In this document: piece after piece, positions 1 through 64,000 of the stretch
Layout: every line of letters starts with the position of its first letter
How positions within the stretch are numbered: position 1 is the stretch's first letter
Notes under the pieces: generated by a model
What the model was told of the DNA's origin: nothing
Database searches by the model: none
What the model saw: the letters and a program-made list of their open reading frames with translations, nothing else
Assembly: GCA_963707025.1 (NCBI GenBank)
Contig: CAVPOM010000005.1
Location: forward strand, 192,001 to 256,000
Length of the DNA stretch: 64,000 nucleotides
Origin: an uncultured Verrucomicrobiae bacterium
Lineage (GTDB): Bacteria > Verrucomicrobiota > Verrucomicrobiia > Limisphaerales > Palsa-1400
Direction of reading: 5' to 3'
Made by a program: the position numbers and the translations under genes

Positions 1-206
1 TTCACTTTTCCGGGAGTCCATTCCTGCTCTGCATCGTAATCGCCATCCCAGTCTTAATCCATCTTTCTCAGCATCGCCGCGGTCGGGCCGGCGGAGGGCA
101 AGCCGCCAGCCATTTTCCCGGCGGGCGAATTCGTCGGCTTTGGCTTGCAGTTTCCAGGCGATTTGGTAAAAGGTCTCCAGCCGGTTGGAAACCTGAAGAA
201 ACCTAT

Positions 207-1301
207 ATGGCCCAAATTGACGCGTTATTCAATTTAATGTTCAGCGAGAAAGCCTCGGACTTGCACCTGTCGTCCGGCAACCCGCCCATCCTGCGCATCA
301 ACGGCGAACTGACGCGGGTGGATTCCCCCCCGCTGCAGGACGAGCAGCTCAAGGTCATGCTCTACGAAATCGCCCCGGAGTACAAAATCAAAACCTTCGA
401 GGAAACCGGCGACGTTGATTTTGGCTACGAAATCAGCGGCGTCTCCCGTTTTCGCGCCAACTTTTTCACCCAGAAAAACGGCATCGCCGCCGTCTTCCGC
501 CAGATCCCCACCACGGTGCTCTCGTTCGAGGACTTTGAAAAAGTGGGGGCGCCCTTCCCGCCTGTCTTGAAAAAGTTCGCCATGCTGCACAAGGGGCTGG
601 TGGTCGTCACCGGTCCGACCGGCTCGGGCAAATCCACCACCCTGGCCGCCATCGTGGATTACGCCAACAAAAACCGCCGCGATCATATCATCACCGTCGA
701 GGACCCCATCGAATTTGTCCACAGCAGCATTAGCTGCCTGATCAACCACCGCGAAGTCGGCGTCCACACCAAGTCCTTCGCCACCGCCCTGCGCGGGGCC
801 TTGCGCGAGGACCCGGACATCATCCTGGTGGGGGAATTGCGCGACCTGGAAACCATTGAACTGGCCCTGACCGCCGCCAGCACCGGCCACCTGGTCTTCA
901 GCACCTTGCACACCCAAAGCGCGGCCAAGACGGTGGACCGGATCATTGACGTCTTTCCCGCTGAACAGCAGAACAAAATCCGCGCCACCCTTTCCGAATC
1001 GCTCAAAGGGGTCATCGCCCAGAACCTGTTCAAGCGCGTGGACAAAAAGGGCCGGGTCGCCGCCCTGGAGATCCTGGTCTTCAACACCGCCGTGGCCAAC
1101 ATGGTGCGCGAAGGCAAGACCCACCAGATCCCAGGCATGATCCAGGTCGGCAAGAAATACGGCAACACGCCCCTGGACGATTCCATCATGGACCATCTGA
1201 AAATGAAGCGCATTTCCCCGGAGGAAGCTTACGAAAAATGCCTCGACCGGAAAAAATTCCGCGCCTTTCTGACCAATCCGCCGGACGAGGACGAGATGTA
1301 A
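207..1301 (+). CDS. pilT: Type IV pilus retraction ATPase PilT
   Basis: ASDLHL N-terminus, Walker A GPTGSGKST, Asp box TVEDPIE, ALREDPDIILVGELRD, His box TLHT, AVANMVRE (AIRNLIRE-like) motif. Confidence 0.95.
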   Translation: MAQIDALFNLMFSEKASDLHLSSGNPPILRINGELTRVDSPPLQDEQLKVMLYEIAPEYKIKTFEETGDVDFGYEISGVSRFRANFFTQKNGIAAVFRQIPTTVLSFEDFEKVGAPFPPVLKKFAMLHKGLVVVTGPTGSGKSTTLAAIVDYANKNRRDHIITVEDPIEFVHSSISCLINHREVGVHTKSFATALRGALREDPDIILVGELRDLETIELALTAASTGHLVFSTLHTQSAAKTVDRIIDVFPAEQQNKIRATLSESLKGVIAQNLFKRVDKKGRVAALEILVFNTAVANMVREGKTHQIPGMIQVGKKYGNTPLDDSIMDHLKMKRISPEEAYEKCLDRKKFRAFLTNPPDEDEM

Positions 1302-1363
1302 CCGGGCGCAAGGCCCGCAGAGAGTTTGCCTTTTCAACCTTTTTGGCTTTAATTGACCTGAAT

Positions 1364-2593
1364 ATGCGCCGCAGCGAACTGGATTACATATTGGCGATGA
1401 TGCTCGGGCTGGACCGGCAGACCGAAACGGTCATCCGCCGCCGCCGGGATGTGTCGGACCTGAACTTCACGGTGGACAAGCCCTTGCAAATCGAGCAGTC
1501 CGGCGAATTGATCCCGGTCAGCTTTTATCCCCCCATCGAGAAATTGACGCCCTATCAAACGGAAATGATCGCCTTGAATTTGATCAACGGCAACCCGCGC
1601 CTGACCGAGGATTTGATCCGCAGCGGCTCCTGTGACTCCGCCTACAGCCTGGGCAACGAGGCGCGTTTCCGCGTCAACATCTTCTCCCAGCGCGGCAAGT
1701 TCTCCATCGCCCTGCGCAAGCTCAACACCACCATCCCCACCCTGGAGCAGCTCAAAATGCCGGCCCTGTTTACCGACGTGGCCAAGGAAAAAACCGGCCT
1801 GATCCTGGTGACCGGCGCGACCGGCTCGGGCAAATCCACCACCCTGGCGGCGCTGCTCAACGAAATCAACGAAACCAAATCCATCCACGTCATCACCCTG
1901 GAAGACCCGGTGGAATTTGTTCATCCCCAGAAAAAATCCACCTTCAACCAGCGCGAAATGGGCAGCGATTTCAGCACCTTTGCCACCGGCCTGCGCGCCG
2001 CCCTGCGCCAGGCTCCCAAGGTCGTCCTGGTCGGCGAAATGCGCGACCGCGAAACGGTGGAAATCGGCCTCAGCGCGGCCGAAACCGGCCACCTGGTCAT
2101 GAGCACCCTCCACACCATTGACGCCGGCCAGACCATCAACCGCGTGCTCGGCATGTTCGAGACCGAGGAGCAGGAGCAGGTCCGCGTCCGCCTCTCCGAC
2201 ATTTTGCGCTGGATCATCAGCCAGCGTCTGGCTCCCAAAATCGGCGGCGGCCGCTTCGCCCTGGTCGAAATCATGGGGGCCAACCTGCGCACCAAGGACA
2301 CCATCATTCACGGCGAAAGCGAGGGCAAGAGCTTCTACGAAATCATCGAAGCCAGCCACACCTTCGGCTGGCGCAATTTTGACCAGGCCTGCCTGGAAGC
2401 CTACGAACAAAACATCATCTCCGAGGAAAGCGCCCTTCTTTACTGCACCAAACGCGGCGTCGTCTCCCGCAACATTGACAAGATCAAGAAAGCCCGCGGC
2501 GAATCCGGCAGCCTGTCCGACCTGCAAATGCGGCGCGAGTCGTCCACCGCGCACAAAGCCGCCGGCCCGCCCCCCCCACCACGTTCAAATTAA
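1364..2593 (+). CDS. Second PilT/PilU-family ATPase
   Basis: GATGSGKST, TLEDPVE, ALRQAPKVVLVGEMRD, TLHT; start placed at ATG 1364 (MRRSELD) rather than the overlapping upstream start in the ORF track. Confidence 0.9.
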   Translation: MRRSELDYILAMMLGLDRQTETVIRRRRDVSDLNFTVDKPLQIEQSGELIPVSFYPPIEKLTPYQTEMIALNLINGNPRLTEDLIRSGSCDSAYSLGNEARFRVNIFSQRGKFSIALRKLNTTIPTLEQLKMPALFTDVAKEKTGLILVTGATGSGKSTTLAALLNEINETKSIHVITLEDPVEFVHPQKKSTFNQREMGSDFSTFATGLRAALRQAPKVVLVGEMRDRETVEIGLSAAETGHLVMSTLHTIDAGQTINRVLGMFETEEQEQVRVRLSDILRWIISQRLAPKIGGGRFALVEIMGANLRTKDTIIHGESEGKSFYEIIEASHTFGWRNFDQACLEAYEQNIISEESALLYCTKRGVVSRNIDKIKKARGESGSLSDLQMRRESSTAHKAAGPPPPPRSN

Positions 2594-2602
2594 AGACCTG
2601 AC

Positions 2603-3070
2603 ATGAGTGAGGAATTTGATTTCATCGGCCCGAACGATCTGCCCGCCCTGGTGGCCATCACCAACCCGGAGGCCCTGGTCGCGGTCAAAAGCACCTTGCT
2701 CGAAATGGGCTACAAGGTCCATGTCGTCGAAACCCATCTGCAATTCGAGACCCGTTACAACCAGATCAACTACCAGGCCGTCGTGATCGAGGACATTTTC
2801 GCCGGAAACCCGCTGGAGGAAAACCCCAGCCTCCATTTCCTGCAAAACCTGCCCATGGCCCAGCGCCGTTACGCCAGTTTCTTTCTCCTGGGCGGCGCCT
2901 TTGAAACCCTCAACACCCTCCAGGCCTTCTCCCAAAGCGTCCATTGCGTTGTCAACTATACGGAAATCCCCATGATCGGCCAGCTCATCCAAAAAACCAT
3001 TGCCGAAAACAATCTGTTCCTCAACACCTTCCGCGAAGTCCAGCACCGCGTTTACCAAAAAGCCCCCTGA
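2603..3070 (+). CDS. Hypothetical protein, possibly a degenerate receiver-like alpha/beta fold, in operon with the pilT genes
   Basis: 155-aa ORF starting 9 bp after the upstream stop, host-like codon usage. Confidence 0.75.
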   Translation: MSEEFDFIGPNDLPALVAITNPEALVAVKSTLLEMGYKVHVVETHLQFETRYNQINYQAVVIEDIFAGNPLEENPSLHFLQNLPMAQRRYASFFLLGGAFETLNTLQAFSQSVHCVVNYTEIPMIGQLIQKTIAENNLFLNTFREVQHRVYQKAP

Positions 3071-3221
3071 CCCCCGCGCCCGGCGCCAGTCGTGTCCTGA
3101 TCCTGATGTTACCTTTGATTCCTTTGATGTTGATCGGGCGGGGGTTAGAGCCGTCGGGGAAACCCGGCCTTTCCAGAACCCGGTTTTGGAAAATCCCAGC
3201 GATTTGGATCGGTTTACGAAG

Positions 3222-3250
3222 TTGACAAAGTCCGGCCAAGAGGGCAGACT
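3222..3250 (+). promoter_or_regulatory. Putative sigma70 promoter of the toxin-antitoxin operon
   Basis: TTGACA (3222-3227), 17-bp spacer, CAGACT (3245-3250), 8 bp before ATG 3259; imperfect inverted repeat at 3170-3192 just upstream. Confidence 0.45.
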
Positions 3251-3258
3251 ATTAAAGC

Positions 3259-3849
3259 ATGGCAACTACAGCTACAGTGGAGCGTCCGGTTGCGAAACTC
3301 CAGGACGCCGAAGTGCGGTTCGTGAGGAATATCCGTTCCGCTTTGCGGCAGGGCGCCGAGGAGGCGGATCCCGTGACCGCGGCTCCCCAGAATCTCATCC
3401 GATTGACCGAAATTGCATTTTGTCAGGAATTCCCCGCCGCCAAGGCTGATAATCGCCTGATCAGTGCCATGGCCCGAGGAATCACCGTGCGCCGAAAGCT
3501 CAGGGAAGCAGAAGGGGGGAGCCTGTCAGCGGAAGAGGCGGCTCGAGAATTGGGCATTTCCAAGGCCGCCATTTTAAAGCGGTATCACAAGGGCCGGATC
3601 ATTGCCTGGCGCGAAGAACGGCAGAACGCAGCGCGATTTCCGGTTTGGCAATTCCAAGACGGCAAAGTTTTGAAAGGCCTGGAGGAGGTTCTCCAAATTC
3701 TCAATGCGGGCAGCCGGTTGGATGATTTCGGCCGGATGCTCTTTTTCCTTTCGAACATGGGCTTCCTTGGGAAGAAACGACCCGTGGACTGCTTGCGGGC
3801 GGGAGAGGTGAACAAGGTTTTGCAAGCGGCCCAGGGGCATGGCGGGTAA
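3259..3849 (+). CDS. Antitoxin (HTH plus Xre/MbcA/ParS-like C-terminus)
   Basis: HTH-like LSAEEAARELGISKAAI, FPVWQF motif, C-terminal LGKKRPVDCLRAG; overlaps the RES gene start. Confidence 0.8.
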   Translation: MATTATVERPVAKLQDAEVRFVRNIRSALRQGAEEADPVTAAPQNLIRLTEIAFCQEFPAAKADNRLISAMARGITVRRKLREAEGGSLSAEEAARELGISKAAILKRYHKGRIIAWREERQNAARFPVWQFQDGKVLKGLEEVLQILNAGSRLDDFGRMLFFLSNMGFLGKKRPVDCLRAGEVNKVLQAAQGHGG

Positions 3850-4447
3850 TCCATCTCCCCGCCGCGTCAGACTGCCACCGGCGGACCTGGGAACGCAAAA
3901 GCTTCCCGGCACCCGGCAGATCGCTCGAGCTTGGTTCAGGGTGCATCCCCGTTCGTACCGCGCGATTTTCTTCAACCTCAAACCGACGCATCGTTACTCG
4001 CATCCCCATTGCCCATTTCCGATTCTATACGTTGCCATTGATCCGGAAACCTGTCTCTGGGAAGCCTTTGGCGACGCCGTTTTCGATGACGGACACGCCT
4101 TGCCGAAAACCCAGTGGGATGATTTGGTGGCATCAACGATTCATGTGCCGGATCTCCATCTTTGCGATCTGTCCAAAACAACCACGCGCGGCGCCCTGGC
4201 CGTTGACCTGACAGCACTGATGAACGAGGACCTTGGTGTCCCCCAACAATGGGGCCTGGCGATTCAGATGCACCCCTCACAAGTGCCGGCCATCAAATTC
4301 AAGAGCCGATTTACTGGCCGCGCCTGTCTGGCGATTTTCGACCGCGGAGGAATCCGCCGGCATCTCCGGGAAACCTCCCTGGGCTCATTAAGCCAGTTTG
4401 ACCCAGCCTTGGCCTGGCTCACCAAACACCAAGTGACGTTGGCATAA
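3839..4447 (+). CDS. RES-domain toxin
   Basis: R-E-S signature: HRYS, ILYVA..TCLWE, IKFKSRF..CLAIFDR; coupled to the upstream antitoxin. Confidence 0.85.
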   Translation: MAGNPSPRRVRLPPADLGTQKLPGTRQIARAWFRVHPRSYRAIFFNLKPTHRYSHPHCPFPILYVAIDPETCLWEAFGDAVFDDGHALPKTQWDDLVASTIHVPDLHLCDLSKTTTRGALAVDLTALMNEDLGVPQQWGLAIQMHPSQVPAIKFKSRFTGRACLAIFDRGGIRRHLRETSLGSLSQFDPALAWLTKHQVTLA

Positions 4448-4503
4448 CCGACATGAGCGCTGCCCCGCCCCCGGCGCGCCCAGGGTTGACAACCCGTCTC
4501 ATC

Positions 4504-4527
4504 TATACTATCCATATGGATAGTATA
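4504..4527. promoter_or_regulatory. Perfect 24-bp palindrome, probable LexA operator
   Basis: TATACTATCCATATGGATAGTATA ends on the A of the lexA ATG; TTGACA at 4486-4491 lies inside a second small palindrome GGGTTG-A-CAACCC. Confidence 0.75.
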
Positions 4528-5150
4528 TGAAAGAACTGACCCCAGCCCAGCAACGGGTGCTGGATTTCATCCAAACTGAAGTCCAGGCCTGCCGACCCGC
4601 CCCCACCCTCCGCGAGATGGCCCGCCATTTTCGCTTCCGCAGCCATCGCGCGGCGGCCTGCCACTTGCAGGCGCTGCGGCGCAAGGGCTTCCTCCAGTCC
4701 GAACCCGGCAAAGCCCGCTCCCTGCGCCTGACTTCCCCGCTGGCCAAACTCCGCCGCCGCATCCTGGACATCCCCCTCTTCGGCTCCATCCCCGCCTGCT
4801 GGGCGCAAAGCCGCGAGCAGGAGGCCGAAGGCTGCGTTTCCGTGGACATCCAGAGTATCGGCTTCCTCCCCGCCCGCAACGCTTTCGCCCTGCGTGTCGC
4901 CGGCGATTCCATGATCGGCCGGCACATCTGCGACGGCGACATCGTCCTGCTCGAACACGGCCCGGAACCGCGTCCGGGGCAAATCGTGGCGGCGCTGATT
5001 GACCGCAAAAGCACGCTCAAGACCTTCCTGGTCAAAAACGGCAAACCCTTTCTCAAGGCGGAAAACCCAAAATATCCCGACCTCATTCCGTCCGACGAAC
5101 TGATGATCCAGGGCGTCTTCCGCGCCCTCCTGCGCAAGGCGCGCGAATGA
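4527..5150 (+). CDS. lexA: LexA repressor
   Basis: LTPAQQRVLDFI..PTLREMA..HLQALRRKGFL winged helix; S24 peptidase GDSM serine and TLK lysine; the usual Ala-Gly cleavage site reads Ala-Cys. Confidence 0.93.
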   Translation: MKELTPAQQRVLDFIQTEVQACRPAPTLREMARHFRFRSHRAAACHLQALRRKGFLQSEPGKARSLRLTSPLAKLRRRILDIPLFGSIPACWAQSREQEAEGCVSVDIQSIGFLPARNAFALRVAGDSMIGRHICDGDIVLLEHGPEPRPGQIVAALIDRKSTLKTFLVKNGKPFLKAENPKYPDLIPSDELMIQGVFRALLRKARE

Positions 5151-5153
5151 ATT

Positions 5154-8100
5154 ATGCGGACCATTGTTCATCTGGATGCGGATGCGTTTTTCGCCGCGGT
5201 CGAACAGGCGTCCGACCCGAAGTTGCGCGGCCAGCCAGTCGCCGTGGGCGGCGAGAAACGCGGCATCATTGCCTCCGCCTCGTATGAGGCGCGAAAATTC
5301 GGCGTCTCTACGCCGATGCCGACGGCGCGGGCGCGCAAACTCTGCCCAAAGCTGATCGTTCTCCCCGGCGATTTTGAGCGTTACGAGCAGTTCAGCCACT
5401 GGATGTTCGGCTACTGCTACGATTTCACGCCGGAGGTGGAACAAACTTCCATTGATGAAGGCTACTTCGATTTGTCCTGCGTTCGGAAATCGCCGGTGGA
5501 AATCGCGCTGGCCATCCGCCAGGCCATCGGCCAAAAGCTTAAAATTACGGTGAGTGAAGGGATCGGCGCCAACAAACTCGTCAGCGCCATCGCCTCCAAG
5601 CTGACCAAGCCCGCCGCCTTCCACGAAGTTCCCCCCGGCGGCGAGGCGGCGTTTCTTCATCCCTTGCCCAACCAATGGTTGCCGGGCATCGGTCCGCAAA
5701 CCAGCGCGCGCCTCAACGCCGCCGGCCTGGCCCAAATCCGCCATATCGCCGCCACCCCGCTGGAAATGCTCGGACTTCTTCTCGGCAATCAGTCCGCGGC
5801 CATCCGGCAATTCGCGCGCGGGATTGACGAGCGCCCGCTGGTTCCCCTGCGCGAACCGCAAAAATCCTTCAGCCAGCAGGAAACTTTCCCGGCGGACGTG
5901 ACGGACGAGGAATACATCCAGGCCGCCTTGCGGCGCATGGCCGACCACTTGTTTGCCAGGGTGCGCCAGGAAGGCCGCAGCATCCGCACGCTGACGGTCA
6001 AAGTCCGCTACAACGACATGGCGGAAGATCAGGTCAACGAAAGTCTGCGCGAGCCGACCGACTTGGAAACGGACGTTTATGGGCGCCTGGGCGCCATGCT
6101 CGGCTGCGCCTGGAAACGGCGCGTGAGTCTGCGCCTGGTGTCGCTCAAGCTGGCCAACGTCTATGACGGCCGCTTTCACGGCGAGCTGGCGCTGGAGGCA
6201 TCCGCCCAACGGCAAAACGCACAATCCCGCCTGGCGGCGGTGATTGACGAGTTGCGCCGGGCGCGGGGGCACACCGTCATCATGCGCGGGCATGACCTCC
6301 GGTTGAGAACCCCGCCCGCCGACACCGCCGCCAGCCTCACCCGGCAGGATTGGATCCCGCCCCGGCGGACGCTGGCGCCGGTGAAACGGGATGTCTGCGA
6401 TTACGTTCCACTCCGCGTTCACAGCCACTATTCATTTCTCGATGCCACACTCTCCCCTGTTGCCATCGTCCAACTGGCCAGGCGTCATGGCCTGCCTGCC
6501 GTCGCCCTGACCGACACGGGCAACCTGCACGGCGCGGTTGAGTTTGTGCAGGCAGCCAAGGAGGCCGGGGTGAAGCCAATTCTGGGCGCGGAACTGCGCC
6601 TGGGGGACCAGCCGCTGCTGCTTTACGTCGCGTCGGCGCGGGGCTGGCACAATCTCTGCCGGTTGCTCTCCAACCATGCCGGGCGGCACGGACCCGGGCG
6701 CCGACGAAGCCTCGGTCGCCAACCAGCAGCGTGGTCCCTTCTGGCGCGAAGAATTCAGCGGACTGACGGAAGGATTGATTGCCGTCAGCCAGGACGCGCG
6801 GTTGGCAGAAATGTTTCCGCGCCATTTCTACGGTCTGGCGGCATCCCGCGACACCCCCGGCCATTTTCCCATGGCGGCCTGCCCCTCCATCCACTGCGCC
6901 ACCCGCGATGACCGGCAGAAATACGACATCGTGCAAAGCATCCGCACGCGGACGCTCCTGCGCCACCCCCACCCGGACAAACGCAGCGGCGGCCGGCTTC
7001 ATTTCCGCGCTCCCGCTGAGATGATGATGGCGTGCCGGGATCATCCTGACTGGTTGCGTCACACCCAGGAGATCGCGGCGCGTTGCGACTTCGACCTCCC
7101 CTTCGGCCAGCCGCAATTTCCGGCGTTCGCAACGCCGGACGGCTCGCGGCCGGGGGAGTTTCTGCGGCGGCTCGTGCGGCAGGGGCTGCGCCGGCGTTAT
7201 GGCAGGCAGGCGGACAAATTCCAGCCGCAAGTGGCGGAGGAGCTCGGCATCATCAACGAGGTGGGTTACGAGGACTACTTCCTCATCACCTGGGATTTTC
7301 TGCAAGAGTGCCGCCGGCGCGGCCTGGAGTGGATCACGCGCGGCAGCGCGGCCGACAGCCTGGTTTGCTACTGCCTGGGCATTTCCGGCGTTTGCCCCAT
7401 CCGCTTCGATCTCTACTTCCGCCGTTTCCTCAACAAGGAGCGCATGGCCCTGCACAAACTGCCGGACATTGACATTGATTTTGCCCACGACCGCAAGGAC
7501 GACGCGGTGAAACTCCTCTTCGACAAATACGGCCGCGAACATTGCGCCGCCGTCGGCGGATTCTCCACCTTCCAGGCGCGCAGCGCCTTTGCCGAGGTGG
7601 CCAAGGTGCTGGGGGTGGCGGAACGCGAAGTCAGAAAGTTCACCGACCATTTCCCGTGGAGCTTTGGCGGCGGTTGGATCCCCGATGAACCCACCCCCGG
7701 CGGCGGGGCGGGTTTGGTGGAAATGCTGCGCGCCAGTCCTGAAAACCGCGATCTGCCCTTCGACGAGGAACCCTACCGGACGGCCTTGCACATGGCCGAG
7801 TTTCTCGACGGCGTGCCGCGCTATCCGAAGATGCACCCGTGCGGCCTGGTGCTCTCGCGCCAGCCGATGCACGAGCTGACGCCGACCTTCGTCGCCCACA
7901 AGGGTTATGCCACAACCCACTTCGACATGGACGCGGTGGAGGCGGTGGGTTTGGTCAAGATGGATATTCTGGCGCAAGGGGGCCTGGCGGCGATGCGCGA
8001 CGTCAAGGCCATGCTGGAGCGCCGCGGCATCGCCGTGGATCTGGAGCGGTGTGTGGCGCGGCATAAATCCGACGGCCGTTTGCTGCGGGGCAACCCGCCA

Positions 8101-9509
8101 GCGCCGAGCCGTGGCAGGATGAAAATGTTTGGGAGATGATCGCCGGCGGCCAGGCCCGCGCCGTCCATCACATCGAATCCCCCGCCATGACCAGCCTCTG
8201 CCGCCAATGCAACGTGCGTGAGATTGACGGCCTCATTGCCATCGTCAGCGTCATCCGTCCCGGCGCGGCCAACCAAGGCAAGAAGCTGGCCTTCACGCGG
8301 CGTTATCAAGGACTGGAGCCGGTGGCGTATCCGCATCCGTCGCTGGAGCCGTGCTTGCGCAGCACTTATGGGCTGGTGGTTTACGAGGAACATATTCTCC
8401 AGTTGTGCGAGGCGTTCGCGGGTTTGCCGCCCGGCCGCGCCGACATTCTGCGCCGGGCCTTGAACAAACAGAAACGCGCCGTGATTGAGGAGATGCGCGG
8501 CGAGTTCTTCCAGGCGGCGCTGGCGCGCGGCCACACGCTGGAGAAGACCGCCGAAGTGTGGGCGCTGGCCACCGGCTTTGCCGGTTACGCTTTCTGCAAA
8601 GCCCACAGCACCGCCTATGGCGTGGAGGCGTATCAGTCCGCCTGGCTCAAGCGTTATTTTCCCGCCGAGTTCATGGCCGCCGTGCTGACCCAGGGCAAAG
8701 GCTTTTACCATCCGCTGGTCTATGTTCTGGAATGCCACCGGCTCGGTTTGAAGCTGCTGCCGCCGTCGGTCAATGAACCCGGACCAACCTTCGTGCCGCA
8801 CGGCAACTCCATCCGCGTGCCACTGACGCGAGTCAAGGGACTCACCGCGCGCACGGCCGATGCCATGCTGCAAGCTCGTGACCGCGGGCCGTTCGCCTCC
8901 CTGGCCGATTTCTTCCGCCGCGTCCTTCCGGCGGGCGAAGAACTGGAAGCGATGATTCGCGCCGGCGGCCTGGATGAATTCGGCGAAACCCGCACCCGCC
9001 AATTCTGGCAGGCGCGGCATCTGCTCAAAACCTTCGGGGCGGGCGTGACGCCGGAGCAGGGCTGGCTGGTTCCCCCGCCGGGACTGGAACAGCAGCCCGC
9101 CATCCCCCTCCAGGAGCCAACCCGCCTGCAACGTCTCCAATGGGAAACCGATCTCTTCGGTTTCGCCGTGAGCGGACATCCCCTGGAATTGTTTCCAGAC
9201 ATCGCCTGGGACACCTACTGTCCCGTCCGCCGCCTGGGCGAATTTATGGGTGACACCGTGACCGTCTGCGGGCTGGTGGTGGAGCAGCGCATCCATCACC
9301 AGATCACCGGCGAGCCGATGAAATTCCTGAGCCTGGCCGACTGGACCGGCATCGTCGAAACCGAACTTTTTGCCCAGACCTACCAAAGTCATGGCCTGGC
9401 GACCATCCGCCATCCCGTCCTGGAAATAGAAGCCCGGGTGGAACCCTTTGAAAACCAGCGCGGCTTCTCCCTGCGCGCCCTCCGCGCCGGCAAACCCCGC
9501 ACCCGGTAA
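5154..9509 (+). CDS. Fused DNA polymerase IV (Y family) / DnaE2-like C-family polymerase, ~1451 codons, with two compensating frameshifts (~6680 and ~8100)
   Basis: DinB motifs HLDADAFFAAVE, ASYEARKFG, SIDE; PHP motif HSHYSFLD..ALTDTGNLHG in the same uninterrupted ORF; RGSAADSL, PDIDID, KMDIL, GLVVYEEH, YAFCKAHS and a C-terminal OB fold in the two following ORFs; first and last ORFs share one frame. Confidence 0.88.
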
Positions 9510-9707
9510 ATTCCGACGGAGAAGTGGCGGGGGTAATGTCCCAGTCTTAATCCTAATCTTAATCCTAATCTCTTCTTGAGGCCATTTCTCATTGGTAATT
9601 GGGGATTAAGATTAGGATTAAGATTAAGATTACGAGCCGGATGAGAGACTGCCAGGGGAAGCGACAGCCTCAAGGCAGGAGCGACAACGAGATGGGTTTC
9701 TCCCGCG
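9500..9707. repeat. Left copy of a diverged direct repeat (polymerase stop + intergenic hairpin + copy of the 3' end of the 15831-17219 gene)
   Basis: cacccggtaaat...gtcccagtcttaatcc...ccatttctcatt matches 14649-14745; 9670-9707 matches 15831-15868. Confidence 0.85.
9543..9631. repeat. Inverted pair of hexamer arrays (CTTAAT/CCTAAT)n ... (GATTAA/GATTAG)n forming a long hairpin
   Basis: Directly visible; related arrays at ~47-69, 14688-15805 and 29638-29660. Confidence 0.85.
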
Positions 9708-9789
9708 CTGATACCCGGGCGGCCAGCAAGTGTGGGGGGCGACTTGTTGGACGCCCACTCTTGCAGGCAGGGTGAGATGCGCCACACCC

Positions 9790-9865
9790 GTTACACCGTT
9801 ACAGTCGTTGATTATCAAGGGTTTACGAAAAGTGCCCCCGTTACACCCCGTTACATTCTGTTACA
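9790..9865. repeat. Five GTTACA direct repeats around an IHF-consensus site
   Basis: GTTACA at 9790, 9798, 9840, 9850, 9860; TATCAAGGGTTTA at 9813-9825 fits WATCAANNNNTTR. Confidence 0.7.
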
Positions 9866-10011
9866 TCCAGCTTACCGCGCTTCATCATCTCGGTCAGGTC
9901 TTCGATGAGTTGCTCCCTGTCATTGGCCCCTTCGATGCTGGCCATGATCTCCTCGACGGCCCCTGCCTCGTTTTGCCAATCAACCGCCTCCTGAGCTATA
10001 TTACAATACCA

Positions 10012-10236
10012 TTAACCCCCTTTATGATCCCGGCAAAATACCAGAAACCGCTTGATCCATTGCAAATACGCCTGCTCCGTCCGCAGCGCCAGCCGGTGAA
10101 ACCGCATCACCTCCCGGCACTGCTCCATGAATTTGAGCTTGGGATTTGGCCTCAGCCTTTCCAGTGGCGCACTTGTCGCGCCGTAGCGCCGCGAAGGCGG
10201 CTGCAGCCTTTCGCCGGCGGGCGGTGGGATGTTCAT
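10012..10236 (-). pseudogene. intI: Truncated integron integrase (N-terminal SAM-like domain only)
   Basis: PKLKFMEQCREVMRFHRLALRTEQAYLQWIKRFLVF matches the IntI N-terminus; divergent from a cassette array; stops after 74 aa with no catalytic domain. Confidence 0.88.
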
Positions 10237-10252
10237 CCGGCAATAATTGCCC

Positions 10253-10281
10253 TTGACAGAGGCTGTTTTCAAGCATTTAAT
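10253..10281 (+). promoter_or_regulatory. Pc-like cassette promoter
   Basis: TTGACA-N17-TTTAAT pointing into the array, between intI and the first cassette. Confidence 0.7.
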
Positions 10282-10289
10282 GCAAAAAA

Positions 10290-10337
10290 TGAATCGAACT
10301 AGGCCGTGAAAATTCAATCGAAATACTGTTACGCAGC
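10290..10337 (+). other. Probable attI site, crossover at G/TT 10328-10329
   Basis: GTTACGCAGC is complementary (one mismatch) to GCTGCCTAAC at the end of cassette 1; no attC hairpin precedes it; left boundary approximate. Confidence 0.7.
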
Positions 10338-10631
10338 ATGAGCGCCCCGAACATATTCCTAAAGATTGGTGCGTGCCTTTGTGTTTTGATTGGCACGCTC
10401 TACGCTATATTGACCGCGCAGCTTGTCATTGACCGACCTTTCTTCAAAGGCGATGCACTCGTCATGATCATCATGACCATCTACGGATTGTTTGCGTTCG
10501 TCCCGTTCGTTGTGTTTGTCTATCCCAGATTCAAAGCACCACGAAAGCCGATTTTATTGAGTGCTGGTATTTTAGAGATTTTAGTCCCTGTCTTGTTTGT
10601 TTGGTTTTTCTTAGATGCTCTTACAGATTGA
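10338..10631 (+). CDS. Integron cassette 1: small membrane protein (about 3 TM segments)
   Basis: 97-aa hydrophobic ORF filling the space between attI and attC1. Confidence 0.8.
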   Translation: MSAPNIFLKIGACLCVLIGTLYAILTAQLVIDRPFFKGDALVMIIMTIYGLFAFVPFVVFVYPRFKAPRKPILLSAGILEILVPVLFVWFFLDALTD

Positions 10632-10643
10632 TTTTATGCTGCT

Positions 10644-10800
10644 GCCTAACACCGCGCTGGAGCCAACGCCGACTGCCCCTTCCACCTTCGCCAAGGCTAC
10701 GGTGGACAGGTGAGTTTATGAATGGTTTGAGTTATACAACGATTATCGAGTTTGCGGAGCCGCTCGCCGGTCGGCGTGGCTCAGCTTTGGATCGTTAGGC
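10644..10800 (+). repeat. attC1 (157 bp)
   Basis: GCCTAAC ... GTTAGGC with imperfect dyad symmetry (GAGCCAACGCCGAC / GTCGGCGTGGCTC). Confidence 0.93.
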
Positions 10801-10821
10801 CACTTACACATCACACAAATT

Positions 10822-11094
10822 ATGAGCACCAAATACACCAAATGGTTCGAGCAGACAGCAGCCGACCCGACACGTCGCCGTGCTGCCATTTCTGATTATT
10901 CCAAGCGGCGCACCGTTCTCATTTGTTGCGCTTTGGTTATTACTGGCTGCGCGGCTGCCACATATTTCCCGACACCGCACAGTCTCAAAGGCACAGCAGC
11001 ACTTACTTTTGCGGCAGCTATGTCGTGGATTTCATGCGCCAGAGTTGGTTCCGATCTTCGGACGCTCAAGCTACTCGACAGATTTTTACCATGA
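10822..11094 (+). CDS. Integron cassette 2: hypothetical two-TM protein
   Basis: ORF bounded by GTTAGGCCACT and its complement AGTGGCCTAAC. Confidence 0.8.
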   Translation: MSTKYTKWFEQTAADPTRRRAAISDYSKRRTVLICCALVITGCAAATYFPTPHSLKGTAALTFAAAMSWISCARVGSDLRTLKLLDRFLP

Positions 11095-11116
11095 TTGATT
11101 TGACAGATAGCCAGTG

Positions 11117-11218
11117 GCCTAACAAGTCGCCGGAGCCAACCGCCGTTGGCGCTTTTGTTTCCCGACCAGTCGGGATTCACGTCACGAGTCGGCGGTGGCT
11201 CAGCTTTTTTCGTTAGGC
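11117..11218 (+). repeat. attC2 (102 bp)
   Basis: GCCTAAC ... GTTAGGC, GAGCCAACCGCCG / CGGCGGTGGCTC arms. Confidence 0.93.
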
Positions 11219-11270
11219 GGCAAGGCACACCATAAACAAACAACACAAAACGAAGAATGCTACAAAGCCT

Positions 11271-11750
11271 ATGAAGAAGAACTTTAAGACAATTCAACTT
11301 GGACTTTGCTCCGTTTTAGCGGCGGCACTCACGGGTTGCGCCAGTTCTAGAGACTACAGTCACGTTTCCAGTCAATTTCCTCAAATCCCCGCCGGGGAAC
11401 GCCGAATTGTCTTCTACCGTGGAAACGAACTTTCTGGCGGCGGTCAATGGCATACGATTTGGTTGAATGATGCCATGATTGGCTACCTTTCATCGGGTTC
11501 GTTTTTTTATGAAGATCGTCCGGCGGGCGACTACGGCATCTCTGGCCGAGCAAAAGGTTTTTTGCATATTACACTTGAAGAAAAACCACTGGTTATATCA
11601 CTAAAAGCCAATGAGACCAAATATATCCGTTTCACACAAACAAGTGGCTTGGGAAGCATCAGGATCATTCCGACGCCTGAGGATAGTGATTCTGCGATGA
11701 AGCTTTTGCCAAAATGCTTATACAACGAAGGCAGATATCGTCTTTTTTAG
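11271..11750 (+). CDS. Integron cassette 3: lipoprotein, DUF2846-like
   Basis: Lipobox LTGC, RIVFYR, GSFFYEDRPAGDY; bounded by GTTAGGCGGCAA / TTGCCGCCTAAC. Confidence 0.8.
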   Translation: MKKNFKTIQLGLCSVLAAALTGCASSRDYSHVSSQFPQIPAGERRIVFYRGNELSGGGQWHTIWLNDAMIGYLSSGSFFYEDRPAGDYGISGRAKGFLHITLEEKPLVISLKANETKYIRFTQTSGLGSIRIIPTPEDSDSAMKLLPKCLYNEGRYRLF

Positions 11751-11765
11751 TTATGGAATGTTGCC

Positions 11766-11867
11766 GCCTAACAAGTCGCAGGAGCCAACCGCCGTTGGCG
11801 CTTTTGTTTCCCGACCAGTCGGGATTCACGCCGCGAGTCGGTGGTGGCTCAGCTTTCTACGTTAGAC
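11766..11867 (+). repeat. attC3 (102 bp)
   Basis: GCCTAAC ... GTTAGAC; close relative of attC2. Confidence 0.93.
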
Positions 11868-11889
11868 ATCACTGCGCACCTCAGAATTT

Positions 11890-12309
11890 ATGTCACTCGA
11901 ACTACACATCTTCATTCAGGACTCGCAGGTTCCGAGCCGTGATGCTTGGCAGCAAGCGATTGGGGAGGCAGGCTTTCCTACGGTCCTTGAGCCGACGCTT
12001 GACCTTCGGCGAGACACCGGATTCAGACCAACGAGCTACTAAGACCAAGCCACGGGATATGAGTTTTACCTGGAGCCGGCAGCGGGAATCCTTGAGGCTT
12101 ACCCGCACATCACCGAGCAGGTTGGCAGCCGTGATATGTGCGCGACATTTCGCTGGGGCGGCGACCTTGTTGAGTGTGCCGCAGCTATTTCGTCAGCCGC
12201 AGCACTTACGAAGCTTGCAGATGGTATTTATTTTTATCCAGACGATGACATCATTCGCACCGCCGATGATGTTGTTGAGGCGACGCGCGAGGAGTTGGCC
12301 TCGATATGA
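11890..12309 (+). pseudogene. Integron cassette 4: 139-codon gene with an internal TAA (12040-12042); absent from the ORF track
   Basis: MSLELHIFIQ...TGFRPTSY*DQATGYEFY...CATFRWGGDL...EELASI* fills the cassette bounded by GTTAGACATCAC / GTGATGTCTAAC. Confidence 0.8.
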
Positions 12310-12316
12310 CCGTGAT

Positions 12317-12415
12317 GTCTAACAAATCGCTGCAGGAAACGCGGGATGGCCGGTCCAGTTCCGCTTCGCGGTTCACGGTTTTTGGTCCGGCGTGGCTCAG
12401 CTTTTTTCGTTAGGC
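12317..12415 (+). repeat. attC4 (99 bp)
   Basis: GTCTAAC ... GTTAGGC; arms pair less well than in the other sites. Confidence 0.88.
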
Positions 12416-12426
12416 ATCATCACGCT

Positions 12427-12726
12427 ATGATTGCATTTGAGGTTTACATAAACGGACAGAAGCGATTCACAGCAGGCGGTGATTATCCGACTCTTACCAC
12501 CGCTCTGACGCTTATCCATAGACAGTTACCCAAGCCTAACGACGCCACCATCCTGTTTTCTACGACCGGCATAAAGCCAGACGAGATGGTGACAGTTGGT
12601 TCGTGGCCTAGCGAAGATTTGACCGTTGGCAACCGAGTTGAGATTCGTATTGTTGAGGTTTCTGAAGTTGACGCACCAGAATCTGTTGATAAGCATAAGC
12701 GAGCAGATGACAATGTTGATGCCTAA
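12427..12726 (+). CDS. Integron cassette 5: hypothetical protein
   Basis: MIAFEVYINGQK...; stop codon lies inside the inverse core GCCTAAC, as is typical of cassettes. Confidence 0.8.
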   Translation: MIAFEVYINGQKRFTAGGDYPTLTTALTLIHRQLPKPNDATILFSTTGIKPDEMVTVGSWPSEDLTVGNRVEIRIVEVSEVDAPESVDKHKRADDNVDA

Positions 12727-12819
12727 CAAGTCGCCGGAGCCAACCGCCGTTGGCGCTGTCAGTTCCGCTGTCGCGGTTCACGTCGCGAGTCGGCGGTGGC
12801 TCAGCTTTTTTCGTTAGGC
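12721..12819 (+). repeat. attC5 (99 bp)
   Basis: GCCTAAC ... GTTAGGC with the same arms as attC2 and attC3. Confidence 0.93.
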
Positions 12820-12848
12820 AGCAAGGCACCACACCATAAAATGAGCCT

Positions 12849-13124
12849 ATGAAAACCAGTGACATCCAGAAGCCAGACGCGACGAAGCAGATTATTCTTT
12901 CAGCCTTCGCGGTGATTTTCTTTTGCTTCATCTTACCATTTTGCAGCTTGCCGATGCGTTCAGCCGGCGGAGCCATTTTGTTCACGGTTTATTTTTGGCT
13001 TTTCTCAGGCAGCTTACGCAGCCGCAGCGGTTCACTGACGCCAGCGTATTTTTTGGCGGCGTTCATCTGGCTTTGCGCGATAGTAGTCGGCGTTCTGTGT
13101 TTTCTAGGCGCTGTCGAGTTATGA
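12849..13124 (+). CDS. Integron cassette 6: small membrane protein (about 3 TM segments)
   Basis: Hydrophobic 91-aa ORF bounded by GTTAGGCAGCAAG / CTTGCTGCCTAAC. Confidence 0.8.
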   Translation: MKTSDIQKPDATKQIILSAFAVIFFCFILPFCSLPMRSAGGAILFTVYFWLFSGSLRSRSGSLTPAYFLAAFIWLCAIVVGVLCFLGAVEL

Positions 13125-13133
13125 CGACTTGCT

Positions 13134-13290
13134 GCCTAACACCGCGCTGGAGCCAACGCCGACTGCCCCTTCCACCTTCGCCAAGGCTACGGTGGACAGG
13201 TGAGTTTATGGATGGTTTGAGTTATACAACGATTATCGAGCTTGCGGAGCCACTCCCCGGTCGGCGTGGCTCAGCTTTGGATCGTTAGGC
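13134..13290 (+). repeat. attC6 (157 bp)
   Basis: Near-identical to attC1. Confidence 0.93.
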
Positions 13291-13334
13291 ATCATTTCAC
13301 CACAAACATAAACGTCAACAAATGGAGATTGAAT

Positions 13335-13628
13335 ATGAAACTGAACATTAGGGCATTCGCGCTGACATGCGGCACACTCTGGGCGCTGGGGCTGTTTTCT
13401 CTGACTTGGTGGCTCATCGCATTCGGTGGTTCCACCGGAGAACTCACATTCATCGGCAAGGTGTATCTTGGTTACACAGTTTCGCCGTTTGGCAGCGTGA
13501 TTGGATTGGTATATGCGTTCTTCGATGCTTTGATTGGCGGTGCGATTTTTGCGTGGCTCTACAACAAGATGGCATCTTGTAACAAGATGACGGGTTGCGG
13601 TGAGGATAAGAAGCCGACCCAGCCATGA
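13335..13628 (+). CDS. Integron cassette 7: two-TM membrane protein resembling a family often annotated as bacteriophage holin
   Basis: MKLNIRAFALTCG..W...YLGY...GSVIGLVYAFFDALIGGAIFAWLYN; GGAG upstream. Confidence 0.7.
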   Translation: MKLNIRAFALTCGTLWALGLFSLTWWLIAFGGSTGELTFIGKVYLGYTVSPFGSVIGLVYAFFDALIGGAIFAWLYNKMASCNKMTGCGEDKKPTQP

Positions 13629-13629
13629 T

Positions 13630-13786
13630 GCCTAACACCGCGCTGGAGCCAACGCCGACTGCCCCTTCCACCTTCGCCAAGGCTACGGCGGACAGGTGAG
13701 TTTATGGACGGTTTGAGTTATACAACGATTATCGAGTTTGCGGAGCCACTGGCCCGTCGGCGTGGCTCAGCTTTGGATCGTTAGGT
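13630..13786 (+). repeat. attC7 (157 bp)
   Basis: Near-identical to attC1 and attC6; ends GTTAGGT. Confidence 0.93.
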
Positions 13787-13797
13787 GCTTTGACATT

Positions 13798-13879
13798 ATG
13801 AACATTATTCGCACCAGGATTATTGCCTTCTGGCTGTCGTTTTTGCTTTTCTGTTTTTTGCTCTGGATTTCCTGTGGCA
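13798..13879 (+). pseudogene. Start of a truncated cassette 8 gene
   Basis: MNIIRTRIIAFWLSFLLFCFLLWISCG runs into an inverted-repeat element; no matching attC downstream. Confidence 0.6.
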
Positions 13880-13951
13880 GGGGTCACCCATACTTTTGCC
13901 CAATTGTGCAAGGACCCGTCTCATTTGTTGGGCAAAAGTATGGGTGACCCC
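13880..13951. repeat. 72-bp element with perfect 24-bp terminal inverted repeats
   Basis: GGGGTCACCCATACTTTTGCCCAA (13880-13903) / TTGGGCAAAAGTATGGGTGACCCC (13928-13951). Confidence 0.9.
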
Positions 13952-14081
13952 CTTGACCCCTTGACTGTGCCATGCTTAGGGGCTCACTGCCGTACGTACG
14001 GCACGTATTTATCCCTTGTCCTGCTTTCCCCTTTGCCTCCTCTGACTTCTCGATGCCTTGCGAGATTAAAGCGCTTGGCTC

Positions 14082-14205
14082 GTAATGCGTCAGTGACGGC
14101 GGGACTGGGGAGGTGGGGTCGCCTCGCCGAGGCGACCGCTCCGGCGAGAATCTCCAGCGGACGGCTCGGCGAGCCGTCCCTACCCTCCGTGACTGAGGCA
14201 TTACC
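14082..14205. mobile_element. MITE-like element carrying an inverted REP pair, copy 1
   Basis: TIRs GTAATGCGTCAGTGACGG / CCGTGACTGAGGCATTAC (16/18); internal palindromes GGTCGCCTCGCCGAGGCGACC and GGACGGCTCGGCGAGCCGTCCCTACC. Confidence 0.75.
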
Positions 14206-14256
14206 TTGGCTCTGACGTCTCCTGTACTTCTCCCGCGCTCTCAGAACAGCGAGCCT

Positions 14257-14384
14257 TAGAGCAATTTCATGAAGACTGTAGCCGCACGGAAGCCGACCAA
14301 ACGGCCTCCTCTCCCCGGCCCTCTCCTCCCGAGGAGGAGAGGGAGGAGTTTCGTTTTGGCTACATCATTTCTTAATCCGCTCCA
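14257..14384. mobile_element. 128-bp MITE with IS630-like ends carrying a CCCTCTCC/GGAGAGGG hairpin
   Basis: Ends TAGAGCAATTTCATGAAGACTGTAGC and GCTACATCATTTCTTAATCCGCTCCA match the right end of the nearby IS630 at 20/26 and 18/26. Confidence 0.65.
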
Positions 14385-14409
14385 GCCTTATCCTACCTCA
14401 GTTAATGTG

Positions 14410-14530
14410 ATGCGTCAGTGACGGCGGGACTGGGGAGGTGGGGTCGCCTCGCCGAGGCGACCGCTCCGGCGAGAATCTCCAGCGGACGGCTCGGCGAGCC
14501 GTCCCTACCCTCCGTGACTGAGGCATTACC
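14410..14530. mobile_element. MITE-like element carrying an inverted REP pair, copy 2
   Basis: 121 bp identical to 14085-14205. Confidence 0.8.
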
Positions 14531-14766
14531 AGTTAAGGTTCTTCTTGCTTTGGGGTACGGGGAGAAGAACATTAACTGAGGCAGGGGTCCCGGCAGGCCG
14601 GACTGCCCTCCCTACCAACCGTGACCGGACGCATCGGCGTCAAGCGCACACCCGGTAAATCCAGGAGAAGCGCCAGGGGTCATGTCCCAGTCTTAATCCC
14701 AATCTTAATCCTAATCCTAATCTCTTCTTGACGCCATTTCTCATTTTACGAAAGAGATTAAGATTA

Positions 14767-15770
14767 GAGCGTTTCCATAAATGATATAGCTTGACTGGGG
14801 CGAGAGGGCTGGCAGGCTTGAGCCATGCGAGCGATACCCGTGTCTGCGCGCGAGCGCATCCTGCAACTCTATGAACAAGGCAAAAGCACCCGCGAGATCG
14901 CGGACTTTTTCGGCTTTTGCGTGGCGGCGGTGCGCCGGGTCCGGCAGCAGTTCCAAGAGCGCGGCACGCTCCAGCCGCAAACCCATTTGTGCGGGCGCAA
15001 AACGCTGCTGAACGCCGGACGCCAGGCTCGCCTGCAAAAGCTGGTGGCGGCCCAGCCCGACGCGACGTTGGCCGAGTTGGGGGCGCGTCTGGACCGCCCT
15101 TTCGGGACCTCCACTGTGGATTTGTGGCTGCGCAAACTGGGGTTGAGCTATAAAAAAAACGCTCTGCGCCGCCGAGCAGAACCGTCCGGACGTGGCCGAA
15201 AAGCGGGCCCATTGGCATGAGCGTCTGGCAAGTGACCCACCTGCCCGACTGGTCTTCGTGGATGAAAGCGGGGCCAACACCAAGATGACCCGTTTTTGCG
15301 GGCGGTCACCCGTGGGCCGAAGACTGGCGGCCCACGTCCCGCAGGGACATTATCAGACCACCACCCTGGTCTGCGCCATTCGTCTGGCCGGGCCTGCGGC
15401 CCCCTGCCTCTTTGAGGGGGCCATGGACGGGGAAATGTTTTTGGCCTGGATCCAGCAGGGGCTGGTGGTGGAGTTGCGCAAGGGTGACTTGGTCATCATG
15501 GACAACTTGGCCACGCATAAGGTGACCGGAGTCCGCCAAGCCATCGAAGAGGCCGGGGCAACGCTGCTGTATCTGCCGCCCTATTCGCCAGACTTTAATC
15601 CCATCGAAAATATGTGGAGCAAGGTCAAACAAATTATGCGAGGTCTCGCGCCGCGAACCGCCAAGGAACTGCTCCAAGCGGCGAAGATTGCCTTTGAAGC
15701 CATCTCCACCGCCGATTGCCGGGGCTTCTTTTTAAACGCCCGCTACGCTACATGATTTATGGAAATGCTC
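14767..15770 (+). mobile_element. IS630-family insertion sequence (1004 bp)
   Basis: 24-bp TIRs (21/24 match), TA duplication at 14765-14766 and 15771-15772, split transposase. Confidence 0.93.
14825..15755 (+). CDS. IS630 transposase in two ORFs joined at an A8 run (15152-15159)
   Basis: HTH ORF (QPDATLAEL..LGLSYKK) then DDE ORF (FVDESG, MDNL..HK, YLPPYSPDFNPIE). Confidence 0.9.
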
Positions 15771-15830
15771 TAAGATTAGGATTAAGATTAAGAATTAGAT
15801 TAGGTCACTGGCGGGCGGGTGGAGATGGTC

Positions 15831-17219
15831 TCAAGGCGGGAGCGACAGCGAGATGGGCTTTTCCCGCGGCGGAGTCGCGCCGGCGCGCGCGGCGCGGATA
15901 TTTGCCTCCAAATCCATCAGGCTGAGGCGGCGCTGCGCGGAGAAGGCATGGGTGCTTTGCGGATAGCGGCGGACCAGCCGTTCCATGGTTTCGCGGCCTT
16001 TCTGCAGGTCGCCCTGATACTTGATCTGCCAGGCCGCCATCAAGGCCAGCCACTCGGCGGCCTGAGCGGCGGAGGCCTCCGGCATGTTCAAAAGCAGTTC
16101 CATCTGCTCGAGGGCCGCGCCCACCTGGTCCAGGCGTTCGGCCAAAATCCGGGCCAGTTCTTCCCGCACCGCCATGTTGTCGGGGTTGGTTTGGAGCTGT
16201 TGCACGCAGTCGTTGGCCCGGGCGGCCGCTTCTTTCCGCTCGGCGGGCGAGGCGGGCAGGCGGGCGGCATGATCCAGGTGCCGGCCCAGCACGGGGAGCC
16301 GGAATGATTTGGGGGTTCGCCGGGCGATGACTTCTTCCCGGCTGGCGGGCAGTTGCTGGATGCGCCGCCGGGCCATCCGGCCCATGTGGGTGTCGGGGAA
16401 ACGCCGGCAAATCTCTTCCAGGGCATCCCGCGCCGCCACCGGGTCGTTGGCCAGTTGCAAGTGCCAGTCGGCCAATTGATTGAAGGCCACGCAAACCTCG
16501 GAGGGGTTGGCCGTCTCCTGCGCGCAGGTGTCGCGGATGATCCGGTCCGCCCCGGCCAGATCGCCGAAGTGATTGGCGTAAAGCCCGGCCAGCATCAGCC
16601 AGCCGGTGAAATCATCCTCCGATTTATCCAATTCCTCGAGCACGGCCGCTTCGGCTTCCTTGTACTTGTCACCGTGCATTTTGACCACGGCGCGGTGATA
16701 GGCCGGCCCGGTTTTCTCACGAAAAGCCAGCGGAATAACCCGTTGCACCATGGGCCACAGCCAGACCACCCCGGCCACGCCCGCGGCGGTCGCGCCATAA
16801 CCCCAGAGGATCAGGGCGGCCAGCGGCACCAGGAAAAAGGACATGCCCAGCACGATGTGTTTGAATTGCCCGGGGTCCGCCGCCTGCCGCCCCAGCGCCG
16901 CCAACAACCATCCCAAAGTGGCGGCCGCCCAATAAGAACTGATGATGAAGAAGCCGGTCCCCGCCACCGCGACGTAGGCCTGCAGCGTGGCCAGACCGGG
17001 CGGTGCCGCCTGAATTTGCAGGAGCAGCGGTGGAAAGTTCTCCGACAGCCCGGCATTGCAGATCAGCCAGATCATGACCGGCGCGGCCAATCCCTTGATG
17101 GCCCAGAGGCGGAGCCAGCGGCGCAGCTCCGCCGCCTGCGCATTGGGCAGCCGCCCCCACAAATTGGAAGCCGGCATCCAAACACCGGCGGCGAGCACGA
17201 TGACGCCAAGCAAAACCAT
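15831..17219 (-). CDS. Membrane protein with C-terminal TPR-like repeats
   Basis: About 5 TM segments followed by helical repeats (ARDALEEICRRFPDT, MERLVRRYPQS); start placed at MVLLGV. Confidence 0.8.
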   Translation of the reverse strand: MVLLGVIVLAAGVWMPASNLWGRLPNAQAAELRRWLRLWAIKGLAAPVMIWLICNAGLSENFPPLLLQIQAAPPGLATLQAYVAVAGTGFFIISSYWAAATLGWLLAALGRQAADPGQFKHIVLGMSFFLVPLAALILWGYGATAAGVAGVVWLWPMVQRVIPLAFREKTGPAYHRAVVKMHGDKYKEAEAAVLEELDKSEDDFTGWLMLAGLYANHFGDLAGADRIIRDTCAQETANPSEVCVAFNQLADWHLQLANDPVAARDALEEICRRFPDTHMGRMARRRIQQLPASREEVIARRTPKSFRLPVLGRHLDHAARLPASPAERKEAAARANDCVQQLQTNPDNMAVREELARILAERLDQVGAALEQMELLLNMPEASAAQAAEWLALMAAWQIKYQGDLQKGRETMERLVRRYPQSTHAFSAQRRLSLMDLEANIRAARAGATPPREKPISLSLPP

Positions 17220-17317
17220 CTTGAAATTTATGATACACGATTTTCCCCGGAAGAGCACCTCCTGTTTTTGTCGAATGCGCTTTTGGTTTTTGCGGAGGCG
17301 GCCATAATGGGCGGGGA

Positions 17318-18688
17318 ATGAAACTGCATCGCCTGGCATGGGTGGCGGGGATGGCCGGTTTGCCGCTGTCGCACTACTGGCTGGTCGCGCAAACCGAGCC
17401 TTTCTATTCGTCCATTTATTGTTTCCTGTGGTGGTCCTGCATCGGGGCGCTGGATTTTGCCGTTTATTGTCTGCGCGGCCATTCCCTGCTGCGCGATCAG
17501 CCGCGGGAGTTTTTGTTTCTGGCCATTTGGTCGGTGCCGGTGTGGCTGATATTTGAGCTGGCCAACCTGCGCCTGCACAATTGGTATTATGTGATGGCCC
17601 CGGCCAGTTTGACGTGGGGGACCCTGTTTCTGGTTCTGGCCTTCGCCACCGTGCTGCCCGGCCTTTTTGAAATGACGTCGCTGCTCCTGGCGCTGATGGA
17701 GAAATTCCTGCCGGGCGGAAGCATCCGCGGACGGCCCTTTTCCGTCAACGGCCCGGGCATCGGCCTGCAACTGGCCTTGGGAGCGGCCATGCTGGCGCTG
17801 CTGCTGATCTTTCCCGGCCATTGTTTTTGTCTGGTGTGGGGCTTTGCCTACTTTCTGACCAACCCTGTCTGTTACTGGCTTGGGCGCCGGGAGAAAAATC
17901 AGGCGGGCCGCAGCCTGCTCGGCCAGTTGGCGGCGGGCGACAACACCCGGCTGGTGGCGCTGCTCCTGGCCGGATTCATTTGCGGCGGGCTTTGGGAGGC
18001 CTGGAACTTCGGCGCGCGCACCAAGTGGATTTATTCGGTCCCTTACTTTGACGAGCTGAAACTGGGCGAAATGCCGGTCCTGGGGTTTTTGGGATTCCCA
18101 CCCTTCGCGCTGGAATGTTACGCGCTGGTCAATTTTCTGGGCCTGCTGCGGGACGGGCGCAATTGGGAATTGAGCGCGGCGGAAAACGGCGCGCGCCGCG
18201 GCATGCCCGGCTGGGGCGTGGCCCTGGCCGCGATGTTGCTGCCACTGGGCCTTGGCGCCGGGGCCGCTTTGATCGTCGAGCGGACGGTGGCTTCTTACGC
18301 CGCGCCGCTGGACTGGTATTTTTCCGGGGAGCTTGGCCCGGAAGGCGTCGAGGCCCTGCGGGAAAGGCACGCCTTGCAAGGAAATCAGTTCCTAAAATTG
18401 AAGGAGCGCCCGCCCGGCATGGATGCGGCCTTGTTTGCCCGGCTGCGGCGCGTCGCGGCGCTGGGGGAATTGAAGGGAATGGGGCTGGCCAACGCGCTGG
18501 CGCTGGAACGGTTGGGCATCCACGAGGTGGCGGATCTGGCGCGGCGCGATCCGGCGGAATTATTCTCCCGGCTCGTTGCGTTGCACCAGAATGTGCGGGC
18601 CGAAGAGGTCCGGCTTTGGGTAGGCCAGGCCCGGCGCAACCTGTTGCCATCGCCGCCGGCCCTCAAGGCAGATTGGTCGAACCCATGA
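17318..18688 (+). CDS. Polytopic membrane protein with C-terminal HhH (DUF4332-like) domain
   Basis: WEAWNF...KWIYSVP...[33 protein letters not shown]; 3' end overlaps gltD by 26 bp. Confidence 0.75.
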
Positions 18689-20144
18689 GAAAACGGTCGC
18701 ACTCGCGCGCGGCGCCGCGGCCTTCGTTGAAGGCCCAGACGACCAGGCTCTGGCCGCGCCGGGCGTCGCCGGCGGCAAAGACGCCCTTGATGTTGGTGGC
18801 GTATTTTTCAAAGGCCGCCTTGACGTTGGAGCGGGCGTCGCGCTCGACGGCCAGTTGTTCCAGCAGGGGTTGTTCCGGCCCCAAAAAGCCCATGGCCAAA
18901 AGCACCAGTTGCGCCGGCAGGACTCGATCGGTTCCGGGAACTTCCTTGGGCACAAACTGCCCTTTCTCATTGCGCTGCCAGTCAATTTGCACGGTCTGGA
19001 CCGCTTTGACCCGCCCGTGTTCGTCGCCATCGAATTTTTTGGCGGTGGTCAGATAAACCCTGGGGTCGGCGCCGAATTTGGCCGCCGCTTCCTCCTGGCC
19101 GTAGTCCAGCTTATAGACCTTGGGCCATTCCGGCCACGGATTATCGCGGGCCCGCTCCAGGGGCGGGCGGGGCAGGATTTCCAGTTGCGCCAGGCTGCGG
19201 CAACCGTGCCGCAGGGCGGTGCCGACGCAATCGGTGCCGGTGTCGCCCCCGCCGATGACGATGACGTCCTTGCCGGCGGCGGAAATGGGGGGAGGTTTGT
19301 GGTGGCCATTGAGCAGGGTTTGGGTGTTGGCGTGGAGAAATTCCATGGCGAAATGGACGCCGGGCAGAAGCCGTCCCTCGACGGGCAGGTCGCGGGGTTG
19401 GGTCGCGCCGGTGCAGAGGATGACGGCGTCGAATTCCCGCAAGAGCCTGTCCGCCGGATAATTTGCGCCCACCTCGGTGTCGGTGAGGAAGGTGACGCCC
19501 TCCTCCTCCATTTGTTTGACACGGCGCAGCAGCAGCTTTTTGTCCAGTTTCATGTTGGGAATGCCGTACATGAGAAGCCCGCCAATGCGGTCCGAGCGCT
19601 CGAAGACGGTGACCAGATGGCCCGCGCGATTGCTCTGGGCGGCGGCGCAGAGGCCGGCTGGGCCGGAACCGACCACCGCCACTTTTTTGCCCGTGCGCCG
19701 GGAGGGGGCCTCGGGCTGGATCCAACCCTCCTCCCAGCCTTTGTCGGCAATGGCGCATTCGATGTTTTTGATGGTGACGGGCGGAGAGGTGATGCCCAGG
19801 ACGCAGGAACCTTCGCAGGGAGCTGGGCAGACGCGGCCGGTGAAGTCGGGGAAATTATTGGTTTTGTGCAGGCGGTCCAGGGCCTCGCGCCACAGCCCGC
19901 GGTAAAGCAGGTCGTTCCATTCTGGAATGAGGTTGTGGATGGGGCAGCCGGAAGCCATGCCGTTGAGGAGGCTGCCGGTGTGACAAAACGGAACACCGCA
20001 ATCCATGCAACGGGCGCCCTGCTCGCGCAGTTTGGATTCGTCGAGGCGGTGGTGGAACTCGTGCCAGTCGTGGATTCGTTCCAGGGCCGGGCGGTCCAGC
20101 GGCAATTCGCGCAAGTATTCCAAGAATCCGGTCGGTTTACCCAT
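18663..20144 (-). CDS. gltD: Glutamate synthase small subunit
   Basis: [44 protein letters not shown]. Confidence 0.97.
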
Positions 20145-20190
20145 GTTTGGTTGGCGGCTTCATGGCGGGGGTTGAGCGTCCGGTTTTGGC

Positions 20191-23100
20191 TTATCCGCCG
20201 CCGATGCGGGCCAAGTCGCGGGCATTGGCGGAAAAGGCGGCCATGACCGCTTCTTCGCCGCTCAAGCCGGCTTGCTCGGCGCTGGCGATGGCCTGGAGCA
20301 TGCGCTTGTAATCCTTGGGCATGACCTTGACGAATTTGGGGGTCATGTCCTCCCACAAGGCCAAAACTTTGAAGGCCCGCTGGCTGCGGGTGTGCTCTGC
20401 ATGACGATGAATCATCTGGCGGATTTGCTCGATCTCGGCCGGGTCTTCCAGCCGCTCCAGGGCCACGCCCTGCGGGTTGCAGTGCCGGGCAAAATCGCCG
20501 GCCTCGTCCAGCACGTAAGCCACGCCCCCGGACATGCCGGCGGCGAAGTTGCGTCCGGTGGAACCGAGCACGACCACCCGGCCGCCGGTCATGTATTCGC
20601 AGCCGTGATCGCCCACCGCTTCCACCACCGCGCTCAGGCCGCTGTTGCGCACGCAGAAGCGCTCGCCGGCCATGCCGCGGATGTAGGCCTCGCCCCGGGT
20701 CGCCCCGTAGAGCGCCACGTTGCCGATGATGATGTTTTCCTCCGGGACAAAGGTGGATCCTTCCGGCGGGTAAACAATAATTTTTCCCCCGGAGAGGCCC
20801 TTGCCCAGGTAATCGTTGGCGTCGCCTTCCAGGATGAAAGTCATGCCGGCCGGCAGGAAGGCGCCGAAGCTTTGCCCGGCCGAACCCTGGAATTGAATCC
20901 GGATGGTGTCCTCGGGCAAACCCGCCTGGCCATAGCGCCGCGTCAGTTCGCTGCCGACGATAGTGCCGACCACGCGGTTGACATTTTTAATGGGCAGGGT
21001 GACGCGGACCTTTTCGCCCCGAGCCAGCGCCGGCTGGCAAATTTTGAGGAGCAAGGTGTTGTCCAGCGCCTTGTCCAGGCCATGATCCTGCGCCTGCTGG
21101 CAGTAGCGGCCGACCGCCTCGGGCATTTTGGGCTGATACAGAATGTTGGTAAAATCCAGGCCGCGGGCCTTCCAATGCTCGATGGCTTCCCTGGGTTCGA
21201 GCAGGTCGGTGCGGCCGACCATCTCGGTCAATTTGCGGAAACCCAACTGGGCCATGATCTCCCGGACCTCCGCGGCCACGAAGCGCATGAAATTGACGGC
21301 ATGGGCCGGCTGGCCCGTGAAGCGTTTGCGCAGTTCCGGCTCCTGCGTGGCCACGCCCACCGGGCAGGTGTTGAGATGGCAGACGCGCATCATGATGCAG
21401 CCCAGGGCGACCAGGGGAGCGGTGGCAAAACCAAATTCCTCCGCCCCCAGCAGCGCCGCCACCACCACGTCGCGGCCGGTCTTGAGCTGGCCGTCGGTCT
21501 CCACCGCAATGCGGCTGCGCAAATTATTGAGTACCAGGGTCTGATGGGTTTCCGCCAGCCCCAGTTCCCACGGAATGCCGGCGTGCTTGATGCTGGTCTG
21601 GGGCGAGGCGCCGGTGCCGCCGTCGTAGCCGCTGATCAGCACCACGTCGGCATGGGCTTTGGCCACGCCGGCCGCCACTGTGCCCACGCCCACTTCGGCC
21701 ACCAGTTTGACGCTGATGCGCGCCCGCTGGTTGGCGTTCTTCAAATCGTGGATCAACTCGGCCAGATCCTCGATGGAATAAATGTCGTGGTGCGGCGGCG
21801 GGGAAATCAGCCCGACGCCCGGGGTGGCGTAACGCACCTTGGCAATCCAGGGAAAGACTTTCTGGCCGGGCAACTGTCCGCCCTCCCCCGGCTTGGCCCC
21901 TTGGGCCATCTTGATTTGCAGTTCCTGGGCGTTGACCAGATACCAACTGGTCACGCCAAAGCGGGCGGAGGCCACTTGCTTGATGGCGCTGTTCTTGGAA
22001 TCGCCGTTGGCTTCCAGCACGTAACGGGCCGGGTCTTCGCCGCCCTCGCCGGTGTTGCTTTTGCCCTGGATGCGGTTCATGGCGATGGCCAGGGTTTCGT
22101 GGGCCTCCTGGCTGATGGAGCCGTAGGACATGGCCCCGGTTTTGAAGCGCCGGACAATCGCCTCCACCGGCTCGACTTCCTCCAGAGGGACCGGCTGGGC
22201 CACGGGCTTCAATTCCAGCAAGCCGCGCAGGGTGCAGTGCTTTTTGGACTGGTCGTTGACCTGGCTGGAATAATTCTTGAAGGCCTGGTAATCGCCGTTG
22301 CGGCAGGCTTGTTGCAGGGCATGGACCGTTTGCGGATTGAAGAGGTGGAACTCCCCATCCGCCCGCCATTGATATTGGCCCCCGGCTTCCAGCACCGAGC
22401 CGTTGACCTGGCGGCCGGGAAAGGCCTGTTGATGGCGCGCCTGCACCTCGCGCGCGATCACCTCCAAACCAATCCCGCCCACCCGCGAAGCCGTCCCGGT
22501 GAAATACTTTTCAATGACCGACGGATGCAACCCGATGGCTTCAAAGATTTGCGCGCCGCGATAGCTTTGAATGGTGGAGATGCCCATCTTGGAGGTGACC
22601 TTGACCACGCCTTTGACGGCGGCCTTGACAAAATTCTTGCAGGCGTCCTTGTGCTTGATTTTGGTGAGCAAACCCTGGCGGATCATGTCGTCGAGCGTTT
22701 CAAAGGCGACGTACGGATTGATCGCTCCCGCCCCGTAGCCAATGAGCAGCGAAAAGTGATGCACCTCGCGCGGCTCGCCCGATTCCAGGACCAGCCCGAC
22801 CCGGGTGCGCGTGCCTTCCCGAATCAAATGATGATGCAGTCCCGCCACCGCCAGCAGCGCCGGAATGGGCGCCAATTCCGGGTCCACGCCGCGGTCGGAC
22901 AGAATGAGGATGTTGGCGCCCGACTCGACCGCGCCGCTGGCGCAGAGGCACAAATCGTCCAGGGCCTTGACCAGCGCCGCCTCGCCGTCGCCGGCCTTGA
23001 AGAGAATGGGCAGGGTGAAGGATTTAAAGCCGGCCTGGTTGATGTACTTGAGCTTGGCAAATTCCTCGTTGGTCAGAATGGGCGTTTTCAGCTCGAGCAA

Positions 23101-24813
23101 ATTGCAGCTCATCGGCTTGGGCTTGAGCAAATTGCGCTCCGAGCCGATGGTGGTTTCGGCCGAGGTGACCAGTTCTTCGCGGATGCAATCAATCGGCGGA
23201 TTGGTCACCTGGGCAAAGAGTTGCTTGAAATAATTGTAGAGCAGTTGCGGCTTGTTGGACAACACGGCCAGGGGCGTGTCGGTGCCCATGGAGCCGACCG
23301 CTTCAACCCCGTCGCGCGCCATCGGGGCCATGATGATGCGCAGGTCTTCAAAGGTGTAACCGAAGGCCTGCTGCCGTTGCAGCACGGTCTGATGCGACGG
23401 TTCGGGGGCATGCACCGCCTCGGGCACGGCCGCCAGTTCGAGCATGTGTTTGTTGAGCCATTCCCGGTAAGGCTGTTCGCCGGCAATCGTCCGCTTGATT
23501 TCCTCGTCGGCCACAATCCGCCCCTCCTCCGTGTCCACCAGGAACATCCGCCCCGGCTGCAGCCGCCCCTTGCGCAGCACCCGCTCCGGCGGCACCTCCA
23601 GCACGCCCACCTCGGAGGCCATGATGACCAGGTCGTCCTTGGTCACATAATAGCGCGAGGGCCGCAGCCCGTTGCGGTCCAGCACGGCGCCGATTTTTTT
23701 GCCGTCGGTAAAGGCAATGGAGGCGGGGCCGTCCCACGGCTCCATCAGGCAACTGTGGTATTCGTAAAAGGCCTTTTTCTCCTCGCTCATCGTGGCGTGG
23801 TTGGTCCAAGGCTCCGGAATCATCATCATGACGGCGTGGGGCAGGGAGCGTCCGGCCAGCACCAGCAGCTCCAGGCAGTTGTCAAACATCGCCGAATCGC
23901 TCCCGTCCGGGTTGATCACCGGCAGGAGCTTGGGCAGGTCGCTGCCGAAAAGGTCGCTCTGGAACATGGCCTGGCGGGCGTGCATCCAGTTGATGTTGCC
24001 GCGCAGGGTGTTGATCTCGCCGTTGTGCGCGATGTAGCGGTAGGGATGGGCCCGGTCCCAGCTCGGAAAGGTGTTGGTGCTGAAACGGGAGTGGACGAGC
24101 GCCAGCGCGCTCTCCATGGCCGGGCTGGCCAGGTCGGGATAATACTGGTCCATCTGCTCGGTCAGGAGCATGCCCTTGTAAACCAGGGTGCGCGCCGAAA
24201 GACTGGAAATGTAAAAGGAATGCCCGCCGCGCACCGTGCCGTAGCGGATGGCCCGCTCGGCCCGCTTGCGGATGACGTAGAGCTTGCGCTCGAAGGCCAG
24301 GTCATCGGTCAGCTTGGGGTTGCGCCGCAGGAAGGCCTGCTGCACGAACGGCTCCCCCGCCCTGGCTGTCTCCCCCAGGCTCGCGTTGTTGGTCGGCACC
24401 ACCCGCCAGCCCAAAAACTTTTGCCCTTCTTCCACGACGATGTTCTCAAACATCTTTTCGCAGGTGCGCCGTTCATTGCCGTCGCGCGGCAGGAAGACCA
24501 TCCCCACCCCGTAATCGCCCAGCGGCGGCAGCTTGATCTTCTCCTTGCGGCAGACCTCCTTGAAGAACCCGTGCGGGATCTGCATCAGAATCCCCGCCCC
24601 GTCCCCGGTGTTGGCCTCGCAGCCGCAGGCCCCGCGATGATTCAAATTGATCAGAATGGTCAGGGCGTCGCGCAGGATCTGGTGCGATTTCTTTCCCTTG
24701 AGGTTGACGACAAAGCCCACCCCGCAGGCCTCATGCTCATATTGCGGGTCATAAAGACCTTGTTTCGGAGGCCATCCGGCCGGCGCTCCCGGCATTGTTG
24801 GTTGCTGACTCAT
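20191..24813 (-). CDS. gltB: Glutamate synthase large subunit
   Basis: [57 protein letters not shown]-terminal domain. Confidence 0.98.
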
Positions 24814-24975
24814 CGGCTCACGCGGACTCTCTCACAACTAATTTTGCTATTCTTTACTCGATTTTGTCAAAGGTGCAACAACGGAGTTGATCTTTTTTAC
24901 CCAGCCGCCCAAAAATGACATGCAAATCCGTTTGACTTGCCGCCGCCAAAGGCCATAATCCACCCACACCGACGT

Positions 24976-25494
24976 ATGCCAAGACTTGTCATTCTGAGCG
25001 AAGGACTGACCGGAAAAGCTCACGAGCTGAGCGCGGAAAAAACCACCATCGGCCGGGTGGAGGACAACGCTTTCCAAATCCCGGAAGCCTCCGTCTCCAG
25101 CCATCACTGCGAAATCCTGCTGCGCGGCCCGGACATCGTGCTGCGGGACCTCAACTCCACCAACGGCACCTTCATCAACGGACAGCAGCTCGCCGGCGAA
25201 GCGATCCTGAAAGCGGGCCAGATCATCCGGCTGGGACAGGTGGAAATGCGCCTGGAAAATGTCGAGGCCAAATCCGCCGCCGCCTCCAAAAAGCTCCCCG
25301 ATCAAACCATGGTCATCCCCCAGGGCGTCAAGCTGGGCCTGGACACCTCCACCAAGGTCGTCGCCTTCGACAAGGCCAAAAGCGGCTTTGCGAAAAAGAA
25401 CAACACCGGCACCAAGATTTTCATCGCGGTGGCCGTGGCGGTTTTCCTCGTCCTGATCGGGGTGATTATTTATCTGGTCAAAAAAGCCGGCTGA
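24976..25494 (+). CDS. FHA-domain protein with C-terminal membrane anchor
   Basis: TIGR..DN, SVSSHHC, DLNSTNGTFING. Confidence 0.9.
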   Translation: MPRLVILSEGLTGKAHELSAEKTTIGRVEDNAFQIPEASVSSHHCEILLRGPDIVLRDLNSTNGTFINGQQLAGEAILKAGQIIRLGQVEMRLENVEAKSAAASKKLPDQTMVIPQGVKLGLDTSTKVVAFDKAKSGFAKKNNTGTKIFIAVAVAVFLVLIGVIIYLVKKAG

Positions 25495-25581
25495 CCCCGG
25501 CTGTGGCCTTGCCGGGCCGGCCCTCCGGCACGTTTTGGATTTCCTGATCCTGATTTCAGCCCGTCCGTCCCGGGCTTTTCC

Positions 25582-26589
25582 TTACCGCCCCTCCTGCAGC
25601 CACCGCGCCGCCTGCGCCGCCGCATAGGTGAAGATGAAATCCGCCCCGGCCCGGCGCATCGCCAGCAAGGTTTCCAGTGTCACCGCCCGCTCGTCAATCC
25701 AACCCCGGGCCCCCGCCGCCTTTATCATCGCATACTCCCCGCTGACCGCGTAGGCCCCGGTCGGATAGCCGAATTCGGTCTTGACCCTGTACAACACATC
25801 CAGATAGGCCAGCGCCGGCTTGACCATCACCATGTCCGCCCCCTCCGCGATATCCAAAGCCGTCTCCCGCAATGCCTCCCGCGCGTTGGCCCCGTCCATT
25901 TGGTAACTCCGCCGGTCCCCGAACTTGGGCGCCGATTCCGCCGCCTCCCGAAACGGCCCGTAATAAGCCGAGGCAAATTTTGCGGCATAAGAAAGGATGG
26001 CGGTGCCGCTGAACCCGCGCCGGTCCAACTCCTGGCGGATGGCCCCCACCCGTCCGTCCATCATGTCGCTGGGCGCCACCACATCCGCCCCGGCCTCCGC
26101 GTGACTCAACGCCGTGCGCGCCAGCAGGGGCAAGGTCAGATCGTTGGCCACTTCGCCGCCCTGTTCCCGGCGCACGATGCCGCAATGGCCGTGGCTCATG
26201 TATTCACACAGGCACACATCGGTCATCACGATCAAATCCGGCAACTCTTTCTTGAGCAACCGCACCGTCTGCTGCACAATGCCGTCGCGGGCATAGGCGC
26301 CCGAGGCCTTTTCATCCTTCGCCTCCGGAATCCCGAACAATAAAACCGCCGGCACCCCCAGGGCGTGGGCCTGCTCCGCGGCGCGCGCCACCTCATCGGG
26401 CGAAAGTTGGAACACCCCCGGCATCGAGGCCACCGGCCGCCGCGCCTTGCGCCCGCACCGCGCAAAAAGCGGCAGGACCAACTGCCCGGCCTCCAGCGTC
26501 GTCTCCCGCACCATCCGCCGCAACGCCGCCGTCCGGCGCAACCGCCGCGGCCGGTAACTGGGAAATTGCCCGATCCATCCGGAATTCAT
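25582..26589 (-). CDS. hemB: Porphobilinogen synthase
   Basis: [44 protein letters not shown]. Confidence 0.97.
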
Positions 26590-26785
26590 GCCCCCGACCT
26601 TAACCGATCCCCTCCGCCGCGGCAATCCCCGACTCTCCGTCCCCATTCGCCCCAGGCCGCGCCTGCGTCCCATCAGCCCATCACTCCGCCGCTCCGTCCT
26701 GGCGCGGCCGCCGCCGTCCGTCCCAGCCAGCCTGCGGAGAAGTTTTGCCCTTTCGCCGCCCGGCCAAAACAGTTATCCTCCCGGC

Positions 26786-27370
26786 ATGCTCAAAAAATCC
26801 ATCACGGTGTTTGTGCCGGTCGCCATGATCCTTGCGCTGTGCCTGTTCTTTGGGGCCTATTCCAACACCGGGGGTCTTTTCCGCAATGCCCGCATGGTCG
26901 GCACCGCCACCATTTTGCGCCAGGTCCAAACCCTTTCCCAATTGGTCACCGTCAAGTGCGTGCTGGAAAAGTTCGTGGATGTTCGCGACACCAAATGGTA
27001 TCCGGGCGGTGAAAACAAGGTGCTCCTCCTGGCCGACGGCGTGGTCAAAGCCGGCATCAACCTGACCAATCTCCAGCCGTCGGACATCCAGATCACCGGC
27101 AAAAAGCTCACCCTCACCCTGCCCCACCCCGTCATCACCGATGTCTATTTGGACGATCACCACACCCAAGTCCTGGAACGCTCCACCGGCATCTTGCGCG
27201 CTTTCGACAAGGATCTGGAACAAAACGCCCGCCAACAGGCCGTGGATGAACTCCGCGTTCTGGCCCTGGACCGGGAGATTTTGAAGGACGCCCAGGACCG
27301 CGCCAAGGCGCTGCTCACCGCCCTTTTCCTCCAAAACGGCTTTGCTGAAGTCGAGATTAAATCGCACTGA
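26786..27370 (+). CDS. DUF4230-like protein
   Basis: N-terminal TM, LSQLVTVK, GVVKAGINL, LTLPHPVI. Confidence 0.8.
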   Translation: MLKKSITVFVPVAMILALCLFFGAYSNTGGLFRNARMVGTATILRQVQTLSQLVTVKCVLEKFVDVRDTKWYPGGENKVLLLADGVVKAGINLTNLQPSDIQITGKKLTLTLPHPVITDVYLDDHHTQVLERSTGILRAFDKDLEQNARQQAVDELRVLALDREILKDAQDRAKALLTALFLQNGFAEVEIKSH

Positions 27371-27425
27371 TCCGCAAATCCCGCTTGGCAGCCCCCGGCG
27401 CTTTTGTTTAGCTGTGGCGCGTTTC

Positions 27426-29642
27426 ATGAAGTTATACCCGCCGAACGTGGTGGTCGCGCTGGCCCTGGCAGCCCTGGCTTGTCAAGCACAACAAGAGCCT
27501 TCCCACCTTTTCGGCGCCAGCTCCAACTCCGTCGCCCTCAGCCAGGGCGACACCAACACCTTCCGCAACGGCGTCATCCTCAGCAACCAGAACTTCTTCG
27601 GCTCGGCCGGCTCGGCCGTCTTCAACCGCCGCACCGGCGCCGTCCTGGCCGAGGGCGATGTCGTCATCCTGGATCATGGCCGCATCTGGCGGGGCAGCAA
27701 CGTCCTCTACAATTTCAACACCGGCGAAGTTCGCGCCGGGGCCTTCAAGACCGTCGAGCTGCCCTTCAACCTCTCCGGCCAGTTCCTGGCCGGCGACACC
27801 AAAAACCAGGTCTATTCCACCGCCGACGCCATCGTCACCACCGACGACTACGCCAAACCGGTCTATCACATCCACGCCCGCTTCATCACCATTGTCCCCG
27901 GCCAATACTTCGAGGCGCACGACGCCACCCTCTATTTGGGGTCCGTCCCCGTTTTTTACTGGCCCTACTACCACCGCAACCTGGAAAAGCATCCCGATAA
28001 TTTCGAGTTCACCCCCGGTTACCGCAGCACCTACGGCGCCTTTTTGTTGGGCGCCTTCAACTGGTACGGCGATACCAACCTGGACGGCACCCTCCACCTG
28101 GACGAACGCAGCCGGCGCGGCCTGGCGGGCGGACCCGATCTGGTCTTCCACCTCCGCGACTACGGCCAGGCCATCTTCCGCTATTACTATGCCCGGGACC
28201 AGGACCCCACCGCTGAAGGGTTTATCGTGCCCCACCTGAAAGCGGACCGCGACCGCATGAGTTTTGATTACACCAGCCGGCCGTCCACCAATTTCTCCGC
28301 CAAAATCATCGCCAATTACCAAAGCGATCCCCTGGTCCTGCGCGACTTCTTTGAACACGAATACCGCGCCGACATCGAGCCGGCTTCCTACGGCGAGGTC
28401 AATCAACTCTGGCCCAACTTCACCCTCGACGCCATGGCCCAGCCCCGGCTGGTCAACTTCTTTGAAACCGTCGAACGCCTGCCCGACATCAAGTTCACCG
28501 GCTTGCGCCAGCAACTGGGCGCCACTCCCATTTTCTACCAAAGCGAATCTTCCGTCGGCTACTTCCGCCACGATTTTTCCGACACCAACTATCCCGGCGA
28601 CACCAACTACTCCGCCACCCGCGCCAACACCGTCCATCAATTCACCCTGCCCGAAACTTACTTCGGCTGGCTCAACGTCACCCCGCGCGTGGGCGGGCGC
28701 CTGACCTATTACAGCGCGGTGGACGGCGTCACCACCCCCACCAACGCCCAAACCCGCGCCGTCTTCAATACCGGGGTGGATTTCTCCCTCAAAGCCTTCA
28801 AGGTTTACCCGCAGGCGGAGAGTTCCTTTTGGGACGTGCATGAATTGCGCCACCTCATCGAGCCGGACATCAACTACGCTTACGTGCCCGCCCCCTCGCG
28901 CGCTCCCGCCCAACTGCCCCAATTCGACAGCGAATTGCCCAGCCTGCGCCTGTTGCCCATGGAATACCCGGATTACAACTCGATTGATTCCATTGACAAG
29001 CAGAATTTCCTCCGCCTGACCCTGCGCAACGTCCTCCAGACCAAACGCGACAACCGCATCGAAGAATTCATCAATTGGGCCATCTACACCGATTGGAACC
29101 TCACGCCCGGCACCAACCACGTCCTGTCCGATTTCTACTCCGACCTGGCCTTCCGGCCCCGCAATTGGATCCGCCTGGACTCCTCCTTGCGTTACGATTT
29201 GCCCGATCATCGCTGGCGCGACAGCGTTGACACCCTTACCATGACCCCCAACAGCACCTGGAGCCTGGCTCTGAGCTACCGTTATCTCATGAACAACGAT
29301 CCGGAATTCCTGACCGCTCCCGGCCAAACCTTGCCCGGCCACAATCTGTTCGGCGTCAGCACCCACTACCGGCTGAACGAAAACTGGGGCGTTCACATCG
29401 CCGAGCGTTTCGAAGCGGAGAACGGCAGCCTGGAGGAGCAGGATTACACCCTCTACCGCGACCTGCGCAGTTGGACTGGAGCCTTGACCTTTCGCGTCAC
29501 CGAAGGCCCCGGCCAGCCCACCGATTTCACCGTGGCTTTGACTCTTTCCCTCAAAGCCTTCCCCCGTTTCCCCCTCGGCTACGACACCGACCGCCCCCAC
29601 AACCTCGTCCGCCCTTACTCCCCCTCGGACTCCCTCTACTAA
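27426..29642 (+). CDS. lptD: LPS assembly outer-membrane protein LptD
   Basis: Signal peptide, LAEGDVVI jellyroll, LYLGSVPVFYWPY, ERLPDI, HLIEPDINY, beta-barrel pattern. Confidence 0.82.
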   Translation: MKLYPPNVVVALALAALACQAQQEPSHLFGASSNSVALSQGDTNTFRNGVILSNQNFFGSAGSAVFNRRTGAVLAEGDVVILDHGRIWRGSNVLYNFNTGEVRAGAFKTVELPFNLSGQFLAGDTKNQVYSTADAIVTTDDYAKPVYHIHARFITIVPGQYFEAHDATLYLGSVPVFYWPYYHRNLEKHPDNFEFTPGYRSTYGAFLLGAFNWYGDTNLDGTLHLDERSRRGLAGGPDLVFHLRDYGQAIFRYYYARDQDPTAEGFIVPHLKADRDRMSFDYTSRPSTNFSAKIIANYQSDPLVLRDFFEHEYRADIEPASYGEVNQLWPNFTLDAMAQPRLVNFFETVERLPDIKFTGLRQQLGATPIFYQSESSVGYFRHDFSDTNYPGDTNYSATRANTVHQFTLPETYFGWLNVTPRVGGRLTYYSAVDGVTTPTNAQTRAVFNTGVDFSLKAFKVYPQAESSFWDVHELRHLIEPDINYAYVPAPSRAPAQLPQFDSELPSLRLLPMEYPDYNSIDSIDKQNFLRLTLRNVLQTKRDNRIEEFINWAIYTDWNLTPGTNHVLSDFYSDLAFRPRNWIRLDSSLRYDLPDHRWRDSVDTLTMTPNSTWSLALSYRYLMNNDPEFLTAPGQTLPGHNLFGVSTHYRLNENWGVHIAERFEAENGSLEEQDYTLYRDLRSWTGALTFRVTEGPGQPTDFTVALTLSLKAFPRFPLGYDTDRPHNLVRPYSPSDSLY

Positions 29643-29676
29643 TCTTAATCCTAATCTCCCAAAACCCCTTCCGCCA

Positions 29677-30673
29677 ATGCGACGCCTCCTCCTTCTCTCC
29701 CTCCTGCTTCCCGCCCAACTCAGCCCTGCCCATGCCCAATCTCCAACGCCCCCGCCGCCACCAGGAAAACTCGCGCCGCGCCCTCTTTTCCGCGACCCCA
29801 TTTTCGACGCCCCCACCGATCCGGTCCTCTGCTTCGTCGCCGAGCAGAATAAATGGTTCATGTACCTACACCCAGCGCCGCGCCACTGCCACCAACACCC
29901 CGGGCGTCACCTGGGTCCACGGCACCCGCATCGGCATGGCCCAATCCTCCGATGGCGGCGCCACCTGGACCTACCGCGGCCAAGCCCAAATCGCTTACGG
30001 CCTAGACACCCACCCCGACGACTGCACCTATTGGGTTCCCGAAGTCATCTGGTTTCAGGACACCTACCACATGTACCTCACCTTCGTCCCCGGCATTTTC
30101 ACCGACTGGAACCACCCCCGCCAAATCGTCCACCTCACCAGCAAGGACGGCGTCAAATGGGACACCGTCGCCCCGCTGGATTTGCAGTCCGATCGCGTCA
30201 TTGATCCCTGCGTCATGCAAATTCCCGGCGGCGTCTGGCGCATGTGGTATAAAGACGAACGCAAAACCCCCACCCTCTCCTACGCGGACAGCCCGGACCT
30301 TTACCAATGGCAGGCCAAAGGCAATGCCGTCACCAACTTCAGCGGCGAAGGCCCCAAAGTCTTTCATTGGAAAGAAAAATTCTGGCTCATCGCCGACTGT
30401 TGGGCCAACGGCATGCGCGTCTGGGTTTCCGACGACTGCCTCCACTGGCAGCTTCAGTCCGAGCCGCTCTTCGGCTCCCATGGCGATGTTGTCGTCAGCG
30501 GCGGCCGCGCCTGGTGGTTTTATTTCGGGGGCGACCGTCCGCCGGTGCGGGGCCGCCGCACCACCGCCATCAACGTCGTCGAACTCACCGTCGCGGGCGG
30601 CAAACTCCTCCCCGGCGACCGCGACCAGCCGACCTACCTGGACCTAAAACCCATCCGCGAAGAAGAACGCTGA
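29677..30673 (+). CDS. Secreted five-bladed beta-propeller glycoside hydrolase (GH43-like), one frameshift near 29865
   Basis: PLFRDPIFDAPTDP..KWFMY continues in another frame as YTQRRA..HGTRIG..YWVPEV..VIDPCV..GEGPKVF. Confidence 0.8.
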
Positions 30674-30918
30674 CCCCGCAACGAAAAGCTTCCTTTTGGA
30701 GGCCGGGGCGTTACAGTTTCCAAATGAAATGGAAGCACTTTGCGGGCGCCGCCCTGTCGCCTTAGCCCGGCTCAGTGACTGCGCTCGATCGTGCGTGCAA
30801 AGTGTTTGCGTCGAATAACTTCCGCAAGCCGGCAAGCTGCTTCGTCCGTATTCATTTGGCCCTTTTAAGACACGAACAACTTGGTGTATATGGATTGTGA
30901 GGCGGCCAGCGAGCGTGT

Positions 30919-31299
30919 ATGGAATTTTTAAACTATTCATCAGTTCCGTTTGAGCTTTACATCGGATTATTTGCCGCAGCGTTCGTCGTCATCGTGGCTG
31001 GCGGTGCGTTACTGCGGTGGTCATTTCATCGCCGCGAGATTGGCGGCTATTTGCTCGCAGGTGGTTTCGGTTCGCTCATCGGTTTCATCGTTGCCACTGC
31101 GCCGTTCATCTATGAAACCGGCCAGCGCTATCTCACACGGATTTTCTTTGGCTATGATTACGAGGAGTGGCCACCGTTTTGGTGGCCGAGCTGGTTGCCC
31201 TGGGTTGGACCATTTTCCGGTTTTGTCATTGGCTCGGTGATCGGTTTCGCAGCAGGTTGTTATGTGTATTATTGGAGACATCGAAAATTTGCCGCCTAA
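30919..31299 (+). CDS. Cassette gene: membrane protein (about 3 TM segments)
   Basis: Bounded by GTGAGGCGGC (30897) and GCCGCCTAAC; stop lies in the inverse core. Confidence 0.8.
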   Translation: MEFLNYSSVPFELYIGLFAAAFVVIVAGGALLRWSFHRREIGGYLLAGGFGSLIGFIVATAPFIYETGQRYLTRIFFGYDYEEWPPFWWPSWLPWVGPFSGFVIGSVIGFAAGCYVYYWRHRKFAA

Positions 31300-31395
31300 C
31301 AAGTCGCCGGAGCCAACCGCCGTTGGCGCTTTTGTTTCCCGACAAGTCGGGATTCACATCCCACATCGGCGGTGGCTCAGCTTTCTACGTTAGGC
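31294..31395 (+). repeat. attC (102 bp), same family as attC2 and attC3
   Basis: GCCTAAC ... CCCGACAAGTCGGG ... GTTAGGC. Confidence 0.92.
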
Positions 31396-31399
31396 CGCC

Positions 31400-32131
31400 A
31401 TGACCTCCTTCATCATTCCAGCCCATAATGAAGAACTGTGGATTGGCAAGTGCCTGGCCAGTATCCGCACGGCTATGGCTGCACTGGCCGAGCCATACGA
31501 GGTGATTGTGGTGGACGACGCTTCGACCGATGCAACTCCTCGGATTGCAGAGCAAATGGGCGCTCGCACGATGCGAGTCGAGCATCGCAAAATCTCCGCC
31601 GTGCGCAATTCAGGCGCCCGCGCCGCGTCGGGCGAGGTGTTCATCTTCGTGGATGCGGATACGCAGGTGAATCAGGAAGCCGTCAGGGCGGCTCTTTCGG
31701 TTCTGCGTTCCGGCGCTGCCGGTGGCGCGTGTGTGTTTGAATTCGATGGCGAAATACCCCGGTGGGGGCGAATCCTTCATCGGTTTGGAGTCACGATGGG
31801 CCGGCTCTTTCGGCTGGCCGGAGGCTGTTTCCTTTTTTGCACGCGGCAGTCCTACGTGGCGACCGGCGGGTTTTCCGAGGACTTGCGCGCGGGTGAGGAT
31901 CTCGCGTTCGTTCTGGCGCTGAAGAAAGTCGGGCGCTTTGTCGTGCCCAAGCCGACCGTGGTCACTTCAGGGCGAAAGCTCAGCGTGGTAGGTCCTTGGG
32001 AAGTAATCATGTTGCTGGTGAGAATTGCGCTGCGGGGTCCGCGCTACGAGAATGGAAAGACGTTGGATTTTATGTATGGACGACGGGCTCAAGAATGCAG
32101 GAAACCAGCGCGGACGGGCAAGACGGCCTAA
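31400..32131 (+). CDS. Cassette gene: family 2 glycosyltransferase
   Basis: SFIIPAHNEE, VVDDASTD, FVDAD, GGFSEDL..ED; bounded by GTTAGGCCG / CGGCCTAAC. Confidence 0.9.
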   Translation: MTSFIIPAHNEELWIGKCLASIRTAMAALAEPYEVIVVDDASTDATPRIAEQMGARTMRVEHRKISAVRNSGARAASGEVFIFVDADTQVNQEAVRAALSVLRSGAAGGACVFEFDGEIPRWGRILHRFGVTMGRLFRLAGGCFLFCTRQSYVATGGFSEDLRAGEDLAFVLALKKVGRFVVPKPTVVTSGRKLSVVGPWEVIMLLVRIALRGPRYENGKTLDFMYGRRAQECRKPARTGKTA

Positions 32132-32156
32132 CAAGTCGCCGAAGCCAGCCGCCGTG
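32126..32156 (+). repeat. Left-half remnant of an attC site
   Basis: GCCTAACAAGTCGCCGAAGCCAGCCGCCGT, then homology to the attC family is lost. Confidence 0.75.
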
Positions 32157-32366
32157 CCGGGGGATTTTGAGATCAAGGTGGGGAAATCGTCGGCGGAAAT
32201 ATCTCTCCAGGGAATATTGAAGGTGACGCCGTGACGGAGCGACATTAGGCTTGACAGTGCGGCGGGGCGGATGGGGTGGGTCCGGGCCTTGGCGGGATGC
32301 GCCCGCGCCCGGCCTCTTGGAGAGGCCTGGTTGTCGAACCGGGACTTTGGCCCGGAGCCGGTGTCC

Positions 32367-32978
32367 TCACCGCTTCGGAGCAGTCGCATCCAAATGCCCA
32401 ACATCCTGCGCGGCCGAATCCAGAATCTGGGCCAGCGCCTGATTCCAGCCTGCCATGAGGGCCGCCGCCGTGCGCACTGGCAGCGGAATGACGCGCGAGT
32501 ATTCCCGTTGCAAAAGCAACTTTCCTGGAACGCCATTGGGAGCGTCCAAGAAGACAAAGCGCATGGCCAGGACGGCGGCGCCCTTTTCGGTTTGACGGAA
32601 ATCGCCATAAAGCTGGCCGACCTGGATCTCAACCAGCGTGTTGGGTTGGAGCGCGCTGCCAGTTTCCACCACCTCGCTGAACGCTCCGGATTCGCGGAGC
32701 CAATTACTAATGGGAGCGGCAAGTCCATCAGCCGGACGAACCATAAATTCCGCGTAGGGATCACGGTCGTAGGAGAACTCGCCCGATCGGTAAACAAATG
32801 CCCGGCCGTCGAACGGTGCGGCGACTTGCAGCGTCCGGATGCCGAGCACGCGACCGCCAGAGGCGATTGCGGGCGCCGGACGGGAGGGTGGATCGAAGAT
32901 GAACGATTGTTTGTCCAGGTGCGGACGGGCCAGGCATCCAGTCAACAAACAAACGGCGGCGAAAAGAACGGGCCTCAT
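32367..32978 (-). CDS. PqiC-like ABC auxiliary lipoprotein
   Basis: Lipobox LTGC, FVYR..E...DPYAEF, LYGDFR; last gene of the mla-type operon. Confidence 0.85.
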   Translation of the reverse strand: MRPVLFAAVCLLTGCLARPHLDKQSFIFDPPSRPAPAIASGGRVLGIRTLQVAAPFDGRAFVYRSGEFSYDRDPYAEFMVRPADGLAAPISNWLRESGAFSEVVETGSALQPNTLVEIQVGQLYGDFRQTEKGAAVLAMRFVFLDAPNGVPGKLLLQREYSRVIPLPVRTAAALMAGWNQALAQILDSAAQDVGHLDATAPKR

Positions 32979-33002
32979 TATGTGAGGGATGTGCATGGAT
33001 CG

Positions 33003-33971
33003 TTATGGGTGGGCGGGCTGAACCTCCCTGAGCCGGGGCGGCGGCTGCCCGAAAATAAAGCCCGAAGGATATTGTTTCAGTTCGTTGAGCACCTCGTCCA
33101 TGTTTTGGATGGCCTCGCGAGCCCGGGCCAGAGTTTGATTCAAGGAATCAAAATCAACACTGGCCAAGCCGGGTTCCAGTTTGCCGATCATCTCCTGTAA
33201 TTGTCCCACGAGCGCGTCGGCATCCCGCGTCAATTTCTCCAATTGCAGTTTTTTCAAGGTGCCATCCGTGTCGGCGATGAAGGATTGAAGTCTGGCATTG
33301 CTTTGGCGTATTTCCAACAGAAGCGCAGCGGCATTGGTGCTCAGTTTTTCAAGGTCCACCTGCTCGACCTTGTCCAAGACGCGACTGACGGATTTAAGGT
33401 CCGCTTCGGCCGTCTGATTGAGCGCGGCGATATCAAGATGTTCCAACTGATGCAGTGCCTTTTGCAGCGAAACCAGCAGATCGCCCAGCAAACCTGGCGC
33501 CGACGGGATATAGGTATGCCGGGGCGTCCACGGAATCTTGGCCGGAGGGTTTTCGGCCGGATCCAGGTATTCCAGCGAGACGATGCAGGTCCCGGTGACA
33601 CCCTGGGCTTTGAGGCGGGCGCGCAAGCCACGATCCACCGCGGCTTGGAGCTGCTGGTGCCACCCGTTGCCCAATGGTCCCGCGAAGACGTCATCCCGCA
33701 TCTCGAAGACCACCACCACCCAGCCCGGCTGGGTGTCCTGGTATTCATTCCAGGAAAAACCAATGTGGGCGACTTTGCCGACATGGACACCCCGGAATTC
33801 AACGGCCGAACCAACCGACAGGCCACTCACATCAGCGGGAACATAGGTTTCAAACAAGCTCTTCTTTTCGAACGTGCTCCAGGTGCCGAAGGCCAGCACG
33901 CCCGTGAGGAGCAGGCCAAGGCCGACCAGGGTGAAAAGTCCCAGTTTGAAATTGTTGGTTTTCGCGCCCAT
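33003..33971 (-). CDS. MlaD/MCE-domain protein
   Basis: N-terminal TM, VSGLSVGSAVEFRGVHVGKV, GLRARL..QGVTG, helical C-terminus. Confidence 0.9.
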   Translation of the reverse strand: MGAKTNNFKLGLFTLVGLGLLLTGVLAFGTWSTFEKKSLFETYVPADVSGLSVGSAVEFRGVHVGKVAHIGFSWNEYQDTQPGWVVVVFEMRDDVFAGPLGNGWHQQLQAAVDRGLRARLKAQGVTGTCIVSLEYLDPAENPPAKIPWTPRHTYIPSAPGLLGDLLVSLQKALHQLEHLDIAALNQTAEADLKSVSRVLDKVEQVDLEKLSTNAAALLLEIRQSNARLQSFIADTDGTLKKLQLEKLTRDADALVGQLQEMIGKLEPGLASVDFDSLNQTLARAREAIQNMDEVLNELKQYPSGFIFGQPPPRLREVQPAHP

Positions 33972-33977
33972 GGCAAG

Positions 33978-34763
33978 CTAGGTGGGTTGGAGCGAATGGC
34001 TGGGATCTGCTTCCCGGTTGAAAAAGCGATGCACCCACGGATCCATGTTGTGATCACGCAGATCGGCGGGCTTTCCTTGCGCGATGATCCCCCTGGCCTG
34101 ACAGTCCACCATAATCACACGGTCCGCCACGGCGTAAATGCTGGCCAACTCGTGTGAGACAATCACGAAAGTGATGCCGAAATTGCGGGCCAAACCAGAG
34201 ACCAGGAGGTCTATCCCCGCCGAAGTGATCGGGTCCAGCCCGGCGGAGGGTTCGTCCAGGAACAGAATTCCCGGGTCCATCGCCATGGCGCGGGCGATGG
34301 CGGCCCGCTTTTGCATGCCGCCGCTCAATTCGGCCGGCATTTTGTTGGCCGCGCCGCCCAGCCCCACCATTTTCAGTTTTGCCAGGGCCACCAATTCCTT
34401 CAATGGCTTGGGCAATTCCGTAAACTCGTCGAGCGGCAGTTGCACGTTTTCGAGCACCGTCATCGAGCCGAAAAGAGCGCCGCTTTGGTACATGACGCCA
34501 AATTTGCGCAGGAGCCGCAGCCGCTCGTCGCCTTCCGCCGCAACCAAGTTGCCGCCTTCGATCCACACGTCGCCCGAAAGCGGCGGATAAAGCCCGATCA
34601 TCGTCTTCATCAGTGTGCTTTTGCCACAGCCCGATTCGCCCAGGATCACAAAAACTTCGCCGCGCCTGACCTGGAAGGTGACCTTCTCAAGGATGACCCT
34701 CTCCCCGTAACCGATGCTCAGGTCTTGGACGGAAATCACAACGTCATCCGGCTCATTCATCAT
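33978..34763 (-). CDS. MlaF-type ABC ATPase
   Basis: GESGCGKST, LSGGMQKR, LFLDEPSAGLDP, SH motif. Confidence 0.93.
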   Translation of the reverse strand: MMNEPDDVVISVQDLSIGYGERVILEKVTFQVRRGEVFVILGESGCGKSTLMKTMIGLYPPLSGDVWIEGGNLVAAEGDERLRLLRKFGVMYQSGALFGSMTVLENVQLPLDEFTELPKPLKELVALAKLKMVGLGGAANKMPAELSGGMQKRAAIARAMAMDPGILFLDEPSAGLDPITSAGIDLLVSGLARNFGITFVIVSHELASIYAVADRVIMVDCQARGIIAQGKPADLRDHNMDPWVHRFFNREADPSHSLQPT

Positions 34764-35899
34764 TTTAGGAAGTAAGAAATGGTGGAAAAACAGGCGTCGG
34801 CCACGATGATGAGCAGGAGGCTGGTCACGACCGCCCGGGTGGTGGACAGGCCAACGGCGCTGGGTCCTTGCTGTGTTTGCAGCCCGCGCCAGCATCCCAC
34901 CCCGGCAACAATGATCCCGAAAACCACGCTTTTCTCGATTCCCACCGCCAGGTCATGCAGATGAACACTCGAGGCCATTTGGTGGAGGATCAGCATCAGA
35001 GAAAACCCCAGCCCCAGCATCACCAAAACTCCACCCGCCACACCCATCAGAATCGAGTAACAGGTCAGCAGGGGCGCCACCAGAACTCCCGCGACGACGC
35101 GGGGCACGACGAGAAAGCGGATGGGGTCCAGGCCCAAGGTTTCCAGCGCGTTGAGTTCCTCGTTGATCTTCATGGTGCCGATCTCGGCCGCAAAAGCCGA
35201 AGCCGACCGGCCGGCGAGCAGGATGGCCGTCATGAGCGGCCCCATCTCCCGCACCATGACCACGGTGATGGTGTTGGCCACATAAATCTGCGCGCCAAAT
35301 TCGGCCAGGCGCTGGGCCGATTCGAAGGCGATGATGAACCCGAGCAACAAGCTGATGAGAGAAACGATGGGAACCGCATTGGCGCCTGCCAGTTCGAACA
35401 CATGGCGAACCTCCGGCCATCGCATGCGCTTTGGATGGATGAGGGAGATGGGCAGATTGGCGGCCACACCTCCCAAAAAGCTCACTTGGCTGCTCAAATC
35501 TCCCATCAATTGGCTGGCCGCAAGGCCCGTTTCTTCGACCAGAGGATGGCTGTTCTCCTGTTGCTGTGGGTAAAACGTGTCGTAGTCCTGAGGGGTGAAG
35601 CCTTCGAAGATTCTCTGAAATCCCGCCGCCAACCCGGCCACGGAGACCTTTGCCCCAGGCGTCATTTTACCCATGTGCAAATACCGGAGCAAAGCAAAGC
35701 CGGCGCCCCCGCAGAAATCAACCCCGCTGACGTCCACTTCGAGGGCCTGGACGCGCGCCCCACGCAGGCTCCGTTCCAGGCGGTACCAGCAATCCGCCAC
35801 GGTCCGGGCACTCAGCCGCCCCCGCAGAACCACACGGGCAAGACCGTCCGGGCCGAGTTTGACCTCAGCTTCATATTCTGTTTGCGGGGCGGCCGGCAT
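34760..35899 (-). CDS. MlaE-type permease with N-terminal STAS-like domain
   Basis: REMGPLMTAILLAGRSASAFAAEIGTMKINEE, VGLSTTRAVV. Confidence 0.92.
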   Translation of the reverse strand: MPAAPQTEYEAEVKLGPDGLARVVLRGRLSARTVADCWYRLERSLRGARVQALEVDVSGVDFCGGAGFALLRYLHMGKMTPGAKVSVAGLAAGFQRIFEGFTPQDYDTFYPQQQENSHPLVEETGLAASQLMGDLSSQVSFLGGVAANLPISLIHPKRMRWPEVRHVFELAGANAVPIVSLISLLLGFIIAFESAQRLAEFGAQIYVANTITVVMVREMGPLMTAILLAGRSASAFAAEIGTMKINEELNALETLGLDPIRFLVVPRVVAGVLVAPLLTCYSILMGVAGGVLVMLGLGFSLMLILHQMASSVHLHDLAVGIEKSVVFGIIVAGVGCWRGLQTQQGPSAVGLSTTRAVVTSLLLIIVADACFSTISYFLK

Positions 35900-35903
35900 G
35901 GTT

Positions 35904-37302
35904 TCAATTGGAGGGTTTGCGATGGAGAGGAAGCCGGACTTTGAAGCGTGTTTCGCCGGGCTTGGACTCGAATTCGATTTCGCCGCCATGCCGCTCGGCA
36001 ACGATGCGATTGCTGATGATCAGGCCCAGACCGGTGCCGGAGCCGACGGGTTTGGTGGTGTAGAACGGCTCGAAGAGGTGCGCCTGCACGTCCGGCGGGA
36101 TGCCGGGGCCGTCGTCCACAATTTCCACGACCAGTTGATTGTCTTCCTGGCATGTGCCAACGCAAATTTGGCCGGCGCCTTTGACCGCGTCGATGGCATT
36201 GTCCACCAGATTTGTCCAAACCTGATTGAGTTCGCCGCCGTAAGCCATGAGGCGCGGGATGGAGCGATCAAACGCCCGCTTGAGCGTCACATTCTTCAAT
36301 TTGTGGCCCAGCATCGCCAGTGTGCTCTCGAGGCCGTCGTGGATGTCCACTTCCTGCATGGGGGATTGATCCATGTGAGAATAGGACTTGACGGCTTTGA
36401 CCAATTCGGCGATGCGGCCCGTGCTCTGTTCGATCTGGCTCAGCAGCAGTTTCAGATTCAGGCGCGATTCCAGCCAGGCCAGGGCATCCGCATGGCTTTC
36501 GGCCGGCAGTTTGCCCGCCAATTCTGCCAGCCATGAGATGTCCACGCCGGCACTGACAAAGGTCGGGGCCAGCTCCCAGGGCGTCGCGACAGCGCGATTT
36601 TGGAGCCAATTGGCGATCTTATCCGCGCGATCACTGCGCTCAAGGTGGTCGAGCGCAGGGGCGCCTGGGAGTCGTTCCGCCGCATCTTGCGCGGCGAAGG
36701 CAAGATCGCGCCATTGGTCATGCCGGAGGATTTTGGAAAGATGACAGAGAAGGGTTTGCGCTTTATCGGTGACCTCCCGCAAATGCGCGGCCGCCCGGCG
36801 GGCCGCCGAGGCCGGATTATTCAGTTCGTGCGCCAGACCCGCCGCCATCGTGCCGAGGGCGGCGAGTTTTTCGCGCTGCTGGGAGTAGCCTTCCAGGTTG
36901 CGCATTTTGTTGGCCGCGGATTGAAAAATCTGCCGGGCCACCGAAGGGCAGGTGCTCAGCATCCGCCAGAAATCGTCCTGGTGGAGGCGGAACAACCTGG
37001 CAGGCTTCCCCACCCGGGCCGTGGCGAGCCAGGGAATGTCCAGCAGCAGGGTGATTTCGCCCGTGTAATGGCCCGGCTTCATGACGCCCATCAGGATTGA
37101 CTGGCGATCATAAGTCCGCGTCAGACGCAATTCGCCCTGGAGAATGACAAAGAAAAACGGGGACCGTTCTCCTTCGGAAACAAGAACGGTTTCGGAGGGC
37201 GCGTCAATCACTTCGCCCGGTTGGAGGCATTCCAGTTGCGCGTCCGTCAAGGTCGGCAAAGAGCGGAGCGGAACGGACTTGTTGGAGAGTCGCCTGGTTC
37301 AT
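35904..37302 (-). CDS. cNMP-binding-domain sensor histidine kinase; apparent frameshift near 37250
   Basis: AAGLAHELNNP, NQVWTNLVDNAIDA, DDGPGIP, FYTTKPVGSGTGLGL; MNQATLQQVRSAPLFADL begins at 37302 in a different frame. Confidence 0.88.
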
Positions 37303-38967
37303 GGCTGTAAGAGGTCCAGGTATTCATGCACCAGTTTTACGGCCATGGCGCCTTCGCCCACGCCCGAGGTGACACCCTTGGCGGAGCGATGGCGGACATC
37401 GCCAGCCACGAAAATGCCCGGCACACTGGTCTCAAGATAAAACGGATCGCGGTCCGCCGGCCATCCGGCCGGGCGCCGTCCTTCCCGCATCAGGTGCTGG
37501 CCGGAAATCAGGTAGCCTTGCGCATCCCGCTCGACCAACCCGTTGAGCCAATCGGTGCGGGGAATGGCGCCCGCGTAAATCAGCAAGGCGCTGGCGGGCA
37601 CGGTTTCTTGCAAACACGTTTTGCTGTCGAGGATGGTGATGTTTTCGCACCGGTCCGCGCCCTGCACCGCGATGACGCTGGAATTGAATCTCACGGCGAT
37701 GTTTTTCGTGGCGGCGATTTGGTTTTCCAAGTATTGCGACATGGTCGCCGACAGGCAACCGGCGCGCACCAGCATGGTGACCTGGCGGGCGAATTTGGAA
37801 AAATACATGGCGCCCTGCCCCGCTGAGTTGGCGCCGCCCACGATGTAAACATCGCCGCCGCGATACGAAAAAGCCTCGGACATGGGCGCATAGTAATAGA
37901 CGCCCGCGCCGTTGAGCTTGTCCAGCCCCGGCACATCCAATTTCCGGAAGGCAATGCCGGTGGCGATCAGGAGCGCCCGGCAGCCAACTTCCGCGCCATC
38001 CTCCAGTGTCAGAACACGCGCCGGTCCTTCGACCCGCACTTTTTTGACCTCCTGCGGCGCGAGAATCTCCACGCCAAAACGGCGCGCCTGCGCGACCGCG
38101 CGCCGCGCCAGATCGAAACCGCTCAGACCCACGGGAAAGCCGAGATAGTTTTCAATGCGAGAACTCCGCCCCGCCTGGCCGCCGGGCGCCTCGCGTTCGA
38201 CCAGCAGGGTGTGCAGGCCATCCGCGGCGCCATAAACCGCGGCGGCCAGACCTGCCGGACCCGCGCCCACCACGACTAAATCATAAAAAGGAAACTCCGC
38301 TTTGGTTTTCAATCCCAGCTTGCGGGCGATCTCCGCGATGGGCGGGTTGCTCAGGAAGGATCCATCGGCAAACACCACGATCGGCAAGGCCGCCGCGCCG
38401 GCCCCCGTGGATTGGAGAAGTTGTTTGGCCGCCGTCGTCCTCCTCGACGTTGAGCCATTGGTGGGGCACAAAATTGCGCCCGAGAAAATCGCGGATCTCA
38501 TTGGCATGGGCAGACCACCGATGACCGATCACCCGCACCCCTTCGAAAGCGGGATGATAGGTAGCCTGCCAATCATCGAGCAAATCATCCACCACGCCAT
38601 AGAGCCGTTCCTCCGGCGGGTCCCACGGTTTCATCAGGTAATGGTCAATTTGCACGCTGTTGATGGCGCGAATGGCCGCATCCGTGTCCGCGTACGCCGT
38701 CAACAAGGCGCGCTTGGCCTCCGGATAAAGCACGATGGCCTTTTCCAGGAATTCCACGCCCGACATGCGCGGCATCCTTTGGTCCACCAGAAAAAGGGCC
38801 ACCGCCTCATTGCGCAGCTTCAATTGGTTGACGGCTTCGAGGGCGGAAGCGCCGGAATCGGCGGAGATGACCTTGTAGCGGTCGCCATATTGGCGGCGCA
38901 GATCCCGCTCCACGGCCCGCAACACGTCCGGATCGTCGTCCACTGTCCAGATTACAGGTTTGGGCAT
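37299..38967 (-). CDS. Receiver domain / thioredoxin-reductase-like fusion; frameshift near 38430
   Basis: VDDD..DQRMP..LLTAY..MKPW receiver; GAGPAG, GGQAGRSSRIENYLGFP, GGANSAGQ, FVAGDVR. Confidence 0.88.
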
Positions 38968-38981
38968 ATCGTCGTTTACTT

Positions 38982-39617
38982 TTATTCCGTTGGTTTGGGC
39001 AAGACCGGTTCGGCAAACCAAGTGTCACTGGGAACCTGCGCCAGACCTGGATAGACGGTGTAACCCGCCAAATGCGCCAGATTGACAATCCCGATGCCTC
39101 CCCGGCGCAGGCGCATGTGAAATCCGCCGCCGGACAAAAGAAATTGCATGAACGATTGGCTTTCCGCCGGCAGTTTGACCGGGAATTCCGCCATCAGAAA
39201 GAGGGGCCTGCCCCCAGTCAAGTGCAATTTGTAAAAGGACACCAAGAGGTCGCCGACCGGGGTGGGGTGGTTCCGCTTGGCCATGAGTGCCGGCTGGTCC
39301 AGATGCGCGAGCTTCCTGAAATCACTCTCCGAAAGCTCGACGACATCGGCATAACCGCCCCGGAATTCCCAGCACTTGTAGGCGTCCTGAATGAAATCAA
39401 GGCGCAGAATCTGGGAGGAGACAAAAACCGACTTGGAATATTCACCGGCGAGAATCAGGCGGGGCTGAGAGAATAACCGCGAAGGCTCGATGTTTTCCCA
39501 GATCCGCCGGGCCTCAGTTTCGTCGGTGGTGGCAAAGGACTCCATCGAACCATCCGTGAGGTGTGCTCGAATGACGAACTCCGGCTTTTTTGGCTCCAGG
39601 CGGGCTTTTGTTTTCAT
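38982..39617 (-). CDS. Hypothetical protein
   Basis: 211-aa ORF with AAGGA upstream, 14 bp before the receiver-TrxB start. Confidence 0.7.
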   Translation of the reverse strand: MKTKARLEPKKPEFVIRAHLTDGSMESFATTDETEARRIWENIEPSRLFSQPRLILAGEYSKSVFVSSQILRLDFIQDAYKCWEFRGGYADVVELSESDFRKLAHLDQPALMAKRNHPTPVGDLLVSFYKLHLTGGRPLFLMAEFPVKLPAESQSFMQFLLSGGGFHMRLRRGGIGIVNLAHLAGYTVYPGLAQVPSDTWFAEPVLPKPTE

Positions 39618-39666
39618 GTGGTGGATTTCCTTTTATTTATTTGACAATTCATGCTGTCGGCAAAAA

Positions 39667-40614
39667 TCAAGTCGCCCCGACGGAAGGCAACTCCATGGGG
39701 TAATCGCGTTCCCGCCAGGCCTCGTATCCTCCCAATAAAGGCCGGACCCGCGAGAAACCTTTGCGCTGAAGCTGCAACGCGACTCGCGCGGCGCTCACCT
39801 CGTTGGGGCAGGAACAATAGAGAATGATGTCGTGGTCACGAGGCACCTTGTCCAGATGGCCGTCCACTTCATCCATGCCCACATGAAGGGCGCCGCGGAT
39901 TATCGCAGGGTCTTCTGCCAACGCGGCGCGAGAGCGCAAATCCAGAATCATGAGATTCTCGCCCGCCTCCAGTTTCTGATGCAGTTCATCCACCGTAATC
40001 CGCGCCATCCGCAGCTTGCGCAACAAGAGTTGTCTCTGGAAAAACTTGTAGCCGATGTAAAGGGCAGCCAACCCGGCCATCAGCCCAAGCGCACCGCTGC
40101 CAAGGCTGCCGACCGCAGCCATGACCCGTTCCAACTGACGGCTGAACAGGATTCCCACAAGGAGGAAGCTCCCGGCATAAAGCAACGACCCCGCTCCATC
40201 GAAAAGAAGGAAGCGCGCGGTGCTCACGCCAGAACTGCCCGCCAGCGGTGGCGCCAGCGTGCTCAAGCCGGGAACGAATTTCGCCGCCACGACTCCCTGT
40301 ATCCCGTAACGCGCAAACACATCCTGCGTCCGGCGGACACACGAGTCCGGCTCCAGGGAGATGCGGCAGAGGAGACCCAACACCCGGTGGCCGTAATGGC
40401 GCCCCAGAAAGAACCAAACCAAATCGGCCAGCAACGAGCCAAAAGCGGCGGCGCCGAGCGCCACACCCAAATTCATTTGGCCGGTGCCGACCAAAGCGCC
40501 TGCGGCGAACAACCAGGGTATGGAGGGCAGCGGCACGCCGATTTGTTCGACAAATACCGCCGCAAACAATACGACGGCGCCATGCCGGACTAGAAACTGC
40601 AGAGACTCATTCAT
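39667..40614 (-). CDS. DedA/VTT membrane protein fused to a rhodanese domain
   Basis: EQIGVPLP, SLEPDSCV, AKFVPG; YCSCPNEVSA, PLLGG. Confidence 0.9.
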   Translation of the reverse strand: MNESLQFLVRHGAVVLFAAVFVEQIGVPLPSIPWLFAAGALVGTGQMNLGVALGAAAFGSLLADLVWFFLGRHYGHRVLGLLCRISLEPDSCVRRTQDVFARYGIQGVVAAKFVPGLSTLAPPLAGSSGVSTARFLLFDGAGSLLYAGSFLLVGILFSRQLERVMAAVGSLGSGALGLMAGLAALYIGYKFFQRQLLLRKLRMARITVDELHQKLEAGENLMILDLRSRAALAEDPAIIRGALHVGMDEVDGHLDKVPRDHDIILYCSCPNEVSAARVALQLQRKGFSRVRPLLGGYEAWRERDYPMELPSVGAT

Positions 40615-40956
40615 GAATGCTGTTCATGGGTACTTACCGCTGCGCTGCAACACCCCAATTTTTCATAATGTCATCGCCTTGTCAAATACCCCCTGAGGTG
40701 GCCGCTTCAGGGCATGCCACAGCCCGGCTGCGCCGCAATTTGAAGCAGGGCAGCCATCGCGCCAAAAGGCGGCGCACCGAGGCTGTGACGCCGCTGCAAA
40801 AATTCGGGGCTGTTGCAGGCATGGGGTTGGCCAACTGCCTTTCAACGCGACATCAGCGCCCATTATGTTCCGCATAAGAGGCCTCGCACAAGAGGAATTC
40901 GTCCGGCCAAAACCGAAACCGGCTGGAATAAGGCGCGCGCAGCAATGGCGCCCGCC

Positions 40957-41975
40957 TCAGTTCCTTTGATTGACTGGCGCCAATTCCTCCGGGGTGACGG
41001 TCAAATGGATTTTCTCGGTATGGCGGATGATGGTGATCCGGGTTGGCCTGCCGATGGCGGCGGCGACCAACTGGCGATGCAATTCGTCTATCTGTGAAAC
41101 AGTTTGGTCGTTAAACCCCACGATGACGTCGCCTTCCTGCAGAGCAGCCCGTTGCGCAGGGCTCCCGGCTCAAGCCCCGCCACCAACACGCCGTGGTTGG
41201 CGGGCAATCTGTGGAAACGAACGACTCGCGGATGAATGGGCACGTTCTGCCCGGCCACGCCAATCCAACTGCGCCGGATGCGGCCTTCCTTGATCAACCA
41301 AGCCGCCACAAACTTGGCGGTGTTGCTGGCAATGGCGAAACAAATTCCCTGCGCCGGAAGAATAATGGCCGTGTTCACTCCGATGACTTCACCGCGTGAA
41401 TCGAGCAGCGGACCACCCGAGTTGCCGGGATTCAAGGCCGCATCGGTTTGAATGATGTTGTCAATGAGCCGTCCGGATTGGGAGCGCATCGAGCGGCCCA
41501 ACGCGCTCACCACGCCGGCGGTCACGGTCTGCTGAAAACCATACGGACTGCCGATGGCGATGGCAATCTGTCCCACGCGCACGGATTGCGAATCCCCCAG
41601 CTTGACATGGACCAGATCGGCGGCCTGAACCCGAATCACCGCCAGGTCCGCTTCCGGGTCGTCTCCCACCAGGGAGCCGTTCATGGAACGGCCATCCGCC
41701 AGCGCGACTTCGAGCTGGCCCGCGCCATGGACGACATGGCTGTTGGTCAGAATGTAGCCGTCGGGCGCGATGACAAAGCCTGAACCGCTGCCGCCGGAAT
41801 CCATGCCATTCGGCCGCTCAGGGCGGAGGCGCTGGGCGCGGATGTTCACCACGGTGGGCCGCACCTTGTCAACAACCCTCGACACGGTCCGGGAATAACT
41901 GTCGAGCAATTCGTCATCGGCCGAGGGCAGCGTGACGAGCTCATCCCCAGCCGCGGAACTTGTTTCGCCGTTCAT
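40957..41975 (-). CDS. HtrA/DegP-like serine protease with PDZ domain; frameshift near 41160
   Basis: GSGF, LTNSHVV, DLAVI, TDAALNPGNSGGPL; the PDZ domain continues in another frame to TGA at 40957. Confidence 0.88.
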
Positions 41976-42249
41976 CGTGCGGACATAATCCGGCTTCCGC
42001 CGCCCTTGCAATGCGGTCGAAATTTTCATCTTAATCCCGGTTCAGTTTTCATTTTTACTGTTACTGGCATATAATAGCACAATCCGAAGAATTGTCACTT
42101 TACCGGCCGCTCGCAGCGGGTTCAGATTACTGGCCCGGCTCACCTTGGCACGGGCACCAATTGATCGGGCGCCTTTTGGGTGCGTTCCTCAAGACTGGCG
42201 GAATTGGGGGCGCCTGAAGCCAAACACCATCGAGGCTCACCTCTAAAAA

Positions 42250-42275
42250 TGGCGGGAGTAGCGGGGCTCGAACCC
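42250..42275 (-). other. tRNA 3'-end fragment (att-site scar)
   Basis: Minus strand GGGTTCGAGCCCCGCTACTCCCGCCA: T-loop, 3' acceptor strand, discriminator G and CCA; no 5' half. Confidence 0.8.
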
Positions 42276-42521
42276 AAGAAAGAGTCTTCGCTAATCATCG
42301 CAAAAACGCGCCAAACCCTTGTCATTCTTGGGGTTTCTTCACCATCCCTGTTTTTCTGTCAACACATTTTTGCGAAGAAAAGCGAAGAGTTTCCATCCCT
42401 AATTGTCCCTAAAACTCGCCAGAACGGCGAAAATTTTTGATGTCGGTGCTTTTTCAAACTCAGCCTCGTCGCCTCCACTTGGATAATTCCTCCATTGGAA
42501 ACGGATTGCAAACCTCGCGAC

Positions 42522-45500
42522 TTATTTAACGGACAGGATTTCAGCCGTGCGCAGCGTGACCGGGCCGAGCAAGCCCGACTCCAGCAGCACCGAACCTTTC
42601 GTCCAATGATGCCACGTCGTGAAGGTCAGCCGGCCGGTCGGGCTGGGCTTGCCCTCACGCAACCATTGCGGCCACTCCTTGAGCTGCTGGCCATCCCACT
42701 GGCGATCCGGCGGCGACTGTTCGTCGCCGATCAGCCGGTTCGGCCAGAGGTTCGTGACTTTGACAACCAGGCGGTTCACGCCCGGTCGCGCCGCGGCCGT
42801 GATGTTCACGCGGAACGGCGGTTTCCACAATACACCGGAGTCCTGCCCGTTCAGGGAAACCTCGGCAAAATTCTTCACCGCGCCGAGGTCAAGCCAGAGT
42901 TCACGTCCGGCATTCAATCGTTGGGCGGAGATATCAATTTCCTTTTTGTAAGTGGCCGTGCCGGAAAAATAGCGCACGCCGGCATTCGGGTGGCCGGTCC
43001 AGGAAATCAATTTGTCCAGAGTGACCGAGGGCGGCGCGCCCCAGTTGGGCGGAAACCCCAAATTCCATTCGCCGGTTATTGCCTGTGGTGCCGGCACGTC
43101 CGCCGCATCCCCGTGCAATACTTTTCCACCCGCGGTGCGGATTTCAACTTGGCCGTTGACCCACCCTTTCACGACGGGCGAGCCGTCAGCGGCAACCCTC
43201 GTTTCCCATGATGGCGGTTGTCCGGAGGTCGCCGGCAACGGAAGCGGAAGCGTTTCGTTTTCGTGCGCGGTCGCGTGGCCGGCCTTGCCGTCGAGAGCGT
43301 AGTCCACGCGTAATTCTTTTTCGTGATTCGCCGCCGGGTCGCGGCCCATGAGATCGTTGCTGGCAACTATTGGCTGACCGTCGCGCACCAGTTCGGAAAC
43401 TTTCTCAGTGACATCCATGCCGCCCGCGCCGTCAATGGCAGTATAAACCGCGTGCTGAATTTCCAACTTCGGAGAAGCTGTCGCTTCGACGGAAAATTTG
43501 CCACTGGCGGCGACGATGTGATCAGCGTTTTCAACCGCACGTCGAAAGATAACGAATACCGACCCGGCGGGATCAAAATTCAAACGCACGGTGGTGCGTT
43601 CGTCTTGCCCACTCCAGACTGGCGCAGGCTCGATCGAGCCAGTGTCGGGATGCCAGAGTTCTGGAATCCTTCCGCTGACGCGAAAGGTGCAGTCGGCGGA
43701 ATCAAACTGCCGCCGCTGGTTGGATACAAAATAAATGTCCGCCTCGCCGGCCGCCCGGTGGACAAACGCGAGGCGTGAGCTTTTTGCCGCGCCGACAAAT
43801 TCAAAATCCGGTTTTAAATTCTGAGCGGCGAAAACTTCGGCGAGTGGTTTGCCCCAGACCACACGGCCCAGACCGTCGGAGTTTTCGAGAACATTCGTGC
43901 CATCGCACTTGTCCCAAAGTTCGTCGGCGAGTTTCTTTACCTGCGTGTCACAATTCGGAAAATCAGCCAGGCTCGGCGAGTGTTGCGGGCGCGCGCCGAC
44001 GACCGTCGCCCCGGCCCGCACCAGTTGGCGGAGGCATTCCAGCATGGGCGGTGTCAGGTTCGCATCTTCGGGCGGCAGGATCAGCACGGCGTAATTTGCA
44101 CCGCTGGCCAATGTGATACGCCCATTTTTCACCGTCGCGCCGTGCAGCAACACGCCGGCATTGACGGCGTCGTAATCGTAGCCAAAAGGCAGCAAGGGGT
44201 GGCCAGCGCGCATTTCCACCGGCGCGCTTTCGCCGCTAAAATACGCGGCGTCCGCCACAGCCCGACCCTGTTGCAGAAGAAATTGGCAATGCGAAATGTA
44301 ATCAATCCACGCTTTCCCTTGCTGCCACCACGTTACGGTGCGCTCGAAGTGAAACCCGAATGGGCCCATCGTCATGCCCGGCCAGCGGTTTGTCCACGGC
44401 TGCATCGCATAACGATGGAAGATGTAGCGGTTCAAACCCTGGCAAAACATCGAGTCACCGAGCGTCTTGAGCGAATAGGGATCATTCTGCCAGCGCCCGT
44501 TTTCGGGCCCCGCCGTGAACGACTCCGCGCCGACAATGGACTTGCCGTAAATGTGCGCGACCGACGCGGCGAGCTTGACGGAAGGATGGCCCTGACTGCC
44601 GCTCCAAAACTCGCCCATGACCACATCCGCGGGCGCGCCGCATTGCAGGGATTCGAACGGCCCGGTATAAGGTTCCACCGCACTCAGCAAACCGTGCTGG
44701 CGGCAGAGTTCGGCGAAATGGCTGTAATAATTCTCCGCGAACAAATCGGCAATGGTGCGGCGCATGTCCCAGAGAAACCGCTCGGTGGCCGCCGGATTGT
44801 CCACGACGCGGCGGGTAAATGCCGGCAGGAACTTCAGCGGATCGTAACCGCGGCGTTTTTGAAATTCCTCGCGGAAGTTCGCCGTCCAGTCCTGGCCGCC
44901 GACTTCGTAGCTGTCAATCAGAGAACTGTCGAGCGCCTTGCCGGCGAGCGGGCCGATGTCGTCAAGGACTTTCTGCATGAAACCTGCCCAATGCGCGTCG
45001 AGCGCGGCCTTGCTGAACTTGTCGCACTCCAAGCCCGTGCCTTCCGCAGGCGCGGGATGATTTTCCACGCCGGTCGGCGTATAGCCGAGACGGAGGATGA
45101 TCCAACTGCCCTGCGGAAGGTCCCACCGGAGCCGGCCGCCAGCCGCAAGGTTCGCCGTCAAATCCAGCATACCGTCGCGCGGAATGGTTCCGCCGTCGCC
45201 GTCGGCAGTAGCTGGCGGCAGTTGGACGAACGTGCGATTCAGCGAAGTTCTTCCGGGCGACCGGGCCGCAGCCAGTTGGCTCGCGTTGATGGGGAAGACG
45301 AGCGTCTCGCCTTCGTCTGCTGTCGCGGAGCCGGATTTTCCGTCGAGCGTGAATTCGACGTGCAATTGTTTGACTTGGCCAGAGGCCGGATCGCCGCCCA
45401 TTTCGTTGTTGCCGACGACGATTGACTTTTGACCGCTCTTGACCAGGGCAACCAGTTTGGCCGTCACGTCCGCGGAGCTGCCACCACCCTCCGGCCCGTA

Positions 45501-46088
45501 AACAGCGCGCTTGATTTCCAGCTTCCCCGCCGCTGGCACGGGGCTGGAAGAGGTATGCACTTCGGCCGAGGGAGCCTTGAAGGCGAGCACAGCGATGTCG
45601 CGGTAAAAACCGCGCGTGGTCGGCGGTTGTGGCAGAACGGCGTCGAAGACGCCGGGTCCCTGGGCGCGCGTCTCGCTCGAGGTGAGGCGTTGCATGGCAT
45701 TGGTCACAGTGTTCCACGGACCGCCGCTGCTGGACCAGCCGGCACAGTTTTCCACGCAGAGTTTCAGGCCCAGCCGATTCGCCTCCTGCACGGCAAACTT
45801 AAAATCCTCCCGCCATGCCACGCTCATGAAGGGCACGTTGCCGCGCGGAATACCGCAGTCCACATTGACAATCGTCGCGCCGCCCAGGCCAATCTGTTTC
45901 ATCGCTTCGAGGTCGGCGGTGATTCCCTCCTTGGTGATGTTGCCATTCATCCAATGCCACCATGTCTGCGGTTTGGCGGAATCGGGCGGGTTGTGAAAGT
46001 CATTCTCCAGCGAATCGGTGGATGCAGCGGAAGCGGCGAGAGCCAGGCACAGCCAAATGGCGGGAAACAAGCTACAAGGAGGTTTCAT
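42522..46088 (-). CDS. Secreted GH106-family glycoside hydrolase (alpha-L-rhamnosidase-like) with two inserted lectin-like domains
   Basis: KPQTWWHWMNGNITKEGITADLE, GWSSSGGPW, GLECDK, IDSYE, GAESFT, VKVTNLWPNRLIGD, SGLLGPV. Confidence 0.9.
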   Translation of the reverse strand: MKPPCSLFPAIWLCLALAASAASTDSLENDFHNPPDSAKPQTWWHWMNGNITKEGITADLEAMKQIGLGGATIVNVDCGIPRGNVPFMSVAWREDFKFAVQEANRLGLKLCVENCAGWSSSGGPWNTVTNAMQRLTSSETRAQGPGVFDAVLPQPPTTRGFYRDIAVLAFKAPSAEVHTSSSPVPAAGKLEIKRAVYGPEGGGSSADVTAKLVALVKSGQKSIVVGNNEMGGDPASGQVKQLHVEFTLDGKSGSATADEGETLVFPINASQLAAARSPGRTSLNRTFVQLPPATADGDGGTIPRDGMLDLTANLAAGGRLRWDLPQGSWIILRLGYTPTGVENHPAPAEGTGLECDKFSKAALDAHWAGFMQKVLDDIGPLAGKALDSSLIDSYEVGGQDWTANFREEFQKRRGYDPLKFLPAFTRRVVDNPAATERFLWDMRRTIADLFAENYYSHFAELCRQHGLLSAVEPYTGPFESLQCGAPADVVMGEFWSGSQGHPSVKLAASVAHIYGKSIVGAESFTAGPENGRWQNDPYSLKTLGDSMFCQGLNRYIFHRYAMQPWTNRWPGMTMGPFGFHFERTVTWWQQGKAWIDYISHCQFLLQQGRAVADAAYFSGESAPVEMRAGHPLLPFGYDYDAVNAGVLLHGATVKNGRITLASGANYAVLILPPEDANLTPPMLECLRQLVRAGATVVGARPQHSPSLADFPNCDTQVKKLADELWDKCDGTNVLENSDGLGRVVWGKPLAEVFAAQNLKPDFEFVGAAKSSRLAFVHRAAGEADIYFVSNQRRQFDSADCTFRVSGRIPELWHPDTGSIEPAPVWSGQDERTTVRLNFDPAGSVFVIFRRAVENADHIVAASGKFSVEATASPKLEIQHAVYTAIDGAGGMDVTEKVSELVRDGQPIVASNDLMGRDPAANHEKELRVDYALDGKAGHATAHENETLPLPLPATSGQPPSWETRVAADGSPVVKGWVNGQVEIRTAGGKVLHGDAADVPAPQAITGEWNLGFPPNWGAPPSVTLDKLISWTGHPNAGVRYFSGTATYKKEIDISAQRLNAGRELWLDLGAVKNFAEVSLNGQDSGVLWKPPFRVNITAAARPGVNRLVVKVTNLWPNRLIGDEQSPPDRQWDGQQLKEWPQWLREGKPSPTGRLTFTTWHHWTKGSVLLESGLLGPVTLRTAEILSVK

Positions 46089-46158
46089 ATTATTGCTTTG
46101 AAAGACATTTGCGCAGTTTGTGGGTTAGCCGTTCAACCGACAAGCGCCAAAACTGCAT

Positions 46159-46430
46159 TTGGGCTTGATGATTACACAGTACGTCGCCGCGGCCTGCTGC
46201 AACGAGTTGATCGGATTGTCGGTTCCGGCCAGCGTGGCCAACATTCCTACCAGCGCGGGTGAAGCCATCGCCGCCGCCACCAGCACTGCGGCAGAATTGC
46301 TGGGATTGGGCGGTCTCGGACGCATCGCTCTATCTTTTCGCGCCGACCTCTTGCTTGTGCGGCATCGGGATGAACGGTTGCTCGGCTTCGAATTCGACGG
46401 CAATCCCGTAGATTGGTCATCTGCGCGGGT
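46159..46430 (+). pseudogene. Fused fragments of histidine ammonia-lyase and imidazolonepropionase genes
   Basis: GLMITQYVAAACCNE..PASVANIPTSAG (HutH-like) joined to EAIAAAT..AAELLGL..GRI....ADLLL...FEFDGNPV (HutI-like C-terminus). Confidence 0.65.
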
Positions 46431-46530
46431 CGCGTGGCGCATGCATGGCAGGATGCGGAGGATCGAAGGGCCACGTTTTTGATGAGGGAACAAACATAAA
46501 ACACGACCAGCAACCCACGAGGGAACCGTG

Positions 46531-46558
46531 ACGAGGATTCGATTCCCTTCGCCCGCTC
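46531..46558 (+). other. tRNA-Gly-like 3'-end fragment
   Basis: ACGAGGATTCGATTCCCTTCGCCCGCTC closely matches the 3' end of bacterial tRNA-Gly (ACGAGGGTTCGATTCCCTTCGCCCGCTCCA). Confidence 0.7.
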
Positions 46559-46709
46559 AGATAGATATAAAGGCTTTACAATTAGACAGTTAAGAAATAC
46601 TGCCAGCCTGAAGAACCTCTTACTGCTAACACATCCACCCTAATTCAAGCCCTTCCAACGTTGTCCGCGTCTGTTTCTCAGGCCGGCTGAGGCGTAAACC
46701 AGGCGTGGG

Positions 46710-46964
46710 TTGGCAAACTCACCGCGCCCGCGGATTCGGTGGGACCCAGGTTTGGTTCCAATAGAGAGTATTTTGTTGATTCAGGGACGCTACGATTTGC
46801 TCGTGGAGGCAGAACAAACTGAGGTACTCTGGCAAAAATGGAAGCAGCCGGAAATCTGGCGGTTGCCGCACGGCCACATCAGTTGGATGCTCGCACCGGG
46901 TGTAACCAGTCGCGTGCTACGCTGGCTAACGCCACGATTGGAAGCGCCTGCCGTTCAGGCGTGA
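46710..46964 (+). pseudogene. C-terminal fragment of an alpha/beta hydrolase
   Basis: ILLIQGRYDLLV...IWRLPHGH (acid and His of the triad); no N-terminal part. Confidence 0.6.
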
Positions 46965-47062
46965 CCAAACGACGCTGCCAGGCAATGCCGAGTCATAGAA
47001 ACAAAACATGGGTGATTCCTTCGGCTTTCGAGGGAATCAACCCTTGAACCCGGCATAATCAT

Positions 47063-47164
47063 TCACACGGCAATGGGATATTTCCATGAGGATGTTCCAA
47101 TGAACACCCCATTGGCCGCACGCCGGGCCAGCTTCTCCCGGAGTTTTTCACGTTCAAACTGCAT
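47063..47164 (-). pseudogene. N-terminal fragment of a DUF72-family gene
   Basis: MQFEREKLREKLARRAANGVFIGTSSWKYP then an early stop. Confidence 0.6.
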
Positions 47165-47662
47165 TGGCCTCTACTTGACGAGAATGCCGAGTGGGGCCTT
47201 TTCGTTCAAGTGCGACGTTTCACGTGAGATGAATTATATGGCCCAGGCCGCCACATTGCTCCCGACGAAAGGCAATGCAGCTTCTATTGTGACCCCTACG
47301 ATGGCGATGGTCCCAATCAATTCGACCGCTTTGAAGGACTTTGATCGCGGGCAGGATGGCATCGTGGGGGGACCTCTTGGAGGGGATTCTTTGACGCAAT
47401 TTCGGCGGGTGGCAACGTTTCTTGAGGGTCTGGAAGAAGGTGGAAAATGAGATATTCCCCTTGACCTGTCGGGGTCCCTCGGCCCAAGCCGCACAAAAAT
47501 TGCCGTGGACGCCCCGGCTCGCGCTCTGGTAATATCGCCCCATGCTTGGCGAGTTTGAAGACCAATTCTGGCTCACCCGCGCAGCGCTGAGTAGGTGTGG
47601 CGCGCAAAAACAATTCCAATTGGTAATAACGGGGGAACCGGTATTCTCCACAGGAGACACAA

Positions 47663-50600
47663 ATGCGACTGATCAATAGGCCGGCGCGTCTCGGATGGTT
47701 GGCGCTGCCGGTCGCCCTACTATGGGCATGGGCTCTTCTCGGACAGAACGCCGCCGATCCGCTGCTCCAGGGCTTCGAGAATGCGCCGGACAGCGCAAAG
47801 CCGCGAGTCTGGTGGCACTGGATGAGCGGTAACGTCACGAAAGAGGGGATCAAGCTCGATTTCGAATGGTTTAAGCGCGTCGGCATCGGCGGTTTCCAGA
47901 ATTTCGATGCCGGGCTGAACTCGCCGCAAATCGTCGAGAAGCGGCTCGTCTATATGACGCCAGAGTGGAAGGACGCCTTCAAATACGCCGCCACCCTTGC
48001 CGACCAGATGGGACTGGAAATGGCCATCGCGAGTTCTCCCGGATGGAGCGAGAGCGGTGGTCCGTGGGTCCCGCCTGCCCAAGCCATGAAGAAGTACGTG
48101 TGGAGCGAAACTCGCGTAGAGGGTGGACGACCGTTCTCCGGCGCTCTGCCCAAGCCGCCGTCGGCGACCGGGGCATATCAGAACCAGGGCAGCGGCGGGC
48201 GCGGTGGCAGGGGAGGCGCAGGGGGCCCTCCACCGGAGTTTTACGCTGACGCGGCGGTGGTTGCGTACCGCGCGCCTGATAACGACCGCTCGATGAGCGA
48301 ACTGCAAGCCAAAGTGACCTCCAGCGGCGGGACCTTTGATGTCGCTGCCCTTACCAGCGGGGACGCCGCGAACGGCACGTTGCTTCCGGCGGGGACCAAC
48401 GGCGAGCCCGCCTGGATTCAGTACCGAGTTTCCGCAGCCCCAAACGTTCCGAGGCCTGACCTTTATCACCGGCGGCGGGGGCGGCAGGCGCGGCGGGTTC
48501 GGTGGCGGGCGCGGCGGCGGCGGGGGGGGCAATCAGCGACTCGAGGCGAGCGATGACGGCCAGCAGTTCCACACGGTCGCGCCCGTCGGCGCGGGGCGCA
48601 CCACCTCGTTTCCGGCTGCCACGGGCCGTTTCTTCCGGGTCACGATCGGAGGGCAAGGACAAGGCGGACGGCCAGGTGGCCGAGCTCAAGCCCAAGGCGC
48701 GGCAGCCACGGCCGGAACCCAAATCGCCGAGTTCGTATTGCACAACGCAGTCGTGAACCGGTTCCAGGAAAAAGCTGCGTTCTCGTCGCCTACCGGTATC
48801 TATGCCCTGGCGACTCTGGATGTGCCCGCGTCAGACGTGGTTCATCGGGCCGATGTAGTTGATCTGACCTCGAAAATGAGGCCGGATGGCACGCTCGACT
48901 GGACGCCGCCGGCCGGGCGCTGGGTTGTGGTCCGCATCGGCTACTCGCTCACGGGCCATCAGAACTCCCCGGCGTCGCCGGAAGCGACGGGCTTGGAGGT
49001 TGATAAGCTGAGCGCGGCTTACGTCAGAAACTACTTTAAAAACTATTTGGACCAGTACAAGGACGCCACCGGCGGGCTGATGGGCCAGCGCGGGCTGGAA
49101 TACATGGTCACCGACAGTTGGGAAGCCGGCACGGCGAACTGGACCGACAACATGATCGCCGAATTCTCCAAACATCGCGGCTACGATATGACGCCGTGGC
49201 TGCCGGCCCTCGCGGGTCATGTGGTGGAGAGCGCGGCGGACACGGATCGCTTCCTCTGGGATTTCCGCAAGACACTGTGCGACCTGGTGGCTGAGAACTA
49301 CTATGACCAGCTCACGCAGATCCTGAAGGAGCGCGGCATGAGGGGCCGTTACAGCGAGTCGCACGAGAGCGGCCGCGCGCTTATCGCGGATGGGATGGAT
49401 GTGAAGCGCAAGGCCGCCGTGCCCATGAGCGCGATGTGGACCGCCGGGCCAGGGAGGGCCCAGGTGCGTTACGAGGCGGATGTGCGCGAATCCGCCTCGG
49501 TCGCTCATATCTACGGGCAGAACCTGGTGGCCGCCGAGTCCATGACGGCGAGCCAAGGCGTCGGCAGCTCGTGGGCGTTCTCGCCTGAAACGCTGAAACC
49601 AACGGCGGACCGCGAGCTCTCGTGCGGTCTGAATCGGTTCGTGATCCACTGTTCGGTTCACCAGTCGGTTGATGACAAAATCCCCGGCCTCAGCCTGGGC
49701 CCATACGGCCAGTGGTTTACCCGCCACGAAACGTGGGCCGAATACGCCAAACCCTGGATGACGTACCTGGCGCGTAGTTCCTACCTGCTCCAGCAGGGCA
49801 AATTCGTGGCGGACGTGGTCTATTACTACGGCGAGGACTCCAACATCACGGGCATGTTCAGCGGCAATCCGCCGCCAATTCCCGCCGGCTATAACTTCGA
49901 TTACATCAACTCGGACGCTCTCCTGAGGCTTCTCTCGGCGTCCCCCAGCGGGACGCTGACGACGCCGTCCGGCATGAGCTACCGCGTATTGGCGCTCGAT
50001 CCGAACAGCCAGCACATGCCCTTGGCGGTGCTGCGCAAAATCCGAGATTTGGTGGAAGCCGGCGCTGTGGTAGTCGGCCCCAAGCCGATTGATTCGCCGA
50101 GCCTTTCGGATGATCAGGCGCAATTCAAGACGATCGCCGACCAGCTTTGGGACGGAAATGCCGGAAAAGGCAAGGTGTTCGGGAGCGGCACGATCGGCGA
50201 CGCCTTGAATGCACTCAAAGTCGCGGCCGATTTCGAGTATACCAAGCCGCAGCAGGTTACCGAACTGGCCTTCGTCCACCGCAAAGTGATTGATGGCGAT
50301 TTCTACTGGGTGAGCCATCGCAACGCCGCCACCGAAGACGTGGAAGCGTCCTTCCGTGTCACCGGCAAGGCGCCGGAACTCTGGCACGCCGATAGCGGTG
50401 TGGTGGAAACCGCGTCCTATCACACGGAGAACGGCCGGACCATCGTTCCGCTGCACCTGGAGCCGAACGACGCCGTGTTCGTGGTGTTCCGCGGGGCCGC
50501 GGTCGCGCCGTCGCGGACGATCGCAATGCCGGTCGAGACGAAGCTTGCCTCGATTGAAGGCTCGTGGGATTTGGCGTTTCAGGCGGAGCGCGGCGCCCCG

Positions 50601-51032
50601 GCGAAGATCACCCTGCCCGCGTTGGTTTCGTGGGACCAGAACTCCGATACTGGAGTGAAGTACTTCTCCGGGACAGGCACCTATACGAAGATCGTGCAGG
50701 CCCCGGCCGATTGGTTCCAGACGGGCGCCAAGCTGATCATGGATCTGGGCGACGTGAAGAACGTCGCGGACGTGACGGTGAATGGCAAGTCGCTGGGCAT
50801 TATCTGGAAGGCGCCGTTCCGCGTGGACGTAACCTCCGCGCTGAAGCCCGGCGAGAACACGCTGGAAATTAAGGTGACGGACCTTTGGGTCAACCGGCTC
50901 ATCGGGGACCAGCAGCCCAACGTCACCCAGAAGATCACGTGGACGGCGTCGTCGCCTTATCGAGCTGATTCACGGCTACTGCCCTCCGGCCTGATCGGCC
51001 CGGTTCAGGTAATCAGGTTGGAAACCCGGTAA
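47663..51032 (+). CDS. Secreted GH106-family glycoside hydrolase; frameshift near 48425
   Basis: KPRVWWHWMSGNVTKEGI, SSPGWSESGGPW, GLEVDK, TDSWE, AAESMT, LWVNRLIGD, SGLIGPV. Confidence 0.9.
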
Positions 51033-51601
51033 TCGGAACCCCGCGGCGCGCACCTCTGCGTGCGGGGATGTGGTGGGCGACGAGTGGGCTGTGAACGACC
51101 GGTGCGATCCATTGCATACGAGACGATCAACTATACGAGCACAACGCGGAGAAGGATTTCGGACAGCGCTTGGAAGCCTCAGAAGACCGACAAGGTGTCC
51201 GCCGTCACAGCGCAGACGAACATCACAGCCTTTACCGGTCGCATTTCGGCGTGGTTCGAAAAGCTGCCGGCGGCATTCACCTGTTCAGCGGCGACCGGGC
51301 AGGGCCGCCCAGAGTTGCTCGGGGTAATCGAAGACGAGATGACCGCAATAGACACCGCGGCAAACCGGTCAGGGGCGCCTCCCGAAAGTTCACCAAACCT
51401 AAGCTTGGAAGCCACGCGGTCGGGAAAACCGAAAACGGCGTCCCGACCTCAACCGCCCTTGGTGAGCCCGTGGCTATCAGATCGAGTTGATGGGGAAATC
51501 TGGCGGGTCCGCTATTCGTCGGAACCAAGTGTCCAGTCGTGAAAGGGAACCGATTTAAACTTCCCGATGGCCGAAGCGCTGGCATGGCCCACGCGCGCAA
51601 T

Positions 51602-52504
51602 TCAAGGGCCAGGCGCATTAGTTCCAGAATTCGAGTGGGTGAGCATCCCAAAGAGCGCCCGCGCAAACAGAATATGGCCGGAGTTGGAAAAGTGCAGGCC
51701 GTCCACCGTTGCGCCAGGCGTGCTCATTACGTCAGCCATGAAGCGTTTGGGAATCAGAATCACACCGTGTTCCTTGGCCAGAGCGCGCTGCACCATGCCG
51801 TAACGGTTGTAAAATGGCGGCAACGGCAGCTCAACCATCGCCACGATTCGGCGTGGACCACAAGCCAGGGCCATCAATTTCTCCAGGCCCTCCCGGAACT
51901 TGGGAATGCTGGTCCCACTCAGCAGATCGTTTCCTCCAATTTCAAGTATCACAAGCGCATCCTCTTGATTGATGCGCCGGGCGCCGACCAACGCGTCTTC
52001 CACCTTCGCGCCGCCGGCGGAGAAGCTCCGCACTTTGAGCTTCGCTGAGTCACCCAGCAACTGCGGCCAGTTCTTGCCCGGCGGGTCTGCTCCTATGCTG
52101 ATTGAATCGCCCAGCACAAAAAGCGTTTCGCTCTTGCCGAGCGGGATCGTCGGGGCGGTGGCATAACGAATCTCCATTCCGGCCATCAGAAAGCTCTGCG
52201 CAGCCAGTAGAAGCAGGGGCCGGAGATAAACACGCCTTTCGCTCGGCTTCCCCGGTTTGCCGAGGCGGAAAACGGTCCAGGCGAGCAGTGCGAAAAACAC
52301 TCCATACATCCACAGCGAAATCGGGGCGGCGGACAGAACTACCAGCACCACGCCGGTCAGGAGCGTGATTCTCGACAATGAGTGGATCAAGGTTCTATTG
52401 AAAAACAACTTCAGGAGGCACCCCAACAAACACACGGCTATCCCGTAAAAGAACGCCCGTCCGCTGACGAACTGTCCTACCACGAATGTGGTCCAGTCCG
52501 TCAT
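51602..52504 (-). CDS. Membrane-anchored SGNH/GDSL hydrolase
   Basis: Four N-terminal TM segments, GDSIS, IGGND, DGLH. Confidence 0.88.
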   Translation of the reverse strand: MTDWTTFVVGQFVSGRAFFYGIAVCLLGCLLKLFFNRTLIHSLSRITLLTGVVLVVLSAAPISLWMYGVFFALLAWTVFRLGKPGKPSERRVYLRPLLLLAAQSFLMAGMEIRYATAPTIPLGKSETLFVLGDSISIGADPPGKNWPQLLGDSAKLKVRSFSAGGAKVEDALVGARRINQEDALVILEIGGNDLLSGTSIPKFREGLEKLMALACGPRRIVAMVELPLPPFYNRYGMVQRALAKEHGVILIPKRFMADVMSTPGATVDGLHFSNSGHILFARALFGMLTHSNSGTNAPGP

Positions 52505-52613
52505 AGCCACTGCTTTCTTGCCGGAGATAGAACCTCGGAAGGTCTGAAGAAGCAAACCGCGTCTCCGTTCAACAGCAACAGAAAACACGCCGTCAACCGT
52601 ATTTTCATTTTCG

Positions 52614-52930
52614 TCATCGTGGTTGGCCTCCGCTCGATTGGCCGCTTTGTTCGACTCTCAGCTTCTGCATAATTGGTACTGGACCTCTACCGTGCCAGAG
52701 CAAAGCCGCTCGCCGATTCACTGGATCAAACACACAAATCTGGTCATCGCCAAGTTGAAAGAGAACTTTATTGCACGGCAATTGAACAGCGTTTCGGACC
52801 GTCCACGCGCCAAAGGGAGTCTCGTAAGAAAAGCGAACCTGTTCGCCGGTCGCCTTGTCTGAAGCCCGAAGCCCCTCCACCGGCCAAAAGCCTGACTCGA
52901 ATTTCCACTGGTTGTTCGCGGCGCTCCCAA
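52614..52930 (-). pseudogene. C-terminal fragment of a hypothetical protein
   Basis: Protein-like segment WKFESGFWPVEGL...FQLGDDQICVFDP...GRGPV with no credible start. Confidence 0.4.
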
Positions 52931-53424
52931 GATTCGGCGCTTCTCCGAAGTTGAACCATGTTCCCTCATGCCGTGGCGGCTCGGCATGGCTGCTGCGCCT
53001 TATGCTCGGCACACTTCTGGTGGTGATGGTGGCCTTTCTTTTCGTGCCTGAGCCTGCCATCGATGCGATGCCCCACCGCAAGCCGGGCAAACTAACGTTT
53101 TGGGGCAACTTTTGGGAGGCCATCACCGCTCACTCTCACCGACCCGCCTATCCGGCGCAGATCGGCGTTTCATCGGAAAAAGAACGGACATCCGTGTAGC
53201 ACGCCTCCACCGCGGGAGAGCTTTCTGCTCTCAGCGAGTGTGTTTAGCGAGGACGCAGCAGATAACGCCTGCTGCTAACACTTCCAACAAGAACCAAGGG
53301 TTTCCAAAGTTGTCAGGATAAGGCTGCCTTTCCAAAAAGATGGATACCAGTCACGCAGGCTTCGCTGGCTGCCGGCCATACATATAGCGCTGGAACAGCG
53401 CGCGCAGCTCGGATCGCTTTGCAT

Positions 53425-54411
<987 letters not shown>

Positions 54412-54504
54412 GTGATTTCCTTTCCATTGTTCAAAATCAGCGGAATTTCGTGCTTTACCCTCTAGCATGGCGAAGCTGCCGGTCAAGGCGCTTGTTTTGA
54501 TGCG

Positions 54505-56820
54505 TTACAGAGGACTGTCCGACAAATGGTGGCAATCCAGTTTAAATACGCAGGGCGGCTGGCCGGGACGATTTGCGGGCGCCTGCAAGCGGGCCGGGAG
54601 GCTGATGACGGTTCCTTCGGCAGCCTGGCGCCAAGGCAAAGCTTCAGTATTCCCGAGCATCCTGACCGTCGCCGCGGGAGGGAGTTTGACGCTGTGGAGC
54701 ACCAGTTCGTCGCCAGGCCATTGGAAGGCGATGGCATAGATGATCGAACCGAGATCGCTCTGGGTGAAGCGAAGGTTGTTGCCATCTTTCCAGCGGTCGC
54801 CAGGCAGCGGATGGGTGTTGAAGATGGCTTCGCCATTGGTCTTAAGCCAGGCGCCAACGTATTGGAGCGCAGCGATGGCTTTGGGATGGAAAAGGCCGGT
54901 GGCGTCAGGCCCAATGCCGACCATGAAATTGCCCCCCTTGGCCACGGTATCAACCAGGTTGGTAGCGATCCAGGCCCCGTCTTTGTATTTGCCGGCATCG
55001 GGTTCATAGGTCCAGATGCCGTCTCCGTTCACCAGAGGATAGATGACCATCCACGGCATGTCGGTGTTCGCCCCGGCGCCGGGAACGAACTGTTCGGGCG
55101 TGTAGTAGTCGCCGTAGTTGCCGATGCCGCGGCAGCGGAACATCACGTCGGGCTGGAGCCGGCGGACGATTTTCATGGTTTGTCGCAAATCCAGCCAGGC
55201 GGTTTGATCGAAGTATTGGTCGAGGCAGAGGAGGTCAATTTTGCCATATTGCGTGAGCAACTCTGTGAGCTGCTGGCGATGGCGCTGGACAAAATGATCC
55301 CATTGCTCAGGGTGCTCCGTTTTATTGACGCGATCATGCAATGGGTGGTCGGCAAAGGGACGGAAATCGGCGTCGTACCAATCGGGATGGGAAAAATAAA
55401 GATCAATCTTGATGCCATGACTGCGGGCGGAGTCGGTTACTTCCTTGACGATGTCGCGGTGAAACGGGGTGTCCATGATGCTGTAGGCCAAATCGCAGTC
55501 CTCGATTTTCGGCCCGCCGGGGGCGATCCAGTTGACGCGGCGGACCACGCGAGTGTGTGTGTCAAACATGGAGAATCCATCATGGTGCTTGGTGGTGAAG
55601 GCGACGACCTTGACGCCGTTGGTCTGGAAAAGATCCATCCAGGCGTCGGCATTGAAATTGGTGGGATGGAAGGTCCGATAGTATTCCTGATATGCCTGGC
55701 GTTGCTCGTTGGACATCTTCAGCAAGGGCCAGGAGGCGTTGACGCCAACGCCAAGCTCTGCATAGACCCCCCAATGGATCCGAACCCCGAATTTCATTTC
55801 CCGGAAGGCGGCGCGGGCAGCGTCGGAGGCCTGACGGTAATCAGGATTGGGAGTGTCTTCGATGTAAGAACTAACCCTTTTGTAGTGTGTGTCATTGGCG
55901 GGCAATTTGACGCAGTTGTGAAAAATGCGGGGCGCGTTGGTGTCAGCGGCGAAACGGAAGGGCGAACCGCCGGTGATCTGGTCGCTGCTCATGGTGGGAC
56001 ACCAGTATTTTTCGATGTGCCAGGCCATTAAGTCCGTTCCGGTGAAGTGATCCACATACGGTTTTTGTCGCGGATTGTACATGGTGTCGGTCAGGTCGCG
56101 CATGAGGACGACATTCTGGCCCTGGTAAACCATTTGGCGGATGCCAAAAGGGCGAACGACAACGCACATGTTCTCATGAACACCCATGACCATGACGTTG
56201 GTTATGCCGCGCTGACGCATGAGATAGAAGGCTTCAGCGCTGTCGGTGATGGCATCGCCCTCTTGGATCTTGAGGATGTCAATCTCGTGCTGCCACGGCC
56301 ACGGCGGCGCGGTTGCGGGCATGGTCTGCGGGTCGTCGCTGCAGCCGCCATCGGAATCATCAATCGGCAAGGGTGCTTCCCTGGAGGGATCCAAAGGGCA
56401 ACTGCCTCGAACGGGGGGCATCGTTTCAAGGTGCGGAGCCGCCTGTGCCAATTTGCGCCCAGGCGTCCCTTCGTAGTATTTCATGGTGTCACTGGGACAG
56501 TGGATGATCAGGACACCGCGGCGGCGCAGTTCTGTGATCACCTCGTTCATGCGGGGTGCCATTTCCGCGACCCGGGCCGTCGCGTCCTTGCACCAGTGCT
56601 GATTCCACATGTCGCAAATGACTGCGGCGGTGCGGGAAGGTTCCCACCTGACATGGTTGGTCACCTGTTCCCATTGATCCACGCCTGTGTCCATTTTGCG
56701 CAGTTGGCGCAAATCCAATTCAAGCGCAGCGGGCGGCGGCGATTCAGCAACAACGGGAAACAGAACGATGGCTGTTATACACAAGGCGATGAGCAGGCAA
56801 TCGCTGCGAGAGATTTTCAT
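54505..56820 (-). CDS. Secreted isochorismatase-like cysteine hydrolase / GH29 alpha-L-fucosidase fusion
   Basis: Signal peptide; ICDMWNQHWC and GVHENMC; then KFGVRIHWGVY, TTKHHDGF, GGNFMVGIGP, WLKTNGEAIF. Confidence 0.88.
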   Translation of the reverse strand: MKISRSDCLLIALCITAIVLFPVVAESPPPAALELDLRQLRKMDTGVDQWEQVTNHVRWEPSRTAAVICDMWNQHWCKDATARVAEMAPRMNEVITELRRRGVLIIHCPSDTMKYYEGTPGRKLAQAAPHLETMPPVRGSCPLDPSREAPLPIDDSDGGCSDDPQTMPATAPPWPWQHEIDILKIQEGDAITDSAEAFYLMRQRGITNVMVMGVHENMCVVVRPFGIRQMVYQGQNVVLMRDLTDTMYNPRQKPYVDHFTGTDLMAWHIEKYWCPTMSSDQITGGSPFRFAADTNAPRIFHNCVKLPANDTHYKRVSSYIEDTPNPDYRQASDAARAAFREMKFGVRIHWGVYAELGVGVNASWPLLKMSNEQRQAYQEYYRTFHPTNFNADAWMDLFQTNGVKVVAFTTKHHDGFSMFDTHTRVVRRVNWIAPGGPKIEDCDLAYSIMDTPFHRDIVKEVTDSARSHGIKIDLYFSHPDWYDADFRPFADHPLHDRVNKTEHPEQWDHFVQRHRQQLTELLTQYGKIDLLCLDQYFDQTAWLDLRQTMKIVRRLQPDVMFRCRGIGNYGDYYTPEQFVPGAGANTDMPWMVIYPLVNGDGIWTYEPDAGKYKDGAWIATNLVDTVAKGGNFMVGIGPDATGLFHPKAIAALQYVGAWLKTNGEAIFNTHPLPGDRWKDGNNLRFTQSDLGSIIYAIAFQWPGDELVLHSVKLPPAATVRMLGNTEALPWRQAAEGTVISLPARLQAPANRPGQPPCVFKLDCHHLSDSPL

Positions 56821-57126
56821 GTGGATAAAGGTTCGCTGTTGCTGTTAATGGTATGAGGCTGAGCAAGGGGTGTCCAGGAAATTCCGGGTATAACGGCACC
56901 ACGCGTGAGGATTTATCCGCCGACTTTCCCCCGTTCATCACCGATTTAACTGTAGCTGCACATCGCATCCTGGAGAGGTGTTTTGGCTTTCATTAGAACC
57001 GGAAGCGTCGGGTTTGGCAGCATCCATGCGGAGACGCAAAACCGCATCTTCCAGAGCGCGCTTCATATCGAAGCCGAACTCCCGCGGTCGCGGCCAGCCC
57101 TGGACACTACCTAGTAGCGCAATTGC

Positions 57127-60100
57127 TTGATAGAAACATCGGAATTGTTATATTATGAAGGCGTGACAAAGATCCTTGGTCATCCAATTCGGCAAACTGC
57201 CGCCGTTTTATTGGGAGCCTTGATCCTGGCCGCGCCGCTGCGCGGCGCCGAACTGGTCCGCCTGGCCATCGTGCCGGAGGAAACCGCGTTGAACACGGCC
57301 GCGGATCTTTTAACCGCCCGGCTTTCCACGAATAACGCCATCGCCCTGCTGGAACGGACGGAGATCGAGAAGATTTATCAGGAACAGGCGTTATCCGCCG
57401 CCAACCGCGACTATCTTAAAATGGGCCGGCTTTTGCACGCCGACGGGCTGCTCATCCTCCGTTTGGACAAGGAAGCCGAGACGCCTCTGATGACCGTTCG
57501 GTTAGTCGCCGTCCAGCCGGGGGTGACGCTCTGCCAAAGCGAGTATCCATTCACGTTGGCCGACCCGGTTTCATGGGGCGATCTGGCCGCCGCCCAATTG
57601 AATCCCTGGCTGCCCAAGCTGACGGTTCTGCCCGGGGATGCCGTGCCCATCTCCATTTTGAATCTTCGTTCCGCCGTCGCTTCCGCCGACTCCGAAGCCT
57701 TGGAACGGGAACTGACCCTGTTGCTTTACAATCGTTTGATCCGGGAGAAGGATGTCTTCGTGTTGGAACGCCGCCGTCTGGAGTTTTTGACAGACGAGAA
57801 GGACACCGCCGATGCAACGGAAAACACTTTCTGGCATGGAAGTTATTTGCTCGAAGGCGTGCTGGACCCTAAAGGTTTCAACCAGGACACCGTGGCCGCC
57901 AGCATCCGCTTGTCGCCCCCGGACAAAACGGCGGTGGTGACGCTGGATGTTTCCGGCCCCCGCACCAATCTTCCGGCGGTGATCAATGATCTCGCCCTGC
58001 GCATTCTCGGCACCGTCAAAAAGAACAGCACCCCGGCGGCGTGGAACCCGCAAGCCGAAGCCGGTCAGTATTTGGCCGAGGCCCAATGGATGTTTAAATG
58101 GAAGATGTTCCCCGAGGCTGCCGCCGCCTCTGAATCGGCCTGGGCCTTGGGGCGGCAGACCGCGGAATTGGCGCAGCTCCGCGTCAATGCCTGGCAAGAA
58201 TTCGCGGGTGACCCGGGCGTGTGCATTATCCAGAATCCATTCGGCCAAGTCGTCTTCGGCCAGCGAACTCAGACGCGGGTGTTTAATACAGCGCAAATCG
58301 GCACCTTTGTCAGTGCGCCCGGGCCGGAGCGCTTTGCCGCCATCGTGCGGGCTTCGGAGCTTTACGCCAGCGCTTTCCGCGTTTATGCCCGGCCGGACCC
58401 AAAACTGGATGGAGTGTGGCTCGGCATCGGCACCAATCTCCTGAATCGGGCTTCCTGGTGGCTTCGTTTTTATTACTTCAACGCGGAAGCCCGTTCGGGA
58501 CGGGAAGATAAAATAGCCAAAGGCAGACAACTGTGCCGGGAAATCACCGCCGCCATTTCCAGCCATCCCGGCTTCGCCACGGCGGACACCGGGCACGACC
58601 TGCTGACCATCAAAGCCAGGCATGCCGCATTGTGGGTGGACAGCCCGGAGCAGGCGCTCTCGATCTACCGCGAAATTCTGGAAAGCGGCGACTGGCCGAT
58701 GGTTCGCGTGCGCTTCCTGGATGGCGGGCCTTTTGAAATAACCCCCCAGACGATAAACGTGTCCACGCCGACAATAGACGCCTGGGGATTCATGTCCCAC
58801 TTGAATGCTGTGCCCGCCAATGCGGCTCATCCCTGTCTGGCCGGCTGGAACTGGGAGGTTCGCCGCCGTTGTCCGGCGCTGTGGCAGGGTTTTATTGAGG
58901 AAATGTGCCGTTCGTCCAAACCCTTCGCCAGTCTGGAAGGAGAGATCCTGCGCTGTTCCTATTCCTGGTCCCAGGCGGATTTTCGAGAGCACTTGGCGCA
59001 GCTCCTTCAGCAAGTCCAGGGGCAAAGAGACGCCTTGGCCGCCGCCAAACTTGACGGGAAATTAGTGGCAGACCTTGAGGCGCTGCTAAATCAGCACGTC
59101 ACCGACGTGGCGGGCGGACGGCATGACCCGTTCAGCGACCAAATCTGGACAGACTTTAAACGCAATTTCCAAGAAGGCCTCCTAGCCACGCGACAAGCTG
59201 CCCAGCAGGCTGCCCAACAAGCCGCCCGGCAGGCTAAATTGGAGGCAAGGAAAAAGTACCTTCAGACCCAGACTAATTTTGACTTCATTTCCTTTGCCCC
59301 GCTTATGCTCAACGGCTTTGATGGCAATTATACGCCGGATGAGGCCAGGGAATTGTTGCCCTTGCTGACCAATTACCAGGCGCGGATGAAAGCCGCCGCA
59401 CCCGGCCCGCAAGGGGCCGTCGCCGCGTCAGTGACCGCGAGCCTGGAGCAAAAGTTAAAAGCCGCCATATCCCCGCCGCCGCTCCAAACCAACCGTCCGG
59501 CTGCCTCCCTGCCCCAGAGCCAAGCCATGCCTCCTGGCTTGGCCAGGCGCGGTCCTCCGGGTGGATTTCCTCGCGGGCCGAATTTCGCCAATGTCCCGGG
59601 CCAATTGCGTCCTGGCAACTTCAATCGTGGTCCCCCAGGCTTTGATCCTTCCCAAGCAACGGCTCCGGCCGACGATTTGGCCACCTCCAATGCGCTTGAG
59701 GTCAGCCATTTTTGGAAGATCCCGGCCTCGACCAACGCCGGCCCCAATTCCATGAGAGCGTTCACCCCTGAAATCAAGTCAGCCTGCTTCCGCGATGGCA
59801 AACTCTGGGTGGAAGCTCAAAACACCCCTTTTGGTGATCAGGTGTCATTCTTCGGCCTTGACTTGGCAACATTCACGGCGGATTGCGTCCAATTTCGAGG
59901 CGACTTCGAGTCTGGAATCACTGTCACACATCAGACATCCAGACCTCCCTTTGAAGTGGATGGCGACCATCTTTATCTGGCCCTCGGTGATTCGGTTACG
60001 GCTTGGTCATTTAAAGAAAGAACCTGGAGTCAGCTCCCCTTGCCATCCGAGGGCCATGTCATCCTGTGGCGTCTGGCGGACCGGCTTTTCTTCACCACCG

Positions 60101-60891
60101 CAAACAGTATTTTGGAGCGCAACCCGGACGGCTCCTTTCGCGTGCTGGCCAGCAGTCGGCGCCGGCCATCCCTGACCCCGCTGGATGACGCCGAGAGTTA
60201 TGCGCAACTCCACCTTTTCCTGACGGCCAATGGCACCCTGCACGCGACTCTCAATGATGATGTCTATGCGCTCCCAACCGGTTCCAACCAATGGCAACAT
60301 ATTGGCAAAGTGCCCAACCTCAATTGGTCCAGTTATCATCCCTTCGACGACGGTTTCATCGCTCTGAACACTTCCCCGCCACGCCAATCGTGGGGCATGT
60401 TGAGTCATTCAACCGCGCCCGAATTGCTGTTCGGGAATCCGCCGCTGCAGGCTGACTCTCTGAGCGGGCAACCCGCCTCCGCCGGGCAAACCGCTCTCAC
60501 ACCCCGCTGGCTGGCCGTGCCCGCCGGCGATGAATTGTGTCTGGAGGGCGAATCGGTTTGGAGCCTGGCCAATCCTCCCGCCGGTCGTTCTTCCGCCCCA
60601 GCGAAGATTTCTTTGACTCACTTCAAAGCCGCCGACCCGCGCCCCATCACCATTCCCGTGCGATTTGCGTCCGATGATGCAGCTCTCGAATCCGCCCGGC
60701 TCGCCGCCCGGCGACTCAGCGTGTTTCTGCCGACGCTTCGGCTAATCATCTCCACCCCTCAAGGCTTGGTGGCGATGCATGAGCGCGAACCTGGGTTCTG
60801 GTTTATACCCAAAGCGGATTTGCAGCAGGCCCTTGCCCAGGCCACTGCCGAACGCGACGCCAAAGCGAAAGTCTTGCCAGCCAAACCCTAG
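57127..60891 (+). CDS. Large secreted hypothetical protein with two CsgG/TolB-N-like N-terminal domains
   Basis: Signal peptide; LLERTEIEKIYQEQ and VLERRRL motifs; Pro/Gly-rich linker; true start may be GTG 57163. Confidence 0.75.
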   Translation: MIETSELLYYEGVTKILGHPIRQTAAVLLGALILAAPLRGAELVRLAIVPEETALNTAADLLTARLSTNNAIALLERTEIEKIYQEQALSAANRDYLKMGRLLHADGLLILRLDKEAETPLMTVRLVAVQPGVTLCQSEYPFTLADPVSWGDLAAAQLNPWLPKLTVLPGDAVPISILNLRSAVASADSEALERELTLLLYNRLIREKDVFVLERRRLEFLTDEKDTADATENTFWHGSYLLEGVLDPKGFNQDTVAASIRLSPPDKTAVVTLDVSGPRTNLPAVINDLALRILGTVKKNSTPAAWNPQAEAGQYLAEAQWMFKWKMFPEAAAASESAWALGRQTAELAQLRVNAWQEFAGDPGVCIIQNPFGQVVFGQRTQTRVFNTAQIGTFVSAPGPERFAAIVRASELYASAFRVYARPDPKLDGVWLGIGTNLLNRASWWLRFYYFNAEARSGREDKIAKGRQLCREITAAISSHPGFATADTGHDLLTIKARHAALWVDSPEQALSIYREILESGDWPMVRVRFLDGGPFEITPQTINVSTPTIDAWGFMSHLNAVPANAAHPCLAGWNWEVRRRCPALWQGFIEEMCRSSKPFASLEGEILRCSYSWSQADFREHLAQLLQQVQGQRDALAAAKLDGKLVADLEALLNQHVTDVAGGRHDPFSDQIWTDFKRNFQEGLLATRQAAQQAAQQAARQAKLEARKKYLQTQTNFDFISFAPLMLNGFDGNYTPDEARELLPLLTNYQARMKAAAPGPQGAVAASVTASLEQKLKAAISPPPLQTNRPAASLPQSQAMPPGLARRGPPGGFPRGPNFANVPGQLRPGNFNRGPPGFDPSQATAPADDLATSNALEVSHFWKIPASTNAGPNSMRAFTPEIKSACFRDGKLWVEAQNTPFGDQVSFFGLDLATFTADCVQFRGDFESGITVTHQTSRPPFEVDGDHLYLALGDSVTAWSFKERTWSQLPLPSEGHVILWRLADRLFFTTANSILERNPDGSFRVLASSRRRPSLTPLDDAESYAQLHLFLTANGTLHATLNDDVYALPTGSNQWQHIGKVPNLNWSSYHPFDDGFIALNTSPPRQSWGMLSHSTAPELLFGNPPLQADSLSGQPASAGQTALTPRWLAVPAGDELCLEGESVWSLANPPAGRSSAPAKISLTHFKAADPRPITIPVRFASDDAALESARLAARRLSVFLPTLRLIISTPQGLVAMHEREPGFWFIPKADLQQALAQATAERDAKAKVLPAKP

Positions 60892-60893
60892 CC

Positions 60894-62111
60894 ATGCGAC
60901 TCCCACTTCACTTTCAAGCTGCGCTCCCTCTGGGTGTTCTTTGCCTTCTAAATCTCAGTTGGGTTGGCGCGCCCGCTCAGCCTTCCGCCTTCCAAACCAA
61001 CCGATGGGCGGCCATGTCCGACGAACAACTCCTCCGGAGCGCCCAAGCAGGCGATGCACAGGCCCAGTACCACTACTGGGTCCGTGAAATGAACGATGCC
61101 TCCGCATCCAGGAACCAAGTTTACAAGGAGCAAGGGGTGCCGCGTGGAAATCTGACCCAGGCAGACCTCGCCTCCCTCCAGACCAAATGGGACGACGTTC
61201 CCGAATCCGAGGTGCGACAGGCAGCCAAAACTGGGAACTATGGCGCCCAGAATTTCCTCTGCAATCTGGCGGCCAGACAGGCCGCCCAACGCGGGTTGGC
61301 TGCCTTCGAATGGGCCAAGCGTTCCGCCGACCAAGGATTCCCCGACGCCGAGTATGATGTCGCCTGCGCTTACCTTCTTCGATTGAATTGGAACCTCGTC
61401 CCCATCAACCAGCCGGAGGGTCTCAAATTCCTCCAGCGCGCCGCCGATCACGGTTTGTCCACGGCTGAGTATATGCTGGCGACATTTTATCTCGCCGGCC
61501 AGTTCCTTCCCACCGACTACCCCAAAGCGATTTACTACCTGCAAAAAGCCGCTGACCAGAACGGTCCCCGTTCTCAGTACCAACTGGCCCTGCTCTATGC
61601 CAACGGCAATGGCGAACCGCGCGGCGAAGCCGACTCGCCCCTCGAACTTTTGCGCAAATCTGCCAAGAGCGGCTACAGGCCCGCTTGCTATGCGTTGGCC
61701 GAGCGTTATCGCATCGGCCTGGGAGTTCCAGTGGATTACGTCCAATCCATCCGCTTCTATCAGGCGGCGTGGAACCCCGCCGATCCTTACGGCGGGGATG
61801 CGCAGCCCAACGCCGGTGAAGTTTTCAAGCTCGTGGATCAAAACTTGGAACCCAAGTTCCCCCTCCCCTTCGACTTCCGAAACTTTGCCCGCGCCCTCAG
61901 CCTCTACCTAAAGGCCACCCAAAAGCACGATCCCGCCGCCTTGGAACAAATTGGAGATTGGTACCTTAATGGGCGTTTCGAGCCAAAGGACCTTGTGGAA
62001 GCCTGGCGTTGGCTCACCCTTGCCGAAGACAACGGCGCTACAGGCGCCGCCACCAAGAAAGCCTCCTTCAAAGACAAACTCACACACGAACAGTTGCAAC
62101 AATTAAGATAA
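60894..62111 (+). CDS. Secreted Sel1-repeat protein
   Basis: Repeated AADQG..AEY.LA..Y..G motifs; signal peptide. Confidence 0.9.
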   Translation: MRLPLHFQAALPLGVLCLLNLSWVGAPAQPSAFQTNRWAAMSDEQLLRSAQAGDAQAQYHYWVREMNDASASRNQVYKEQGVPRGNLTQADLASLQTKWDDVPESEVRQAAKTGNYGAQNFLCNLAARQAAQRGLAAFEWAKRSADQGFPDAEYDVACAYLLRLNWNLVPINQPEGLKFLQRAADHGLSTAEYMLATFYLAGQFLPTDYPKAIYYLQKAADQNGPRSQYQLALLYANGNGEPRGEADSPLELLRKSAKSGYRPACYALAERYRIGLGVPVDYVQSIRFYQAAWNPADPYGGDAQPNAGEVFKLVDQNLEPKFPLPFDFRNFARALSLYLKATQKHDPAALEQIGDWYLNGRFEPKDLVEAWRWLTLAEDNGATGAATKKASFKDKLTHEQLQQLR

Positions 62112-62194
62112 TCAAAGGATTGGTCGCCGGCGATTGTCTAATGATATAAAGTGACGCCGCATGGTCTAATTTGATGAAGAGCGCGGTTGGATTC
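62108..62194 (+). repeat. 87-bp copy of the upstream region and first codons of the ECF sigma gene
   Basis: 78/87 identical to 63425-63511. Confidence 0.9.
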
Positions 62195-62252
62195 CCAACC
62201 CCTAACCGCTGCCATGAACCGCAGATTCAAACCACACACATCCCGGAATCCC

Positions 62253-63284
62253 ATGAACCTTCGACTCTTGCCACACATGACTTTGTTTGATGCAAGAAGC
62301 AATTTTCGGGGCATCTCCCCACGGCGGGCGCATGGGCGCGTTTGGGTCGTCTTTTGCGGACTGTTGGTCCTGATCATGCCGGCCATTTATGCAGCGGAGG
62401 CGCAGTCCAATTCACCGCCGGCCACCCAGGCCGCGGCTTCGCGCCTGTTTACCGCCACCGAAAGAGGCGACCTTGCGGCTGTCAAAGCAAGGCTCGCCAC
62501 CGGCGACCCGGTGGACGCGCGCAACGACCGGGGCTGGACTCCTTTGATGACCGCCGCCAAGGCCGGCAACCCGGAGATGGTCAAGTTCCTGATCGAGAAG
62601 GGCGCGGATGTAAATGCGAAGTCAACCTCCGTGACGGGCAGCACCGTCCTTTCTTTCGCAGCCGAAGGCAGCAACCTGGTCGTGCTCGGGGAATTGCTGG
62701 CGCACGGAGCGAAGATAAATGCTCCCAGCAGCAGCGGCTCGACACCGCTTTATTTTGCGGTGGCAAACCACCTGACGGCAGTGGCGGAAGCCTTGCTTTC
62801 CGCGGGTGCGGACATAGAGGCGGGTGGCCACACCGATGCGACCGGCGCGCATTACACTCCTCTCATCGCGGCAGCTTGCTCGGGCGACATGGCCATGGTC
62901 GAATTGCTCCTCGCCAAAGGAGCCAGGATCGAGAGGGCCAGCAACAATGGAGACACCGCGTTGATGGCTGCGGCAAAATATGAGCACCCGGACATTGTGA
63001 AGCTGCTTATCGCCAAAGGCGCCAACGTTAAGGCCGCCGGCCCGAAAGGGCACACCGCCTTGATCTACGCCGCGTACAACGGACGGCTGGAAAACATGAA
63101 ACTGCTGCTTGCCGCCGGAGCCGATCCAATGGCCACCGCCACGGATTCGGATGTTCCCGGAGGGCCCAGGTATGACGCAGCCACCCTGGCCCGCCAGCAA
63201 AATCATCCAGAAGCACTGACCCTGATTTTGGATGCTCAAGCCAAAGCGGTTGGCGCCAATGCTTGGCGAAAATCTGGCGATTGA
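62253..63284 (+). CDS. Ankyrin-repeat protein, probably exported (start uncertain)
   Basis: Several G.TPL..AA..G...MV..LL..GADVNA repeats. Confidence 0.92.
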   Translation: MNLRLLPHMTLFDARSNFRGISPRRAHGRVWVVFCGLLVLIMPAIYAAEAQSNSPPATQAAASRLFTATERGDLAAVKARLATGDPVDARNDRGWTPLMTAAKAGNPEMVKFLIEKGADVNAKSTSVTGSTVLSFAAEGSNLVVLGELLAHGAKINAPSSSGSTPLYFAVANHLTAVAEALLSAGADIEAGGHTDATGAHYTPLIAAACSGDMAMVELLLAKGARIERASNNGDTALMAAAKYEHPDIVKLLIAKGANVKAAGPKGHTALIYAAYNGRLENMKLLLAAGADPMATATDSDVPGGPRYDAATLARQQNHPEALTLILDAQAKAVGANAWRKSGD

Positions 63285-63424
63285 TGAATCTCCCATTTTG
63301 GATCTGCGCCTTCAGGATGCGCTCAATGGCGGATTGCTAATTGACGCGTTTGGAGCCGGCCGGTCTGGTCGCCGGGAGGAACCACAAGGCAGGCTCTCTC
63401 CTCTGAACCATCGCAGCAGTTGAA

Positions 63425-63511
63425 ATAATCAAAGGATTGGTCGCCGCCGATTGTCCAACCATGTAAAGTGATGCCGCATGGTCGAACTTGACGAAGAGCG
63501 CGGTTGGATTC
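63425..63511 (+). repeat. Source copy of the 87-bp repeat (sigma gene upstream region and first 11 codons)
   Basis: 78/87 identical to 62108-62194. Confidence 0.9.
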
Positions 63512-64000
63512 GCAACAGCCAGCAAGGCGATCAGGAGGCATTTGCAGCGCTGGTGCGCCGCCATCAACAGATGATTCATGCACTGACATACCGGATGACA
63601 GGGTTGCCGTCCGAGGCCGAGGATCTTGCCCAGGAAACTTTTATCCAGGCTTACCTCCAGCTTCGCCAATACCGGGGAGAGGCCCGGTTCTCCTCCTGGC
63701 TCTATCGCATCGCCGTCAATCTCTGCCTGAATTGGAGAAGACGCCAGCAACGTCAGGGCCGGCTGCAGACCGCCTGGCTGGAAGACCAGGCCGCCGCCAC
63801 TTCCGCCGCGCCCGGGAGCCTCCTGACGGATCGCGTCCAGGAGGCGCTCATGCAGTTGAAGCCCAAGCAGCGGGCCGCCATCGTGCTCACGATTTACGAA
63901 GGATTGAGCCATGCCGAAGCCGCCCGCGTGCTCGGCTGCCCGGAAGCCACTGTGTCCTGGCGCGTCTTTGCCGCTCGCAGGAAGCTCAAACGCCTGTTGC
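63478..64000 (+). CDS. ECF sigma-70 factor (runs off the window; not in the ORF track)
   Basis: MVELDEERGWIRNSQQGDQEAFAALV...AEDLAQETF...FSSWLYRIAVN...EGLSHAEAARVLGCPEATVSWRVFAAR. Confidence 0.93.
   Translation, partial: MVELDEERGWIRNSQQGDQEAFAALVRRHQQMIHALTYRMTGLPSEAEDLAQETFIQAYLQLRQYRGEARFSSWLYRIAVNLCLNWRRRQQRQGRLQTAWLEDQAAATSAAPGSLLTDRVQEALMQLKPKQRAAIVLTIYEGLSHAEAARVLGCPEATVSWRVFAARRKLKRLL

Follow-up and report, generated by a model that had tools for sequence, protein, structure and literature searches.

The window analyzed here is a 64,000-nt stretch (positions 192,001 to 256,000) of contig CAVPOM010000005.1, from an uncultured Verrucomicrobiae bacterium. Near its start, a lexA gene with a candidate operator precedes a gene that joins a Y-family polymerase (PolY) to a C-family polymerase. 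The features, in window coordinates, are as follows.

4486..4491, + strand: -35-like hexamer, 41 nt upstream of the lexA start
4504..4527, no strand: perfect 24-bp palindrome (half-site, 8-nt spacer, half-site), candidate LexA operator, which overlaps both the promoter and the start of lexA
4527..5150, + strand: lexA, encoding 207 aa that include a cleavage-site region and the Ser/Lys motifs
5154..6161, + strand: Pol IV-like half, a Y-family polymerase with D8 and D101/E102 as catalytic residues
6231..6290, + strand: RecA-NT-like helix-Gly-strand motif, with a weak clamp-like E-L-x-L motif just before it
6291..6410, + strand: variable linker between the two polymerases, with no stop and no conserved internal start
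6411..6684, + strand: first part of the PHP domain (frame 0), with a degenerate set of metal ligands
6685, + strand: frameshift 1 (approximate), one extra base, after which frame 0 reaches a stop at 6909-6911
6686..8103, + strand: remaining PHP and Pol III NTPase core, +1 frame, with PDIDID at 7462-7479 and KMDIL at 7957-7971
8104, + strand: frameshift 2 (approximate), one missing base
8105..9509, + strand: fingers, (HhH)2, clamp-like Q-G-W-L (9057-9071), and a predicted OB fold, without the tau-binding C-terminal domain

An earlier note on this DNA had proposed two polymerases in one chain, and the frame that opens at 5154 indeed runs through the IMS (7-149), IMS_C (237-336), and PHP (420-509) domains uninterrupted by stops. 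The motifs it had named, namely, DADAFF, SIDE, the helix, and HSHYSFLD, all lie where it had placed them, and those of the C-family core, PDIDID and KMDIL, are present in the +1 frame. Homologous genes encode a single chain of ~1450 aa. Of 80 related loci found in a search with the junction, 72 have it uninterrupted and 8 are cut by contig ends, so that homologues are not always encoded as two genes; 106 full-length fused proteins come from several independent sources and are close relatives, with 68-92% identity across the junction query. The linker pattern matched in 64 of the 80 loci, with a median length of 35 codons (the note had put it at ~35 aa) and no stop in any of the 64. A conserved internal start was rejected, given that an ATG occurs within the last 25 codons in just 9 of the 64, under the 38% background. 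A PDB search returned no chain spanning both halves, and no publication on a PolY-DnaE2 single-chain fusion was found in the literature searched. On this sequence evidence, the single-chain PolY-DnaE2-type gene is genuine.

The PolY half scores 264.3 against the DNA polymerase IV model PRK02406 (cut-off 256). Among the homologues, D10 is invariant in 104/104 (2 further rows being gapped) and D103/E104 in 106/106, and the position that we take to be the steric gate is aromatic, with F in 98, Y in 6, and a gap in 2 of 106. The three-aspartate polymerase site of the C-family half (D773/D775/D939) is likewise invariant in 106/106. Both active sites are thus apparently intact, as the note had argued, although invariance among such close relatives carries less weight than it would in a deep set. 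The source genome also encodes a separate, ordinary DinB, and standalone PolY relatives with 45-55% identity exist in the class.

In the C-family half, three positions of the PHP ligand motif, as given in PMC12926913, are occupied by R, T, and A/S; judging from these residues, the exonuclease site is predicted to be inactive, as in DnaE2 in the wide sense. The score against the dnaE2 model PRK05672 is 500.5, with a cut-off of 939. The NCBIfam matches reach position 1016 of 1047 in PRK05672 and end at 1050 of 1146 in PRK05673, and the tau-binding C-terminal domain is absent. The OB fold has no Pfam match in the window copy, and its presence near the C-terminus is inferred from these match ends and from weak OB matches in relatives; of the earlier statement that the chain ends right after this fold, the missing tail therefore stands, whereas the fold itself is a prediction. 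In the DnaE phylogeny called for by the note (IQ-TREE quick search of 50 rows, with 32 of 82 rows left out and actinobacterial DnaE2 absent), the fused half falls inside a 36-row clade of DnaE2 in the wide sense with an SH-aLRT of 100, apart from DnaE1 and DnaE3; FastTree, ahead of which 41 of 109 rows were removed, left the DnaE2 groups unresolved in an 82-row tree. Within the clade, the fused DnaE belongs to a subclade that is sister to four imuB-linked references, lies outside DnaE2A, and includes a Desulfosarcina lexA-DUF72-polY-dnaE cassette, in a tree without a named DnaE2B reference. By this placement, the C-family half is a DnaE2 in the wide sense outside the imuABC clade: the label "DnaE2-like" holds in that sense but does not extend to canonical ImuC/DnaE2A, from which the PRK05672 score and the separate subclade set it apart.

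The helix between the two polymerases had been likened to the RecA-interacting motif of Y-family polymerases. It aligns with the RecA N-terminus without gaps over 27 columns, with a score of 19.9, whereas none of 47 control windows exceeded 14.7. The hhalign probability is 24%, a PSSM of the motif ranks RecA 95th of 7372 frames, an HMM of the motif leaves RecA outside its top 12, and a whole-alignment comparison missed the motif; support for a RecA-NT-like identity is modest. In most homologues, only about 35-45 residues separate the motif from PHP, an ImuB-C domain being absent, and the distance between the flanking motifs varies from 38 to 168 residues. An AF2 model (pTM 0.66) has low confidence in the linker and the PolY palm and is uninformative on the interface and domain packing.

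That the cassette is headed by its own lexA is borne out by a TIGR00498 score of 144.9 (cut-off 110.95) for 4527-5150. At the sequence level, a LexA with a cleavage-site region and a candidate promoter operator are both present: the operator arms pair at no fewer than 7 of 8 positions in 55/63 loci vs. 2/63 at a control site, and a genome-wide scan gave a single match of 38.8 bits, with the runner-up at 13.9. In every one of the 63 tabulated loci, TTGAC lies 17-31 nt upstream of the operator, and the lexA transcript is predicted to be near-leaderless. The operator differs widely among close relatives, and its sequence tracks the LexA recognition helix across the 63 loci. No other LexA was found in the source genome, nor in 4 of 5 relatives searched. 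A global SOS regulon under the fusion-linked LexA is not supported, there being one genomic site and none at recA or dinB; three other box patterns were also absent upstream of recA in 30 loci. Of the 80 loci, 64 have lexA next to the fusion, as do 7 of the 10 fused loci that come from other orders.

Among 150 genomes of the same order, 60 carry the uninterrupted junction, and 4 have both the fusion and canonical DnaE2A, against an expectation of 17.2 in a count in which kin are not independent; DnaE2A, sought with one query, is absent from 56 of the 60 carriers. The note had described the cassette as lacking imuA and imuB, and neither was found there or in the source genome (88% complete), in which the imuA model NF033429 hit RecA itself only, below cut-off; no ImuA-like neighbor cluster occurs among the 80 loci. 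By these counts, the fusion is carried by many genomes, mostly in place of the three-gene mutation machinery, and the rarity of its co-occurrence with imuABC suggests that the order has two routes to induced mutagenesis, either of which can replace the other. Neighbors among the 80 loci include DUF72 (17 loci), GIY-YIG (10), and AlkD-like (5) proteins. A phylum search that scored just two candidates per genome yielded 3 fused genes in 400 genomes, none of them in the 266 genomes that belong to other classes, so that phylum-wide spread is unsupported. Six exact PolY-PHP peptide patterns, which detect close relatives only, found no relative in viral contigs, and the best plasmid matches were 29-35% for the DnaE half and 30-39% for the PolY half, with no fused record among the matches listed.

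We consider it moderately probable that the gene encodes a damage-inducible, one-chain translesion polymerase, a covalent PolY-DnaE2(B-like)-RecA mutasome. DNA damage would activate RecA and lead to cleavage of the fusion-linked LexA, de-repressing the fusion operon only. RecA would dock on the RecA-NT motif, taking the place of ImuA, and the linker would stand in for the contact between ImuB-C and PHP by which ImuABC tethers DnaE2. In the simplest version, both halves would synthesize DNA, PolY over the lesion and the proofreading-free DnaE2 past it; we infer the hand-off from inserter to extender, the binding of RecA, and induction by the SOS response from the sequence features above. The gene likely originated from a translationally coupled polY-dnaE2 pair, to which it can probably revert; in two split sisters, the two genes overlap as ATGA. 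A bolder version, which we regard as less likely than not, envisages a self-contained bypass machine in which RecA on the hinge triggers an intramolecular hand-off from inserter to extender, which has replaced ImuABC in much of Verrucomicrobiia, and whose private LexA is diversifying in operator and DNA-binding domain, perhaps with swaps of the two between lineages, like phage immunity regions.

Rather unlikely, yet the strongest of the alternatives, is that the fusion acts as a tether only, with a mutagenic DnaE2 and a PolY serving mainly as a clamp/RecA adaptor, or with halves that act separately without hand-off. PMC6511836 describes the Y-family subunit of ImuABC as a dead scaffold, and the variable, poorly modeled linker fits such an arrangement. 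Of 8 loci checked that carry standalone PolYs of the fused-PolY clade, 7 have no dnaE close by, and therefore the PolY half can work alone. However, the ImuB-like neighbors of DnaE2A in the same order have lost the catalytic motifs in 8/8 cases, whereas in the fused PolY they are retained and dN/dS is the lowest among four segments (0.10, vs. 0.13-0.21 in the others), which argues against a pure adaptor, although not against halves acting independently.

The second alternative concerns the window copy only. Placed against a 1453-aa homologue (91-93% identity) and locus L047, its frame switches correspond to one surplus base near 6685 and one absent base near 8104. The note had these cancel; the reading frame is restored, yet the pair fails to rescue the protein because of the frame 0 stop. 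Programmed frameshifting was rejected, since homologues are continuous at both sites. Because frame switches affect 18 of 115 orthologues of the source assembly and dN/dS is 0.10-0.21, the frameshifts are probably assembly errors, as the note had suspected, and the gene is quite likely intact in the living cell. A recent pseudogene, in which real indels leave a 585-aa PolY with a PHP stub, is unlikely. The two indels in 4.4 kb exceed the 0.44 expected from the assembly average (P=0.07), and 86 of the 150 genomes of the order yielded no copy of the gene, so that gene loss is common; but N/S on the window-copy branch is not raised (25/98 vs. 25.5/67.5, p=0.26), the four segments compared contain no in-frame nonsense codons, and contigs of relatives from 3 runs lack the extra base at 6685. 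As a weak hint, the alignment of a contig identical over 235 nt opens at the contig's 4th letter, right at 8104. Among sequencing runs searched by query words, none contained half of the words, and no RNA data set was among those listed.

A back-up replicative or gap-filling polymerase that is not mutagenic, active for example in repair synthesis during slow growth, is improbable: the replicative NCBIfam model scores above the dnaE2 model (621 vs. 500, both far under cut-off) and a Q-x-x-L clamp-like motif is kept, but the tau-binding tail and intact PHP ligands are missing, a full DnaE1 is encoded elsewhere in the source genome, and the gene is linked to lexA and patchily present. An artefact of assembly or gene calling from two neighboring genes has next to no standing despite the indel-prone source assembly and the true split forms in the clade (L040, L041, and L275), being refuted by the fused homologues, the fused state of all 72 loci whose contig includes the junction, the uninterrupted linkers, and the genome counts.

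Of 11 mutasome types, PMC12926913 regards just 2 as characterized. The one-chain natural protein, with its two separately mutable active sites and together with RecA, would make testable both the identities of inserter and extender and the recruitment of DnaE2 without ImuA and ImuB-C. As a gene-fusion argument, the natural fusion supports the predicted PolY-DnaE2B complex, and the operator/recognition-helix pairs offer a natural library for LexA specificity.

Among known systems, the ImuA-ImuB-DnaE2 (ImuC) mutasome shares with the fusion a LexA-linked Y-family protein and DnaE2, with the Y-family C-terminus beside PHP (ImuB-C contacts the DnaE2 PHP domain in the model outlined in PMC12926913), and it seems to occupy the same slot in the order. 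Unlike in that mutasome, the Y-family half of the fusion is catalytically intact, ImuA and ImuB-C are lacking, and the DnaE is outside DnaE2A, under the PRK05672 cut-off, and in the same gene. DNA polymerase IV (DinB) and the PolY-RecA dimer type share the PRK02406 score over cut-off, the catalytic triad, the aromatic steric-gate position, and the RecA-NT-like tail, but DinB has no attached C-family polymerase. In Pseudomonas lexA2-imuABC, a cassette-specific LexA paralogue heads the mutagenic cassette; in both systems LexA appears to control this cassette only, whereas the LexA of the fusion is the only one found in its genome, where recA has no box. Closest is the DnaE2B-PolY-RecA module of Bacteroidetes (Cellulophaga algicola type), predicted in PMC6511836 and PMC12926913. 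The two have in common a PolY that is active as judged from its residues, with a RecA-NT-like motif, a tail-less DnaE2, RecA as presumed partner, and the lack of ImuA/ImuB-C, in genomes without imuA and imuB, the comparison being made with no Bacteroidetes DnaE2B in the tree behind the clade placement. The module consists of separate genes, whereas the fusion is one chain, in Verrucomicrobiia, under a canonical LexA with its own operator. Because an active PolY with DnaE2 and without ImuA/ImuB has already been predicted as an unfused pair, what is new here is the covalent joining of the two polymerases.

The PolY-DnaE2 fusion, a single gene coding for a Pol IV-like Y-family polymerase (PolY) and a C-family half of DnaE2 type, lies behind lexA in the following layout:

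4504-4527, perfect 24-bp palindrome spanning the lexA promoter and start
4527-5150, lexA (TIGR00498, above the cut-off)
5154-9509, fusion gene

The fusion is real. The frame starting with PolY opens 3 bases after lexA and runs without a stop through IMS and IMS_C into the beginning of PHP, as the earlier note had read it. Searching proteins 892-2545 aa long with the junction yielded 2257 matches; all 120 of those listed bear IMS_C and PHP, 106 are at least 1400 aa long, and the named proteins among them belong to Verrucomicrobiota. A DnaE-core alignment scan of the genome collection retrieved 515 relatives; in 72 of the best 80 the junction is a single frame and the other 8 start at a contig edge, so that homologues are not always encoded as two genes. 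Among the same best 80 of 515, the whole protein occupies one frame in 69 loci, and lexA is present in 64. By hand count, 60 of 150 other genomes of the order Limisphaerales have a single-frame junction (4 were not callable), a few of the 150 carrying two or three copies. Across 200 genomes of the class Verrucomicrobiia, PolY was detected at E <1e-85 in 28 outside the order (14 long frames, 14 short): every one of the 10 long frames checked is fused, lexA accompanies 7 of them, and a dnaE of the clade is nearby in 1 of the 8 short ones checked. In other classes, fused matches number 0 in 266 genomes, with two candidates scored per genome. Stop codons and a conserved internal ATG are absent from all 64 linkers.

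In the window's copy, the reading frame is +1 for the Pol III core and again 0 for the finger/HhH part. The three pieces, 91-93% identical to a 1453-aa homologue, meet near 6685 and 8104, and alignment with the related locus L047 reveals one base too many and one base lacking. The shifts had been thought to cancel; they do not, since frame 0 ends at a stop at 6909-6911 and neither rescues the other. Their attribution to sequencing indels fared better, and an assembly error is the probable source of the breaks. When the assembly was compared with 400 kb of a close relative, 18 of its 115 orthologues showed frame switches (19 in 187 kb), a rate predicting 0.44 in the fusion gene (P=0.07 for two). 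The dN/dS against L047 is 0.10, 0.21, 0.13 and 0.19 in four segments, with no surplus of replacements on this gene's branch in that comparison. The base at 6685 is absent from contigs of relatives, not of this strain, in three runs (one contig each, depth 3-6); at 8104, a relative's contig, likewise from another strain, with 0 differences over 235 nt, gives an alignment beginning with its fourth letter.

Both active sites, positioned according to the supplement header of PMC12926913, are conserved, in agreement with the earlier proposal: the catalytic acids of PolY, which scores over the cut-off of the Pol IV model PRK02406, are invariant (104/104 ungapped, and 106/106), and the C-family site likewise keeps its three aspartates in 106/106. 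The catalytic motifs are missing in 8/8 ImuB-like genes adjoining DnaE2A, the canonical ImuC-type DnaE2, in the same order. The PHP ligand set of the fusion is degenerate, and proofreading by the C-family half is therefore not expected; the chain stops before the tau-binding domain. This half falls under the cut-off of both PRK05672 and PRK05673. In a 50-row tree with a PolC root, it lies within the DnaE2-wide clade (SH-aLRT 100), so that the description "DnaE2-like" stands in the broad sense, but in a subclade (99) sister to, and thus apart from, four imuB-linked references; an 82-row FastTree left the DnaE2 groups unresolved. Fused and unfused rows are intermixed in a 12-row clade (support 100), and in two split sisters the polY stop overlaps the dnaE start as ATGA, so that a single indel could convert the split form to the fused one or back.

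The suggested likeness of the helix behind the little finger to a RecA-interacting motif was upheld in part. The helix aligns over 27 gapless columns with the N-terminus of RecA from this order (score 19.9, probability 24%), scoring above all 47 control windows, and a PSSM ranks RecA 95 of 7372 frames, the best window being the RecA N-terminal helix, but HMM and whole-alignment comparisons missed the likeness. An AF2 model of a 1166-aa homologue (pTM 0.66) has a confident helix at the motif and a disordered linker and does not inform on packing. The genome contains one recA and no ImuA over the cut-off. In the published ImuABC model (PMC12926913), the ImuB-C barrel beside the RecA-NT motif contacts the DnaE2 PHP domain; the fusion linker occupies the position of that barrel and we therefore infer, by analogy, that it may stand in for this contact.

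At the lexA start, a palindrome with at least 7/8 arm pairs occurs in 55 of 63 loci, whereas a control site has one in 2 of 63, two loci with misplaced starts having been removed and those short of upstream DNA left out. This candidate LexA operator varies jointly on both arms, in step with LexA helix 3; mutual information, uncorrected for kinship and elevated across the whole N-terminal domain, reaches its maximum at residues 40 and 41 and averages 0.55 over helix 3 vs 0.08 over the peptidase domain. Seven or more half-site types track the helix-3 sequence (window 4486-4527; lexA promoters of loci L037 and L047-L126), and one of them matches the E. coli-like CTGT-N8-ACAG box. These types are dispersed over a peptidase-domain tree of low resolution, in which 31 of 59 branches are open; the dispersal hints that operator and DNA-binding domain may be exchanged as a module between lineages. 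The operator sequence occurs once in the genome, at neither recA nor dinB, and none of three box patterns was found in recA promoters of the order (L142, L172-L200), which suggests that this group may lack a global LexA regulon. The cassette's lexA is the sole one found in the genome, as in 4 of 5 relatives, and the other S24 protein resembles a repressor of phage type. The ordinary dinB has two truncated near-copies (C9:390619-391233 and C9:40000-40209; loci L003, L006).

Recurrent neighbours among the best 80 of 515 loci are DUF72 (17/80) and a GIY-YIG nuclease (10/80), and an AlkD-like gene separates lexA from the fusion in 5/80. Other genes lodged there (L084 1650-5440, L089 1084-4950, L058 4952-5377) include a methyltransferase-like ORF of ~1040 aa, which for L089 was checked against Pfam, as well as a four-helix IVP gene. 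The surroundings in the window comprise:

207-2593, two PilT-like T2SSE ATPases in tandem
3259-4447, directly upstream of the lexA promoter, an Xre-like antitoxin candidate (no Pfam match), then a RES-domain gene; looks like a RES-Xre toxin-antitoxin pair
9518-9635, AT-rich inverted repeat of TAATCT/TAATCC units directly behind the fusion stop codon; the repeat's 36-nt flank reappears, together with the fusion's last bases, at ~14650-14700 (14664-14699), just before the IS
10015-13786, truncated integrase N-terminal SAM-like fragment (minus strand), then short genes parted by 115-161 nt repeats ending GTTAG; resembles an integron-like array of cassettes whose integrase is broken
14825-15755, IS630-like transposase split over two frames (HTH + DDE_3)

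Architecture, conserved sites, operon and operator are legible at the sequence level. In the mechanism we propose, RecA-triggered cleavage of LexA would lift repression of one operon, RecA would dock on the hinge between the polymerases, and PolY would bypass the lesion, extension then being left to the proofreading-free DnaE2. The main rival holds that the halves are tethered without hand-off.

Canonical DnaE2A occurs in 43 of the same 150 order genomes; in 12 loci inspected, imuB adjoins it in 8 and imuA is detectable in 3. Fusion and DnaE2A coexist in 4/150 genomes vs 17.2 expected (Fisher 4e-7, kin not being independent), and in 8 families with both systems they reside mostly in separate genomes, a pattern suggesting that the fusion may substitute for imuABC. 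Fusion proteins are annotated in databases under ordinary names, and a search of literature outside subscription journals found no publication on a PolY-DnaE2 fusion. In the available portions of PMC6511836, both mentions of "fusion" refer to ImuB; the main text of PMC12926913, as available, lacks the word, and its 9 Verrucomicrobia genomes include neither Pedosphaera nor Limisphaera. The fusion is a real, conserved covalent variant, apparently not yet described, of a predicted mutasome type: the active PolY and DnaE2 of Bacteroidetes, the set termed DnaE2B-PolY-RecA (PMC12926913), are encoded by separate genes (PMC6511836), whereas in Verrucomicrobiia the two polymerases form a single chain.
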